Positions 1-64,000 of a DNA stretch of 64,000 bases are shown here, in pieces. The stretch is from Heterodontus francisci. Lineage: Eukaryota. The translations under genes were made by a program, and so were the position numbers. The notes beneath the pieces were generated by a model that searched no databases, was not told the DNA's origin, and worked only from the letters and a program-made list of their open reading frames with translations. The DNA lies in the NCBI RefSeq assembly GCF_036365525.1, contig NC_090377.1:31712201-31776200 (forward strand), given 5' to 3'. Every line of letters starts with the position of its first letter. Position 1 is the first letter of the stretch.

Positions 1-839
1 ACAAGTTAGTATCTTCAATAAAAGGACCTACCTTTTGGATTCACTGATCTTGTCGAAGTGATTGGTGTGTCCACCTATAACACAAAAGGCAACACCCGCC
101 ACCTGCAGGAACTTGGAGGACGACTAGAAAATCCCAGTTGGTCTCCTTTATTTGGCCTTAAGTGGCTGTTAACAAATTTAATTGGTGTGTGCGGGTGGGT
201 AACACTGATTTCCCTGCCATCCCACCTCTGTGAAAATGGCCCAGGGACCGGATGGGGCGGGTGCTGCTATCTTTGGTATGTGCCTCCAATCCAGGCCCCA
301 GCAGGGGCTAAAAATCAAGTCAAGGTTCATTTCCCATTTGGCTATTGTTCTGTTGTTCATAGTAAGCAGTCAAAGGATGTGATAGCAGCTGCCTCCTTAC
401 ACTCTCAGCCAAAGTGCTATGAGGTCTGGAGAAGGATCCAAGAGGGGGGAATTGGGAAAAGATTCTTTGTCACTTTCAATTATGGAACTATGGTAGTAGG
501 AAGAAAATTTGAAGATAATTACGTCGTTGAGGCTTATTTTGTTTTTTTAAAATGTGGGTCTTGAATGAATGTAAAAATGAGCAATTAATATATTAACAAT
601 GTCATAAAATGTTCTAATTGTATTAACAAGCCAAGCATTAGGCTTTGAAATGCATCGATTTAACTCATTTAGTTAAACTTATTAATTGCATATTGGATTT
701 TAATTGATGAATTGAATTATGTGTTGCTGTGCCAAATATCTCATCATAATCAAATTAAAGTAACATTCTGACTCTGGTTGAGAACAGCAGTTATGACAAT
801 TTCCTTGCTTTTTATGCAGGGTAACTCGAAACCTCTTCA

Positions 840-1700
840 GCTTTGCAATACAACAAGATACAAACTGAAAATGCTGGAAAAACTCAGTAGCTCTGGCAGC
901 ATCTGTGGAGAAACAGAGTTAACATTCCAGGCAGATGACCTTTCATCAGAACTGGAAAAAGTTAAGAGATGTAACTGGTTTTAAACAAGTACAAAGGCAG
1001 GGAAAGAACAAAAGGGAAGGTCTCTGATCTGGTGTAAAGCAGGAGAGATTAACTGACAACAGGGATGATGGTGCAAGGCAAAAGTAGGTGATAATAGGAC
1101 AAGTAAAGAGACAAAAGTTGTGTCTAAAGGTATAGAGGCTGTAAAGTTATGATGAAAGATCATCGATTTGAAACATTAACTTTGTTTCTTTTCTTCACAG
1201 ATACTATCAGAGTTGCTGAGTATTACCAGCATTTTCTGTTGTTATGGGTCCAGAGGAACTGCAAATGGGAAAAGCAGAATCATCACCAACAGCTGCCATC
1301 CAAAAACAAAAAAAGCAGAAAAAGGAAAAAATGTGGGGGCAGAGGTTTATCATCTGAAATTGTTGAATTCGATGTTGAATCCGGAAGGCTGTAAGATGAG
1401 GCGCTGTTCCCCGAGTTTACGTTGAGTTTAATTGGAATGGTTTAGGAGGTCGAGGACAAAGAGGTCAGAGCAGCAGTGGAGACTTAAAATAACAGGCGAC
1501 CGGAAACTCGGGGTCATGCCTGTGGACTGAACGGAAATGTTCTGCAAAGCACTCGCCCAATCTGCATCTGGTCTCCCCAATGTAGACCGTATCATAAGCA
1601 ATGTATAAAAAGGATAGTAAATTAAAAGAAGTACAAGTAAATCGCTGTTTCACCTGGAAGGAATGTTTGGGGCTTTGGACAGTGAGAAGGGAGGTGGTAA
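840..1700 (-). mobile_element. Penelope-like element remnant (GIY-YIG endonuclease C-terminal fragment plus inverted terminal-repeat segments)
   Basis: ORF 1465..1653 contains YIGETRCRLGECFAEHFRSV..DPEFPVACYF, the PLE GIY-YIG signature. The terminal-repeat segment occurs at ~850-955 and, inverted, at ~1145-1240. Confidence 0.8.
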
Positions 1701-1977
1701 TACAGTTTTAGCTATGTGATGAAATACAAACTGTTCTCGGTGCCAGTGAAGCTCCTTAATGGTATTGCAGCGCCCTCTAATGGTAGTTAAGGCAGCAGAC
1801 AGTCCAAGTATTGTGTTAACAGTTACATGGATTATTGTGCCAATTATCAATTAACTGAAACTGTTAGCAGTATAGTCAAAATAACTTTAATTTTTTATAT
1901 GCATAAGCCTGCAAAACAGGCAGAAAAAATATATTGCCGTCTCAAATGTCTGGCTGTTTAGAATCATAGAATAGTAC

Positions 1978-2395
1978 AACAACAACTTATATTTATATAG
2001 CACCTTTAATATAATAACATGTCCCTAGGTGCTTGACAGAAGCATTATTAAAATATGACAACAAGCCACATAAGGAGATATTAGGTCAGATGACCAAAGG
2101 TTTGGTCAAAGGGGTAGGTTTTAAGGAGTGTCTTAAAGGAGGAAAGCGAGGTGGAGAGGTGTAGAGAGGGTATTCCAGAGATTGGGGGCCTGGACAACTG
2201 AAGGAACGGCCACCAATAGTGGAGCAATTAAAATTAGGGATGCACAAGAGAACAGAATTACTGGAGCACAGATATTTCAAAGGATTGTGGGGCTGTAGGA
2301 GATTATAGAGATAGAGAGGGACGACGCCATGGAGGGATTGAAAACAAGGATGAGAATTTCAAAATCAACATGTTGCTTGACCGGGAGCAGTACAG
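1978..2395 (-). mobile_element. L2 LINE 3' fragment
   Basis: Begins with (aac)n-ttatatttatatagcacctttaa, the reverse complement of the L2 tail. The same sequence recurs at ~8515, ~48240 and ~61338. Confidence 0.75.
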
Positions 2396-2724
2396 CATGG
2401 AGTGAGGCCATTCCACCTATTGAGTATGCACTGGCTCTTTAGAAGAAAAATCCAGTTAGTCCCACTTTCCATTTCTTTAAAGGTATTCAGATTTATACAA
2501 GTAATATCTTTCTTTGACAGAAGCAGTGCCTGGGAATCATAGCCAACAATATTATTGTACAAATTCTTAAAGTATTCATATCAACTATATCTCTCCGTAA
2601 TTTACCAGAGGCATTAATCTATTTATTTTAAAATAGCTTTCAAATAGGAGAGGGATGAAGTCGATACTAGCGAGTTAAGCTTTTCTACAATAAAAAGGGG
2701 AGATGAGGAGTAATTTTTTCCATA

Positions 2725-3712
2725 GTGTTGTGTTATTGTTTTTTAACACAAACATACCAAACACTATGGTGATGATTGGTAAGCTAAACGCAGGGTTCGT
2801 TATTACAGATTAACGGAATTACAGAAGAGCTCTTCAATATACGTGCTACTTGCTGACTAACACTGCGCCAACTACTGTTTCACATGCTAGCTTGCATCAC
2901 TTCCTGTGATGATGTAAACCAAACTATTTACATATTCGGTAGTATGTAAGCTAGTACTCAGGCAGTTAAAGCTATATCACAATATTCCCCCTTCCCTTAA
3001 ATAGAAAGCTAGATAAGTTGTAAGCTGTGCACATAATGAAATAGGATAATTGTGAACAGTATTTACACATGTATGGACTCTGTATGGACTCTCCTATTAC
3101 TTATTCAAGCGTCTCTGAAATGTGGTCTGCTGACTCGACCTGATCTGGTAACAATGAACTTTGCTGAGATCTGGAATTGTCAACTCTTTTCCCTTGACTC
3201 ATAGGTTTAGACTGTCAATTATCTTGTACTTGACTGTTGTACATGTCATCTTCCTTAACTCCACTCTCAGAACTTGAATGTGAGCGTGTTCTTCACACTA
3301 CAGGAGTGTCAGGTATGATGCTGTTGGATAACCCTCTCAGTTGACATCTATTCTTCCTCAATGTCGCTCCATTCAGGGTGGTTACCTCGTGGCCGAAGCT
3401 TATTACGGATCTTTGACACTTCTGCAGGGAACCATGTCTTCTCTTGCGAGTGGATCACTCTGAACTTCTGTCCAATCTGCAGAGGAGATATTTGTCATAT
3501 ATGATTTTCATTTTCTCTTGTCTTACCAATACTTTATCTTTGCCTGACAGCAATCTGACCAGATGATGACTTGGAAGAGTTGCCCTGACTTGCCTTCTGA
3601 ACATGATCTCTGCTGGGGGTGGTAATCCCATATCTAGTGGCGTTGCTCATAGGTGCAACATTGCTATTTGAATGTCTTGATTAGTCTTCTTACATTTCCA
3701 GGTTAGTAACAT
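2725..3712 (-). mobile_element. Gypsy LTR retrotransposon 3' remnant (integrase C-terminus, PPT, 3' LTR)
   Basis: Minus-strand translation gives ATPLDMGLPPPAEIMFRRQVRATLP, EVTTLNGATLRKNRCQLR and IVTRSGRVSRP. A polypurine tract (aagggaaggggg, + strand ~2986-2998) precedes a putative LTR at ~2727-2982. Confidence 0.75.
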
Positions 3713-4518
3713 TACTGCATTCATCCTACAGATTTGGAATGAAAAAGAACTCCCCACTTCAGGAATGTGACAGTTGTAACTATCTTCAAGAAGGGAGCTA
3801 AATCATGCTGTGGAAACTAGAAAGGTATTTCCCTCTTGTCCATAGCAGGGAAAGTCCTGACACCCATTCTCCTGAATTGCCTACCTCCTGTGGCTGAGGA
3901 AATCCTCCCCGTGACACTGTGGCTTTAGACCTTCCAGAGGAACTTTTGACATGCCAGACAAATCCAAGAAAAATGTCGAGAACAACGCCACTGCATTCAT
4001 CAACCAGACCAAAGCATTTGACTCAGTAAATCATGAGGCTCTGTGGATTGTGCTCCAAAGATTTGGTTGTCCAAGAAACTTCATCACAATCCCGCAATTG
4101 CTCCATGATGATATGACTGCAACTGTCTTGAGTGGGAGATCTGAAACAGACGCTTTCAAATCCGGACTGGGGTCAAGCAAGGCTATGTGACAGCCGCCAT
4201 ACTATTTACAATCTACCTGACAGTGGCTATTCGTTTCATCAAAGATCAGCTGCTCTCTGGTGTAAGTATTAAATACCGCCTAGATGGAAAACTCTTTAAC
4301 CTCAGTCGCCTCCGTGTCAAAACTAAACTGACTACCATAGACATACATGATCTACAGTTTGCCGATGACTGCAGTGTCGTTGCCCACTCTGCACCAGATT
4401 TACAAGTCACTCTCGATCTCTTCAATTCTGCATACAAGAGACTCGGCCTGTCCTTGAATGTTGTCAAACAAAACTCGTATGTCAATACACACCTGGTCAG
4501 CCAAATATTCCACCTCCT

Positions 4519-5058
4519 GGGCTGGATTTTGTGCTGGAGGCAGAGCTCCTGGCATTGAGCCAAAAAGGCGAGGGGATCCTCTGTCTACCCTCCTCCCCTC
4601 CCCCCCCACCTCCGGAGTGATCGTCCAGTCTTTTGTTGCCAAAGTTTTAGGAGATTGGATTCCCCTCCCTTTAAAGACTTGGTGAGACGGGGTCGCTGCA
4701 GCCAGTCTGGAAGGCCCCAGCAAAGGGGGGTGGTCTTGTTCCAGGAGCCATAAATTGCCCACAAAGGAGGGATCCCCCCAAGCCTGCTGGGAGGGTGCCT
4801 CCCCGTGTGGCAGAGGTCCCTACTGCCGCTGTAAGATCCCAGTGGCGCAAGAAGAGGCTCTTTATTGGCCCTTAATAGGCCGCTTAAGGGCCTCAATTTG
4901 CCTCTGGATGGGAAGGCCGTTGTTGGCCTATCCCATCCCTGGGAAGATCACTGGACGATGGAGAGACGATGGGCCCTCCATCCCACTGCCTTCCCTGCCA
5001 TCCGCCATGATACTCTGTGCACCCCACCCCCCCCCGCCCCCCACCTCCAATCCTGCCT
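4519..5058. mobile_element. GC-rich non-autonomous Harbinger-type element
   Basis: Ends GGGCTGGATTTT ... AATCCTGCCT resemble the GGGCTGAATTTTA TIR family in this window. Related interiors occur at ~11440-12015 and ~35860-36360. Confidence 0.5.
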
Positions 5059-5284
5059 CTTAAATCTTAAATCTTACAATTAATCATGAGTCTTGGATGA
5101 CATAAAATGTGATCAATGGAAAATTAATAAACAAACGAAGTCAATTAAACAGTACTGATTATAAGAAAAGACAAATTACAAGAGGTACTTGATAAGGTAA
5201 ATCAGGTAAATTCGGAGAATGGATTGAAAATAAATATTGATCAGATGGCTGAAATAACTAAATGGAAAGCAATTACAATAGTAA

Positions 5285-5795
5285 GAGAAGCAAAAGCAAC
5301 ATGAGGAAAAACTTTTTCACGCAGCGAGTGGTTAAGGTTTGGAATGTGTGCCAGAGAGTGTGGTGGAGGCAGGTTCAAAAGAAGCATTCAAAAGGGAATT
5401 AGACTGTTATATGAAAATGAAGAATGTGCAGGGTTATGAAGAGAAAGCGGGGGAGTGGCAGTAAATAAATTGCTCTTTCGGAGAGCCGGTGCAGACATGA
5501 TGGGCTGAATGGCCTCCTTCTGCGCTGTAACAATTCTGTGATTCTGTTATATACTGAAGGAAGACACTGGAATATGTTGAGCACTTCCCATATGAACATA
5601 TGAACATAGGAATTAGGAGCAAGAGTAGGCCACTTGGCCCTTGAGTCTGCTCTGACATTCAATAAGATCATGGCTGACCTGATTGTAACCTCGACTCCAC
5701 ATTCCTGCCTACCCCCGCTAACCTTTCACCCCCTTGCTTAACAAGAATCTATCTACCCCTGCCTTAAAATATCTAAAGATATGCTTCCACTGCCT
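5285..5795. mobile_element. Two CR1 3'-end fragments (+ at ~5285-5550, - at ~5595-5795)
   Basis: CR1 C-terminal FFTQRVV..WN motif followed by the gggctgaatggcctcct 3' UTR. The second piece is the reverse complement of a CR1 3' UTR. Confidence 0.7.
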
Positions 5796-6659
5796 TCATA
5801 CAAATATCTTGACAGCCACCTCTCTCAAAAGGCCACCATTGACGAAGAGATCCAACACTGGATCAGTTGCGCCAGCTCAGCCTTCTACAAACTATGGCTG
5901 TGAGTGTTTGACAACAAAGATCTCTGCAAGTCAACAAAAGTCCTGGTGTACAGAGCAGTTGTCATCACCACACTCCTGTACTGTAGTGAGACCTGGACTG
6001 TGTATCAGCGACACATGAGAATGCTAGAGAAATTCCATCAGCAACGCCTCTACCGCATCCTCCAGATTCAATGGGAGGACTGTCGAACAAATGCTTGTGT
6101 CCTTCCTGAAGCCAGCTCCACAAGCATTCTGGCAAAACCCTTGCAAAATCAGCTTTGATGGACTGGACACTGTATCCAGATGGCCGAAAACAGTCTCCCC
6201 CACCGTGCTGTTTTCTCAACAAAGAAAATGCTTCAAAGACAGTCTGAAGCTCCCTTTGAACCACGGCAGCATTGGCATTGATGGCTGGGAGGAGCTTGCC
6301 ACTAATTGTTCAAAATGATGACAACTTGTCCATCAAGCTGAATCATGCTTTGAGTCTAAACGCCTTAATGATGAGGCAGAGCAGCGGCAGAGGAGAGAAA
6401 AGGAAGCAGATCCTGCACTCTGGATCCCACTACCTTGTGGGACATCTTGCCCCATTGCCCAAAGACCTGTAAGTCGAGAATCGGCCTGTTCAGTCACATG
6501 AAGACCCATGGCAGAAACTCGTGACCCTGAGTAGATATCATCCTCGAATTGAGGGACAGCTGACGATGACTTGGTGAACTCTTTTTTTATTCTTGTCACT
6601 AGTCGGCATCTATGTCTTCTTGAGCTGTGGCCTGTTGTGGCTTCTGACCACTGCCAATG

Positions 6660-7720
6660 GATCAAGTGTCATTTAGGGGACAGTGATCATTGTATCATAA
6701 GGTTTAGGTTGACTATGGAAAAGGACAATCTAGAGTAAGACAAATTAACAGGGGACAAGCCAACTTCAATGGGATAAGAATGGATTTGGGCCAGATATAT
6801 TGGAATCAAATGTCAGCAGGAAAAATGGTACCTGAATGAAGGACTACCTTCAAAGAAGAGATATTTTGGACACAGTCAAGCTAAATTTCCATAAAAGGGA
6901 AAGGCAGATGAAATTCAATGCAGAGAAATTTGAGCGATTCATTTTGATGGGAAGAACATGGAGAAACAATATAAAATAAAGAGTACAATTCTAAAGGGGG
7001 TGCAGGAGCAGAGGGACCTGGGTGTATATGTGCATGTCATTGACGGTGGCAGGACAGGTTGAGATAGTGGTTAATAATGCATACAGTATTCTGTTTTATT
7101 AATAGGGGCAAAGCGTACAAGAGCAAGGAGGTTATGTTGAACTTATATAAGACACTAGTTCGGTCTCAGCTGGAGTATTCCATCTAGTTCTGGACAGAGC
7201 ATTTAAGGAAAGATGTGAAGGCGTTGGAGAGAGTGCAGAAAAGATTCATGAGAATGGTTCCAGGGATGACAAACTTCATTTACGAAGATAGATTGGAGAA
7301 GTTGGGACTGTTTTCCTTGGAGAAGAGAAGGCTGAGAGGTGATTTGATAGAGGTATTCAAAATCATGAGGGGTCTGGACAAAATAGATGGAGAGAAACTG
7401 TTCCCACTCGTGAAAGGATCAAGAATGAGATGGCACAGATTTAAGGTAATTGGCAAAAGAAGCAATAGCGACATGAGGAGAAATCTTTTCATGCAGCGAG
7501 TGGTTAGGATCTGGAATGCATTGTCAGAGAGTATGGTAGAGGCAGGTTCAACTGAGGTATTCAAAAGGGAATAAGATAGTTATCTGAAAAGGAAAAATTG
7601 TATAGGGTTATGGGGAGAAGGTAGGGAGGGGCACTGGGTAAATTCCTCACTTGGAGAGCTGGTGCAGACATGATGGACCGAATGGCCTCCTCTGTGCTGT
7701 AACAATTCTGTTTCTGTGAA
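6660..7720 (+). mobile_element. CR1 LINE fragment (internally deleted) with 3' UTR
   Basis: ORF 7215..7574 contains LERVQKRFMRMVPG..YEDRLEKLGLFSLEKRRLRGDLIEVFK. Confidence 0.85.
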
Positions 7721-7756
7721 CCTGTCTCAGCAGCACCCACCTCTCCCAGTGGGACT

Positions 7757-8148
7757 TTTTTTTAATATTCTTTCATGGGATGTGGTCGTCGCAGGCCAGG
7801 CCAGCATTTATTGCCCATCCCTAATTGCCCTTGAACTGAGTGGCTTGCTAGGCCATTTCAAGGGCATGTAAGAGTCAACCACATTGCTGTGGATCTGGAG
7901 TCACATGTAGGCCAGACCAGGTAAGGACAGCAGGATTTCCTTCCCTAAAGGACATTAGTGATCCAGATGGGTTTTTACAACAATTGACAATGGTTTCATG
8001 GCCATCATTAGACTAGCTTTTTAATTCCAGATTTATTAATTGAATTTAAATTCCACTTTCTGCTGTGGTGGGATTCGAACCCATGTCCCCAGAGCAATAC
8101 ACTGGGTCTCTGGGTTACTAGTCCAGTGACAATACCACTACACCACCA
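7757..8148 (-). mobile_element. tRNA-derived SINE (CORE-like) with a LINE-derived 3' tail
   Basis: The minus strand starts with tRNA-like boxes (GGTGTAGTGGTA...GGGTTCGAATCCC) and ends atcccatgaaagaata(a)n. A second copy lies at ~21742-22925. Confidence 0.75.
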
Positions 8149-8511
8149 CCCTCTGATTGGGCCAGCAGCATCAGAAGCCCACCTGACATCCTTAATTGGA
8201 CGGCAGCCTCGCAGGGGGCCAATTAGGAGATTGCCATGCCACTCCCTCTGCAGGCAAGTGCCGGCTGGCGGTTCCCATCCTGTAGCCTGCAGTAAAATTC
8301 ATCCCAATGTCTGCATAATTCATATTTGGATAGAAAATTTTGGCTCAGCTCAGCTCATCATAGAGCAAGGCAATAGTTGCATATCGGTGCCGCTCCATAG
8401 TTTGTCATTTACCATGTGTGGAGGAAGACCAGAGAGAAATGGCAGCTGCATGCATCTGATTAGTTCAAAGGTCAGACTTTCTGATTGTGACTGTCTTATT
8501 GTGTAACAACC

Positions 8512-9490
8512 AACAACAATAACAACTTGTAATTAAATAGCACCTTTAACATAATAAAGTGTCCCAAGACACTTCACAGGAGCATTATAAAGCAAAATTT
8601 GATACCAAGTCACATAAGAAGATATTAGGGCAAGTGGCCAAAAGCTGGACCAAAGAGATAGGTTTTAAAAAGCGTCTTAAAGAAGGAAAGAGGGGAAGAG
8701 AGGTGGAAGAGAGTTTTAATGAGAGATTTTCATAGCTGAGGGTCTTGGCAGCTGAATGCATGCTAACCAATGGTACAGCGATTAAAATCTGGGATTCTTA
8801 AAAGACTAGAATTGGAACAATGCAGATATCTCGGAGGGCAGTGGGACTGGAAGAGATTATAGAGATAGGGAGAGGCGAGGCCATGGAGGGATTTGAAAAC
8901 AAAGATAAGAATTTTGAAATCGAGGAGTTACTTAATTGGGAACCCAGTCAGCGAGCATAGGGGTGAGAAGGGAAAGGGACTTAGTGCGAATAAGATATGG
9001 ACAACAGAGTTTTGGATGACCTCAAGTTTACAGAGGGTCGAATGTGGGAGGACAGCCAGGAGTGTGTTGGAGTAATCAAGTCTAGAGGTAAGAAAGTCAT
9101 GGATGAGGGTTTCAACAGCAGGGGCAGAATCGAGCGATGTGGAAATTGGTGGTCTTAATGACGCTGTGGATATGTAGTCAGAAGCTCATCTTGGGGTCAA
9201 ATATGACACCAAGGTTGTGAATGGTCTGGATCAGCCTCAGACCATGGCCAGCGACAGGGATGGAGTTGGGAACTCGAGAATTGAATTTGTAATGGGGACT
9301 GAAGGCAATGGCTTCGCTCTTGCCAATATTTAACTGGAGGAAATTACTGCCCCTCCAGTACTGGTTGTCAGATTGGTAGTCTGATAATTTAGAGGCAGTG
9401 GAGGGGTTGGGAGAGTGGTGCTGAGATAGAGCTGGATGTCATCAGCATACATGTGGAAACTCATGCTGTGTTTTTGGATGACGTTGCCAA
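8512..9490 (-). mobile_element. L2 LINE 3' portion
   Basis: Starts with the L2 tail. The reverse complement near 9430-9455 encodes the RT motif HMYADD. Confidence 0.8.
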
Positions 9491-9499
9491 GGTTTCTAA

Positions 9500-10965
9500 G
9501 GTTCTAGCAGGATCTCTGCTTTTATATTTTATTCCTTCATTTATAAACCCAAGTAACCCGTATGTTTGTTTAATCACCTTATCAACTTGCCCTGCCATCT
9601 TTGAGGATTTGTGTGTATGGACACTAGGGTCTCTGTGCTCATATACACTTTTCAAAACTTTACATATACCTCCCAAAGTGCACTACTTCACAATTCTCTG
9701 TATCAAATTCCATCTGCCATGCTTCTCCCATTTCACTATTTATGTCATCCTGAAGCCACTATTTACTATTTTGTCAAGTCATATCATCTGCAAAATTTAT
9801 AATCTAGGTTTATATAAATTGAAAGGAGTAATGAATTCAGAACTGACCCTTGGGGAAAACCACTGCAAACCACCTCCCAGTCTGAAAAAATCCAACCACC
9901 ACCAACCTTTTCTTCCTGTCACTGAGTAAATTTTATATCCATACCACAACTTTCTTCATGATCCATGGACTTCCATCTTCTCAACAAGACTCCTATATGG
10001 CTATTTGCTGAATGCCTTCTGAAAGTCCATGCAAAATGTATTGCACTATCTTGATCAACCTTCTCTATTACCTGATCAAATAATTCAATCAAGTTTCTCA
10101 GACATGAGTTGCATTTAACAAATCCATGCCTTTCCAAATGAAAGTGTATTTTGTTTCTGATAATTGTTTCCAACAACTTCTCCACCACCGAAGTTAAGCC
10201 GACAGATTCCTGGTTTATCCATTCCCCTTTCTTGAACAGTAGTACAGCATTAGCAACCCTCTAGTCCTCCAGCACTATTCTTGTATCCAATGAGGATTAA
10301 AAGATTGTGACCAATGCCTCTGCTGTTTCTACATTTACTTCTTTCAGCAGCCTAGGCTACCTTCAATCTGGAGCAGGTGACCTACCAACTTTTAGTAATA
10401 ATAATCTTTTTAGTGTGTCTTCTCTATCACTATCCTGTTGATAATTTTCCTCTCCTGACATCATCGGCTTTTTTTGTGAAGACAGATACAAAGTACACAC
10501 ATAATAATTTAGTCATGTCCTCTGCCTCTGCATGACCTTTTCCTTTCAGATCCTTAATAGGCACAACTTTTTCCTAGGTATCCGCTAATACTTTATATGT
10601 TTCTAAACTGTTTTAGGGCTCAAGTTAATGTCATAACCTTTTCTCACAATCTGTCTTTGCCACCTGTATTGACTTTTTCAATTCCATCATGTACTTTCTA
10701 TAATCGTTCTGGTAATTAATTGAATTCCGCTCCTGATATTTGTCATATGCCTCTATTTTTTGTTTTATTTTGATTTTGCTTTGTCATCCAGGGTGCATTG
10801 GTTTGGATGCACCTTTCCCCTTATAAGAAATATGCTTAGTTTGTACCTCAGCTATTTCTTCCTTGAATGCCCTCCCATGCACTTTCACTGCTTCATCCTG
10901 CAATTGTCTTTCCAATCGGCCTGTGCTAGATCCTTTCTAAAATCACTGAAATTAGCTCTTCCATA
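9500..10965 (-). mobile_element. Old CR1 LINE fragments
   Basis: ORF 9919..10188 contains KLLETIIRNKI..HGFVK..SCLRNLIELFD. ORF 9461..9676 contains QVDKVIKQTYGLLGFI..IKYKS. Confidence 0.75.
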
Positions 10966-11439
10966 TACCTTCGATATTTTCTGGTAAATAAGACCTGCCA
11001 GGTTTCCTGAGGAGCAGAAAACTTGGTTGAAAATAAAAATCCTGTAAAATCAAGCTGCGCAATGTCCTTAAAAGCTTTTACCGACAAGCCCACCTCCTGA
11101 GAGTTGATTGGTCACCTGCCGTTTCCCACCCTCCCTCTCACCTGCCTTCTTCCGTTAAAACCGGAAGTGGGCGGGTTGAGTTCATGCTTGAAATTTTAAC
11201 TTCTCATCTAACCCATTCTCAGGGGTTAAAATTATCCTCACCCCTCCTTTCCTGAGAGGCCCAGGCTGCAGCTGCTCCTCCTCCTCTTTCAAACCTTGCT
11301 CAACTCAGAAGAGCAAGAATTGGTGCTGTAATAAGTAGAGAAAGTTGACTAAAATGTTGTAAGGAAACCGTGTAGGAGCCACAATCTGAAAGATGAAAAA
11401 ATTCCTGCAAAACCATCCTCCACGCTAATGAGCTGCAGC

Positions 11440-12015
11440 GTAAAATGAGGAAGGAAGGCAGAGTATGAAGTGCCCATTACCTTCCCGATGCCATGGAATT
11501 TTACCAGGGGCAGGGAAGGTTAAGGACTGTCCTCCTGGCCAGAGGCCAATTAAGGCCCTTGAGTGGCCAATTAAGAGCCACTTAATGGCCTCTTCCCACT
11601 GCCTCAGGCATTTAACTAGCAGTGGGTGGGCCCTTCGCCATGTGGGGAGTTCGCCCAATAAAACTAGGCAGCCTCCCTGTAGGCTTGGGAGGCAATACTC
11701 CTAATTGGACACTCTGTGGCTCACGGAGGGGGGCCTCCCTGTGGCAAGGGCCACCCCCGCGGAAACACAAACCCTGCTCTCACCAATCTCTCCCAGCCCG
11801 CAGTTATCTTCTTGGCAGGCCAGCATCCATGTTGACAGCTGCAATCCCAGCAGTGGCCACCATTCCCACAGCAGGTTCCTGTCTCTAAAGTAATGGGAGA
11901 CCTGGTGCCAGGCAGTTAAATGTGGCCGCAGTCCCCCAAATGACCGAGGTAAGATTGCCCACAGTTTTCTGCCCCGGCATCGGGAACCCCATCACTCCAA
12001 CAAAATCCTGCCCAA
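11440..12015. mobile_element. Non-autonomous Harbinger-type element fragment
   Basis: Ends in aaaatcctgccc. The interior (ggcccttgagtggccaattaa) is shared with the element at 4519-5058. Confidence 0.45.
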
Positions 12016-13689
12016 TGTCACAACATCACCTTAGCACGAGGTAAGACCCATCTCACTTTTTGTAAATTACTTAATTAACGTTTTCATAGAGACTATGTTG
12101 GACATCTTGTTTACTCAACCAGTCAATCTGACATTATCATTTATTTGCTTATGTGTTATTTCGTCAGGTTTGCTCATTGGATAAATATTAGATACAATTG
12201 GTTTCTGGCATGGATACAAACAAAAAGAAACCGAGTCAGTAGCAATGAATAGCTTTTAGTAAAGATAAAATAGGTTACTAAGAATCACTGTTAAATTTTT
12301 TAAAAAGCATCAATATTAGATTTAAGCAAAGATGTACCAGTCTTTTACCAGACGGAGTCTACAGTTTAAGCTGCCTGCTTCCTAATGAATGGAAGAGAAC
12401 AAGTTTATATTTATTGCTAAAATTACTTTATTTTTAGGTGAGTGTAAAAACCCTGAGCATTGCACGACACTCAAAGACGTTAAAGAAATACAAAATAAAT
12501 CATGTTTTTTTATTCTGAACAAACTTTAGGAATTTTTCACTTCATAATTACATGAAGCACTCACATAAATGCATGCACCTTCCTTTTCAGCAGTACACTG
12601 GAGCACTCCATTTGCATTCATTTTTGTCTGGCACAGTATTTTCAGGAGAAAATGTTGCATTTGCCCACAATAGGAAATCAGACACATTGCTGCCAATCGA
12701 AGATCTGTGCTAGCAGCAAGCGAGAGAAATGTCAGGACAAGGCTTTCTGGACGCATTATAAACAAGGTAAGAGGTTGCTAGTCATGGTGCCATGTTCTTT
12801 GCATTTTCTATACAAAGAAAACACTTTTATTTATATAGCACCTTTCACATGCTCGTGACATCCAAAGTGCTTTACGGCCCCTGAATTATTTTTGAAGTGT
12901 AGTCACTGTTATTATGTAGACAGAAGTTCTGTTTCTTTTAAATGTTGCTTTCAAAAATTGTTCTCTCTAAGGTTGGATACCAGATGATCTCAGATAACAG
13001 AAGAGCCTGATCTTCTGAAATTTTAAGACTGGTTTTGGCTCTTCAATTCACCCTCATGTATTATTTTCCTTATCGTAGATTTAAGATTTTGAAAGGGGAA
13101 CAGAATGGAGAGACAAATATCCATCATTAACTTGGATTTCTGGCTGAGCTCTTGCACCTTTTGAGCTCTTGCATCTTTGCAAGGGTATTTCTTCTCATAG
13201 TGAGCTACACAGTTATTTGGTACATATTGTGCTGCAGTCTCTTGCAATAAATTATACATTTCAAATAGGGCAACAGAGGGTCATGTCTGAGCAGAAATTC
13301 CTGAGATATGGAAGAAGTTATCTACTTATATTTCCTGATCACCTGCTGACCTGAAGGATCAGAAAAAGCTAATTTTAGTAGTGCTTTCAGCAAAATAATG
13401 GATCCGAATGTAGCATTTTACTACAGGTCCTCATGTCACTCCATACATATTTATGTTCCATATGAAAACCAATATATGGAGAATGAGGGACACAATGGAG
13501 AAAAGCAATTCTGAGGCAAATGCAAGGACTGCAACCAGCCTATTCAAGTACAGAATCGAAAGCTCTATGACAGTACAGAAGGCTGATGTAACCGTCAGAA
13601 AAACAAAGGATAATTAGTTTAAATGGAGCCAACAAATCATTAGCACAGTTTTGCTAATTCAAATTTGTGTTGGCCTGCTCACTATGAGA

Positions 13690-14930
13690 CGAAATTCCTA
13701 TGAATCGTGTTCCCCAGCTGCGAGCACACACAGTTTCTAGTGCAACTGTTTGGAGCGTGAATGGTGGTGTGGAGGATGAGAGGGTCAGCAATCAGCAATG
13801 CTGGGCACTGAGGGCCATCAGGGATTCTGCTGGGAGAAGTAGCAAAAGCTCAGTTGCTAAGGCAGGGTCATCCCTGCATCACCAGTGCTCTGTAGGCCTA
13901 CTGGTCACCTGGCATGGGTCTCATCCACCCTGTCTTTTTGGGCCCCTGTGGCATAATGCCTGCCCCCAATGGAAGGAGGACTAAGAGGCAGCTGTACCTG
14001 CCCATGAAGCTCCAGTGGCCCTGAAGATCACCATGGCACTAAACTTTTATGCATCTGAATCATTCCAAGTATCCACCATGGACATGTGTGGGGTTTCACA
14101 GGCAGCAGCACACCGCTGCTTCAAGGAGGTGACCAATGCCCTGTTCCAGAGGGCCGGCTACTATGTGCACTACTGGACCAACCCTGACAGTCGGGCTAAG
14201 ATTGGATTCGGGGCCATTGCTAGATTCCCCAGGTGCAAGGTTTGATTGACTGCACGAATGTGGCTAGCAAGACTCCAATGGACTAGACAGTCGCCTTCAT
14301 CAACAGGAAGGGCTTCCAGTCAATCAACTTTCAACTGGTCTGTGAGCACCAGAAGAATTTTCTTCAGGTGTTTGCCCACTTCCAAGGAAGCAGCCGTGAT
14401 GCGTACATACTTCAACAGCCCCACAACATTTCAGCTCCACCACCCCCCCTCCCCCCCCACCCCGTTCACCTTGTGGGATGGATTCTTAGGGACAGGGGCT
14501 ACTCATTGAAGACATGGCTAATGATGCCTGTGAGGAACCCTCACAATGCAGTGGAAGAGAGGTACAAAGCTTTCTAAATTATATAAAAATTTATTAAAGA
14601 ACTGAACATGCAATTCAGCTACTGAAGATGAGATTCTGTTGCAGAAATCAATCTGGTGGAACCCTGCCTTATACCCCAGTGAGGGTTTCACGTATCGTTG
14701 TGGTCTGCTGTGCTCTGCGCAATCTAGCACTGCAGAGGGGGGAGGCCTTGCATGATGAGGACATGATTGAATGACAATCTTCCAATGACAAGGAGGATGT
14801 GGAGGAGGAAGATGAGCAGGCAGCACTGGATGCTGAAGCTCTTGCACCGGAGACCAGGCAGATTGATCGATGGGCCAAGGAGGCAATAGACAATCTCATA
14901 ATTACCCGCTTCCTACCACCACGATGGCCA
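13690..14930 (+). pseudogene. PIF/Harbinger (HARBI1-like) DDE transposase remnant
   Basis: Motifs across frames, with frameshifts and stops: VALKITMALNFYASESFQ..CGVSQAAAHRC, IDCTNVA, FINRKGFQSINFQLVC, GWILRDRGYSLKTWLMMP, LLKMRF and CCALRNL. Confidence 0.85.
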
Positions 14931-15840
14931 CTTAGAGAAAAACCAAAACCAAAGACTCACCTCAATGCATGCAGTCGGTCTATAATGGATTATATTCCTA
15001 GTCCCTCTTTGGGGATATCCCGGATCAGGCATACTTCTCAGATGATCATGCCCTACTTAAGGTTGAGAAAGACCGATCCCAAAGACACTTGAATGGATCT
15101 GAAGGACTGATTTAACTCTTCCTAAAGGAAAGGAACCATCTGAGAATATTTCCATCCTCCAAGATAGCCTTTTTAACAAGTTTAATCCAGATTATAATAG
15201 CCCAGATATTATAAGGGTCTCAGAATCTCTCCTCAGTAATGCATCTCCTCATCAAACAGTGTACAGAGTTCACGAGTTAGTGATACAGAAGACTATGTGA
15301 GGCAATATAATTTCTAAATTATATAAAAATTTATTAAAGAACTGAACATGCAATTCACAGTTGGTTGGACAGTCAATCGCAACATTAATAGCTCTAGGAA
15401 AAGAAAGAAATTCTTATTTCTGGTAGAGAATCCAATTTTTAAATCCTGTTACAACCAGGTGAGCAATGTCTAGGGGTCTTTTGCTATCTTTACCTGGTCT
15501 TATTGTAACAGGGTTTAATCTTTAAACACAGTGGGCTGAATTTTATTGGGGCGCCGCTGCGGACGGCATCGCCCTTTGAACTCAGCGGAGTGCCCACATT
15601 CGCTGGCCACTGCCAAGCCCCAGTGATATTAATCGTGGGGGCCTCATTAGAATCACGGGCTGAGCTGCCCTCCCCATATTACGTGGGGAGAGGTGGGACA
15701 TTTGGCACAGTGAGAGAGTCTTTGACAGCTGTGCAGCAGGTGCTGGGGCCCTATTCTAAGCACTCCAGCACCTGCTTCCTGACAGCTGTCAAAGAAGTAC
15801 TTACCTGACTGCTGAAGAGTGGGGCTGCTGTCAATCTGGC

Positions 15841-15992
15841 AACAAAGCAGAAAGTGCTACAGAAATCCAGCAGGTCAGGCAGCATCAGTGGAGAGAGAAG
15901 CAGAGTTAACTTGTCCAAGTTCACAGACCTGACAGTGAACTCTGCTTCTCTCTCCATACATGCTGCCTGACCTGCTGAGTTACCCCAGCACC
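15841..15992. repeat. Palindromic (fold-back) Penelope-terminus-derived repeat
   Basis: The arm cagcaggtcaggcagcatcagtggagagagaagcagagtt is followed, after a ~25-nt loop, by its near reverse complement aactctgcttctctctccatacatgctgcctgacctgctg. Confidence 0.75.
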
Positions 15993-18063
15993 TTCCGCTT
16001 TGCCGCCACATACTAACCCTGCTGTGTCCCAGTGTCCTGTGAAGTTGCGATCCTCTTCTCCCACTCAAGTGTAACATTCCTTCTTGTAGGCATGCCGCAC
16101 CTGGGTGAATAATCTTAATTTTGCACATTCCAGGACGTGACACTTAAATAGACCAGAAAAGATATTACAGAGGTTTACAGAGAACACACAGACACAAATG
16201 GGAATGCATGGGCGTCCTAACAATGTAAATACATCTTTCACTAAATGTTCCTCACCAACATGTGTGTCCTTTTCTCTGTGGGAATGATGTGTGCCAGGAT
16301 GTCACGCCTATGTCACATCCCTTTGCACCGTTGGCTCTCATGAGAACCAACATATGCAATAACATCAATGCCATGCCACCATTGCTCATGAGCGTCTCCA
16401 CGGACTCAGTGACATGGACATTGGCTCAGCCAGCTGCTGCCTTTAATGCTTTACACAGGGATGCTGCAGATGTAGACTGGTGCACAGCAGGTGAGCGAGG
16501 GTGATGTGTCTTGCCGTGCTCATTTCGGTTCCTATGGAGCAGAGAGCCTTTGATAAGCCACTTCCGTAAGTCCCTAGCTCACTGTTAGCCCTGCATGCAG
16601 AGCCTGGGTGCCATCTGCCCTCCAATGAGCCTTTCCTGTTGTAGGTCCTCAGCGTCCTCATAGTCCAAGGAGGAATTCTGTTGACGTCTCTCCTCATCAT
16701 GCCAGGCCTGGCCCCTATTGGGTGCGTAGTTGTGCAGAGCAGCAAAGAAAGGAGCTGGCCTTTTCGGCCATAGTACAGGGCATCACCCTATCCATCCAGG
16801 CATTGGAGGCGCTCTTTCAGCATGCCGATCTCCTGCTCAATAGTGGATCATGTAGCTCAGTGGCTGGCATTGTATCTCTCCTCTGCAGCAGTGGTGGAGT
16901 CTCTCACTGGTGTCGGGAGCCATGTCTGCAAAGGATAGCCCTTATCTCCAAGAAGCCACCCCTCCATCTGAGCCAGTTCAGTGAACAGTGGTGGCAGCCG
17001 GGACTGGCACAAGACCCAGGTGTCATGGCAGCTGCCTGTGAAGTGGTCACACATTCGCTGCAAGCAGCCGCAGTGTTCACATACCAGCTTCACCTAGATT
17101 GAGAGGGCTCCTTTAATGTAGATGTTTGCAGGTGGTAGCTGGCAGTAGGCCTGATGACCACATGAGTGCAGTCTATGAACATTACATCCTATGGTTCTCC
17201 GGCAATGCTGCAAGAACCACTGGCCCTCAGGGCCTGGCTGTGAGAGTTCGTCCTGAAGCAGACATCCTCACTGGCCCTCCGGTGCAGGGCATTGGTGACC
17301 ACCCTGATGCAGCGGTGCACTGCTGACTGTGTGACCCCACAAAGGTCTCTGGTGGGCCCCAAAAAGGCTGCAGAGGAGTCAGGCATGAGAACTGCTGCAC
17401 TATGACGAACAAAGGCATGGGATGTCCACCGGAGCCCATGGGCTGAAGGTCGTCCTTGAGCAGGGCACAGAGACGTGTCACCACCCTTTCTATATGTGCA
17501 ATCTCCTCTGGCACTGGTGCTCTGACATCCAATGGCGTGTCATTTTGGGCCTGTAGATGCATAATGGCGAGCTCCCCGTGGGGCTGCTGCTCACAACCAG
17601 GGGCCTCTACATGGATCGCACCTGCCTGTTGATTTTGCCTCTGAAGCATACGGATCCTCAGGAGCAGAGGATCACACAATGTAGGATGAGCCAGACCTAT
17701 TTCCATGTGATAAATAAAGTTGAACCCTTCATTTATATGAGGGTTCCTAACAGGGGAGGGATTGGTATCAACGGGTACATCAGCTGCTTTCCTGGATCAG
17801 CTATGTGGTGTGCCATGGCATTGTCCATCTTGGCTAACACTCAGAGTGGCACAGCATGACCACATCAAGATCCTATCAGCTGAAAGAATTGCCCCCACCA
17901 TCCATAAAACCTTAATGCTCCTCCCCTTTCTGGCACCCTCCCCACACACAGGGTACCTGGTGTGCTGTTACCCCCTCATAAACACAGTGAGTACACTGTT
18001 AATGGAGGGATGGTACACGGTACCTCCCTTCATGCCAGCACAGATTTCCCTCCAGTAATCCCA

Positions 18064-18485
18064 GACCCCCTTCCTTTCAGAATGTAGAGTTAGACCCCTG
18101 TGTATCCCCCCTCCCTCCTCCCTTTAAGAATGCTGAGTTAGACACCTGTGTATCCCCCCCTCCCTCCTCCCTTTAAGAATGCTGAGTTAGACACCTGTGT
18201 AGCCCCCCCTCCCTCCTCCCTTTAAGAATGCAGAGTTAGACCCCTGTGTATCCCCCCTCCCTCCTCCCTTTAAGAATACAGAGTTAGACCCCTGTGTATT
18301 CCTCCTCTCCACCCCCTCCATTTAAGAATACAGAGTTAGACCCCTGTGTATCCCCCCTCCCTCCTCCCTTTAAGAATGCAGAGTTAGACCCCTGTGTATT
18401 CCTCCTCCCCTCACCCCTCCATTTAAGAATGCAGAGTTGGACCCCTGTGTATTCCCCATCCCTTTCGTAATGCAGAGTGAGGACC
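18064..18485 (+). repeat. Minisatellite, ~48-bp unit, ~8-9 copies, inside the Harbinger element
   Basis: Unit gagttagacccctgtgtatcccccctccctcctccctttaagaatgca, repeated in tandem with minor variants. Confidence 0.95.
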
Positions 18486-19104
18486 CGCCGGCTTTTCAGA
18501 TTGTGAATGGGACGGCACGTGACAGCCGCCCGTTCAATGAAAAATCTGGCAGTGTCGGTGGAGAGTCGGCGGGCTGCATAATCAACATAGTTAAGTAAGC
18601 ATTACCATATGCTACATGTGGTGCCACCGCCATGTGGTGGGGGGGCCGTACCGAGGTCCCGCCGCCGCCGGTAAAATGCTGCAGGCCTGTCTCGACGTTG
18701 CGGTTTGAGGCGGGCCTCTCACCGCAGCATTTTACCGGCCCCGCGCCACGACCTGCGGCATCGAGTGGCCGGTAAAATTCAGCCTAGTGTGTTTTGAGCT
18801 CCCCTTTGTGTGAATCCTTGTTCACAGTTTCCAATTATAAGGCAAAGAACTGAGCGCACACAGGCTTTCTTTGGTTTAAAGCAGAAAGATGAAATTTATT
18901 AAACCTTAAACTTAAACTCTCATATGGTTCACACTTACAGATACATGACGCGCTCACGCAAGCATGCACACGTGATATAAACATGCAAAATAGGGACAGA
19001 AAAGAGCAGAAGAAAAGATAAGTAGAACAGTTTGAGGTAATATCTTGTTACTGTTTCTTGAGCTCACTGTAGTCTTTGATTAAAAATATAGTCTTACATT
19101 TCGT

Positions 19105-19451
19105 TTTTTTTTAGAGATACAGCACTGAAACAGGCCCTTCGGCCCACCGAGTCTGTGCCGACCATCAACCACCCATTTATACTAATCCTACACTAATTCC
19201 ATATTCCTACCTCATCTCCACCTGTCCCTATATTTCCCTACCACCTACCTATACTAGGGGCAATTGCTAATGGCCAATTTACCTATCAACCTGCAAGTCT
19301 TTGGCATGTGGGAGGAAACCGGAGCACCCGGAGGAAACCCACGCAGACACAGGGAGAACTTGCAAACTCCACACAGGCAGTACCCAGAATTGAACCCGGG
19401 TCACTGGAGCTGTGAGGCTGCGGTGCTAACCACTGCGCCACTGTGCCGCCC
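19105..19451 (-). mobile_element. HE1-type tRNA-derived SINE (V-SINE group)
   Basis: The minus strand begins GGGCGGCACAGTGGCGCAGTGGTTAGCACCGCAGCCTCACAGC..GGGTTCAATTC, contains the central gtttcctccgggtgctccggtttcctccc domain, and ends in a CR1-like tail. Nearly identical to ~38050-38388. Confidence 0.9.
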
Positions 19452-20114
19452 ATGTTTGTTCACATGGCAAACCTCTCTCTCTTTGAGTTTCAAGTGTTTT
19501 CACAAGATTCAGTTCCATGGGAAGAGATGAAGGCAGGCAGACTGGAGACAGGCAGGCAGAGGAGATCTTCTCAGTCCATGAGCACATGGCGTTCTGCCTG
19601 GCAATTCCTTTGTTGGGAGTTCAAAAACTCTGCCACAGCCAGTCAGTCCTGTGACTAAAACTGGTCTGACCACTTCTGTGTATTGGAAGAACAGGCACTG
19701 GCTCCCTTTGTTTCCACATTGTCTGGTACTATGCAAATGTCCTTCCAGTCAGAGATTGCAATTTTTAAAGTTTTAATGTTCATATGGCGAAATAATGTAT
19801 GCCTCAGTCTTGTCAGGTAGGGTTTGCCTGACAAATCCAAATACTGTTACAGTAAAATATTTAAGTAGGATATCCATCAATTATTAAGTAACATTTACCT
19901 TAAAATCCTGAGTAGAAAACTACAGAGTGAGCGAGATAGCTCTGTCCCAGTTAAGGGGAGAACTATCATCGTCTCACTCCAATAGTCATATTTTTACCGT
20001 GAGAGACATTGGAGAGAGGTCAATAAATCTGAAAATCCAATGTGTATCTCTGATATTTATACTGTTTTCCAAGTTGCATAACTAATTTTTTTTTATGTAT
20101 CAGGGTGTTACCAT

Positions 20115-20928
20115 GGGCTGAAATATCGGCTGCCGGCGAAAAAACAGCAGCCTGCCCATGCGGGCCGCATACCATGGAGCCGCCGCAATCTTCCGTGCTG
20201 CAGCTCATGTAAATAGCTGGGGTGGGCCGCACCCCACAATCACATGGAGGGGGTGGGCTGTCTGTCCCCGGCAATGGCATTAGCTGCCTGTGCACAGGCG
20301 CTGACGCCATTTTTAAAAGGACTGTCAGCCCTACCAGGAAATATAAATATTTAAAGATGAAGCGAGTAAAAATAAATAAATACATGTCTTTTGCCCCTCT
20401 CTCACCCCTCCAACAACAATTAAATTAATTATTTGCCCTTCTTCCCCCCCCCAAAATACTGACCTTTACAATCTGACCTTTCCCCACAAACTGCACAAGC
20501 TTTCAACTCCAAATCTTCCCATCATCCCCGACACCAATGACGTTAATTTGATCCCGTTCCCCTCCCGCACTGATAAACTTATCTTCTCCCCCCTCCCCAT
20601 CATTTTTGTGCCTCATTTCGTCGGACAGTGATCCAAAGATGCGGGAGTGCCAGCCAGCCTGCCGAACATCACATTCGGACATCAGGTGGTGACATAAGCT
20701 TCTTTAATGCATTCATTTTAATTTATTTAAATATTCAAATTGGGAACCTGTCATCTAGTCCTGGGTGTGGGGGGGTTTGCTGCCACAAGGCCTCTCCGCC
20801 GCTGGTAATATCGGGCCGGGCCCTCCCGGTGTCGGGGTGAGTGGCGGCCCTCTCCCGGAGGCATCTTCAGCTCCCTCCCCTCCCCCAGTCATGGAACCCG
20901 ACATCTGGGGGAGAACAAAATCCAGCCC
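20115..20928 (+). mobile_element. Non-autonomous Harbinger element (~0.81 kb)
   Basis: Ends GGGCTGAAAT / AAATCCAGCCC with 3-bp TSD CAT. Confidence 0.8.
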
Positions 20929-20949
20929 CATATGTTTACAAGTGCTTCT

Positions 20950-21690
20950 ATAAGGTGTAACCCCTGCACTAGCACCTGGGCTGGAGGCAGGCTGCTGATT
21001 ACACTGCCCCTTGGCATGTAATGACCTCAGCAGCCATGCTGTGGCTCCCTGAGGCTCGGAGGGCCTGGTCCTGGTGCAGGACTCTCCTCAGGCGTCAAGG
21101 CAGCTGGAGCTGAGTTCACTGGCAGAAGGGCTGAGGAGATGCTGTCTACACTCTGAGTGCCCTGAGGGGAGCTCCTAGCTGTGGAGACCAGCCTCTCCTC
21201 CATCCTTAAACCTCCCTGCTGACCAGAGAAGGATGAGGAATTGGAGAAGACTCCATGCACCTCATCTTTCTCTCGCTTTGCCACTGCCACATAGAGCTCA
21301 TGGCCAAGGCGATGGTATACACGTCTGAGCACATTTGTAGGATCTGGCTGTCCATGAAGTTCACCAACCTCTCAATGGAGGAAGCCATGTGCTCACATAC
21401 CTGAGACATGGCAGCATTCATGGCATGAATGGACTCCTGCTTCATCCACTCCTGGCTGCACTCATGGCCTCTGGCAGCTCCACCATTTTGTGCCTTACCT
21501 CTCTCTGCAACTCTAGCATGCCCTGCGCTGTTGACACCAGAGGGTCATCATAAGCCTGGAGCTCAGAATGTGCTAGACCAACCACGGCCCTCCAATTATT
21601 CGTGGCCTTGGCTGTCTCAGCCTCAGCCAGCTGCGCAGACATGTGTGCGGTGCTCTCACTAGCTGGTGACCCTGATTCTACAGCTAAGTG
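20950..21690 (-). mobile_element. Probable fragment of the Harbinger accessory (Myb/SANT-like) gene, C-terminal coiled-coil region
   Basis: Overlapping helical ORFs (LELQREVRHKMVEL; MASSIERLVNFM) in a Harbinger-rich context. The Myb domain itself is not seen. Confidence 0.35.
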
Positions 21691-21741
21691 GAGGCTAGTA
21701 ATTGTCTTCAGGAGTCTTCTAAGGAAGACTTACATTTATAT

Positions 21742-22925
21742 TTGGGGAGGTGGTGGCATAGTGTTAATGTCACTGAATTAGTAATCCAAAGGCCCAGGCA
21801 TTGGGGAGATGGGGCTGAATTTTACAGCACCTCCCCCCCAACATCAGGGGTCGTGGCGGGAGTGGGGGGAGGGGGGTGCTGCTGGAAAATGGAAAATGCC
21901 TCCGGCAGAGGCCCGCAGGAAGGCCCGGCCCAATAGTGCCAGCGTTGAGGCCTCCTGGCAAACCCACGCATTGCTCAGTGTCAAGAGCAAAATTTACATA
22001 TTTAAATAAATGTAAATAGAGGAATTAATTACCTTATCGCCTCTGCCTTCTTAACCGCTGCAATATTGGTGCCGGTGGCTGGCACTCCTGCGTCTTCAGA
22101 TCCCCGTCTGGGGATCCAAGGTGGAATATTGGTGGGGAGGGGGGAGCAGGTAAGTTTCTCTGTGCAGGAGTGGGGGTAGGGGAAGTGGGGTCAGGCTAAT
22201 CTCATTGGTTTAGGGGATGGTAGGAAGTGTTAGATTTTAAAGTTTATGTACTTGGTGGGGGGTGTAGGGTAAGGTCAGATGGGCAGGCGAAGTGTTTTGT
22301 GGGAGGAGAGGGCATGTAATGCATGGTTATTGTGGGGGGGGGGGTGGTGGGAGAGGGGCAAATTAAATGTTTTTAAAATTTACGTTAACCTATTTCATTA
22401 AATATTGAAATTAAATGGAAGGGCCCGAAGCCCTTAAAAATGGCGTCAGCGCCTGTGCAAAGGCTGCTGACGCCATTGCCGGAGAAGGACTGCCCGCCTC
22501 CACCACATCATTGGTGTGGGTGGTCCGCCCCAGCCATTTAAATGAGCCGCTGTGCTGAATATCGTGACGGCGCCGCGATGTGCGATTCGCACAGGCGGAC
22601 CGCCATTGTTTACGTCCACCACCGATTCCAGCAGCCGCGATGTAAATTGCAGCCCATGGGTTTGAATCCCACCAAGGCAGATGGTGAAATTTGAATTCAA
22701 TTAATAAATCTGGAATTAAAAAGTTAGTCTAATGGTGACCATGAAATCATTGTCAATTGTTCTTAAAAACCCATCTGGTTCACTAATGTCATTTAGGGAA
22801 GGAAATCTGCCATCCTTACTGGGTCTGGCCTACATGTGACTCCAGACCCACAGCAATGTGGTTGACTCTTAACTGCAATAAATGCTGGCCTAGTCAACGA
22901 TGCCCACATCCCACAAATGCTTATA
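21742..22925 (+). mobile_element. tRNA-derived SINE split by a Harbinger MITE
   Basis: Same family as 7757-8148. The head ...ggggagatg|ggtttgaatccc is restored when 21812-22655 is removed. Confidence 0.75.
21812..22655 (-). mobile_element. Non-autonomous Harbinger element (~0.84 kb)
   Basis: Ends GGGCTGAATTTTAC / GTAAATTGCAGCCC with 3-bp TSD ATG. The interior is an inverted relative of 20115-20928. Confidence 0.85.
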
Positions 22926-22929
22926 AAAG

Positions 22930-23095
22930 ATGTTTCATGACCTCAGGATGTCCCAAAGTACTTTGCAGTTAATGAAGTATTTTTTTTGAATCATAATCGC
23001 TGTTGTAATGTAAGAAGCTTGGCAGCTATTTTGCACACAGCAAGCTCCCACAAACAGAAATGTGATAATGACCAGATAACCTATTTTGTAGTGAT
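22930..23095 (-). mobile_element. Deu-domain SINE (SacSINE1-like) 3' fragment
   Basis: catgacctcaggatgtcccaaag..tttgcacacagcaagctcccacaaacag. A similar tail occurs at ~12825-12920 and a head piece at ~47770-47910. Confidence 0.55.
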
Positions 23096-25239
23096 GCAGA
23101 GAGGAGCACGCTTACATTTTGAGGTATTGATCAAAGCCCTTTATTCATCAATGACAAGAAATTTTTAATGGTTTTTAAAAATATGAAATGAAATTATGAC
23201 GAATCCTAGTGGTGTGGCTTCATTATGGTGGCAGTTTTGTACAGATTACCAGGCTGAAGCTCAAATATTGAGCTGGTATAAGAACCACAGTAATGACACT
23301 TCGCATGTGACTTTATTAACTGACTGGATTAGGATTCCTCTCCCACTGCCATGACTGTGTTTTTCTGAAAACCAGAGAATAGAATGTAAATTTCTTACTA
23401 ACAGCACTTTGTACTTGGGAAACATTGTTGTTTGTTCTGCCAATTCTATTTAGCAGCATTAGAATTTAAATATTTAGGTAAGTTTAGCAGCAGCTGTCGC
23501 TATTTTATTCTGTTTTAAATATTTGTGCATGGTATATCCAAACATATATGTATCTATATATGTTGCAATTCTAGAGTTTCTATTGTATCTGAATCGTGGA
23601 AGTACTGTTGAAGCACAGAATGAATAAGAGATAATCAAGCTCATAATTAGGAATTAGAGCTCAACTGAAATTTCAGTAAGAAATTCCAATGCTAATGACA
23701 TTTCCTATTGATATTCAGTTGATTTTAATAAAACCACAGATGATAAAGCTTTCCCAGAAGAAGAACCTTTGCTTTTTTTGCAGATATGCGCTAAAAGCTA
23801 CAAGAATTCTCTGCTATGAACTGTTGTTGAAGCAGTCTCCATAAACTTCTCTGAAAGGGAATTTTATAGCTGTTTAGAAAATAGAATATTAAAGGATGGG
23901 AAGTGAGTAGAAGACTGGTGTTAGATCAAGTCGCGCAAGGAGTAGGGACTGAGGCAGTTCTGAAGAACAGAATGACCTTTTTCTGCCTTATATTATTCTA
24001 AGATGAGACAGAAACAGTTAAAGGACATGAAGAATCCCAGAGAAAGCATTTACTACCTTCCAAACAGAATAACCACCTGAACTGAATTATCTCTGGGTCT
24101 TACTGAAAAGCAAAGATCTATCCTTAGCAGACAAACTCTACTTAATCTAAGAGAGAGATTGAAGTGAATTAAAATCTCAATTTGTAATTTCACTTGCATT
24201 ACCAAAAGCTTTGAAGATGACAGTAGCTATTAATCGCTATGCTGCATTGGCCGTCCAAATATCTTTAAGGGATTATGCACAGTCATTCGTGGTCAAAATG
24301 ATATTGCATATAGCAGCTTATTGCTACATAGGAATCATTGTCCCTAGAATTCCCTCGAACTGTGCATTATACTGTAGGTTTTAGTGAATTCCTTTCAATT
24401 TCAATATAGCAATTCTAAACTCAGTAACATTTTTATATTGTTATTACATTTCCAACGACATTAGATGCTTTTGATTGAGGATGTAATTAGTATATAACTC
24501 CAACAATACCATTGCATAACTAAATAGAAAAGGATTTAATTCATGAATATCTAAATGATACTTGGTAGAAATGTATAATGATAGCTGTGGTTGTAATTTG
24601 CTTATGATCGATGACGTGAGTCATTCATTCTGCCTTACCCATTTTGTCTGGAAATTTTGAGATAAACAAACAAATTCAGGGTTAGCTTGTGATTGACAAA
24701 AGCGAGGGCATCAACATGTAATTGCTAACCATTGTCATACCTATAATGCTGGCAAGCATAAATCCAGCCAAGTGCACCAATTTTCTTGTACAATTATCAA
24801 GCTTGCCTCAGGAATTAAGATTTGTATTTAAAATTTTTTAACAAGACTTTTCAGTATGGCACAATAACCCGAAATATTAGTGGTGTCCTGCAAATTACAA
24901 AAAAAAAAGGCATGTTGCATGATATCTAGTGGTATTTCTGGGGAAAATGTCTGCTGAGAACTGAGGGGGCAGGGGGAGAACTTTGTTTCATTCATAATGA
25001 TCCCTCTCCAGAAGATGTAATTGTTTGGAATTCCAACTTTAACATACAAAAGTTTAGACACAAAGTTAAACATCACTTGCTGAATGCCAGAACATGCATT
25101 GGATTGTGGAAAATGTGTGACTTTCCCAATGCAATTTATTCAAATTAGCTCCATGTTCCCTGTAAGCACAAGAATGGAACTTCTGAGTCATCCATCCTTG
25201 TTAGAATTGCCTCTTTTTTTACCTTGCTGTTAGATCACA

Positions 25240-25694
25240 CTTGAGATGGCTTGGCCATGTGAGCCGCATGGAAGATGGCAGGATCCCCAAAGACACATTG
25301 TACAGCGAGCTCGCCACTGGTATCAGACCCACCGGCCGTCCATGTCTCCGTTATAAAGACGTCTGCAAACGCGACATGAAATCGTGTGACATTGATCACA
25401 AGTCGTGGGAGTCAGTTGCCAGCATTCGCCAGAGCTGGCGGGCAGCCATAAAGACAGGGCTAAATTGTGGTGAGTCGAAGAGACTTAGTAGTTGGCAGGA
25501 AAAAAGACAGAGGCGCAAGGGGAGAGCCAACTGTGCAACAGCCCCAACAAACAAATTTCTCTGCAGCACCTGTGGAAGAGCCTGTCACTCCAGAATTGGC
25601 CTTTATAGCCACTCCAGGCGCTGCTTCACAAACCACTGACCACCTCCAGGCGCGTATCCATTGTCTCTCGAGATAAGGAGGCCCAAAAGAAGAA
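25240..25694 (+). mobile_element. 5'-truncated RTE LINE insertion
   Basis: LRWLGHVSRMEDGRIPKDTLY..CSTCGRACHSRIGLYSH, an (AAG)n tail, and a perfect 11-bp TSD GTTAGATCACA (25229-25239 and 25695-25705). Confidence 0.95.
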
Positions 25695-27657
25695 GTTAGA
25701 TCACATAAGAAAAGTCAACATCTTCCTCTACTCTGTTTGGAGGTACTGCCTCTCAGCATTTCCACGAAAGGTTAGATCAAAGAAATGTCCAGTCTGCTTT
25801 AAGTGGTACAATGACTGAAAAGCCTGACAAGACTGAGGATCCTTAATCTGATCTCACTACCAACAGATATACAACACTCAACATTTGATTATTGGTGCCA
25901 GAAAGCTCAAAGCAGTAGTATTCCTCTCATATTTGAATAAGAAACACATTTTATCACAAATTTCATGATCATGTTTATTTGATCACGGGTTCAAAAAGGT
26001 GAAAGGCAATAGCACTGACATCAGGAAGTATTTATTCATGCAAAGAATATAATTTTGAAATAGATTTCTAGGTAGAGTAGTGGAGTCAAAATCCTTACAG
26101 TCATTCATAAGTCATTTGCTTGCTGTTTTAGAAGGACTGCAGGTTTTTCCTTCTGGATGGATGAGCTACAAGGGGTCTTCCAGTACAAATCATTGCTCAT
26201 CTGTCCATAAAAAATACTCCACATTTATATTAATCTAATGATGTTGGGTGATCTTGACAACACCTTCTCCAACAAGGTTAGAGGTTAGAAGAAATATTTA
26301 ATGGACATTTGGAATAAATTCTCAGAAAAGCTTGTTGATTTGGGTTCAACTGAAACCTTTAAAAAGGGAGCTCGGTCGACTTCTGTTGAAAAGAAAGATT
26401 GAGGGTTGCAGGAATATTAATAGGATTGCTAGAGTTTTTTATGGGAAGGTAGGAAAAGCAACTTAGGCATATCAATGCTTAATGTGCTGAAATTTCTCAC
26501 TTCACTGTTTTAGCACATGCATTTGTTTTAAATGTGCGAGAACACATAATATAGATTGGTTTCTCACCTCTGAATCAAAAAGACTGGATGTGGAGGAAGA
26601 AGGTAAATGGAAGCTTTACAGTAACCTTAAGGTCATCTCAAAGAACAACTCAATATTATTTTAATTTAACCTATGAACATAATCAATGCATGATCAATAC
26701 TTGCCCAAGAAAGCTTACTGGTTTATTAGCCCAAAACCTGTGTTCTATTTTGTTGAAAACATAAAGAAATATTATGCCACTGTTTGAGACTTTTTCCCCT
26801 GTGTGTAAATCAAAAGAATAGATTTTGAATTGATTACTATCCCGCTGTCTCTTTTATCTGAAAGAAGCAGCTTTTACGCTATCCTTCTGTTTAACACAGT
26901 TGAGTGATAGTTGACAGTTAAGCTTTCATTTAAGTGAATTCTTAAATATTTCATATTAAAAACATCTTCCAACTTGAGTTCCACTAATTTCATTACTCTA
27001 TTTGTTATAATCTAAGGATTTTCTATGTTAGGTAACAATAGCTTTCCTGCCATTTAGCAATGGAAATACTGTTGGAAAAAACGTCTCAGTGGATAGTTTA
27101 TCTTATGCAAAGCACCGATATCATGATCAGAATGTCCTGGCACAGTACAATTTTCGCTTGTGTTCTCTGTTATTTTTGGGTCCATTTTGTCTACTATCAT
27201 TTTGTTGACATGGATAAGTGTGAAAGCTTGTTTCTATGTTCTCACTTAAGTGCATTCAAGATCATTTTATTCACGAATGGCATATTTTAAAATTCATAGT
27301 TTTAAAGTTTATTCTTACGTCAACTTTTTCCCTCAGTCTCTAAATTTTCATGCAGTGCTTGTTTCTGCTCTTTTTTCTGGTAGTTTAAGACATTTATTTT
27401 CTTACATGAAAACATAGGAGAGTTACAGCACGGAAGGAGGCTATTTGTCCCATCATGCCTGTGCTGGTTGAAAAAGCTATCCAGCCTAATCCCACTTTCC
27501 AACTCGGTCTGTAGCCCTGTAGGTTAAGCACTTCAAGTGCATATCTAAGTACTTTTTAAATGATGAGGCTTTCTGCCTCTACCACCCTTTCAGGCAATGA
27601 GTTCAAGACATCCACCACCCTCTGGAGGAAAAACATTCTCCTCAACTCTCTCTAGTC

Positions 27658-28990
27658 CAGGGTTGTCCAACTTATGGCCCGGGGCTAATCCTCATCCTCA
27701 CTGTGATTGGAGATGAGAAATTTCTCTTTGTCAGACCATCTTTTAAACTATTGCACTGTCAGTTTCACACATGACAGCTGCTGACATCAGGAACAGCCGT
27801 TTCCTAACAGACTCGGGGTTTTCAGGCGGGTTTTGACTTTTTTTAAAAAGCCAGCAAGAAAATCCCGAGCCTGTTGGAAAATCGCTGTTTCTGATGTCAG
27901 CAACTATCAGCTGTGAAACTGATAGCCACCGTTTTTAAAAGAACTGACCGACCATCTGCTGAGCATTCCACTCTCTGCAACTGTGTGAGAGAGAGTGGTG
28001 GGGGGTGGAGAGAGGGAGAGGGGTAGAGACAGAGAGAAAGGGGGACAGCAGAGCGAGGTAGCGGGGGGAACAGAGAGAGAGAGGGGGACAGAGAGAGAGA
28101 GGGAAAGGGGGAGAGGGTGGGGAGAGACAGAGAGATAGGGGAAAACAGAGAGAGGAGTGGGGGGGGCCAGAGAGACAGGGGACCGAGACAATGGGAAACA
28201 CTGAGCGGGGAACACTGAGCGGGGAGCGGGGAACACTGGAAACATGGGGGTGAAAAGAGAGGAGGGAAGAGATACAGAGAGAGGGGGCTTGGAGAGGGAC
28301 AAAGAGGGGGGAGAAGGAGACAGAGAGAGTGGGAGATAGAGAGACAAACCGACAGAGAGGGGGAGAGAGAGACAGAGAGGGGAGAGAGGGGGAAGGAGAG
28401 TCAAAGAGTCATTTACTTACAGCACAGAAGGAGGCCAGATCCCCGTAGCCATGCAAGTCTATTTCTCTCAGGTGTCCATCCAACTTCCTCTTGAAGTCAT
28501 TGATTGTCTCTGCTTCCACCACCCTTGTGGGCAGTGAGTTCCAGGTCATTACCACCCGCTACGAAAAAAACCTTTCAATCTGTGTCCCCTAGTCCTGGGG
28601 GTGGATGGAAGAGAGAAAAAGACACACAAACACAGAGTGCGGGGAGAGAGATCAAGGTCTCTCCTGACAGATGGAAATCTATCCAGAATACTCTGCATTG
28701 CTACATTAAGTGTGTCGGCAGAGACTGACTACTTTTGCAAGCAAAAATAATGCCAGGTATGTCACTAAATCAGTTTTCAATATAATGACGAGAAAGTAAG
28801 TCAATAAATTAGTCTTCTCATGTAAAGTTTCTTCACATTTGTTGTTGTTTTTATGAGTAAGATAAATTTTAATAACTTTATCTTTCGAAATTTGCTCACC
28901 AGCAACCACCACCACACCCCTCCCCCCCACCCGCAGGGCTGAGCAAAAATCGTAATGTGGCCCTCCGCCTGAAAAGGTTGGACAACCCTG
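27658..28990. mobile_element. Non-autonomous hAT (Charlie-like) transposon
   Basis: TIR CAGGGTTGTCCAAC / GTTGGACAACCCTG and 8-bp TSD CTCTAGTC / CTCTAATC. It contains a palindrome (~27756-27925), a GA-rich tract and a CR1 tail fragment. Confidence 0.9.
27985..28405 (+). repeat. GA-rich low-complexity tract
   Basis: Degenerate (GA)n/(GGGA)n runs. These explain the Ser/Leu/Pro-rich antisense ORFs. Confidence 0.9.
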
Positions 28991-29439
28991 CTCTAATCCT
29001 CCTGGGAATTACTTTACATCTATGCCTTCTGGTTATTGACCTCTCTGCTAACAGAAATAGGTCCTTCCTACGCATTCTATCTAGGTCCCTCATCATTTTA
29101 AACACTTCAATTACATCTCTCCTCAGCCTCCTCTGTTCCAAAAAAACCAATTCCAGTCAACCCAATCTTCCCTCATAGCTAAAATTTTTCATTCTTGGCA
29201 ATATCCTCTTAAATCTCCTCTTTACCCTCTCTAGTGCACTCACATCCTTCTGGTAATGTGGTGACCAGAATTGTACACAGTACTCTAGATGAGGTCTAAC
29301 TCGTGTTTATTCAGTTCTAGCATAAGCTCCTTGCTCTTATATTCTATGCTTTGGCTAATAAAGAAAAGTATCCTGTATGCCTCCTTAACCACCTGAACTA
29401 CTACCTTCAGTGATCTGTGGACATGGACTCGAAGGTCCT

Positions 29440-30540
29440 TTTTTAATTCGTTCATGGAATGTGTGCGTCGTTGGCTAAGACAGCATTTATTGGCCATCCA
29501 TAATTGCACTTGAGAAGGTGGTGGTGAGCCGCCTTCTTGAACCACTGCAGTACTTGGCGGGGAGGTGGGGGGGAGGGGTGTTAGGTACACCCACAGTGCT
29601 GGTAGGAAGGGAGTTTCAGGATTTTTATCCAACGACAGTGAAGGAACGGCGATATAGTTCCAAGTCAGGATGGTGTGTGACTTGGAGGGGAACCTGTAGA
29701 TGTTCCCATGCATTTGCTGCCCTTGTCCTTTGAGGTGGTAGAGGTCGTGGGTTTGGAAGGTGCCTTGGTGCATTGCTGCAGTGCATCTTGTAGATGGTAC
29801 ACACTGCTGCCACTGTGCGTCGGTGGTGGAGGGAGTGAATGTTCGTGGATGGTCTGCCAATCAAGCAGGCTGCTTTGTCTTGGATGGTGTTGCGCTTCTT
29901 GAGTGTTGTTGGAGCTGCACCCATCCAGGCAAGTGGAAAGTATTCTATCACACTCCTGACTTGTACCTTGTAGATGGTGGACTGGCTTTGGGGAGTCAGG
30001 AGGTGAGTTACTTGCCGCAGGATCTTGACCTGCTTTTGTAGCCATGGTATATGTGGATACTCCAGTTCAGTTTCTGGCCAATGGTAACCTTGAGGATGTT
30101 GATAGTGAGGTATTCAGCGATGGTAATGCCATTGGATGTCAAGGGGAGATGGTTAGTTTATCTCTTGTTGGAGATAGACATTGCCTGGCACTTGTGTTGT
30201 GCTAATGTTACTTGCTACTTATCAGTTCAAGCCTGGATGTTGTCCAGGTCTTTCTGCATTTCTACACGGACTGCTTCAGTATCTGAGGAGATGTGAATGG
30301 TGCTGAACATTGTGCAATCATCAGCGAACATCCCCACTTCCGACCTTATGATTAAAAGAAGGTCATTGATGAAGCAGCTGAAAATGGTTGGACCTCAGAC
30401 ATTATCCTGAGGAACTCCTGCAGTGATGTCCTGGTACTGAGATGATTGACCTCCACAACCACAACCATCTTCTTTTGCACTCGGTATGACTCCAACTGGC
30501 AGAGAGATTTCTTCCTGATTCCCATTGACTCCAGTTTTGA
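29440..30540 (-). mobile_element. CR1-group LINE (second family) 3' portion
   Basis: Minus-strand motifs GMFADDC and EYFPLAWMGAAPTTLKK..IQDKAA. Homologous to 50790-51830 and 52465-53330. Confidence 0.8.
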
Positions 30541-31130
30541 TGTAGGAGTCCCATCCTTTTACTTTGTGGGAACATATTTCTGAACCCTCTGTGTATCTCC
30601 TCCTTTAATGTCTCCGACTGCTCTGACACTAATTTACCTTCAAGTACTATTTCCAGTCGACTTCTGCCAAATCCCATCTCAGCCTTTCCCCAATTTAGAA
30701 CTTTTCACTTGGTCTATCTTTGTCCTTTTCCATAACTATGCTAAATCTAACTGAATTATGATCACTACCACCAAAATGTTCTTCGACTGACACCCCTACC
30801 ACACGCCCAGCTTCATTTCCTAAAACTAAGTTCAGAACTGCCCCTTCTCTTGTTGGGCTTGCTACATATCGGCTAAAGAAGTCCTCCTGAATGCATTTTA
30901 AGAATTCTGCACCACCCATACCTTTCACACTGATTTTATCCCAGTTAATATTGAGGTAGTTGAAATCCCCCATTGTTTCTGCACTTCTCAGAAATGTGTC
31001 TACATAATTGTTCTTCTATCTTCCTCTGACTGTTTGGGGATCTGTAGTGTACTCCCAGTGGTGTGATTGCCTTTTTCTTGCTCCTCGGTTCAACCAATAG
31101 GGAATCTTATTTGATAATCCTTCTCGCATA

Positions 31131-31380
31131 TTTTCATGAGTTTCTTTGTGTTATCTTATGCAACACAATGAGGTATGTGGATTCCAGTTCCTTGAAGATC
31201 TCTAGAAGGTTTATTAACTAGTACATACAATACAGAGAAAAATATATACAGAATGTTTGTTTAGGGTGTTACAGTGCAGAGTGACTGTGGCTTCTAGTCA
31301 CATGACTACATCCTGGCACTTAGCTCATTAGCATACTGAGTTCTTAAAGGGACATCACTCTTAAAGCCATCATGCACCAT
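31131..31380 (-). repeat. Putative 3' LTR of the myc-carrying Gypsy element
   Basis: Directly follows the polypurine tract GGAAAGAAAGGGG (+ strand ccccttctttcc-like run at ~31381-31393), starts TG, contains AATAAA (~31210-31215), and abuts CR1 sequence at ~31130. The terminal CA is degraded. Confidence 0.65.
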
Positions 31381-31639
31381 CCCCTTTCTTTCCAAAGATA
31401 AGTCTCATAGGCTACAGGTAAAAACACATAAAATTGGACAATATCAAAATTATTTATACAGGGATAAAGATTATAAAATTTACAAGCATACAGATAGGGA
31501 TTGTGAAATTTACAAGTGCAGAAGCTTAAGAGTCCATATATTGTTTTGGTGGTTTGACAACTCTTCCAGATCTTGTTATGGTACGACCTTCTGGGGATAT
31601 GGGTTTCATCCTTCTTTTTCGAGCAGCATATCCTGCACC

Positions 31640-33279
31640 TCAGAGAATTTTGTGTTCTTCCTGAAGTTTGTCCTTCTCTGCATTCAGTTTCTGTTGCTCT
31701 ACCTTCAGCCTGCTAATGTATTCTGTTGCTTTTCTCAGGATGACCACTTTTGAGGCCTTGTGTCATGCAGGCCAAGAATGAGACACATTAATTTCGCCAC
31801 ATGAACATTGATTTTTAAACTGCTACTGGAGTAAAGAAAGAACTTGTTTTTTTTTTTAAAAAACAGACCCTTGACTGGAAAAACATTTGCATCATAACAG
31901 ACAGTACTTGGAAAAGACAAAGGGGCCACTCCCTGCTCCAATTTAATCCACAATGGACTTTTCATTACCAGACGTTGAAGGTGGAGAAGCTAGCATTCCA
32001 GGCTAACTACTAAGATGGCTAAATACACAAACAGATGTGGTCAGACCAGTTTAGTCACATGACTAACTGGCTGTTGGAGTTTTTTGAATTTGAACTTGCC
32101 ACAGAGTTTTAAAACTCAGAAAGCTGTTTGTTCCTGGACTAGAAAAGACCTGTCCTCTCCTCTCCTGTCTCATCTCTCTCTCCAGCTTCAGAAACCATTG
32201 AAGGCATCTGAACCCCAAGAGAGAAAAGTCTCCTACAGTGAACAAGATTTAAGAAGAATACTGGGCCCCAATGAAAAACAAGATCTACCTGCAAGCAAGG
32301 ACTACAGTGAGCTCAAAGTATAATAACAGAAACCCTTCTTCAGAGATTGCCTCAAACCTCTCTACTTTATTTTTCTTCTGCTCTTTTCTGTCTCTATTTG
32401 CATGTACGTATCACGTATGCATGCTAGCATGGGGCGCGGTGTGTATCCGTAGGTGTTAACTGAATTAGAGTATAAGTTTAAGTTTTAATAAATTTCACTT
32501 TTCTTCTTTAAACCTAAGAAAGTCTGTTTGTGCTCATTTCTTTGCCTCATAATTGGAAAGTGAACAAGGATTCACCAATGGGGAGCTAAAACACAGTGTG
32601 TTTAAAAGATAAACACTGTTACAATAAGACATAAGACCAGGTGACGGTTTAGAAAGATCTCTAGAAACCTTTCTCACCTGGTCGTAACACCTTGTCATTC
32701 TTGGAAAGTTCTGGCACCTCATCCTGAAGAGCAAACAGACCATGCTTCAACTCATTCCTCCTCTGCCTCTTCAGGACATTGTGTGTCCTTTTCCTCTCCT
32801 CATCCTCTGCATCTAAAGGCCTGGGACTTAAGGTCAAGGACTTGTTGGGAGGAGGAATACTTGGCATCATGGAGGTACCTGTCCGTTCTGGCTTGTTTTG
32901 GTGCTGGCGGTTCTCCAGAGAGCAGAGGTGAGGGCGCGGCATAGTTGTGCTGTTGCTGGATTTCCAGACTGCACCATTTGATGCTGGCCAGAGTCTGCGA
33001 GTGGGTTTCGTTCTTGAAGATTTCCCCTTGGCAATGGTTCCCACTGCCAGCCTTTGCTTCTCAATGGTTACAATGCCAATCTCTTCTTCTGAGTTACTGG
33101 AGCGGAAAGAAATGCTGCCTGTTGACAAAGAACTTTCACCATCTGAATTTGGATGTTTATTTTCTTGCCGCAGCATCTCTGAGAAGGGGCTGAAACTCTC
33201 CAAACCAGAACAACTGAGATCCTGGAAGAATTGTGACTCAATCTCAGACATCAGGGGGCTGGACACATGGAGTGACACC
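31640..33279 (-). pseudogene. myc: Intronless myc-family retrocopy (MbIII region through bHLH-ZIP; lacks MbI/MbII; Mych-like), split by a solo LTR
   Basis: Motifs QFFQDLS; SNSEEEIGIVTIEK (MbIIIb); IKWCSLEIQQQHNYAAPSP..PPAPKQAR (MbIV/NLS, in a shifted frame at ~32885-32985); SPRPLDAEDEERKRTHNVLKRQRRNELKHGLFALQDEVPELSKNDK. After the LTR it continues ASKVVILRKATEYISRLKVEQQKLNAEKDKLQEEHKIL*. Confidence 0.93.
31761..32689 (+). mobile_element. Solo LTR (family A) inserted in the myc bHLH loop
   Basis: TGTCATGC...GTCGTAACA termini, perfect 5-bp TSD CCTTG (31756-31760 and 32690-32694), and AATAAA at ~32487. Confidence 0.95.
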
Positions 33280-33760
33280 TCTCTGAGGTGCAATATGGCA
33301 TCGCCTTTGAAATCTCCTATAGAGTCGAACCTGTCCGGGTACATTTGTTGTAATTCCTGGACTGACTCAATGTGGGTAGCCATGGTCTCTTCTGCTGTAA
33401 AGGGTATCTTTGTGCTCTCGTGGATAGTCATGATGTTGAGGTCTTTACACACTGGTAGTCCTGCCACTGCTTGTCCATTCGTGTCTACCAGGTAAAATAT
33501 TTATGTTTTCCATGCCTATTTGGCATTGTTCGTGTGCCACTGCAAGGGATTGGTGACCCATTGTATACAGTTAACTTTGCAGTTGTCAGTTGTATCATTA
33601 ATTTCCAATGATCCCGGTACATATCCTTCAGGATTCGGTCTGGTAGGATATTTGCACTAGCGCCCATGTCAATCTTAGTCCTGAGTGTGTATTTGTCAAT
33701 TTTCTTTGGGAACATGATATTAACAGTAGCAAAAGCTTCCAGTTGTTTCAGGTTCACAAT
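33280..33760 (-). pseudogene. Gypsy aspartic protease and pol linker
   Basis: LRTKIDMGASANILP (degenerate DTG active site), AKLTVYNGSPI, and then MYPDRFDSIGDFKGDAILHLRE. Confidence 0.85.
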
Positions 33761-33949
33761 GTGAAATGCCTGCTTGTCTTGTGGCTAAGAATTGCTCCAC
33801 TCTGAGTCTTGTCTGAGGCCTATTTTGCTGTGGAAATCGTGAATTGGCCTGCATTTACGTAGGTCTCTGGCACTCCTTGCTGCTGTTGCCATGTTGCTGT
33901 GCCTGTCTTCTGTTTATTTGTGTCTGCTTGTGATTTCTGGCTACGTCTT

Positions 33950-34654
33950 TGGAGCCAGATTTCTTGCATAGGCAGGCCCACTGTCCTTTTGCACCACAAG
34001 TCTTGCACTGATCTTGAAATGCAGGATAATGTCATGGTGAGTGGGACAAAACACACTTACCACACAGCTTGCTTGCTTTTTGTGACCTGCTTACCTGCCG
34101 ATACTGTTGGTTGCACATAATGCTTGCAGATGCTGTTGTCCAGCTACAATGGCTTTGTATTTCTTGCCATCTTCTAGCAGCGCATCAATGCTGTGACCCT
34201 TCTTTTTCCCCAAGAGGTCTTTTTGAAATGCTTCAATAGGTGTTGAGACAATCACTAGCTCCATTATGCACTCCGACAGCTCAGTTTCTGAAAAATTGCA
34301 TTCATTGCCCTTACTGCAGCATCTACTGATGAATTGATTTATTGATTCCTGTGGCTGTTGCCTGTAGGACATCAGTTCCAGGTGATGAATTCTAAAGTTC
34401 ACTCTTATCCGAAGCTGATCTTCTGGCACTTTCCATGTCTTTGCGGGATCTTTCTGGTCCTCTTCAGATAAGCCAGAGGTATTGATTCTGTATAACCCCT
34501 CATTTCCAACTGTTATCAATATTTTCACAGACTGCTTCTCTGGTTCTGCAACCGCTTGGTCTATGAAGCATAGCTGCATTCTTTGTTTAAAAGGTTTGAA
34601 CTCAGATAGGATATCAATAGCCTTCCAGTTCATGCTGGGAAATTTGATATCCAT
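33950..34654 (-). pseudogene. Gypsy gag (Mag-like) with double Cys/His knuckle
   Basis: ORF 34091..34654 (RQQPQESINQFISR..ECNF), followed by CGKCVLSH..PAFQDQCKTCGAKGQWACLC. Confidence 0.85.
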
Positions 34655-35384
34655 CCTTCTGCTGTTCTTTTGCTTTCTGTTCTATATTTAGCTTTTTTCA
34701 GTTCTGTGTGTGCCTTCATCACTGTACTTGTTATGACTTTTCTATTTGTGGCTTAAAACTTTTTTAAAAACTTGTTCTATTAACTCTGCGCTGTTCCCCC
34801 TTTAAGAAATTCTTTTTTAAGCCAGCTGCTTTGATTGAGTATAACAGGTGCTTGAGAGTGTTCTTTCTTTTTTCTCTTTCAGCACTTGGCTTCTATGTTT
34901 ACACAGTTGTTCGATGGGCAGTTCAAGCTTGACTGGTTTAATTATATTTTTTAGCTTGATTACTTTAATGGAGAGTCGGGGCGGGGGGGGGGGGTTCCAT
35001 GCTTTTTTCCCACTATTGGACTTGTTTTTTTTTCAGTTCACATGTTTTTCAGAGTTTTCTCCATTTCTTTTTCTTGCTTACACAGAGCCTTTAGAAAATT
35101 ATTTTTTTTAAACTCTTTGAAGGCTTTTTTTTTTACTGGGATTGCAGTCTCAGCAGCGCCCACCTGCTGAGGGCTGCTGAGGCTTCAGAGCTGCTAGCCC
35201 TCTGATTGGTCTGACAGCATCAGGAGCCTGCTCGCCATTATTAATTGGATGGAGGGCCCACAGGCAACCAGTTAGGAGGCCACCAGTGGCAAAATCGCCA
35301 AGCCGATCCTGCTACTGGCAAGTGTGGGTTTGGGACATGCTTTTCAGCCCAACAGTTCTGAAGCCCATGGTAAAATTCAGCCAA

Positions 35385-35700
35385 TGCTTTCCATGTAGCT
35401 CTCAACCTCGTGGATGAACTATACTGACACCAGCTGCTGCTCAAGCTCTGAAATCCAGAACTTGAGTTCTTCCAACTGACCACGCTTGCTGCACATATGA
35501 TTGTCCAGGACTTGAGAAGTGTCCTGGAATTTCCACATGGCATAGAACATGCATTCAACGGGACTAAGGTGCCCTGCCACATGTCTATTTATTAGTCTAC
35601 TGTTTAAATATACCAGGAATAAAACATAAGAAATTTCCCGAATCTAGACAAAGAAAAGAAAAGAAACATTCACTAGCTACTTACCAATCAGCTCCTTGCC
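35385..35700 (-). mobile_element. CR1 ORF1 N-terminal fragment
   Basis: An alternative minus frame reads HMCSKRGQLEELKFWISELEQQL, resembling the zinc-finger/leucine-zipper start of CR1 ORF1. Confidence 0.5.
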
Positions 35701-36699
35701 TTGTGCTAATTTTTTTTAGGTGTGTTTTATTTTACCTCTCTCCCTGATGCTATTATTACTAAAATTTGTACGTTTAAAAAAAAAATCTTTCCTATGACTC
35801 TCATGTTTTAAGGTCATTTGGCCTCTGGTTAACTCACCCCTCCCTATCCCCCTCCGCATGGGCAGAATTTTTGATTTGAGAATTTGGGCTACCCACCCAC
35901 AAGTGGTAGGTAGTCTATTAGGCCAATTAAATGGTCTATTAAGGCCACTCATCAGAAGCCAACTTGAATTTTCCAGGTGGCTCGTGGGGCCCCTCTGAGG
36001 CCAAAACATGGCCAGAGGATGGAGGTGGGCTGTTGGCAGTACATTGGGTGGGGGGTTTGGGGCCAGCATTCCATCCTGGTAGGAGCCCATCCGCAACCAC
36101 CATGGCCATCGGCCACAGCTGCCACTACTGAGCGTCCAATGGAAGGGTTGCCCCTCCACCATGATGGCCTGGCAGCTGTGGCCTTTTTAAATTGTAAATT
36201 TTTTACCTTCTCTTCAGATGATGCCTCCATCGTGAGGTGCTCTCAATCTCTTTCTCTTGCATGTACCAGCTATTCGCACCTTGGATGGTGGGGCTGCCGA
36301 TATGTCATTAATGGAGGGCCTGCTTTGGCTATAAGCAAAAATCCATCCCCCATAACTCAATTTTAATGAATTGTCCACAATACACTGATTTCAGCAGCAA
36401 ACAATCCACTGGCATGGATTATGGATTGATAATTCAATGCAGGATGATCTATGTGCAGGGTTGAGCTGGTGATGGATGTGAGTACCAGGCCCAAGTAATT
36501 CATATCTAAATGGTCTAATCCTTTCTATGGAATTTCTTTAATTTGTTTATAAGAGCTCTTGCTATGTTCCTTTATGCTGACACCATTCTTCTTTCATACT
36601 CATTCAGTCTTTCTTATCACTCTTTTTCCTTCTTTTCCATAAACCTTCTCTAGCTCTGTTTCTTCTTTATTATCACCTTCATTATTTGTCCTTTTTAAA

Positions 36700-37900
36700 A
36701 ATTCATATAATGTTCATTGATGAAGTAATGGAAAGGGTTCATGAGGGTAATATGGTTGATATGTATATGAACTGTCAAAAGGCATTTGATAAAGTACCTC
36801 ATAATAGATTTGTCAGCAGAATGGAAGCCTATGGGATTATAGGGACAGTGGCATCATGGATATCAAATTGGCTAAGAGACAGGAAGCAGAGAGTCGTGAT
36901 GAACGATTGTTAATCAGTCTGAAGGAAGGTATACAGTGGTGTTGCCCAGCATTTGTTGTTAGGAACTACTGCTCTTATATTAATAACCTTAACTTGGGTA
37001 TACAGCCCATCATTTCAAAATTTGCAGATGACACAAAACTTGGAAATATAGTAAACAATAAAGAGGATAGCAATAGACTTCAGGAGGATATAGATAGTTT
37101 AGTGAAATGTGCAGATGCATAGTAGATGCAATTTAATACAGAGAATTGACATGATACATTTTGTTAGGAAGAACGGGGAGAGGTAATTTAAGCTAAATGA
37201 TATTATTTTAAAGGGAGTGCAGGAACAGAGAGACCTGGGGGTGTTGAGAAGACTATTAAAAAAAAAGCATCCGGGATCCTTGGCTTTATAAATTGAGGCA
37301 TAGAGTACAAAAGCAAGAAAGTTATACTAAACCTTTATAAAACATGGTTTGGCCACAGCTACAGTATTATGCTCAATTCTGGGCACCACACTACAGGAAT
37401 GATGTTAAGGCCTTAGAGAGGTTGCAGAAGGGATTTGTGAAAGTGGTACCAGGGGTGAGGGACTTAGTAATATGGAGAGGCAGGAAATGTTTGATGTTGT
37501 TCATAGAACAAAGAAAGTTAAGAGGAGATTTGATAGAGGTATTCAAAATCATGAAGGTTTTTGTTAGAGTAAATAAGGAGCAACTGTTTCCGATGGCAGA
37601 AGGATCAATAACCAGAGAACACAGATTAAGGTAACTGGTAAAAGAACCAAAGGGGAAATGAGGGAAATAAGTTTACACAGAGAGTTGTTAATGATCTGGA
37701 ATGCACTGCCTAAAAGACTGATGAAAGCACAACCACCTTCGAAAGGAAATTGGATAAATAATTGAAGGGGAAATATATACAGCACGTCGGGAAAGATCAG
37801 GAGTGTGAGCCTAATTGGATAGCTTTTCCAAAGATTTGGCAAGGCATGATGGCTGAATGGCCCATTTCTGTATGATATCATTCCATGAGTCAATGATTTT
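36700..37900 (+). mobile_element. CR1 LINE RT to 3' end
   Basis: Motifs QKAFDKVPH, ISKFADDTKLG and RKLRGDLIEVFK. Confidence 0.85.
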
Positions 37901-38049
37901 TGATCGAGCCTACGCATTTACGCATGGAAATCCTGTCATTTACGTTTTTCCTTTAGACTTAGTTGGAATATGTTTAACTATAGTTTGTTCATTCAATGCT
38001 TTAATATTGCTCAGTGTTCGTCCATTGTTTGTTTTTAGCTTTATAGTTT

Positions 38050-38388
38050 TAGTTTTAGAGATACAGCACTGAAACAGGCCCTTCGGCCCACCGAGTCTGT
38101 GCCGACCATCAACCAACCATTTTCCTAATCCTACACTAATTCCATATTCCTACCACATCCCCATCTGTCCCTATATTTCCCTACCACCTACCTATACTAG
38201 GGGCAATTGCTAATGGCCAATTTACCTATCAACCTGCAAGTCTTTGGCATGTGGGAGGAAACCGGAGCACCCAGAGGAAACCCACGCAGACACAGGGAGA
38301 ACTTGCAAACTCCACACAGGCAGTACCCAGAATTGAACCCGGGTTGCTGGAGCTGTGAGGCTGCGATGCTAACCACTGCGACACTGTC
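38050..38388 (-). mobile_element. HE1-type SINE
   Basis: Nearly identical to 19105-19451. It abuts the CR1 RT directly. Confidence 0.9.
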
Positions 38389-41300
38389 CCACCTATTTTA
38401 GTATCATCTGCAAATTTGGCTATTGTACCTTCTATCCCTGCATCCAAGTCATTTATATGGATTGTAAATAGTTGGGGCCCGAGGACCGAACCCTGTGGCA
38501 CCCCACTAGTTACATCTTGCCAAACAGAAAAAGACCCATTTATCCCGACTCTCCATTTTCTGTTGGTTAGCCAATCCTCTATCCAACCTAATAAATTGCC
38601 CCTAATCCCATGTGATCTTACCTTGTGTATTAACCTTTTGTGCTGCACCTTATTAAATGCCTTCTGGAAGTCCAGATAAACTATATCTACAGGATCCCCA
38701 TTATCTACTTTGCTTGTTACAGCTTCGAAGAACTCTAACAAATTAGTCAAACACGATTTACCCTTCATAAAACCATGCTGACTCTGATGGATTGCGTTTT
38801 GACTTTCTAAATGTCCTGTTATTAATTCCTTAATAATGGAATCTAACAATTTCCCTACGACAGATGTGAAACTAACTGGTCTATAGTTTCCTACTTTCTG
38901 CCTCCCTCCCTTTTTCAATAAGGGCGTTACATTAGCTTTTTTCCAATCCACTGGAACCTTTCCTGTATCCAGAGAATTTTGGAATATTATAACCAATGGA
39001 TCCACTATCTCCATTGCCTCTTCCTTTAAGACCCTAGGATGTAGGCCATCAGGTCCTGGGGACTTGTCTGCCTTCAACCCCAATAGTTTGCTCAGTTCTT
39101 TTTCCCTAGTGATGATGATTGTTCCAAGTTCCTCCCTTTCTATAACCTCTGCATTACCTGTTTCTATTGGGATGGTACTAGTGTCCTCCACCATGAAAAC
39201 TGAGGCAAAATACTGATTTAGTGTCTCTGCCATTTCTGTGTTCCCTTCTATTTACTCCCCAGTCTCATCTTCCAAAGGACCAACATTCACTTTAGCTACT
39301 CTCTTCCCTTTTATATACTTATAGAAGCTTTTGCTATCCATTTTTATATTTTGCACTAGTTTCATAATTTACATTTGCTCTTTTTATTACTTTTTAGTAA
39401 CCCTTTGTTGATCTTTAAAAGTTTCCCAATCTTCCAGCCTGCCACTGGCCTTTGCAATATGGTATGCCTTAGTTTTTGTCTTTATGTTATCCTTAACTAC
39501 CTTGCTTAGCCATGGATGTTTTGTCCTCCTCCTAGAATCTTTCTTCCTCTCTGAAATATATTTTAGTTGGGATAAACTGAATATCTCCTTAAACATCTGC
39601 CACTGCTCATCAACTGTCCTACCTTGTAGTCTTCCTCCCTAGTCCACTAGGGCCATATCTGTCCTCATGCTGATATAAATACCTTTGTTTAACTCCAGAA
39701 AGCTCGTGTGGAACTCCAGCTTCTCACCCTTAACAATACGATTATTTATTAATCCCACCTCATTACACAACACCAAATCTAGAATAGCCTACTCCATGGT
39801 TGGTTCCACAACATATTGCTCCAAAAAACAATCTCTAATACATTCAATAAACTCTCCCTTGAGGCTACCCTTGCCAATTTGACTAATCCAGCCTATTTCT
39901 TTGGCTTCCTTATCTCGAGAGACAATGGGTAAGCACCTGGAGGTGGTCAGTGGTTTGTGAAGCAGAGCCTGGAGTGGCTATAAAGGCCAATTCTAGAGTG
40001 ACAGACTCTTCCACAGGTGCTGCAGATAAAATTGGTTGTCGGGGCTGTTACACAGTTGGCTCTCCCCTTGCACTTCTGTCTTTTTTCCTGTCAACTGCTA
40101 AGTCTCTTCGACTCACCACTCTTTAGCCCCGCCTTTATGGCTGTCCGCCAGCTCTGGCAATCACTGGCAACTGACTCCCACGACTTGTGATCAATGTCAC
40201 AGGACTTCATGTCACGTTTGCAGACGTCTTTAAAGCGGAGACATGGACGGCCGGTGGGTCTGATACCAGTGAAGAGCTCAATGTACAATGTGTCCTTGGG
40301 GATCCTGCCATCTTCCATGCAGCTCACATGGCCAAGCCATCTCAAGCGCCGCTGGCTCAGTAGGGTGTATATGCTGGGGATGTTGGCTGCCTCGAGGACT
40401 TCTGCGTTGGAGATACGGTCCTGCCACCTGATGCCAAGGATTCTCCAGAGGCAGCGAAGATGGAATGAATTGAGACGTCGCTCTTGGCTGACATACGTTG
40501 TCCAGGCCTTGCTGCCGTAGAGCAAGGTACTGAGGACACAGGCTTGATACACTCGGACTTTTGTGTTCCGTGTCAGTGCGCCGTTTTCCCACACTCTCTT
40601 GACCAGTCTGGACATAGCAGCGGACGCCTTTCCCATGCGCTTGTTGATTTCTGCATCGAGAGACAGGTTACTGGTGATAGTTGAGCCTAGGTAGGTGAAC
40701 TCTTGAACCACTTCCAGAGTGTGGTCGCCGATATTGATGGATGGAGCATTTCTGACGTCCTGTCCCATGATGTTCATTTTCTTGAGGCTGATGGTTAGGC
40801 CAAATTCATTGCAGGCAGCCCCAATCCTGTCGATGAGTCTCTGCAGACACTCTTCTGTGTGGGATATTAATGCAACATCATCAACAAAGTGGAGTTCCCT
40901 GATGAGGACCTTCCGTACTTTGGTCTTCACTCTTGGACGGGCAAGGTTGAACAACCTGCCATCAGATCTTGTGTGGAGGAAAATTCCTTCTTCTGAAGAC
41001 TTGAACACATGTGAGAGCAGCTGGGAGAAGAAGATCCCAAACATTGTAGGTGTGAGAACACAGCCCTGTTTCACACTGCTCAGGATAGGAAAGGGGTCTG
41101 ATGAGGCGCCGCTATGCTGAATTGTGCCTTTCATATTCTAGTCTATATGCATATTAAAATCACCCATGATTATTACCGTACCTTTCTTACAAGCCCCCAA
41201 TATTTCCTGGTTTATACTGTGTCCCATTGCAGAACTACTGTTTGGGGACCTATAGATTACTCCCACCAGTGACTTCTTTCCCTTGCTATTTCTTATTTCT

Positions 41301-41725
41301 ACCCAGACTGATCTCCAGTGCCTATATCATTTCTCACTACCGCACTGACCTCTTCCTTCACTAACAAAGCTACACCACCTCCTTTTCCTTCCTGTCTATC
41401 CTTCCTAAATAGTGAGTACCCTTGGATTTTCAATTCCCAAACCTGGTTTCCCTCAGTAATCGACACTACGTCATATCCATTTGTCTCTATTTGCGTTGTT
41501 AACTCATTTATTTTATTCCGAATGCTTTGTACATTCAGATACAAAGCCTTTAAGTTTGTTCTATTATTAAATTTCTCTACTCTTGTATGATTCCTTGGTG
41601 CAATATGATGTTCACACATTCTGTCCCTTCCTTTTATTTTCTGGTAACAATCAGCCTCACCACTAACCTGCACTCCTACCTTCTCCTTTAACTTCCTGTT
41701 TTTCCATGCAACTGAACCCTCCCCA
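38385..41725 (-). mobile_element. CR1 LINE ORF2 (endonuclease to RT), 3'-truncated, with nested RTE
   Basis: Motifs LKALYLNVQSIRNK (EN start), [36 protein letters not shown] and KFADDTK. Confidence 0.92.
39896..41137 (-). mobile_element. 5'-truncated RTE LINE (347-aa open stretch)
   Basis: Motifs VKQGCVLTPTMF, LHFVDD and LRWLGHV. Same family as 25240-25694. Imperfect TSD tccagcctat / tctagtctat. Confidence 0.92.
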
Positions 41726-41769
41726 CGCAATATCACCCAGCTTCTCCAGTGCCTACACAGAACTGAAGT

Positions 41770-43040
41770 CCTGCATTCTGATATAATTCTGGTAAATTTT
41801 CTCCGTATCCTCTCTAAGGTCTTAACATTCTTCCTAAAATGTGGTGCTCAGAATTTGACCTAACTAGCTATTTATAGAAGTTTAGCATAATGTCTTTGCT
41901 TTTGTATTGTATACCTCTGTTTATAAAGCCAAGCATCCCATATGCTTTATTAACAGCCTTCACAACTTGTCCTGTCACCTTCAAAGATTTGTGTGCCTAC
42001 ACCCCCAGGTTTCCTGTTTCTGTACACCCTTTAAAATAGCACCATTTAATTTATATGGCCTCTCCTCATTTTTCTACCAAATTGCATCACTTCACACTTC
42101 TCTGCATTAAATTTAATCTGCCATGTTTCTAATCATTTCACCAATCTATGTGCCGCACAAGTCTGTACCATCCTCCTCACTGTTCATTACGTTTTCCAAA
42201 AAGAAAAATTTGCACTTCTGGAGCTAACAAGCACTGATAGTTCCCAGGGCTTAAGCAACATTTGCAGCTCACTCTGACGGAACCATATTCACGCACTTTA
42301 GAGGACTGACATGTAGTTCTGTTATCCGCTCAGTCTGCAGTTAGGTTGCATTACCCTGTAATAATTTTGGAGTAATTTTGACTTAAGACCACTGAGCCTA
42401 ACACAATATTTGCACGGCCATCCTTTAAAAACCTCTCTTGATTTTCATTTCCATTGACCTCAATGTTTTACATTATCCTCTTCTATCAAAATTACCCCCT
42501 TATGAAGCTCTGGTTAGGCCCCAATTGGAGCATTGCATTTAGTTCTGGTCACCAGACTGTAGGAAGGATGTGAGAGTCCTTGAGAGGCTGCAGAAGAGAT
42601 TTACCAGAATGGTTGTAGGGTTGGGGGTGTTTAGTTAGGTTGGAAACGCTAGGGTTGTTCTCCTTGGAGCAAAGGAAATTGAGGGGAAATTTGATGCAGG
42701 TGTATGAGATTATGACAGCTTAGAGAAATTAGACAAGGAAAATATGTTACCATTAACTAACAATAGAAGGACTAGGGGGCACAGATTGAAGGCTTTGAGC
42801 AAGAGGTGTGGGGGAATGTGAGGAAGAACCTTTTTACGCAGCGAGTGACAAAGATCTGTAACTTGCTGCCCACGAGGGTGCTAGAAGCAGAGACGATGAA
42901 TGATTTCAAAAGGATATTGGTTGAGCACTTAAAGCAAGTAAATGTCCAGGGCTACGGCGATCGAGCGGGGAAGTGGGACTGACTAGATTGCTCTGCAGAG
43001 AGTCAGCATGGACTCGATGGGCCGAATGAACTCTATAACT
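41770..43040. mobile_element. CR1 fragments (- at ~41770-42200, + at ~42500-43040)
   Basis: CR1 post-RT motifs (LVRPQLE, QFWSP, FTQRV) and a 3' UTR ending tgggccgaatg. Confidence 0.7.
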
Positions 43041-44299
43041 TTAGCCCTTAAGTGGATATGTGAAATTTGAGCCGCATATGAAATATGAAAATCCAAACAG
43101 AATTTTTATCTGACTGATTAATTATCAAGTCTAAAAGGGTCAACTATTAACTCTCGTACCATAATAAAGAGGCACAGGCTGGGAGCCTCACAGTGACAAC
43201 TAATCAAGGTACACTTTAAACAGGAGCTCTGAATGCAGCCTAGAAAGTAGCACACATGGCTGAAAGTTGTTGAGTGCCTGTCAGTAACACTGAATGGCTC
43301 CTGTACTGAAATAGCAGGGGGGAGGGGAATAAGGATTACGAAAAACTGTATTCCGAAATGTTGGAAACATTAATCTGCTTTAATCTGAAGTGTCATTGGT
43401 AGCAGTTTCATTGTGTTTGTAAAGGGTGAAAGCATGCAAATGCATTCAGAACTCCCAATCCAATTGTTTACAACATAATTCATCAAAGGCATTTCGCTGT
43501 CAAATCAATGGTTAGAAGTTAATAACAGAACATTAAACTGGTTGACATTTACACAAGTATCATGATCTTAATTAATGTAATTTACATATGCATTTATAAT
43601 TGAGTTACTGATAAGCAGCTGTAATGTTTAATTAAATTTCCAACAGGAAATTACGATGCAAGATTTGTTTGTCACTGTTAGTTTGTTACAATAAATCTCA
43701 GAAGTATTCTTCTGAATTAAAACGTAAAATAAATGCTTTTCATTGTTAATTTGTCTAACTTCACTCAATGTATGCCTCCTACAGTGTGTGTGTGTGTGTG
43801 CGCTGACACACAGTTTAATAGCAAGTTACTGAATTCAATGCAGTACTGCCTTCATCTGCAAAGTGATTATATAATTTAGCACTGTAACCATTCCTTTTTG
43901 ATTTTATATTGTGTCTGCTAGTATATTCGCTAATTAATTAAAATCCTATCTATTAATATCACAAATGTAGATATTTCTACTTTAATCCTGTTCATCTAGC
44001 TGCAAGAAAGTGCGCAAGGCATGAAGTTCACGTCACTAAGATTACAATTTCATTCTATCCCAGGGGTATGATCTCAGCAGATTTCAAAGCAATGAAAATG
44101 CATTTATTTCTCTAATTTATTTCATATACCCTGCTTTTAAATAAGCCCAAGATAACGAAAGATGACCGGTTGTTACTAAATGCATGTAATAGGCTTCAAA
44201 TTGACAGACCACTAGAAATAAATCAACTGAAAAAAAAAAATGCTGCAGCTGTAATTAAGTAGATCATGGTCCAATTGGGTAAAAAAAACAAGGGGAACA

Positions 44300-44971
44300 G
44301 CCACCCCGATAACATCGAGGGGGCTGCCGCTCCGTCGCCGGCAACAGCGTCCAGCACTACCGCGCAGGTACCTACGCAATTTTTAAAGGGCTTCAAGTCC
44401 TTAGCAAAAATTTAAATTTTTAAAGTTATATTTCTTCTCATTTGCTTATAAAAAATAATTAGAAGATTGTGGCCCTTTCCCAACACCCCCCCCCCCCCAC
44501 CACCCCAATGGTTTTTTTATTGCCCTATATTCAGAAAACGTATTTTATTCCCAACCTGAGTTCCCCCCCCCCCCCCCCCACAACCTTCTCACATTTGCCC
44601 ATCAATGCCTTCCCACCATCCCCAACAAAAAGTGTTTTCCCTGCTCCCCCCCCCCCCCCCCCACAACCTTGATAATTTCCTCCTTCCCCACTAGTGACTT
44701 GCCTCAGAACTCCATACAGAATTCCGAAGGCAGGTGAGGTGCAGATGGCGGCCATAAAATCGGTGTGGGATGACCGCCACGACCAGATAAGTTTCTTTGC
44801 ATTTCGTTTTAATTAATTTAAATATGTAAATGAAGGCTCTGCCACCAAGCAGTGGGAGGGGGGGGGGGGGGTGGGGGCTGCACAGATGCCTCGCCACTAT
44901 CAGTAAAATTCAGTGGGGCCTTCTCGGTGTCGTGGGTCATGGCGGGCCGCTCCACAAGTAAAATTCAGCCC
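44300..44971 (+). mobile_element. Non-autonomous Harbinger element, left end missing
   Basis: Right TIR GTAAAATTCAGCCC. The interior is homologous to 20115-20928. Confidence 0.7.
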
Positions 44972-45254
44972 CACATTTCCAAGCAGTCATGGTCCAAATA
45001 TCTTTTTGGAATTCTTCATGTGATTTTCTTGATGTGTGCTTCACAATCACACCTCTCTTATACATATGGAGCCCCATGCATGCTAATCATTCAGTTCTGG
45101 TTGACTTACTCTTACAGGTTTTCATGGAGAAGCAGTTAAAGATAAGACGTTTGCCAAGGTTGACTTCCTTGCACATCCACTAATAGTAGATGCACATATT
45201 AATATTCTTAATTTACCTTAAGTTGAGTTTCTTCAGGTCTTTTTGACATAATTT

Positions 45255-47750
45255 CACAGAATCGCAGAATTGTTACAGCACAGAAGAAGGCCATTCAGCC
45301 CATCATGTCTGCACCGACTCTCCAAATGAGCAATTCACCTAGTGCCAGTCCCCTGCCTTCTCCTTATAACCTTGCACATTCTTCCTTTACAGATAACAGT
45401 CTAATTCCCTTTTGAATGCCTCAATTGAACCTGCCTGCGCCATTCCCTCAGGCAGTGCATTCCAGACCTGAACCACCCGCTGTGTGAAAAAGTTTTTCCT
45501 CATGGCTCCATTGCTTCTGTTGGCAATTACCTTAAACCTGTACCTTCTCGCTCTTGATCCTTTCATGAGTGGGAACAGTTTCTTCCTATCTACTCTGTCC
45601 AAACCCCTTATGATTTTGAATACCTCTATCAAATCTCCTCTCAGCCTTCTTTTCTCCAAGGAAATCAGTCCCAACTTCTCCAATCTATCTTCATAACAGA
45701 AGTTCGCCATTCCTGGAACCCTTCTCATGAATCTTTTCTGTACTCTAATACCTTTACATCTTTCATAAAATGCAGTGCCCGGAATTGGATGCAATACTCC
45801 AGCAAAGGTCGAACTAGTGTCTTATACAAGTTCAACATAACCTCCTTGCTCTTGTAATCTATGCCCCTATTAATAAAGCCCAAGATGCTTTATGCTTTAT
45901 TAACTTCTCTCTCAACCTGTCCTGCCACCTTCAAAGACTTACTCACATATACACCCAGGTTACTCTGCTCCTGCACCCTCTTTACAGTTGTATTGTCTTT
46001 CCATGTTTTTCAAACCAAAATGAATCACTTCACATTTCTCCACATTGAACTTCATCTGCCGCCTGTTCGCCCATTCCACAAAATTCTCTAAGTTCTTTTG
46101 AAGTTCAAAAATATCTTCCTCACAGTTCACAATGCTTCCAAGTTTTCTATCATGCACAGATTTTTAAATTGTGCTCCGTACACTAAGGTCCTCCTTTTAC
46201 CATCTTTTTACTATTTATAAGCCTATAGAAGACTTTGAGCTTCCCTTTTATGTTAGCTGCCAGTCTCTTTTCCTATTGTTACAACCAGGTGTGAAAGGTG
46301 TCTAGGGGTCTTTTACAGCCTTCACTTGGTCTTATTGTAAATTTTAATTTTAAACACTATGTGTTTTGAGCTCCACCTTGGTGCATCCTTGTTCACCATT
46401 TTCCAACTATAAGGGAAAGAAATGAGCACAGCCAGGTTTTCTCAGGTTTAAAGAAGAAAAGTGAAATTTATTAAACCTTAAACTTAAACTCTAATTTGGT
46501 TAATGCCTATGCTAGCGCCATGCTAGCATGCATACGCAATGCCCACATGCAAATGGAGACAGAAAAGAGCAGAAGAAAAAATAAAGTAAAAATGTTTGAG
46601 GCAATCTCTGAAGAGGGGTTTTTTACTGTGCTTTGAGCTCACTGTAGTCCTTGATTAGAGGCAGTCTTGCTTTTTGTTGGGGCCCAGTATTCTTCTTATT
46701 CTTCACTGTAGGAGACTTTTCTCTCTTGAGGTTCATGTGTCTTCAATGGGTCTCCAGTTCCGTGAGAAAGAAATGGGAGCAGACAGGAGAGAGATCTTTC
46801 AAGTCCAAGAGCAAGGAGCTTTCTGAGTTTCCAACACTCAGTGACAAGTTTAAATTCAAACAGCCAGTTAGTCATGCGATTAAACTGGTCTGACCAGGTC
46901 ATCTGTGTCTTGGAGAAGCAGGGTCCTTTGGTCCTTTGTTCCAAAATGGTCTGCCAGCATGCAAAAAAAGTCTTTCTGGCAAGGGGCCTGGTAATTCCTT
47001 GTGAGAGGCCCTGCTTTCTTCCCAGCAGCAACTTTAAGTTTTAATGTTCATGTGGCAAAATAATGTGTGCCTCATTCTTGGCAGGTGGGGGCCTGCATGA
47101 CAATATTCTCCCTTTGCTTCTCTTATTTGCTTTTTCACTTCCCCTCGGAACCTTATATATTCAGCCGGTTTTATCATTGTATTGTCCATCTGACATCTGT
47201 CATAGTACATTTTTTCTTCTTCACCTTAATCACTATCTTTTTTGTCATCCAGAGAACTCTGCATATATGTGCCCTACCTTTCCCCTTCCAGGGAATATAC
47301 CTTGACTATGCCCAAACTATCTCTTCTTTGAAGGTAGTCCTTTGTTCAGCTACTGTTTTTCCTGTCAACATTTGATGCCAATTTATTCAGCCCAGATGCA
47401 TTTATACCCCATGAAGTTGGCTTTCCCCCAGTTTATTATTCTCACTCTAGATTTTTCTTTGTTCTTTTCCATAGCCAACCTAAACTTTATGATACAAGGA
47501 TCACTATCCCCTAAATGTTCTCCTACCGTTATTTGATCCACCTGGCCCACCTCATTCTCAAAAACTAGGTCCAACAATGCCTCCCCTCTTGGACTGGAAA
47601 CAAATTGCTGTAGAAAATTTTCCTGAACACACTCTAGGAACTCTTGTCCCTCTCTGCCCTACTACTACTATCCCAGTCTATATTTGGATAATTAATGTCC
47701 CCCATTATAACTACTCTATAATTCTTGCACCTCTCTGTAATTTCCTTGCA
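45255..47750 (-). mobile_element. CR1 LINE (internally deleted) split by a solo LTR
   Basis: Motifs LEKRRLRGDLIEVFK and MKFNVEKCEVIHFG. The EN end (GEHLGDSDP) lies after the LTR. Confidence 0.85.
46277..47102 (-). mobile_element. Solo LTR (family A)
   Basis: TGTTACAACC...GCATGACA termini, homologous to the other two copies. The TSD is imperfect. Confidence 0.88.
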
Positions 47751-47767
47751 AACTTGTCAGAAAATGT

Positions 47768-47774
47768 TAGCAGC

Positions 47775-47811
<37 letters not shown>

Positions 47812-47910
47812 TTAGTAAGATCAAGTCCCACTCCAGGGGCTTGAGTGAATAATCTAGGCTCCAGTGGTATACTGAGGGAGTGCTGCATTGCCAGAGATGT
47901 CATTTCAGGT
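47768..47910 (+). mobile_element. Deu-domain SINE 5' part
   Basis: tRNA-like head ggctcagtgggtagcactcttgcctctgagtcagaag..tcaagtcccactcca followed by tactgagggagtgctgca. Confidence 0.6.
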
Positions 47911-50789
47911 CTGACAGGCTCAATTATTTGTTCATTGAGGCAGGCACTTTGCGGGGACGGGGGATGAGGTGCTGGAAGATGTGGCCTCATCCTATAGATG
48001 GTGTAGTAATTTCCTTTGCTCCTTGGATTAGAACCTTATGAGCCTCATCATCAAATTGGCAAATCTACTTCTTCCTCCACTCTATTTCCTAGTGAACCTA
48101 CTCAATATACAGGTGGTTGGTCAGTTGTGCACAGTCAATTCCTTAAGAAGTTGTTTAGTATTTTAAAAAGTGACAGAACATTGCAACTCATGATTTATTG
48201 TCTAGCTTAAGTATGATCACTACTGCATATTTTGTATCAACAACAACAACTTGCATTTATCTAACACCTTTAAAGTAAAAAAAAGTCCAAGGTGCTTAAT
48301 GGAAGCATAACCAGACAAATACAGACCCTGAGAGAAAGGAGAAATTAGGAGGGGCTGACCAAAAGCTTGGTCGAAGAGATAGCTCATAAGTGCTATCACT
48401 AGTAGCCGTCAGTAGGAGCAAAGATGGCAAGGTTCACCATTGGCAGGAACAAATGGAACACTGGGGAGGAGAAATTAGATCAGAATTTGTTCAAAAATAA
48501 TTAGAATATATAAACATAGGAATATAAGAATTAAAATGGACCATTCAGCCATCCAGTTCACTCTGTGTTTTGTGAAAGGATATCTCTAACTTCCTCAACA
48601 AATAAGAACTTGATGGTAGATTGCATTTGAAATGTGGTTAACTTGAAAGAAATCTTCTGCATTCATAAACATTAATAAGCTGACTAAAGTCTTCAATCTG
48701 ATAGCCTAGGTGGTTTGTTACATCACATGAAGTAAGATTACAATAATTATTTGATAACTGAAAACTCTCAAGTGTAATGAATATGCAAAATTTTGAAATA
48801 CAAGATTACAGAATCTGGACTAGCTATATTTGTGTAATTTGGAAAATAGATATAATCTTATGGTTGTGTGGTAGTGTGGCGGATGTGAGTTTGCAACAGG
48901 CAGCAAGATTTCAGTCTTGGCTGTCCCACTGGGAAGCTGACAGTTTCCTTCTGTGAAGGAGGGGAAATTGGTAAGTGAATCACCCTGATGACTTGTACAT
49001 AACCTGTCAGTTTGTTGCAGAAAGACATTGGTAGAGAGCTAGAGCATAAACCACTTAGCGGCTCTCTCAATGGCACGTGGCATAAGAGAGAAAAGCACCC
49101 TAAAAATGTGAGCACAGTTTTTCTAAATGAAGACAAATAAATATTCAATGACTTTTAATTCCTGACATTCTTTAAAATATAGTCTCATGTTTCTGTATTT
49201 GTAATCAACAAGCCACTTATTCTCAGCAGTGTGCAGGACTGTGCCTGCTCAATGACATTCAATGCAGCACAGGATCCAAACACCTGCTACACATATTAAT
49301 CTTTCATAGGGAGCGCCAGTGTGCCAGCAGCGTGCATCTGGCATGCTGAGATAATCAGTCCTCCCTGGTAGCAAATGCATGCCAATACTCCCTCAGCACT
49401 TAAACTTTGTTTACATGGATGAAGTTGATTCCCACCACATGGCTCCACTTACCTTCTCTTTAGGAACAAGCTCTGCTTCATTTACACTGCCACAGAGATC
49501 GAGTCTGAAGGTGCACAAGTGTTGCAATGTCACATTGCAGTTCTGGCATTCATTGCAGTTCTGGCATTCATTGCACCATTTAAAGATCGGCATGCTTTGT
49601 TTTTGTAGCTGTTTGCTTACATTTATATATTATATAGATGTGCATAGTTAAGGACATGGGAAGGATTATACCCTCTGCACCTTTGATCAGCTGTGAATAG
49701 ACTAAACCACAAAGTATTTATATTTTCCACCAAATTTTCTTCCTCTTTTCTCTGTTCTTCTTTGAAGGGCTGATTGCACTGAGTCTAGCTGAGGTACAGT
49801 TCCACATTACTCCAATCCCTTCCCAAACCTCATGCACGCAGCTAATCTCCATTCATGAATCTGGACAGAAAGTAATGCTAAGCTATTGAACTGTGGAGGG
49901 AGGAGGTCGTCACAGCTGAGCTTGGTCCTATTATTATCTACAGTCCACAATGTGCATTTTTCACCAGGGGTCACCGCCATTCAGGAGTAGGCACCTTGCC
50001 CGATTGTTTTATCCCTCCTTCCCACATAAAGTCATTTCTTTAATAATAATTGGCTTTTATAAGTACATAAGAAGTAAAAGGATAGTCAAAGAAAAAGTAG
50101 AACCACTTAGGATGAAGGGGCTAAATTATATTTGAGAATGAAGAAATGGTAGAGGTGCTTAATAAGTATATCACCTTAGGTTTTACAGAAGAAAATGAAA
50201 ATGGAGCTTCAGAGTATTTATGAAGGAAGTGAAAGAGCCACTGTTGGAACTAAATATTTTACAGAAAACTGCATGAAAAAGTTAAGGGGACTAAAACTAG
50301 CAAAGTCACCAGGCTCATCCCAACTGAGGGAACCCAGAGAAGAGCACTTATCATAATTTCCCCAAAAGTCTTTGGAAATGGAATAGTGTGATAGGACCAG
50401 AGGGTGGAAAATGCAACTCCCCTGTCAAGAACGAGCAAAGAGGTAAGCTAGAAATTTATAACCCAATTTCCTTTACTTCGTTTCTGGGTAAATTTCAAAG
50501 AGTAGTTCTTGTGAGATAAGATTTCTGGTGCAAAGGAAATCACAGGATAGAGAGATGGGGAACTTTCCTGTAAAATTTAGTTGCAGTGTGCAGTCATTTT
50601 TTTCAGAACACAGTCCCTTTAAATTTTTAAGCAGCAGCGCCCATGCACTATTTATCGCGAATCTTGGCAGTGTGATATTTTTCAGACTGCTGCGCATCTG
50701 TGAACCCGCACAGCTTAGCATGAACATTCAATTTGGATTGTTGTAGCTGTTATATGGCTGCAGACATACTTGTAAGTTTAGGAGTATGT

Positions 50790-51832
50790 TCTTTAGTGTG
50801 AATGGTTGTGGTTGTTGAACGCCAATCATCCCAGCCCCAGGATATCACTGCAGGAATTCCTTACAGCAGTGTTCTAGGACCAACCATCTTCAGCTATTTC
50901 ATCAGTGACCTTTCCTCCATCATAAGGTCAGAAATGGGGATGTTCACTGATGATTGCATAGTGTTAAGTACCTTTCACAACTCCTCAGATACTGAAGCAG
51001 TCCACGTCCGCAGACAACAAGACCTGGACAGCATTCAAGCTCGGTCTGATATGTGGCAAGTAATGTTTGTGCCAGGCAAGTGCCAGACAATGACCATCTC
51101 CAACTGGAGATTATCTAAGCACCTCCCTTTGAAATTCAACAGCATGACCATCGCTGAATCCCCTACCATCAACAACCTGTGGTTCACCATTGACCAGAAA
51201 CTTAACTGGACCAGCCACATACATATTGTGACTACAAGAGCAGGTCAGAGGCTGGGAATTCTGTGATGACTAACTCACCTCCTGACCTCCCCAAGCCCGT
51301 CCACCATCTACAGGCACAAGTCAGGAGTGTGATGGAATACTCTCCACTTGCCTGAATTAATCCAGCTGTAACAACAGTCAAGAAGCTCAACACCATTCAG
51401 GACAAAGCAGTCTGCTTAATTGGCACCCAATTTACCACCTTAAATTTTCACTTCCTCCAGACATGCGAATTGCGACTGCAGTGTGTACCATCTACAAGAT
51501 GCACTACTGCAACTGGCCAAGGCTTCTTTGATAGCACCTTCCAAATTCACAACCTCTGCTACCTAGAAGATCAAGGACAGCAGGCTCATGGGAACACCAT
51601 CACCTGCAAGTTTCCCTCCAAGTCATACAGCAACCTGCCTTGGAAATATATTGCCTTTCCTTCATTATCACTGGATTTAAATCCTGGAATTCCCTATCTA
51701 ATAGCACAGTGGGTGTACCTACACCACATGGACTGCAGCAGTTCAAGAGGTTGGCTTACCACCACCTTCTCAAGGGTAATTAGGAATGGGCAATAAATTT
51801 ACCTAAATCCCGTGAATGAATTTTTAAAAAAT
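50790..51832 (+). mobile_element. CR1-group LINE (second family), RT to 3' tail
   Basis: AGIPYSSVLGPTIF..GMFTDDC, ending atcccgtgaatgaa. Confidence 0.8.
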
Positions 51833-52464
51833 CAAATGAGTGTATACAAGCCCTCATCAATAGCTTCCATACTGTGAATGTGACCTTAAATATGATGCAT
51901 GATACCCTAGCCATGGCTGTTCATTGTCCCACTGATCTGCAGCAAAGTGCTCTCCAGCTCATTGCAAACAGGGATGTGTGGGTGAGCCATGAGAGGGATG
52001 ATGAGGAAAGAGAACGCGGAAGTGGGAACGCAGCTCAAAGCGCTTCCACTTCTCACCTGTTGCCACCCCTAACATCCCCACCCCAACTCAGTAAGTACCC
52101 CACATGCTGCCTTGTGTTCCGATGGCCGAGACTGTCCTGTACAGGTGCAGGTGGGGCCCAAATAGGCTCCAAAACCCAGAGGAGAACAGCTAAGCGCATC
52201 TCAGCAGTCAGAGCAGGGATCTGAGCAGACTGCCTCTAGTGCTGCTGAAACCATAGGGATTGCACCATGTACAAGTGCTAGGAAGAGGATATGTAAAGAT
52301 TTGTAGCTGCACAATGGTATGCACATGGATGTGTTACATCATGTTAGATTGGTAAGTTTCTGGGTTATTTTTGAGCCACATAAATAGTATTTCTTTCCAG
52401 CACTTTCCCATCTTGTCCATTTTTGGTTGCTGCCTAGCAAGCTATCTTTCCATTTGTGATGAAT

Positions 52465-53332
52465 TTTTTTTTATTCGTTCATGGGATGTGGGCATTGCTG
52501 GCTAGACCAGCATTAATTGCCCACCCTAATTGCCCTTGAGAACCGCAGCAGTCCATATGGGGTAGGTACACCCACAGTGCTGTTACGAAGGGAGTTCCAG
52601 GATTTTGACCCAGCAACAGTGAAGGAACGGCGATATAGTTCCAAGTCAGGATGGTGTGTGGCTTGGAGGGGAACTTGAAGCCAATGCATGGTGTTCCCAT
52701 GCATCAGCTGCCCTTGTCCTTCTAGCTGGTAGAAGTCGCGGCTTTGGAAGGTGCTGTCGAAGGAGCCTTGGTGCATTGCTGCAGTGCATCTTGTAGATGG
52801 TACACACAACTGCCACTGTGGGCGGTGGTGGAGGGAGTGAATATTTGCAGATGGGGTGCCAATCAAGCGGGCTGCTTTGTCCTGGATGGTGTCCAACTCT
52901 TGAGTGTTGTTGGAGCTGCACCCATCCAGGCAAGTGGAGAGTATTCCATCACACTCCTGACTTGTGCCTTGTAGATGGTGGACAGGCTTTGGGGAGTCAG
53001 AAGGTGAGTTACTTGCTGCAGGATTCCTATCCTCTAATCTGCTCTTGTAGCACAGTATTTATATGGCTTCTCCAGTTCAGTCTCTGGTCAATGGTAAACC
53101 CCAGGATGTTGATAGTGGGGGATTCAGCGCTCATAATGCCATTGAATGTCAAGCAGAGATGGTTGGATTCTCTTTTGTTGGAGATGATCATAGCCTGGCA
53201 CTTGTGTGGCGTGAATGTTACTTGCCACTGATCAGCCCAAGCCTGGATATTGTCCAGGTCTTGCTGCATTTCTACATGGACTACTTCAGTATCTGAGGAG
53301 TCACGAATGGTGCTGAACATTGTACAATCATG
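52465..53332 (-). mobile_element. CR1-group LINE (second family) 3' portion
   Basis: Motifs QQDLDNIQAWADQWQVTF and IQDKAARLI, with a tail shared with the SINE at 7757-8148. Confidence 0.8.
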
Positions 53333-53844
53333 AATGGTAAAACATGAATTGATGCCAAGCAATAGGAGCCTGTGAAAAGGGTGCTTAGTTGTTCGCAGGA
53401 CTACTTTGTGTTGGGGGAATGGGGGTAGGGAAAGTAGCTTTTACATGTGGTTGTCAGATAGGTGGTGAACTGACGTGAACCTCGCAGTAATGAGGGCATC
53501 CCAGGGAGCAATGTGTGATGCTGCTGGTGCATTAGCTGCATCATCCTCCTATTCCTTGGAATCATCTGAAGAGGCTCTGTGCTCTGCGCCTCCACCTGCA
53601 GTTCCAAAACCTCCTGCTGCGCAATGTTGTGCACATTCTCATTCTGGAGGCCCTGGTCAGTGCATACTGAAGCGTGCCTCCAGATCTGTCCAGACACCTG
53701 AAGCACATCTTCAGCATGTCAATGGCTTGCCTAATTGCGCATCTGGTGGTCATATGGTTTTCTTTGTATTGCTCCAGGGCCTCTTGGTTGGGTTCCTCAT
53801 GGGTGTTATCAGCCACGTTTTAAGTGGGTATCCTCATGTGGGTC

Positions 53845-56800
53845 TCCAATAACCTGACGGTAAAGAAGCCTCCAGGCGAGAGCAATCATAACATGATAGA
53901 ATTTCATGTTTAGTTTGAAGGGGAGAAATTTGAGTCTAAGACTAGTGTTTTAAAGCTAAATAAAGGTAATTACAAAGCTTTGAAGCCAAGTGAACTGGGA
54001 AATTAGGTTAAAAGGTAGGACAGTAGAGATGCAGTCGCCGCCTTTTAAGGAGATATTTAATAACTCTCAGCAAAGATTTATCCCAGTGAGAAAGAAAAAT
54101 TCTTTGAGAAAGATAAATCATCCATGGCTAAATAATGATGTTAAGGATACTTTCAAATTAAAAGAAACAGTGTACAAATCTGCAAAGAATAGTGATAGGT
54201 CAGAAGATTGGACAGATTTTAAGAACCAGCAAAGAATGACGAAAAAATAATTAAAAGGGAGAAAGCAAAATATAAGAGAAAACTAGCTAGTAATATAAAA
54301 ACAGATAGTAAGAGTTTCTATAAGTATTTAAATAGGAAAAGAGTAACTAAAGCTATTGTTGGTCCTCTAAAGAGTGAGTCTGAGGAATTGATAATAGAAA
54401 ACAAGGGAATTGTGAAGGCACAAACAGGTATTTTCTGTCTGTTTTCACTGTAGAGACTTAGAAAACCAGCCAAAAATACTCGAAAATCAAGAGATGAAAG
54501 GAAGGGAGGAACTTAAAACAATCACCATCACCAGGGAAAAGATGCCGGGAAAACATTTAGACCTAAAGGCTGACAAGCCCCCACGACCAGATGGTCTACA
54601 TCCTAGGGTCTTACATGAAGTGGCTGCTGAGATAGTAGAGGATTTGCTTATAATTTTCCAAAATTCCTTAGATTCTAGAAGGGTCGCTGCAGATTGGAAA
54701 ATAGCAAATATAACATCTTTATCCAAGAAAGGAGGGAGTCAGAAAGCAGGAAACTATAGGCCTGTTAACCTAACATCTGTCATAGGGAAATTACTAGAAT
54801 CCATTATTAAGGAGGTTGTAGCAGGATACATGGAAAATCAAAATGCGATCATACAGAGTCAACATGGTTTTGTGTAAGGTGGATAAAGGGGAACATGTAA
54901 ATGTGGTGTACCTAGATTTCCAAAAGGCATTTGATAAGGTGCCACATCAAAGGTGACTACACTGGTGTCAGGGTAACATATTAGAGTCATAGAGTCATTT
55001 ACAAGAAGGAAGCCATTCAGCCCATCAAGTCCATGCCGGCTCTCTGCGGAGCTGTGCAGTCAGTCTCACTCCCCGGCTCAATCCCCGTAGTCCTGCAAGT
55101 CTATTTCTCTGAGGTGGCCATTCAACTTCCTCTTGAAGTCATTGGTTGTCTCTGCCTTCACCACCCTAGTGGGCAGTGAGTTCCAGGTCATTACCACCCG
55201 CTGCGTAAAAAAGTGCTTCCTCATATTCCTCCTGCATCTTTTGACAAAGACTTTGAATCTGTGTCCCAATTGTTAATGGTGTTAACAAAAGTTTTTCCTG
55301 TCCAACTTATATAAGCCTGTCATAATCTTGCACACCTCTATTAAATCCCCCTCAATCTCTTTTGTTCTGAGGAGAACAAACCCAGATTTTCCAACCTAAC
55401 CTTGTAATTAAAATCCCCCCATCCCTGAAATCATTCTGGTAAATCTCCTCTGCACCTTAGCAAGGGCCCTCACATCCGTCCTAAAGTGTGGTGATCAGAA
55501 CTGGATGTAATACACCAGTTGGGGCCTAACCAGAGCTTTATTTATAAAGGCTCAGCATAAGTACCTTGCTTTTTGTACTCAATGCCTCTATTTATAAAGC
55601 TAAGGTTCCCATATGCTTTACTAACCACTCTCTCAATATGTCCTGCCACCTTCAAAGATCGGTGCACATGCACCCCTAGGTCCCTCTGTTACTGCACACT
55701 TTTTAGAATTGTGCCTTTAAGTCTTTACTACCTCTCCTATTCCTTCTGCCAAAATGCATCACCTCACAGTTGTCAGTATTAAATTTCATCTGCCAATAGC
55801 ATGGATAAAGGACTGGTTAGCTAACCGGAAGCAGAGGGTAGGGCTTCTCTCTTCACAGATGCTGCCAGACCTGCTGAGTATTTCCAGCATTTCTTGTTTT
55901 TATTTCAGATTTCCAACATCTGCAGTATTTTGCTTTTATTATAGTAGGGCTAAATGGGTCTTTTTTGAGTTGGCAAGCTGTAACTAGTGGAGTGTCACAG
56001 GGATCAGTGCTGGGACCTCAACTATTTACAATCTATATCAATGACTTGGATGAAACAACCAAATGTATGGTAGCTAAATTTGCCGATGACACCCAGATAG
56101 GAAAGAAAGTAAGTTGTCAAGAGGAGATAAAAACCCTACAAAGGATATAGATAGGTTAAGCGAGTGGGCAAAAAATTGGCAGATGGAGTATAACGTGGGA
56201 AAATGTGAACATTTCCACTTTGGCGGGAACAATAGAAAAGCTGTATACTATTTAAATGGAGAGAGATTGCAGAACTCGGTGGTACAGAGGGATTTGGGTG
56301 TCCTGGTACATGACTCACAAAAGGTTAGTTTTCAGGTACAGCAGGTGATTAGGAATGCAAATGGAATGTTGGCGTTTATTGCAAGGGGAATCGAGTATAA
56401 AAGTAAGGAAGTTTTATTGCAGCTGTACAGGAGCTTGGTGAGATCACATCTGGAGTACCGTGTACAGTTTTGGTCTCATTTGAAAAAGGATATAATTGCG
56501 ATAGAAGCAGTTCAGAGAAGGTTCACTTAACTAATTCCAGGGATGAAGGCTTAACTGATGAAGAAAGGTTGAACTGGTTGGGTCTATACCCATTGGAGTT
56601 TAGAAGAATGAGAAGTGGTCTTACTGAAAGATATAAGATCTTGAGGGGACTTGATAGAGTGGATACCGGGTGGATGTTTCCTCCTGTGGGGGAGACTAGT
56701 ACTAGGGGACATAGCTTAAAATTAAGAGGTCTACATCTTAAGACGGAGATGAGGAGAATTTTTTTTTCTCGAAGGGTCGTTAATCTGTGGAACTCTTTTC

Positions 56801-57012
56801 CCCAGAAAGCAGTGGAGGCTGGGTCATTGAATTTATTCAAGCCTGAGTTAGATTTTTGATAGACAAGGGAATCAAGGGTTATTTGGGGGAGGGGGGAAGA
56901 CAAAAAAGTGGAGTTGAGACCACAACCAGATCAGCCATGATCTTATCGAATGGCAGAGCAGGCTCGAAGGGCGGAATGGCCTACTCCTGCTCCTAAGTCC
57001 TATGTTCCTATC
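53845..57012 (+). mobile_element. CR1 LINE with a nested inverted CR1 (~54985-55795) and a short SINE-like insert
   Basis: Motifs [25 protein letters not shown] and KFADDT, with a 3' UTR ending cctatgttcctat. Confidence 0.88.
55846..55943 (+). mobile_element. Short Penelope-terminus-derived retroinsertion
   Basis: cacagatgctgccagacctgctgagtatttccagc, flanked by 8-bp TSD GTAGGGCT (55838-55845 and 55944-55951). Confidence 0.8.
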
Positions 57013-57477
57013 TTCCTATCCCTTGTCTCCAAGCGGCCAGCGGGTAAGTCTGCTTCGAGGTGTGAAGAGATTAGTGAGGGTGGACTACCGCAGGATGAAA
57101 GTATCATGGCACCTGCCCAGGAATATTGTGCCCAGCTGCATAAAGATCTTTTTTATTGCACACTAGCTGCATATTGATGGAGTGGAAGCCCTTGCGATTG
57201 ACAAACATTCCTGGGTGATCTGGAGGTACCTCAATTGCCACACGTGTGCAGTCATTGATGCCTTGCACCTGTGGGAAGCCAGCCAGAACTGCAAACCCAA
57301 GCACCCACTCAGTCTGACTGCAACCCACTGAGCTTCCTGAGTCACTGGTGTCCAGAAATATTGAGGAAATTTATCGTCTGCCTGTGGACCACATTTGTTG
57401 GACATGGCCTCCTGCGAGATATACCTCTGCTAATCCCCTCTCTCCTTTGGAGCTACAGGTCTGTGCAGGCTATTCCG

Positions 57478-57548
57478 CTCCTTCTGCCCCTGCTTCTGCA
57501 GCTGCTGCTCTTGCTGCTGGTGCTTCTGCTTCTGCTGGTGCTGCTGGT
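57478..57548. repeat. Imperfect (CTG)n microsatellite
   Basis: ctg/ctt/gtg triplet run. It would encode a Gln-rich tract upstream of the transposase core on the minus strand. Confidence 0.8.
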
Positions 57549-60167
57549 AATCTTGGTTCTCATTTGAGTTCCAAAGTAAAACAGCATAAGCAACACCCAT
57601 GCTCATCTGATAGATCAGAACTGCGAAGAGGAGATCAGATGCACAAACTTCCAAAGTTGTCAAAGTAACCTGTCAGCACAAGCCCTGTGAACAAAGCCTT
57701 TCACACAAGCAGGTAAGAAAGCAGCTGCGAGCATTCAGTACTTATTGTTATATTTCCCTTTTATGTCTTCGGCCCCCTCAATTGCCACTGTGTTCTTGCC
57801 TTGCTTTTACTGGCGAGTTGCAGGAAGCCAGGGAAACCCATGAACCTGCAGCTAAATTCCAAAAGCCATGTTAATATCGCTGTAATTGAGTGATTAGCAT
57901 ATTGAAATTGACAATCTGTCTCTCCCGAGGGGGTTGCTTGCATGCAGCGTGCTTCAGTTAGATGCAGAAGGTGGTGGGTCGGAGGCGGCATCCTGATGGG
58001 TTGTCAAGTTCCCTGGTTCTTAAACCCCCCGCCCACTCCCAAACTCACACGTTTCTGCACATTAAAATTCAGCCCCATGTTTTTATTCATTCTGTTATCT
58101 TTGGGTATGTCCCCCATATTGGAGTTTGATATCAATGTTTTGTATCGATAATATCAATTCAACATTATCTGCCTAATCAAAGAACTATTTTGTTATTTAA
58201 AAATGAGTAGACTCTCAGTCCTGCCATTGGTATCAGGAGAGGGATAGACGATAATGAGCCAGTTTGTTCTTGTGAAAGCAGAATGCACTTCCAACTGGAT
58301 TACTGCACACTCATAATATACGATGTTTTAATTTATAAATTAGCATGACATATCTGAGATTAAATTTTCAATGAAACGAAATAAGCCCTGTAAAGTTGTA
58401 AAAGGCATTCCTGGAGCTACTACTATTTTCATATTTGAAATAGCTGTAATCCTCGAAGAGAAATTATTTTTAGCTCTAAAGATACAGTTACAGTAGATGC
58501 CACAATGCCAAAAAGTGCACCAAATAAAGTGTCAAAAATCAAATTATTTCTGGGGGATGGGCATTGCTCCAGATTCTGCTAAGAAATTCATCATTTGCTT
58601 TCAAGCACTCAATCCCCATTCAGTAATTTCCAAAATTAGCACTGCTGCTAACTGCACCCCTTTACATTTTAGTTTTTTTTCTCCCCAACAATAAAAGTGA
58701 TTGAATGAGAGGCATACCAGCAGCTTAAGTTATGACTAGCCTGTGCCCTACTGCACTCTCAGTCTAACTTCTTGTCTTTGTGTCTTGTTAGGCCCATATC
58801 CATGGCTCTTTTGTTAGCTTTCCTGGGGTTGTGATAATCTTTATTTTGAAGATGTTGTTAAGCTTTTTTAATCGATACTTTTTGTCACCGGATAATACCA
58901 TTAGGAGGCCACTGTAGAACTGGTCCAATTTGGATTGGCTAGCTCCGTTCTTGAACCAAATATCTGGGAGAGGGTGGCACCATATGATAGGACAAGGAGC
59001 ACAAACCAGGAGGATTTTTTTTAATTTGGAGTAAAAATTGTGTTGTTTGACTAATTTGTTCTCACTGATGCTTTTATTAAATAGGAAATAACTATTTGAT
59101 CATTAATCATCATCTATGGTGCAATGTCTTTCTCTTTCACAGCAGGATATAAGGAAATAAATTACAGCATGTATGATACATCAGTTATTGTTTAACAGAA
59201 GAGCAAAAGAAAGCATTAGACCCTATAATATTCTTTATTTATAACATTTTTCAAATAACCTGAAAACATAATATTGTCACATACTTAAATCTGCTGAAAA
59301 ATTGCCTAAAAATAGATCTATCCTTAAATAGTAATATCTTGCTTGTTGCACTTGCCATAAAAAGAGGCCATTGGTTAGTGTTTTCTAAATTTATGCAATT
59401 GATCTATATTGGCCTTAAAGCTTTTAATCTGCTCCAGCTCCAACCTTGTGGCAATGAATAAAATGTAATTATATTTGTTAATAAGAACATTTGATGAGAA
59501 ATTTATCACATTTGACTATGTTATACCCTTCATTTCTCAAGATTTACTTTAGGACATTGCTTTGTATTATCTGTCACGTGACTGCCCGAGCATTACTCGT
59601 GTGCTAAATCCAGTCCCAACGTGAAAAGCGGTCACATCCTAAATTCTGATTAATCATGGGAGTCAAAATTCACAAACTAGCTGGTTTCCAATATCTAAAA
59701 ATTTACTTGCAGTGTAATTGGACAACATTAGAAAGCAATAAAGTACATCATGCACAACAGTGTTTAGAATAGTTCTAAAAAAAATGCTTCTTCATGTGAA
59801 ACATGGATAGAAATTTATTTTTTTAGACAAATGGTACCGTGGAGACCAGCTGCTTGTTGATTCAGAGAAAAAATGATACAATATGAAAATATTGGGTTGA
59901 AAAGAGTAATATTCATTGACATTTCTGTTCGGTGATATCTTTTAAAGTTTTGTGTTACGGGTAAATTTCGGCTGAAACCGTTAGCACTGAAAGTACTTGA
60001 GAATATTAATTGCATCCAGACTCAACAAATCTTTACCACAGAAAAGATAAGGGGGCAAAAATGGCGGGCTTGAGAACATGAAACTGAACCTAATTAAGTT
60101 AACAATTGAGCTTATAAGAGTTTAACCACATAAAGTTCAATTAGGTCTATATGTTACAAATAAATAA

Positions 60168-60395
60168 AGGTTGTGAACCTTTGGAATTCTGTACCACAGA
60201 GAGTTGTGGATGTTCAGTTATTGAGTATATTCAAGTCAGAGATCGACAGATTTTTGGATACTAAGGGAATCCAGTGAAATGGAGATCATGCGGGAAGGTG
60301 TAGCTGAGGTAGAAGAGCAGCATGATCTCCTTGAATGGCAGTACAGGCTCGAGGGGCCGAATGGCCTACTCCTGTTCCTATTTCTTATGTTCTTC
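60168..60395 (+). mobile_element. CR1 3' end
   Basis: VVNLWNS coding remnant followed by the ggggccgaatggcctactcctgttcctatttcttatg tail. Confidence 0.75.
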
Positions 60396-61335
60396 AGTAG
60401 TTGCTTAAGCAAAAATCATCTAACCTATATCCAGCAGCTTAATAAAATATAACCAGCAGAACATACCCAAAATCCACATTAACTTGCTTGTATCTTTAAT
60501 GCAACCCAATGCTTTTCTTCTGTTTCTTTGAGGCACTACAAGTTAGGAAGAACTTGGGTAGAAGGAATGAAACTGTACCAAAGCAATGGCAGCCAGAATA
60601 GCACAGGGAGACACAATGTTTTTCTGGACGTGATACAAGGCATACTTCATGTATCATTATTACAGCACTGATGTGCTGTGAATGGGGGAGGAGTGGGTGG
60701 GGAACTTGTCCCGCTGTATGCACAATGTCATTTTCCATGCTTTACTACAAGCTTCCTGCCTTCATGGTGGCTGCTGCATGACTAAGCATCTATCATTTGT
60801 GGCTGGAGCCAGAGCATCAAAGGAATACATTTTAAAAGATTAACACTTTTAAACTAATGTCATTTTTGGTCTTTAGCTATTGATGGACAGGAGTGTACTG
60901 GTCTGTGTCTGATCCTTGGTGGTCTTCTAGTGGGAGGGAGTGCATCTCTACCTTTCTGTGTTCCTGCAATGGCAGGCATGTACAGCATCCTAGATCATTG
61001 AATCAGCCACTCAACTTAGACTTTATCCAAAATTTCAGGGTACTGAACTATAAGTAATAAGGTGAAAGTTTGTTGGGTTTCCACCAGTATTCTGTCTTCA
61101 TTTCCCAGAAAACAACAGAGGATGAGAGCGCCAAGGTTCCCTGCTGGAAGACATCACCAGGCAAGATTCCAGCATAGTTGTGAGATCGTGACTTGTGGGA
61201 AGGAAGGATAAATTAATCTTGGGCAGTAATGTAAAACAGGTGATAGTAAATCAACAGCTTGCTTCACACCCTGCCCAATATTCTCTTCCCATGGAACTTT
61301 CTGTCCCTGGTGTGCTCAGGTCTTTTGAAAATATA

Positions 61336-62040
61336 TGCAACAACAACTTATATTTATATAGCACCTTTAATGTAATAAAACATCTTAAGTGTGTAATGAA
61401 ACAAAATTAGACTCCAAGCCACATAAGGAGATATTAGGGCAGAGGGCCAAAGAGGCAGGTTTTAAGGAGCACCTTAAAAGAAGAAAGTAAGGTAGAAAGG
61501 CAGAGAGGTTCAGGGAGAGAAATTCAGTGTTTAGTGCCTTGGCAGCAGAAGGTAGAGCCACCAATGGTGGACCAATTAAAACTGAGGAGGTGCGAGAGGC
61601 CAGAAATAGAGGAGGACAGATATTTTGAAGGGTTGTGAGGCTGGAAGAGATGACAGAGATAGTGAGGGGCGAGGTAATGAAAGGATTTGAAAACAAGGGT
61701 GAGAATTTTAAAATCGAGGCATTTCTTCATCGGGAGCCAATGTAGCTCAGCGAGCACAGGGGAATGGGTGAATGGGACTGGATGTGAGTAAGAACATGGG
61801 TAGCAGAGTTTTGGATGACCTCATGTTTATGGAGGATAGAATTGGAAGGTCAGCCAGGAGTGCATTAGAATAAGTCAAGTATAGAGGTAACAAAGGTATC
61901 GATGAGGGTTTCAGCTGAGGCAGTGGCAAAGTCTTGCGATGTTATGGAGGTGGACAACGGGGTCTTAGTGATGGCACAGATATGTGGTCAGAAGCTTATT
62001 TTGAGGTCAAATGTGACACCAAGGTTGTGAACATTTGGTT
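61336..62040 (-). mobile_element. L2 LINE 3' portion
   Basis: L2 tail plus ORF 61524..61757 LAELHWLP..DFKILTLVFK..LAPHYL. Confidence 0.85.
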
Positions 62041-62112
62041 TTTATAGGAGAGTGATGTTGAAATGCTCAAAGTGCAAGTCATGAAGAAAAATGGACTGAA
62101 CCTAATAAAAGG

Positions 62113-62249
62113 GAGCAAAAGCAAAATACTGCTGCTGTGTGAAATCTGAAAAAAAACAGGAAGTGCTGGAAATACTCAGCAGGTAAGGCAGCATCTGTGG
62201 AGAGAGAAACAGAGTTAACATTTCAGCGTGATGACCTTTCATCAGAACT
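62113..62249 (-). mobile_element. Short Penelope-terminus-derived retroinsertion beginning with a hammerhead-like core
   Basis: 12-bp TSD CCTAATAAAAGG (62101-62112 and 62250-62261). The minus strand starts AGTT-CTGATGA-...-GAAA-TG-TT-AACT. Confidence 0.8.
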
Positions 62250-63319
62250 CCTAATAAAAGGAACTTGTCCTACTGTGTGTGTTTTATTATCCCACAGCAG
62301 TCCAGTATTATTAAACAGAAGTGCCTGTATTGTAAGTTAGTAATCAACTCTCATCTAAGTGTTTGTAGCATGGTTCCTTGTAGCTGTAGACTTGGAGATA
62401 ATTTTTCTTGCTTAACCATATGTAACTAATTGCTGAATCTGCCTCATGCCAATTATATTTTGGCAATGGATACTTTAAAGTGAATGTGTAATTAAACTTA
62501 AAATTTGTTTTTTGAAGATGTCAAATAGATTTTATATCTCACATGAAAAGGGATCATTGTCACAAATGCCCATAGAGACCGGCAATGGCTTTGCTCATCT
62601 GCAATCAAATACATGTTTTTTTTTCACTTTGCTCTGAATGATACCGAAATAGGTTCCCTTCTGGAGGGTGTTGGAAGAGGTTTTGTTTAGTGGTTTCATT
62701 CCAGTTGCCATAAATTACAAATGTAGGCTTGGATTCCTTGCTTCTGCTGGAGAAGGGATACAGTAGAACTTCTAGCTACTACCCTGATCCTGACTCATTT
62801 CCTGGACCAGAAGTCATTATTTATGCATGGCTGACTTTCCACAGGATGCTCAACACCGAGGGGTCCCACCACTGTAAAGGAGCAAGATGAAATTTTATTA
62901 AAGAAGGCCAAGACCTGAAAAAGAAAAGGTTGAAGATCTAGAGACAGATGTGAGGTGCCCACTACTTCTCCAAAGATGGAAGTTCATCGACGTTGAGCTG
63001 CTGCTCCAAAATCTAATGTCACTTTTCTGCTGATGGCCCGTGAAATTCGTTGTCCCAGCAGAAGAAAGCAATACAGCAGAAATACACTCTAATAGTGCAA
63101 GTGGGACTGTCTTCAAACTACTTTATAAGTCTCATTCATCCAAAGTGAGTAGGACTGCCAGGGGTCAAACAGTTAAAATAGAAATTAAAACTCTAATGAC
63201 AATAGATGCTGGGATGACAGCACAGAAAAAGCCCTCATCAAAGTCACAAATTACATCATTGTCACTGTGGTGTACTATCCCTCCTCATACTTCTCAAACT
63301 CTATGCCACCTTTGGCACG

Positions 63320-63645
63320 TTTGACCATACCATCTCCTTCAACGTCTCCTCCATTGTCCAGCTGAGTGGGACTGCCCTCACCCGGTTCTAGTCTTACTAT
63401 CCATTCATACTCAGAGATGTCTTCTGTTCCTGCCCCCACATTGGTATATCTGAAATCCCCCCCAAAGATCTATTCTGGGCCCCATCCTATTTCTCATCTA
63501 CATGTTGCCCCTTGGCAATATCAGGTTCCACATATAGGCTGACAAGAACCAACACAACCTCACTATCACCACTATCAACCTCTCAGCTGCCTCTGTGTTA
63601 TACCCTGCTTGTCTGGCATCCAGTCCTGAATGCACCACAATTTCC
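63320..63645 (+). mobile_element. Old L2 RT fragment
   Basis: tctattctgggccccatcctatttctcatctacatgttgccccttggc translates to SILGPILFLIYMLPLG. Confidence 0.7.
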
Positions 63646-63704
63646 TACAATTAAATGTTATGAAGACCAAAACTATTGTCTCCTTTCCCTCACCACCAAT
63701 TTTA

Positions 63705-63842
63705 TTTTCCCGACGAAGGGCCACCAACCTGAAACTTTAACTCTGTTTCTTGCTCCACAAATGGTGCCAGATCTGCTGAATATTTCCAGCATTTTCTGCT
63801 TTATTTCAGATTTCCAGCATCCACAGTACTTGGCTGTTGCAA
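63705..63842 (+). mobile_element. Penelope-terminus-derived short repeat
   Basis: Same family as 62113-62249, with a degenerate core ccgacga..gaaactttaact. Confidence 0.7.
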
Positions 63843-64000
63843 GATTGGGGTAAGTTTGGTTATAACTTGTTTCTTGAGCCTCATCTTGTATTGGTATTGC
63901 GAAGAACTGAGACACAGAATTACATCCACAGAATTTATAGCACAGTAACAGGTCATTTGGGCATATCAGCATATCCTTCTGTTCCTTTCCCCCTCGTGTA

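What the first reader, a model, noticed from the sequence alone, without database searches (positions are those of the whole stretch)
31131..34654. Gypsy LTR retrotransposon that has captured a spliced myc proto-oncogene (fossil v-myc-like transduction)
Seen: on the minus strand the order is gag, Zn knuckles, protease, pol linker (..GDAILHLRE), ~0.7 kb of myc coding sequence, integrase tail (TITRSGRVVKPPKQYMDS*), PPT and LTR. RT, RNaseH and the integrase core are absent and myc sits in their place. The conserved myc exon2/exon3 junction (SSNS-EEEI, ~33090) has no intron, implying an mRNA source. Established: acutely transforming retroviruses such as avian MC29 are replication-defective gag-myc fusions that arose this way and depend on helper virus. 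Inference: this is an analogous capture by a non-retroviral Gypsy element in a fish germline, potentially mobilised in trans. I am not aware of a described case.
Basis: partly seen in the sequence, partly recalled or inferred. Interest (0 to 1): 0.95.

Follow-up and report, generated by a model that had tools for sequence, protein, structure and literature searches.

The report
Shark retrotransposon family carrying captured myc
A jumping-gene family in a horn shark genome once swapped its copying enzymes for two-thirds of a myc-family messenger RNA and then spread to a few hundred places; every copy examined is now broken, and it lacks the part of Myc that switches genes on.

Summary
It is a non-autonomous Gypsy-type LTR element whose RT, RNase H and integrase core are replaced by codons 121-357 of the single host gene mych. 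The 1,707-nt intron is removed exactly. Both junctions lie at short matches shared by parent pol and mych (GGATGCA, CAAATT), and both are in frame. The genome holds 196 pol|myc junctions and 213 spliced exon junctions, against 728 parent-type junctions. Of 20 copies fetched, 14 keep both LTRs; 10 of 11 examined have their own 5-bp target duplication, exact or one mismatch off. Assembly artefact and LINE insertion are refuted. The v-myc analogy holds for how it formed, not for what it does: Myc boxes I and II were not captured, 0 of 21 copies are intact, and the myc part evolves near-neutrally (pN/pS 0.91; gag 0.69). The mechanism is published (Tan 2016). I found no report of a myc-carrying family or one of this size. 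The scan earlier noted a different LTR-flanked shark retrocopy in another genome.

The parts
34655..35143 (-). Remnant of the element's 5' untranslated region; the 5' LTR and primer-binding site are missing in this copy
   Evidence: DNA match to the UTR of other copies begins at 35143; only one LTR match in the window
34094..34654 (-). gag, capsid part, open for 187 codons
   Evidence: 56% to gag-pol P0013, E 4e-57
33791..34093 (-). Rest of gag with two degenerate Cys/His zinc knuckles (from 34064); stops and frameshift
   Evidence: tblastn to P0013/P0014; motif positions
33501..33790 (-). Aspartic protease, active-site motif read as D-M-G at 33670 (DTG in P0013); broken
   Evidence: Pfam gave no hit for this frame
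33280..33500 (-). Protease-RT linker ending GDAILHLRE
   Evidence: 18 of 20 sampled RT-bearing loci match the protease-linker DNA at 76-87%, most up to this point
33273..33279 (-). 5' switch point: 7-nt match GGATGCA shared by parent pol and host mych, in frame (mutated in this copy)
32690..33277 (-). Captured mych coding sequence, first part (from host codon 121 to the loop of the HLH); spliced exon junction at 33089/33088
   Evidence: 83% and 90% DNA identity to the two host exons; intron absent
31761..32689 (-). Later nested solo-LTR-like insertion (TG...CA) with 5-bp duplication CAAGG; not part of the family
   Evidence: none of the 20 other copies is interrupted at this site
31651..31760 (-). 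Captured mych, helix 2 and leucine zipper; host stop codon and 3' UTR not captured
31646..31651 (-). 3' switch point: 6-nt match CAAATT shared by host mych and parent integrase, in frame
   Evidence: 4 RT-bearing loci, host, 6 copies
31526..31645 (-). Integrase C-terminal tail with an internal deletion shared with copy L037
31380..31392 (-). Polypurine tract
31132..31379 (-). 3' LTR (about 248 bp; TG...CA in other copies), with a conserved CATGTG E-box at 31304-31299

Best explanation
An ancient non-autonomous Gypsy-type LTR retrotransposon family made by LTR-mediated retroposition. A spliced mych mRNA was packaged with an element RNA (inferred). Reverse transcriptase switched templates twice at 6-7-nt matches (junction matches shown, switching inferred), replacing about 2.2 kb of pol with 711 nt of mych. 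The product kept both LTRs, the primer-binding site, the polypurine tract, gag and protease. The abundant RT-bearing parent family then copied it in trans (inferred from the missing RT and integrase) to a few hundred loci, through several master lineages marked by shared tail deletions. The myc fragment most likely rode along as a passenger, and the copies examined have since decayed. Capture happened once.
For: One donor: the uncaptured N-terminus finds one 100% locus and one 43% paralogue. The intron is removed in 20 of 20 fetched copies and in the window, with no poly(A), stop or 3' UTR. The 5' junction is the same in 20 of 20. Microhomologies at both ends. Genome counts of 196, 213 and 155 for the three diagnostic junctions, controls 0; parent-type junction 728. 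Both LTRs in 14 of 20; distinct 5-bp duplications, 6 exact and 4 with one mismatch, of 11. Single origin: chimeras are near-fixed at 9 of 10 columns where parents vary. Shared tail deletions at unlinked loci: classes of 11, 2, 2 and 2 copies, plus 2 with the full tail. Passenger: CpG-masked pN/pS is 0.91 for myc and 0.85 for the bHLH-LZ, against 0.69 for gag and 0.60 for the parent linker; transitions only, shared versus private variants p=0.52 for myc and p=0.01 for gag. 0 of 21 myc and 0 of 18 gag segments are free of stops and frameshifts.
Against: Both junctions are in frame (chance about 0.14-0.17), no frameshift in myc is shared among copies, and the largest tail-deletion class keeps the frame (modal distance 168 nt; 6 of 11 in frame). 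One of several tests gave a weak excess of synonymous changes among myc variants shared by 3 or more copies (21:30 versus 99:288, p=0.029 uncorrected); it was not significant within transitions (p=0.16). The tree is nearly star-like (internal 0.10 versus terminal 1.46), so the test has little power: 'passenger' means selection not detected, not selection excluded. The 20 copies were the best-scoring of 40 scored hits, a biased sample.
Confidence: 0.8

Rival explanations
1. Same origin, but the Myc fragment helped the element spread. The single Gag-PR-Myc-tail frame yielded a Myc bHLH-LZ without activation boxes that bound Max or E-boxes, for instance the element's own LTR, or dampened host Myc signalling in the germ line or early embryo.
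For: Both junctions are in frame. No shared frameshift in myc. All four tail deletions leave the zipper essentially whole. Gag shows a purifying signal, so the frame may have been translated in master copies. CATGTG sits at one LTR position in 24 of 31 LTRs. The family reached about a quarter of the parent's junction count.
Against: Myc pN/pS is 0.91. Two of four tail-deletion classes shift the frame. The E-box is also in 3 of 3 parent LTRs, so it predates capture, and it is never CACGTG. Contigs from two organism labels show derivatives that skip the first part of myc (joints 5425-5612 and 5425-5812). Copies were chosen for a whole myc, so 'deletions spare myc' is partly built in.
Confidence: 0.12
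2. The chimera arose at the DNA level, by recombination or repair between an integrated element and an existing processed mych copy, and was then mobilised as above.
For: The junction sequences alone cannot tell an RNA template switch from microhomology-guided DNA repair with a cDNA (inference).
Against: It needs an extra step. The uncaptured N-terminus finds no retrocopy, only the host locus and one paralogue (2 matches of 21 candidates). Only 3 residues are clearly element-derived and shared, so the donor was close to the live gene.
Confidence: 0.05
3. LINE-mediated insertion of a myc retrocopy into a dead Gypsy element, spread by segmental duplication; or an assembly chimera.
For: The genome is rich in LINE-like repeats (read; class recalled). 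One pair on the same contig, L025 and L032, is nearly identical in part.
Against: Pol is replaced, not interrupted. There is no poly(A), 3' UTR or duplication around myc. Flanks and target duplications differ between copies. About 200 junctions lie on dozens of contigs. Contigs from a second organism label bridge the junction.
Confidence: 0.01

Closest known systems
LTR-mediated retroposition in animals (Tan et al. 2016, PMC5131818; section 5 and passages read)
   Same: Internal ORF replaced by a partial spliced mRNA; microsimilarity of about 6 nt at the switch points; no poly(A); both LTRs kept; two Drosophila cases found at more than one site and read as non-autonomous elements.
   Different: [quoted passage not shown] Here: one capture amplified to at least about 200 copies with subfamilies, old (LTR pairs 8-23% diverged), in a shark, carrying a myc-family gene. 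'Oncogene' does not occur in that paper's main text.
Acutely transforming retroviruses with gag-myc (MC29 and relatives; recalled, not from a call)
   Same: Helper-dependent genome in which spliced myc replaces replication genes, in frame with gag.
   Different: Gypsy element with no env seen; spread in the germ line; donor is mych; Myc boxes I and II absent; no selection on myc detected; protease retained upstream of myc.
Ty3/Gypsy single-ORF gag-pol elements such as P0013 and P0014; Mag-like clade is a recalled label
   Same: Gag, two knuckles, protease and linker align; the parent locus L062 has PR-RT-RH-IN in order.
   Different: The chimera lacks RT, RNase H and the integrase zinc finger and core.
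LINE-made retrocopies of oncogenes in vertebrate genomes (10.64898/2026.06.26.734816; passages read)
   Same: Intron-less copies of cancer-gene mRNAs in the germ line.
   Different: Those are tied to non-LTR elements; 'myc', 'Heterodontus' and 'horn shark' do not occur in its main text; supplements closed.

Membership tests
Ty3/Gypsy LTR retrotransposon (non-autonomous derivative) | Paired LTRs with TG...CA ends | tested here: met
   14 of 20 fetched copies have both; ends seen; the window copy has only the 3' LTR
Ty3/Gypsy LTR retrotransposon (non-autonomous derivative) | Short target-site duplication | tested here: met
   5 bp: 6 exact, 4 with one mismatch, 1 none, of 11 examined
Ty3/Gypsy LTR retrotransposon (non-autonomous derivative) | Primer-binding site and polypurine tract | tested here: met
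   A conserved TGGTG(G/A)CAG-type motif follows the 5' LTR and a purine tract precedes the 3' LTR in most of 11 copies; which tRNA it matches was not tested
Ty3/Gypsy LTR retrotransposon (non-autonomous derivative) | Parent pol order PR-RT-RH-IN | tested here: met
   P0013 Pfam domains align in order along L062
Ty3/Gypsy LTR retrotransposon (non-autonomous derivative) | Placement in an RT tree apart from BEL and retroviruses | not tested
   No RT tree was built; assignment rests on domain order and Pfam
LTR-mediated retrocopy (Tan 2016) | Intron loss | tested here: met
LTR-mediated retrocopy (Tan 2016) | Internal ORF replaced, not interrupted | tested here: met
LTR-mediated retrocopy (Tan 2016) | Microsimilarity at switch points | tested here: met
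   7 nt and 6 nt
LTR-mediated retrocopy (Tan 2016) | No poly(A) or LINE-type duplication around the mRNA piece | tested here: met
Acutely transforming v-myc retrovirus | Helper-dependent, myc in frame with gag | tested here: met
   helper dependence inferred from the missing RT and integrase
Acutely transforming v-myc retrovirus | Myc activation region (boxes I and II) retained | tested here: not met
   Capture starts at residue 121; the motifs lie at 42 and 100 (box labels recalled; role of the N-terminal boxes from PMC11369687 section 7)
Acutely transforming v-myc retrovirus | Retroviral, infectious lineage | tested here: not met
   No env-sized segment between the integrase tail and the 3' LTR in copies or in RT-bearing loci L063 and L065
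Acutely transforming v-myc retrovirus | Transforming activity | not testable with these tools
   All 21 copies examined are broken

The most novel reading that the evidence does not exclude
A non-retroviral LTR element gained a host transcription-factor DNA-binding module and used it. The in-frame Myc bHLH-LZ, stripped of activation boxes, acted on the E-box in the element's own LTR or on host Max/Myc signalling in the early embryo or germ line and favoured the family's spread: a selected, germ-line counterpart of oncogene transduction.
Probability: 0.12. Interest if true: 0.9.

Novelty: new variant of a known kind. Interest (0 to 1): 0.62.

Why it matters
It is a clean vertebrate germ-line fossil of the process that made viral oncogenes, with donor gene, parent element, both switch points and hundreds of daughter copies in one genome. 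It shows that an LTR-captured host mRNA can become a transposon family in its own right, far beyond the few insertion sites reported in flies. The copy number makes testable a question that single retrocopies cannot answer: is captured cargo selected during element spread? It also explains several spurious 'N-myc-like' gene models (P0001, P0002, P0003, P0006, P0009), which would inflate myc family counts for this shark.

Tried and rejected
Pfam found no gag, knuckle or protease family in the window's broken frames; these assignments rest on tblastn to P0013/P0014. A guessed parent-junction pattern gave only 3 hits at 2 mismatches and was replaced by one copied from a real locus. The first dN/dS run used a wrong exon boundary and crashed (only its pattern-recall figure, 16 of 21, is used); one search corrects it. 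Uncorrected pairwise dN/dS (myc 0.68, gag 0.51) overstated selection; CpG masking and a transitions-only comparison were applied. L032 was dropped as non-independent of L025. One search timed out after the myc and gag trees. Recombination with helper copies as the source of the gag signal was considered: the linker tree mixes chimeras and parents with little support, but 9 of 10 parent-variable columns are near-fixed in chimeras, so it was not shown; gag itself could not be tested this way with one parent gag. Frame spans were noisy and are superseded. Protein searches found chimeric proteins only under the name Heterodontus francisci (11 hits, 6; length-limited, weak evidence of absence elsewhere). 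No RNA holder is listed on record; the runs laid are contigs, three guessed to be RNA and one of unknown kind, so expression is not shown. Literature searches: horn shark+myc+retrotransposon 0 papers; Heterodontus+genome+LTR+myc 0; mych+myc+shark 0; listings showed no report of this family. PMC13297096, PMC13320880 and PMC4859993 passages gave nothing on it. Supplements were not read; retrocopy tables of 10.64898/2026.06.26.734816 (closed) and PMC13320880 may list these loci. No structure or complex prediction was run.

Full report
Observation. The minus strand from 34654 to 31132 reads gag, two degenerate knuckles, protease, linker, myc, integrase tail, polypurine tract and LTR. The myc bHLH is real: Pfam HLH positions 1-35 and 35-53 fall on either side of an insert, and the best PDB matches are Myc. 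The insert at 31761-32689 has TG...CA ends and a 5-bp duplication and is a later arrival. The window holds no 5' LTR for this copy.

Donor. The closest named proteins are horn shark (Heterodontus francisci) models and shark 'myelocytomatosis oncogene homolog' proteins, the mych paralogue (mych naming from the listing and passages). The uncaptured N-terminus of P0004 matches one genome locus at 100% and one paralogue at 43%. That locus (L041) encodes P0004 exactly, with one 1,707-nt GT..AG intron. The window matches the two exons at 83% and 90% and joins them at the splice site. The captured piece is codons 121-357 of 366, without the stop, 3' UTR or poly(A). The motifs I recall as Myc boxes I and II lie at residues 42 and 100, outside it; boxes IIIb and IV and the bHLH-LZ lie inside.

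Family. A linker-plus-myc query gave 4,358 first-look candidates; all 40 places scored were near full length, the 39 besides the window at 84-87% identity. Patterns allowing three mismatches count 196 pol|myc junctions, 213 spliced exon junctions and 155 myc|integrase junctions, with 0 in the reversed controls. The same patterns recover 16, 12 and 15 of my 21 copies, which suggests roughly 220-370 copies; the sample is biased to well-kept copies. I fetched 20 of the 39 other places with flanks. All 20 show linker then myc, 14 have both LTRs, and of 11 examined 6 have an exact and 4 a near-exact 5-bp target duplication, each different. Each copy is therefore a separate integration.

Parent and switch points. 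Unnamed gag-pol proteins P0013 and P0014 are relatives with RT, RNase H and integrase. Their RT finds many loci in the genome (130 scored). Of 20 sampled, 18 match the window's protease-linker DNA at 76-87%, most ending exactly at the junction. A parent-type junction pattern counts 728. Parent pol and mych share GGATGCA at the 5' switch and CAAATT at the 3' switch, both in the same codon phase. RT-bearing loci share the LTR and tail with the chimera. At 9 of 10 columns where parents vary, chimeras are near-fixed: one capture. Deletions in the tail are shared among unlinked loci in classes of 11, 2, 2 and 2, and two copies keep the whole tail. This means repeated rounds of copying from altered masters; the two small classes B1 and B2 may share an origin.

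Age. LTR pairs differ by K2P 0.08-0.23, median 0.13, in 11 copies. Trees are star-like. Of 13 horn-shark-specific residues in the captured part, 7 are shared with the copies, 4 are not and 2 are unclear. Capture thus falls roughly a third to a half of the way back along this lineage; the counts are small and I give no date in years. In public contigs of a second organism label, one record bridges the pol|myc junction (X6 record 9) and two join linker to myc across a deletion (X5 record 2, X6 record 8); X8 record 23, of the first label, also bridges it. The family is probably older than that split. These runs do not show expression.

Was the cargo used? None of 21 myc segments and none of 18 gag segments is free of stops and frameshifts, and no myc frameshift is shared beyond homopolymer sites. 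After masking CpG columns, pN/pS is 0.91 for myc, 0.85 for its bHLH-LZ, 0.69 for gag, 0.72 for the chimeric linker and 0.60 for the parent linker. Among transitions, shared variants are enriched for synonymous changes in gag (p=0.01) but not in myc (p=0.52). Against this reading: one myc test gave p=0.029 uncorrected; both junctions are in frame, with a chance of about 0.14-0.17; and the largest deletion class keeps the frame. Two other classes do not. The LTR carries CATGTG at one position in 24 of 31 LTRs, but also in 3 of 3 parent LTRs. Power is low because internal branches are short. I put 0.8 on passenger and 0.12 on a used cargo. The gag signal may mean that masters made their own Gag, or that they exchanged gag with helpers; this is unresolved.

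Germ-line access. In zebrafish, mych is not maternal and switches on broadly just after the mid-blastula transition (PMC3958507, passages). If sharks are similar, capture in the early embryo is plausible; this is inference.

Known and new. The mechanism is that of Tan et al. 2016 (PMC5131818; section 5 and passages), which already proposes re-mobilisation of such chimeras. The element works like a helper-dependent transducing retrovirus in how it formed and spread. It is not a v-myc virus: no env was seen and the activation boxes are missing. I found no paper on this family (supplements not read). What is new is the cargo, the scale of amplification and the completeness of the record. Verdict: new variant of a known kind, interest 0.62.

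Noticed in passing
P0012, on a contig of the same length as the one holding mych: An NCBI model of the sugar transporter SLC2A10 begins with this element's gag and myc bHLH-LZ; either a mis-annotation or exonisation of a chimeric copy upstream of the gene.
   Followed up: partly
P0001, P0002, P0003, P0006, P0009: Five 'N-myc-like' or 'myc-like' gene models look like copies of this element (linker before myc in four, integrase-tail end in P0009), not true myc paralogues.
   Followed up: partly
P0004, P0007, P0008, P0010, P0011 versus PMC3958507 Fig. S1 legend: Five sharks have a protein named as the mych gene, whereas the 2014 paper says mych has no known homologue in other vertebrates; orthology was not tested.
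   Followed up: no
window 31761-32689; also window 46277-47082, 18788-19834, 15447-15533; L021, L030, L041, L064: The nested solo-LTR family is common, sits inside other copies of this element and its parent, and also in the mych locus 3' of the coding region.
   Followed up: partly
L025 and L032 (both on G000:C40, about 1.26 Mb apart): The linker is about 1% and myc about 3% different, yet the tails belong to different deletion classes: likely gene conversion or recombination between copies.
   Followed up: partly
G000:C10:18909785-18910593 (-) and L024 at C10:18918845 (+): Two copies lie about 8 kb apart in opposite orientation and share a junction variant; L024 lacks its 3' end. Possibly a local inverted duplication.
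   Followed up: no
L036:5425-5812 joints in runs X5-X8: Derivatives that skip the end of the linker and the first part of myc occur under both organism labels; a possible further subfamily.
   Followed up: no
window 31304-31299 and matching LTR position in copies and parents: A conserved palindrome-like E-box (CATGTG core) in the LTR, of a type I recall as bound by bHLH-LZ factors.
   Followed up: partly
window 25240-25691 and 39897-40346: A 450-bp repeat in inverted orientation, 92% alike, on either side of the element 14 kb apart; probably two copies of a dispersed repeat.
   Followed up: no
L034:7120-8741 (oriented coordinates, reverse strand): A second, more distant Gypsy-like gag-PR-RT remnant lies next to this copy (28-33% to P0013).
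   Followed up: no
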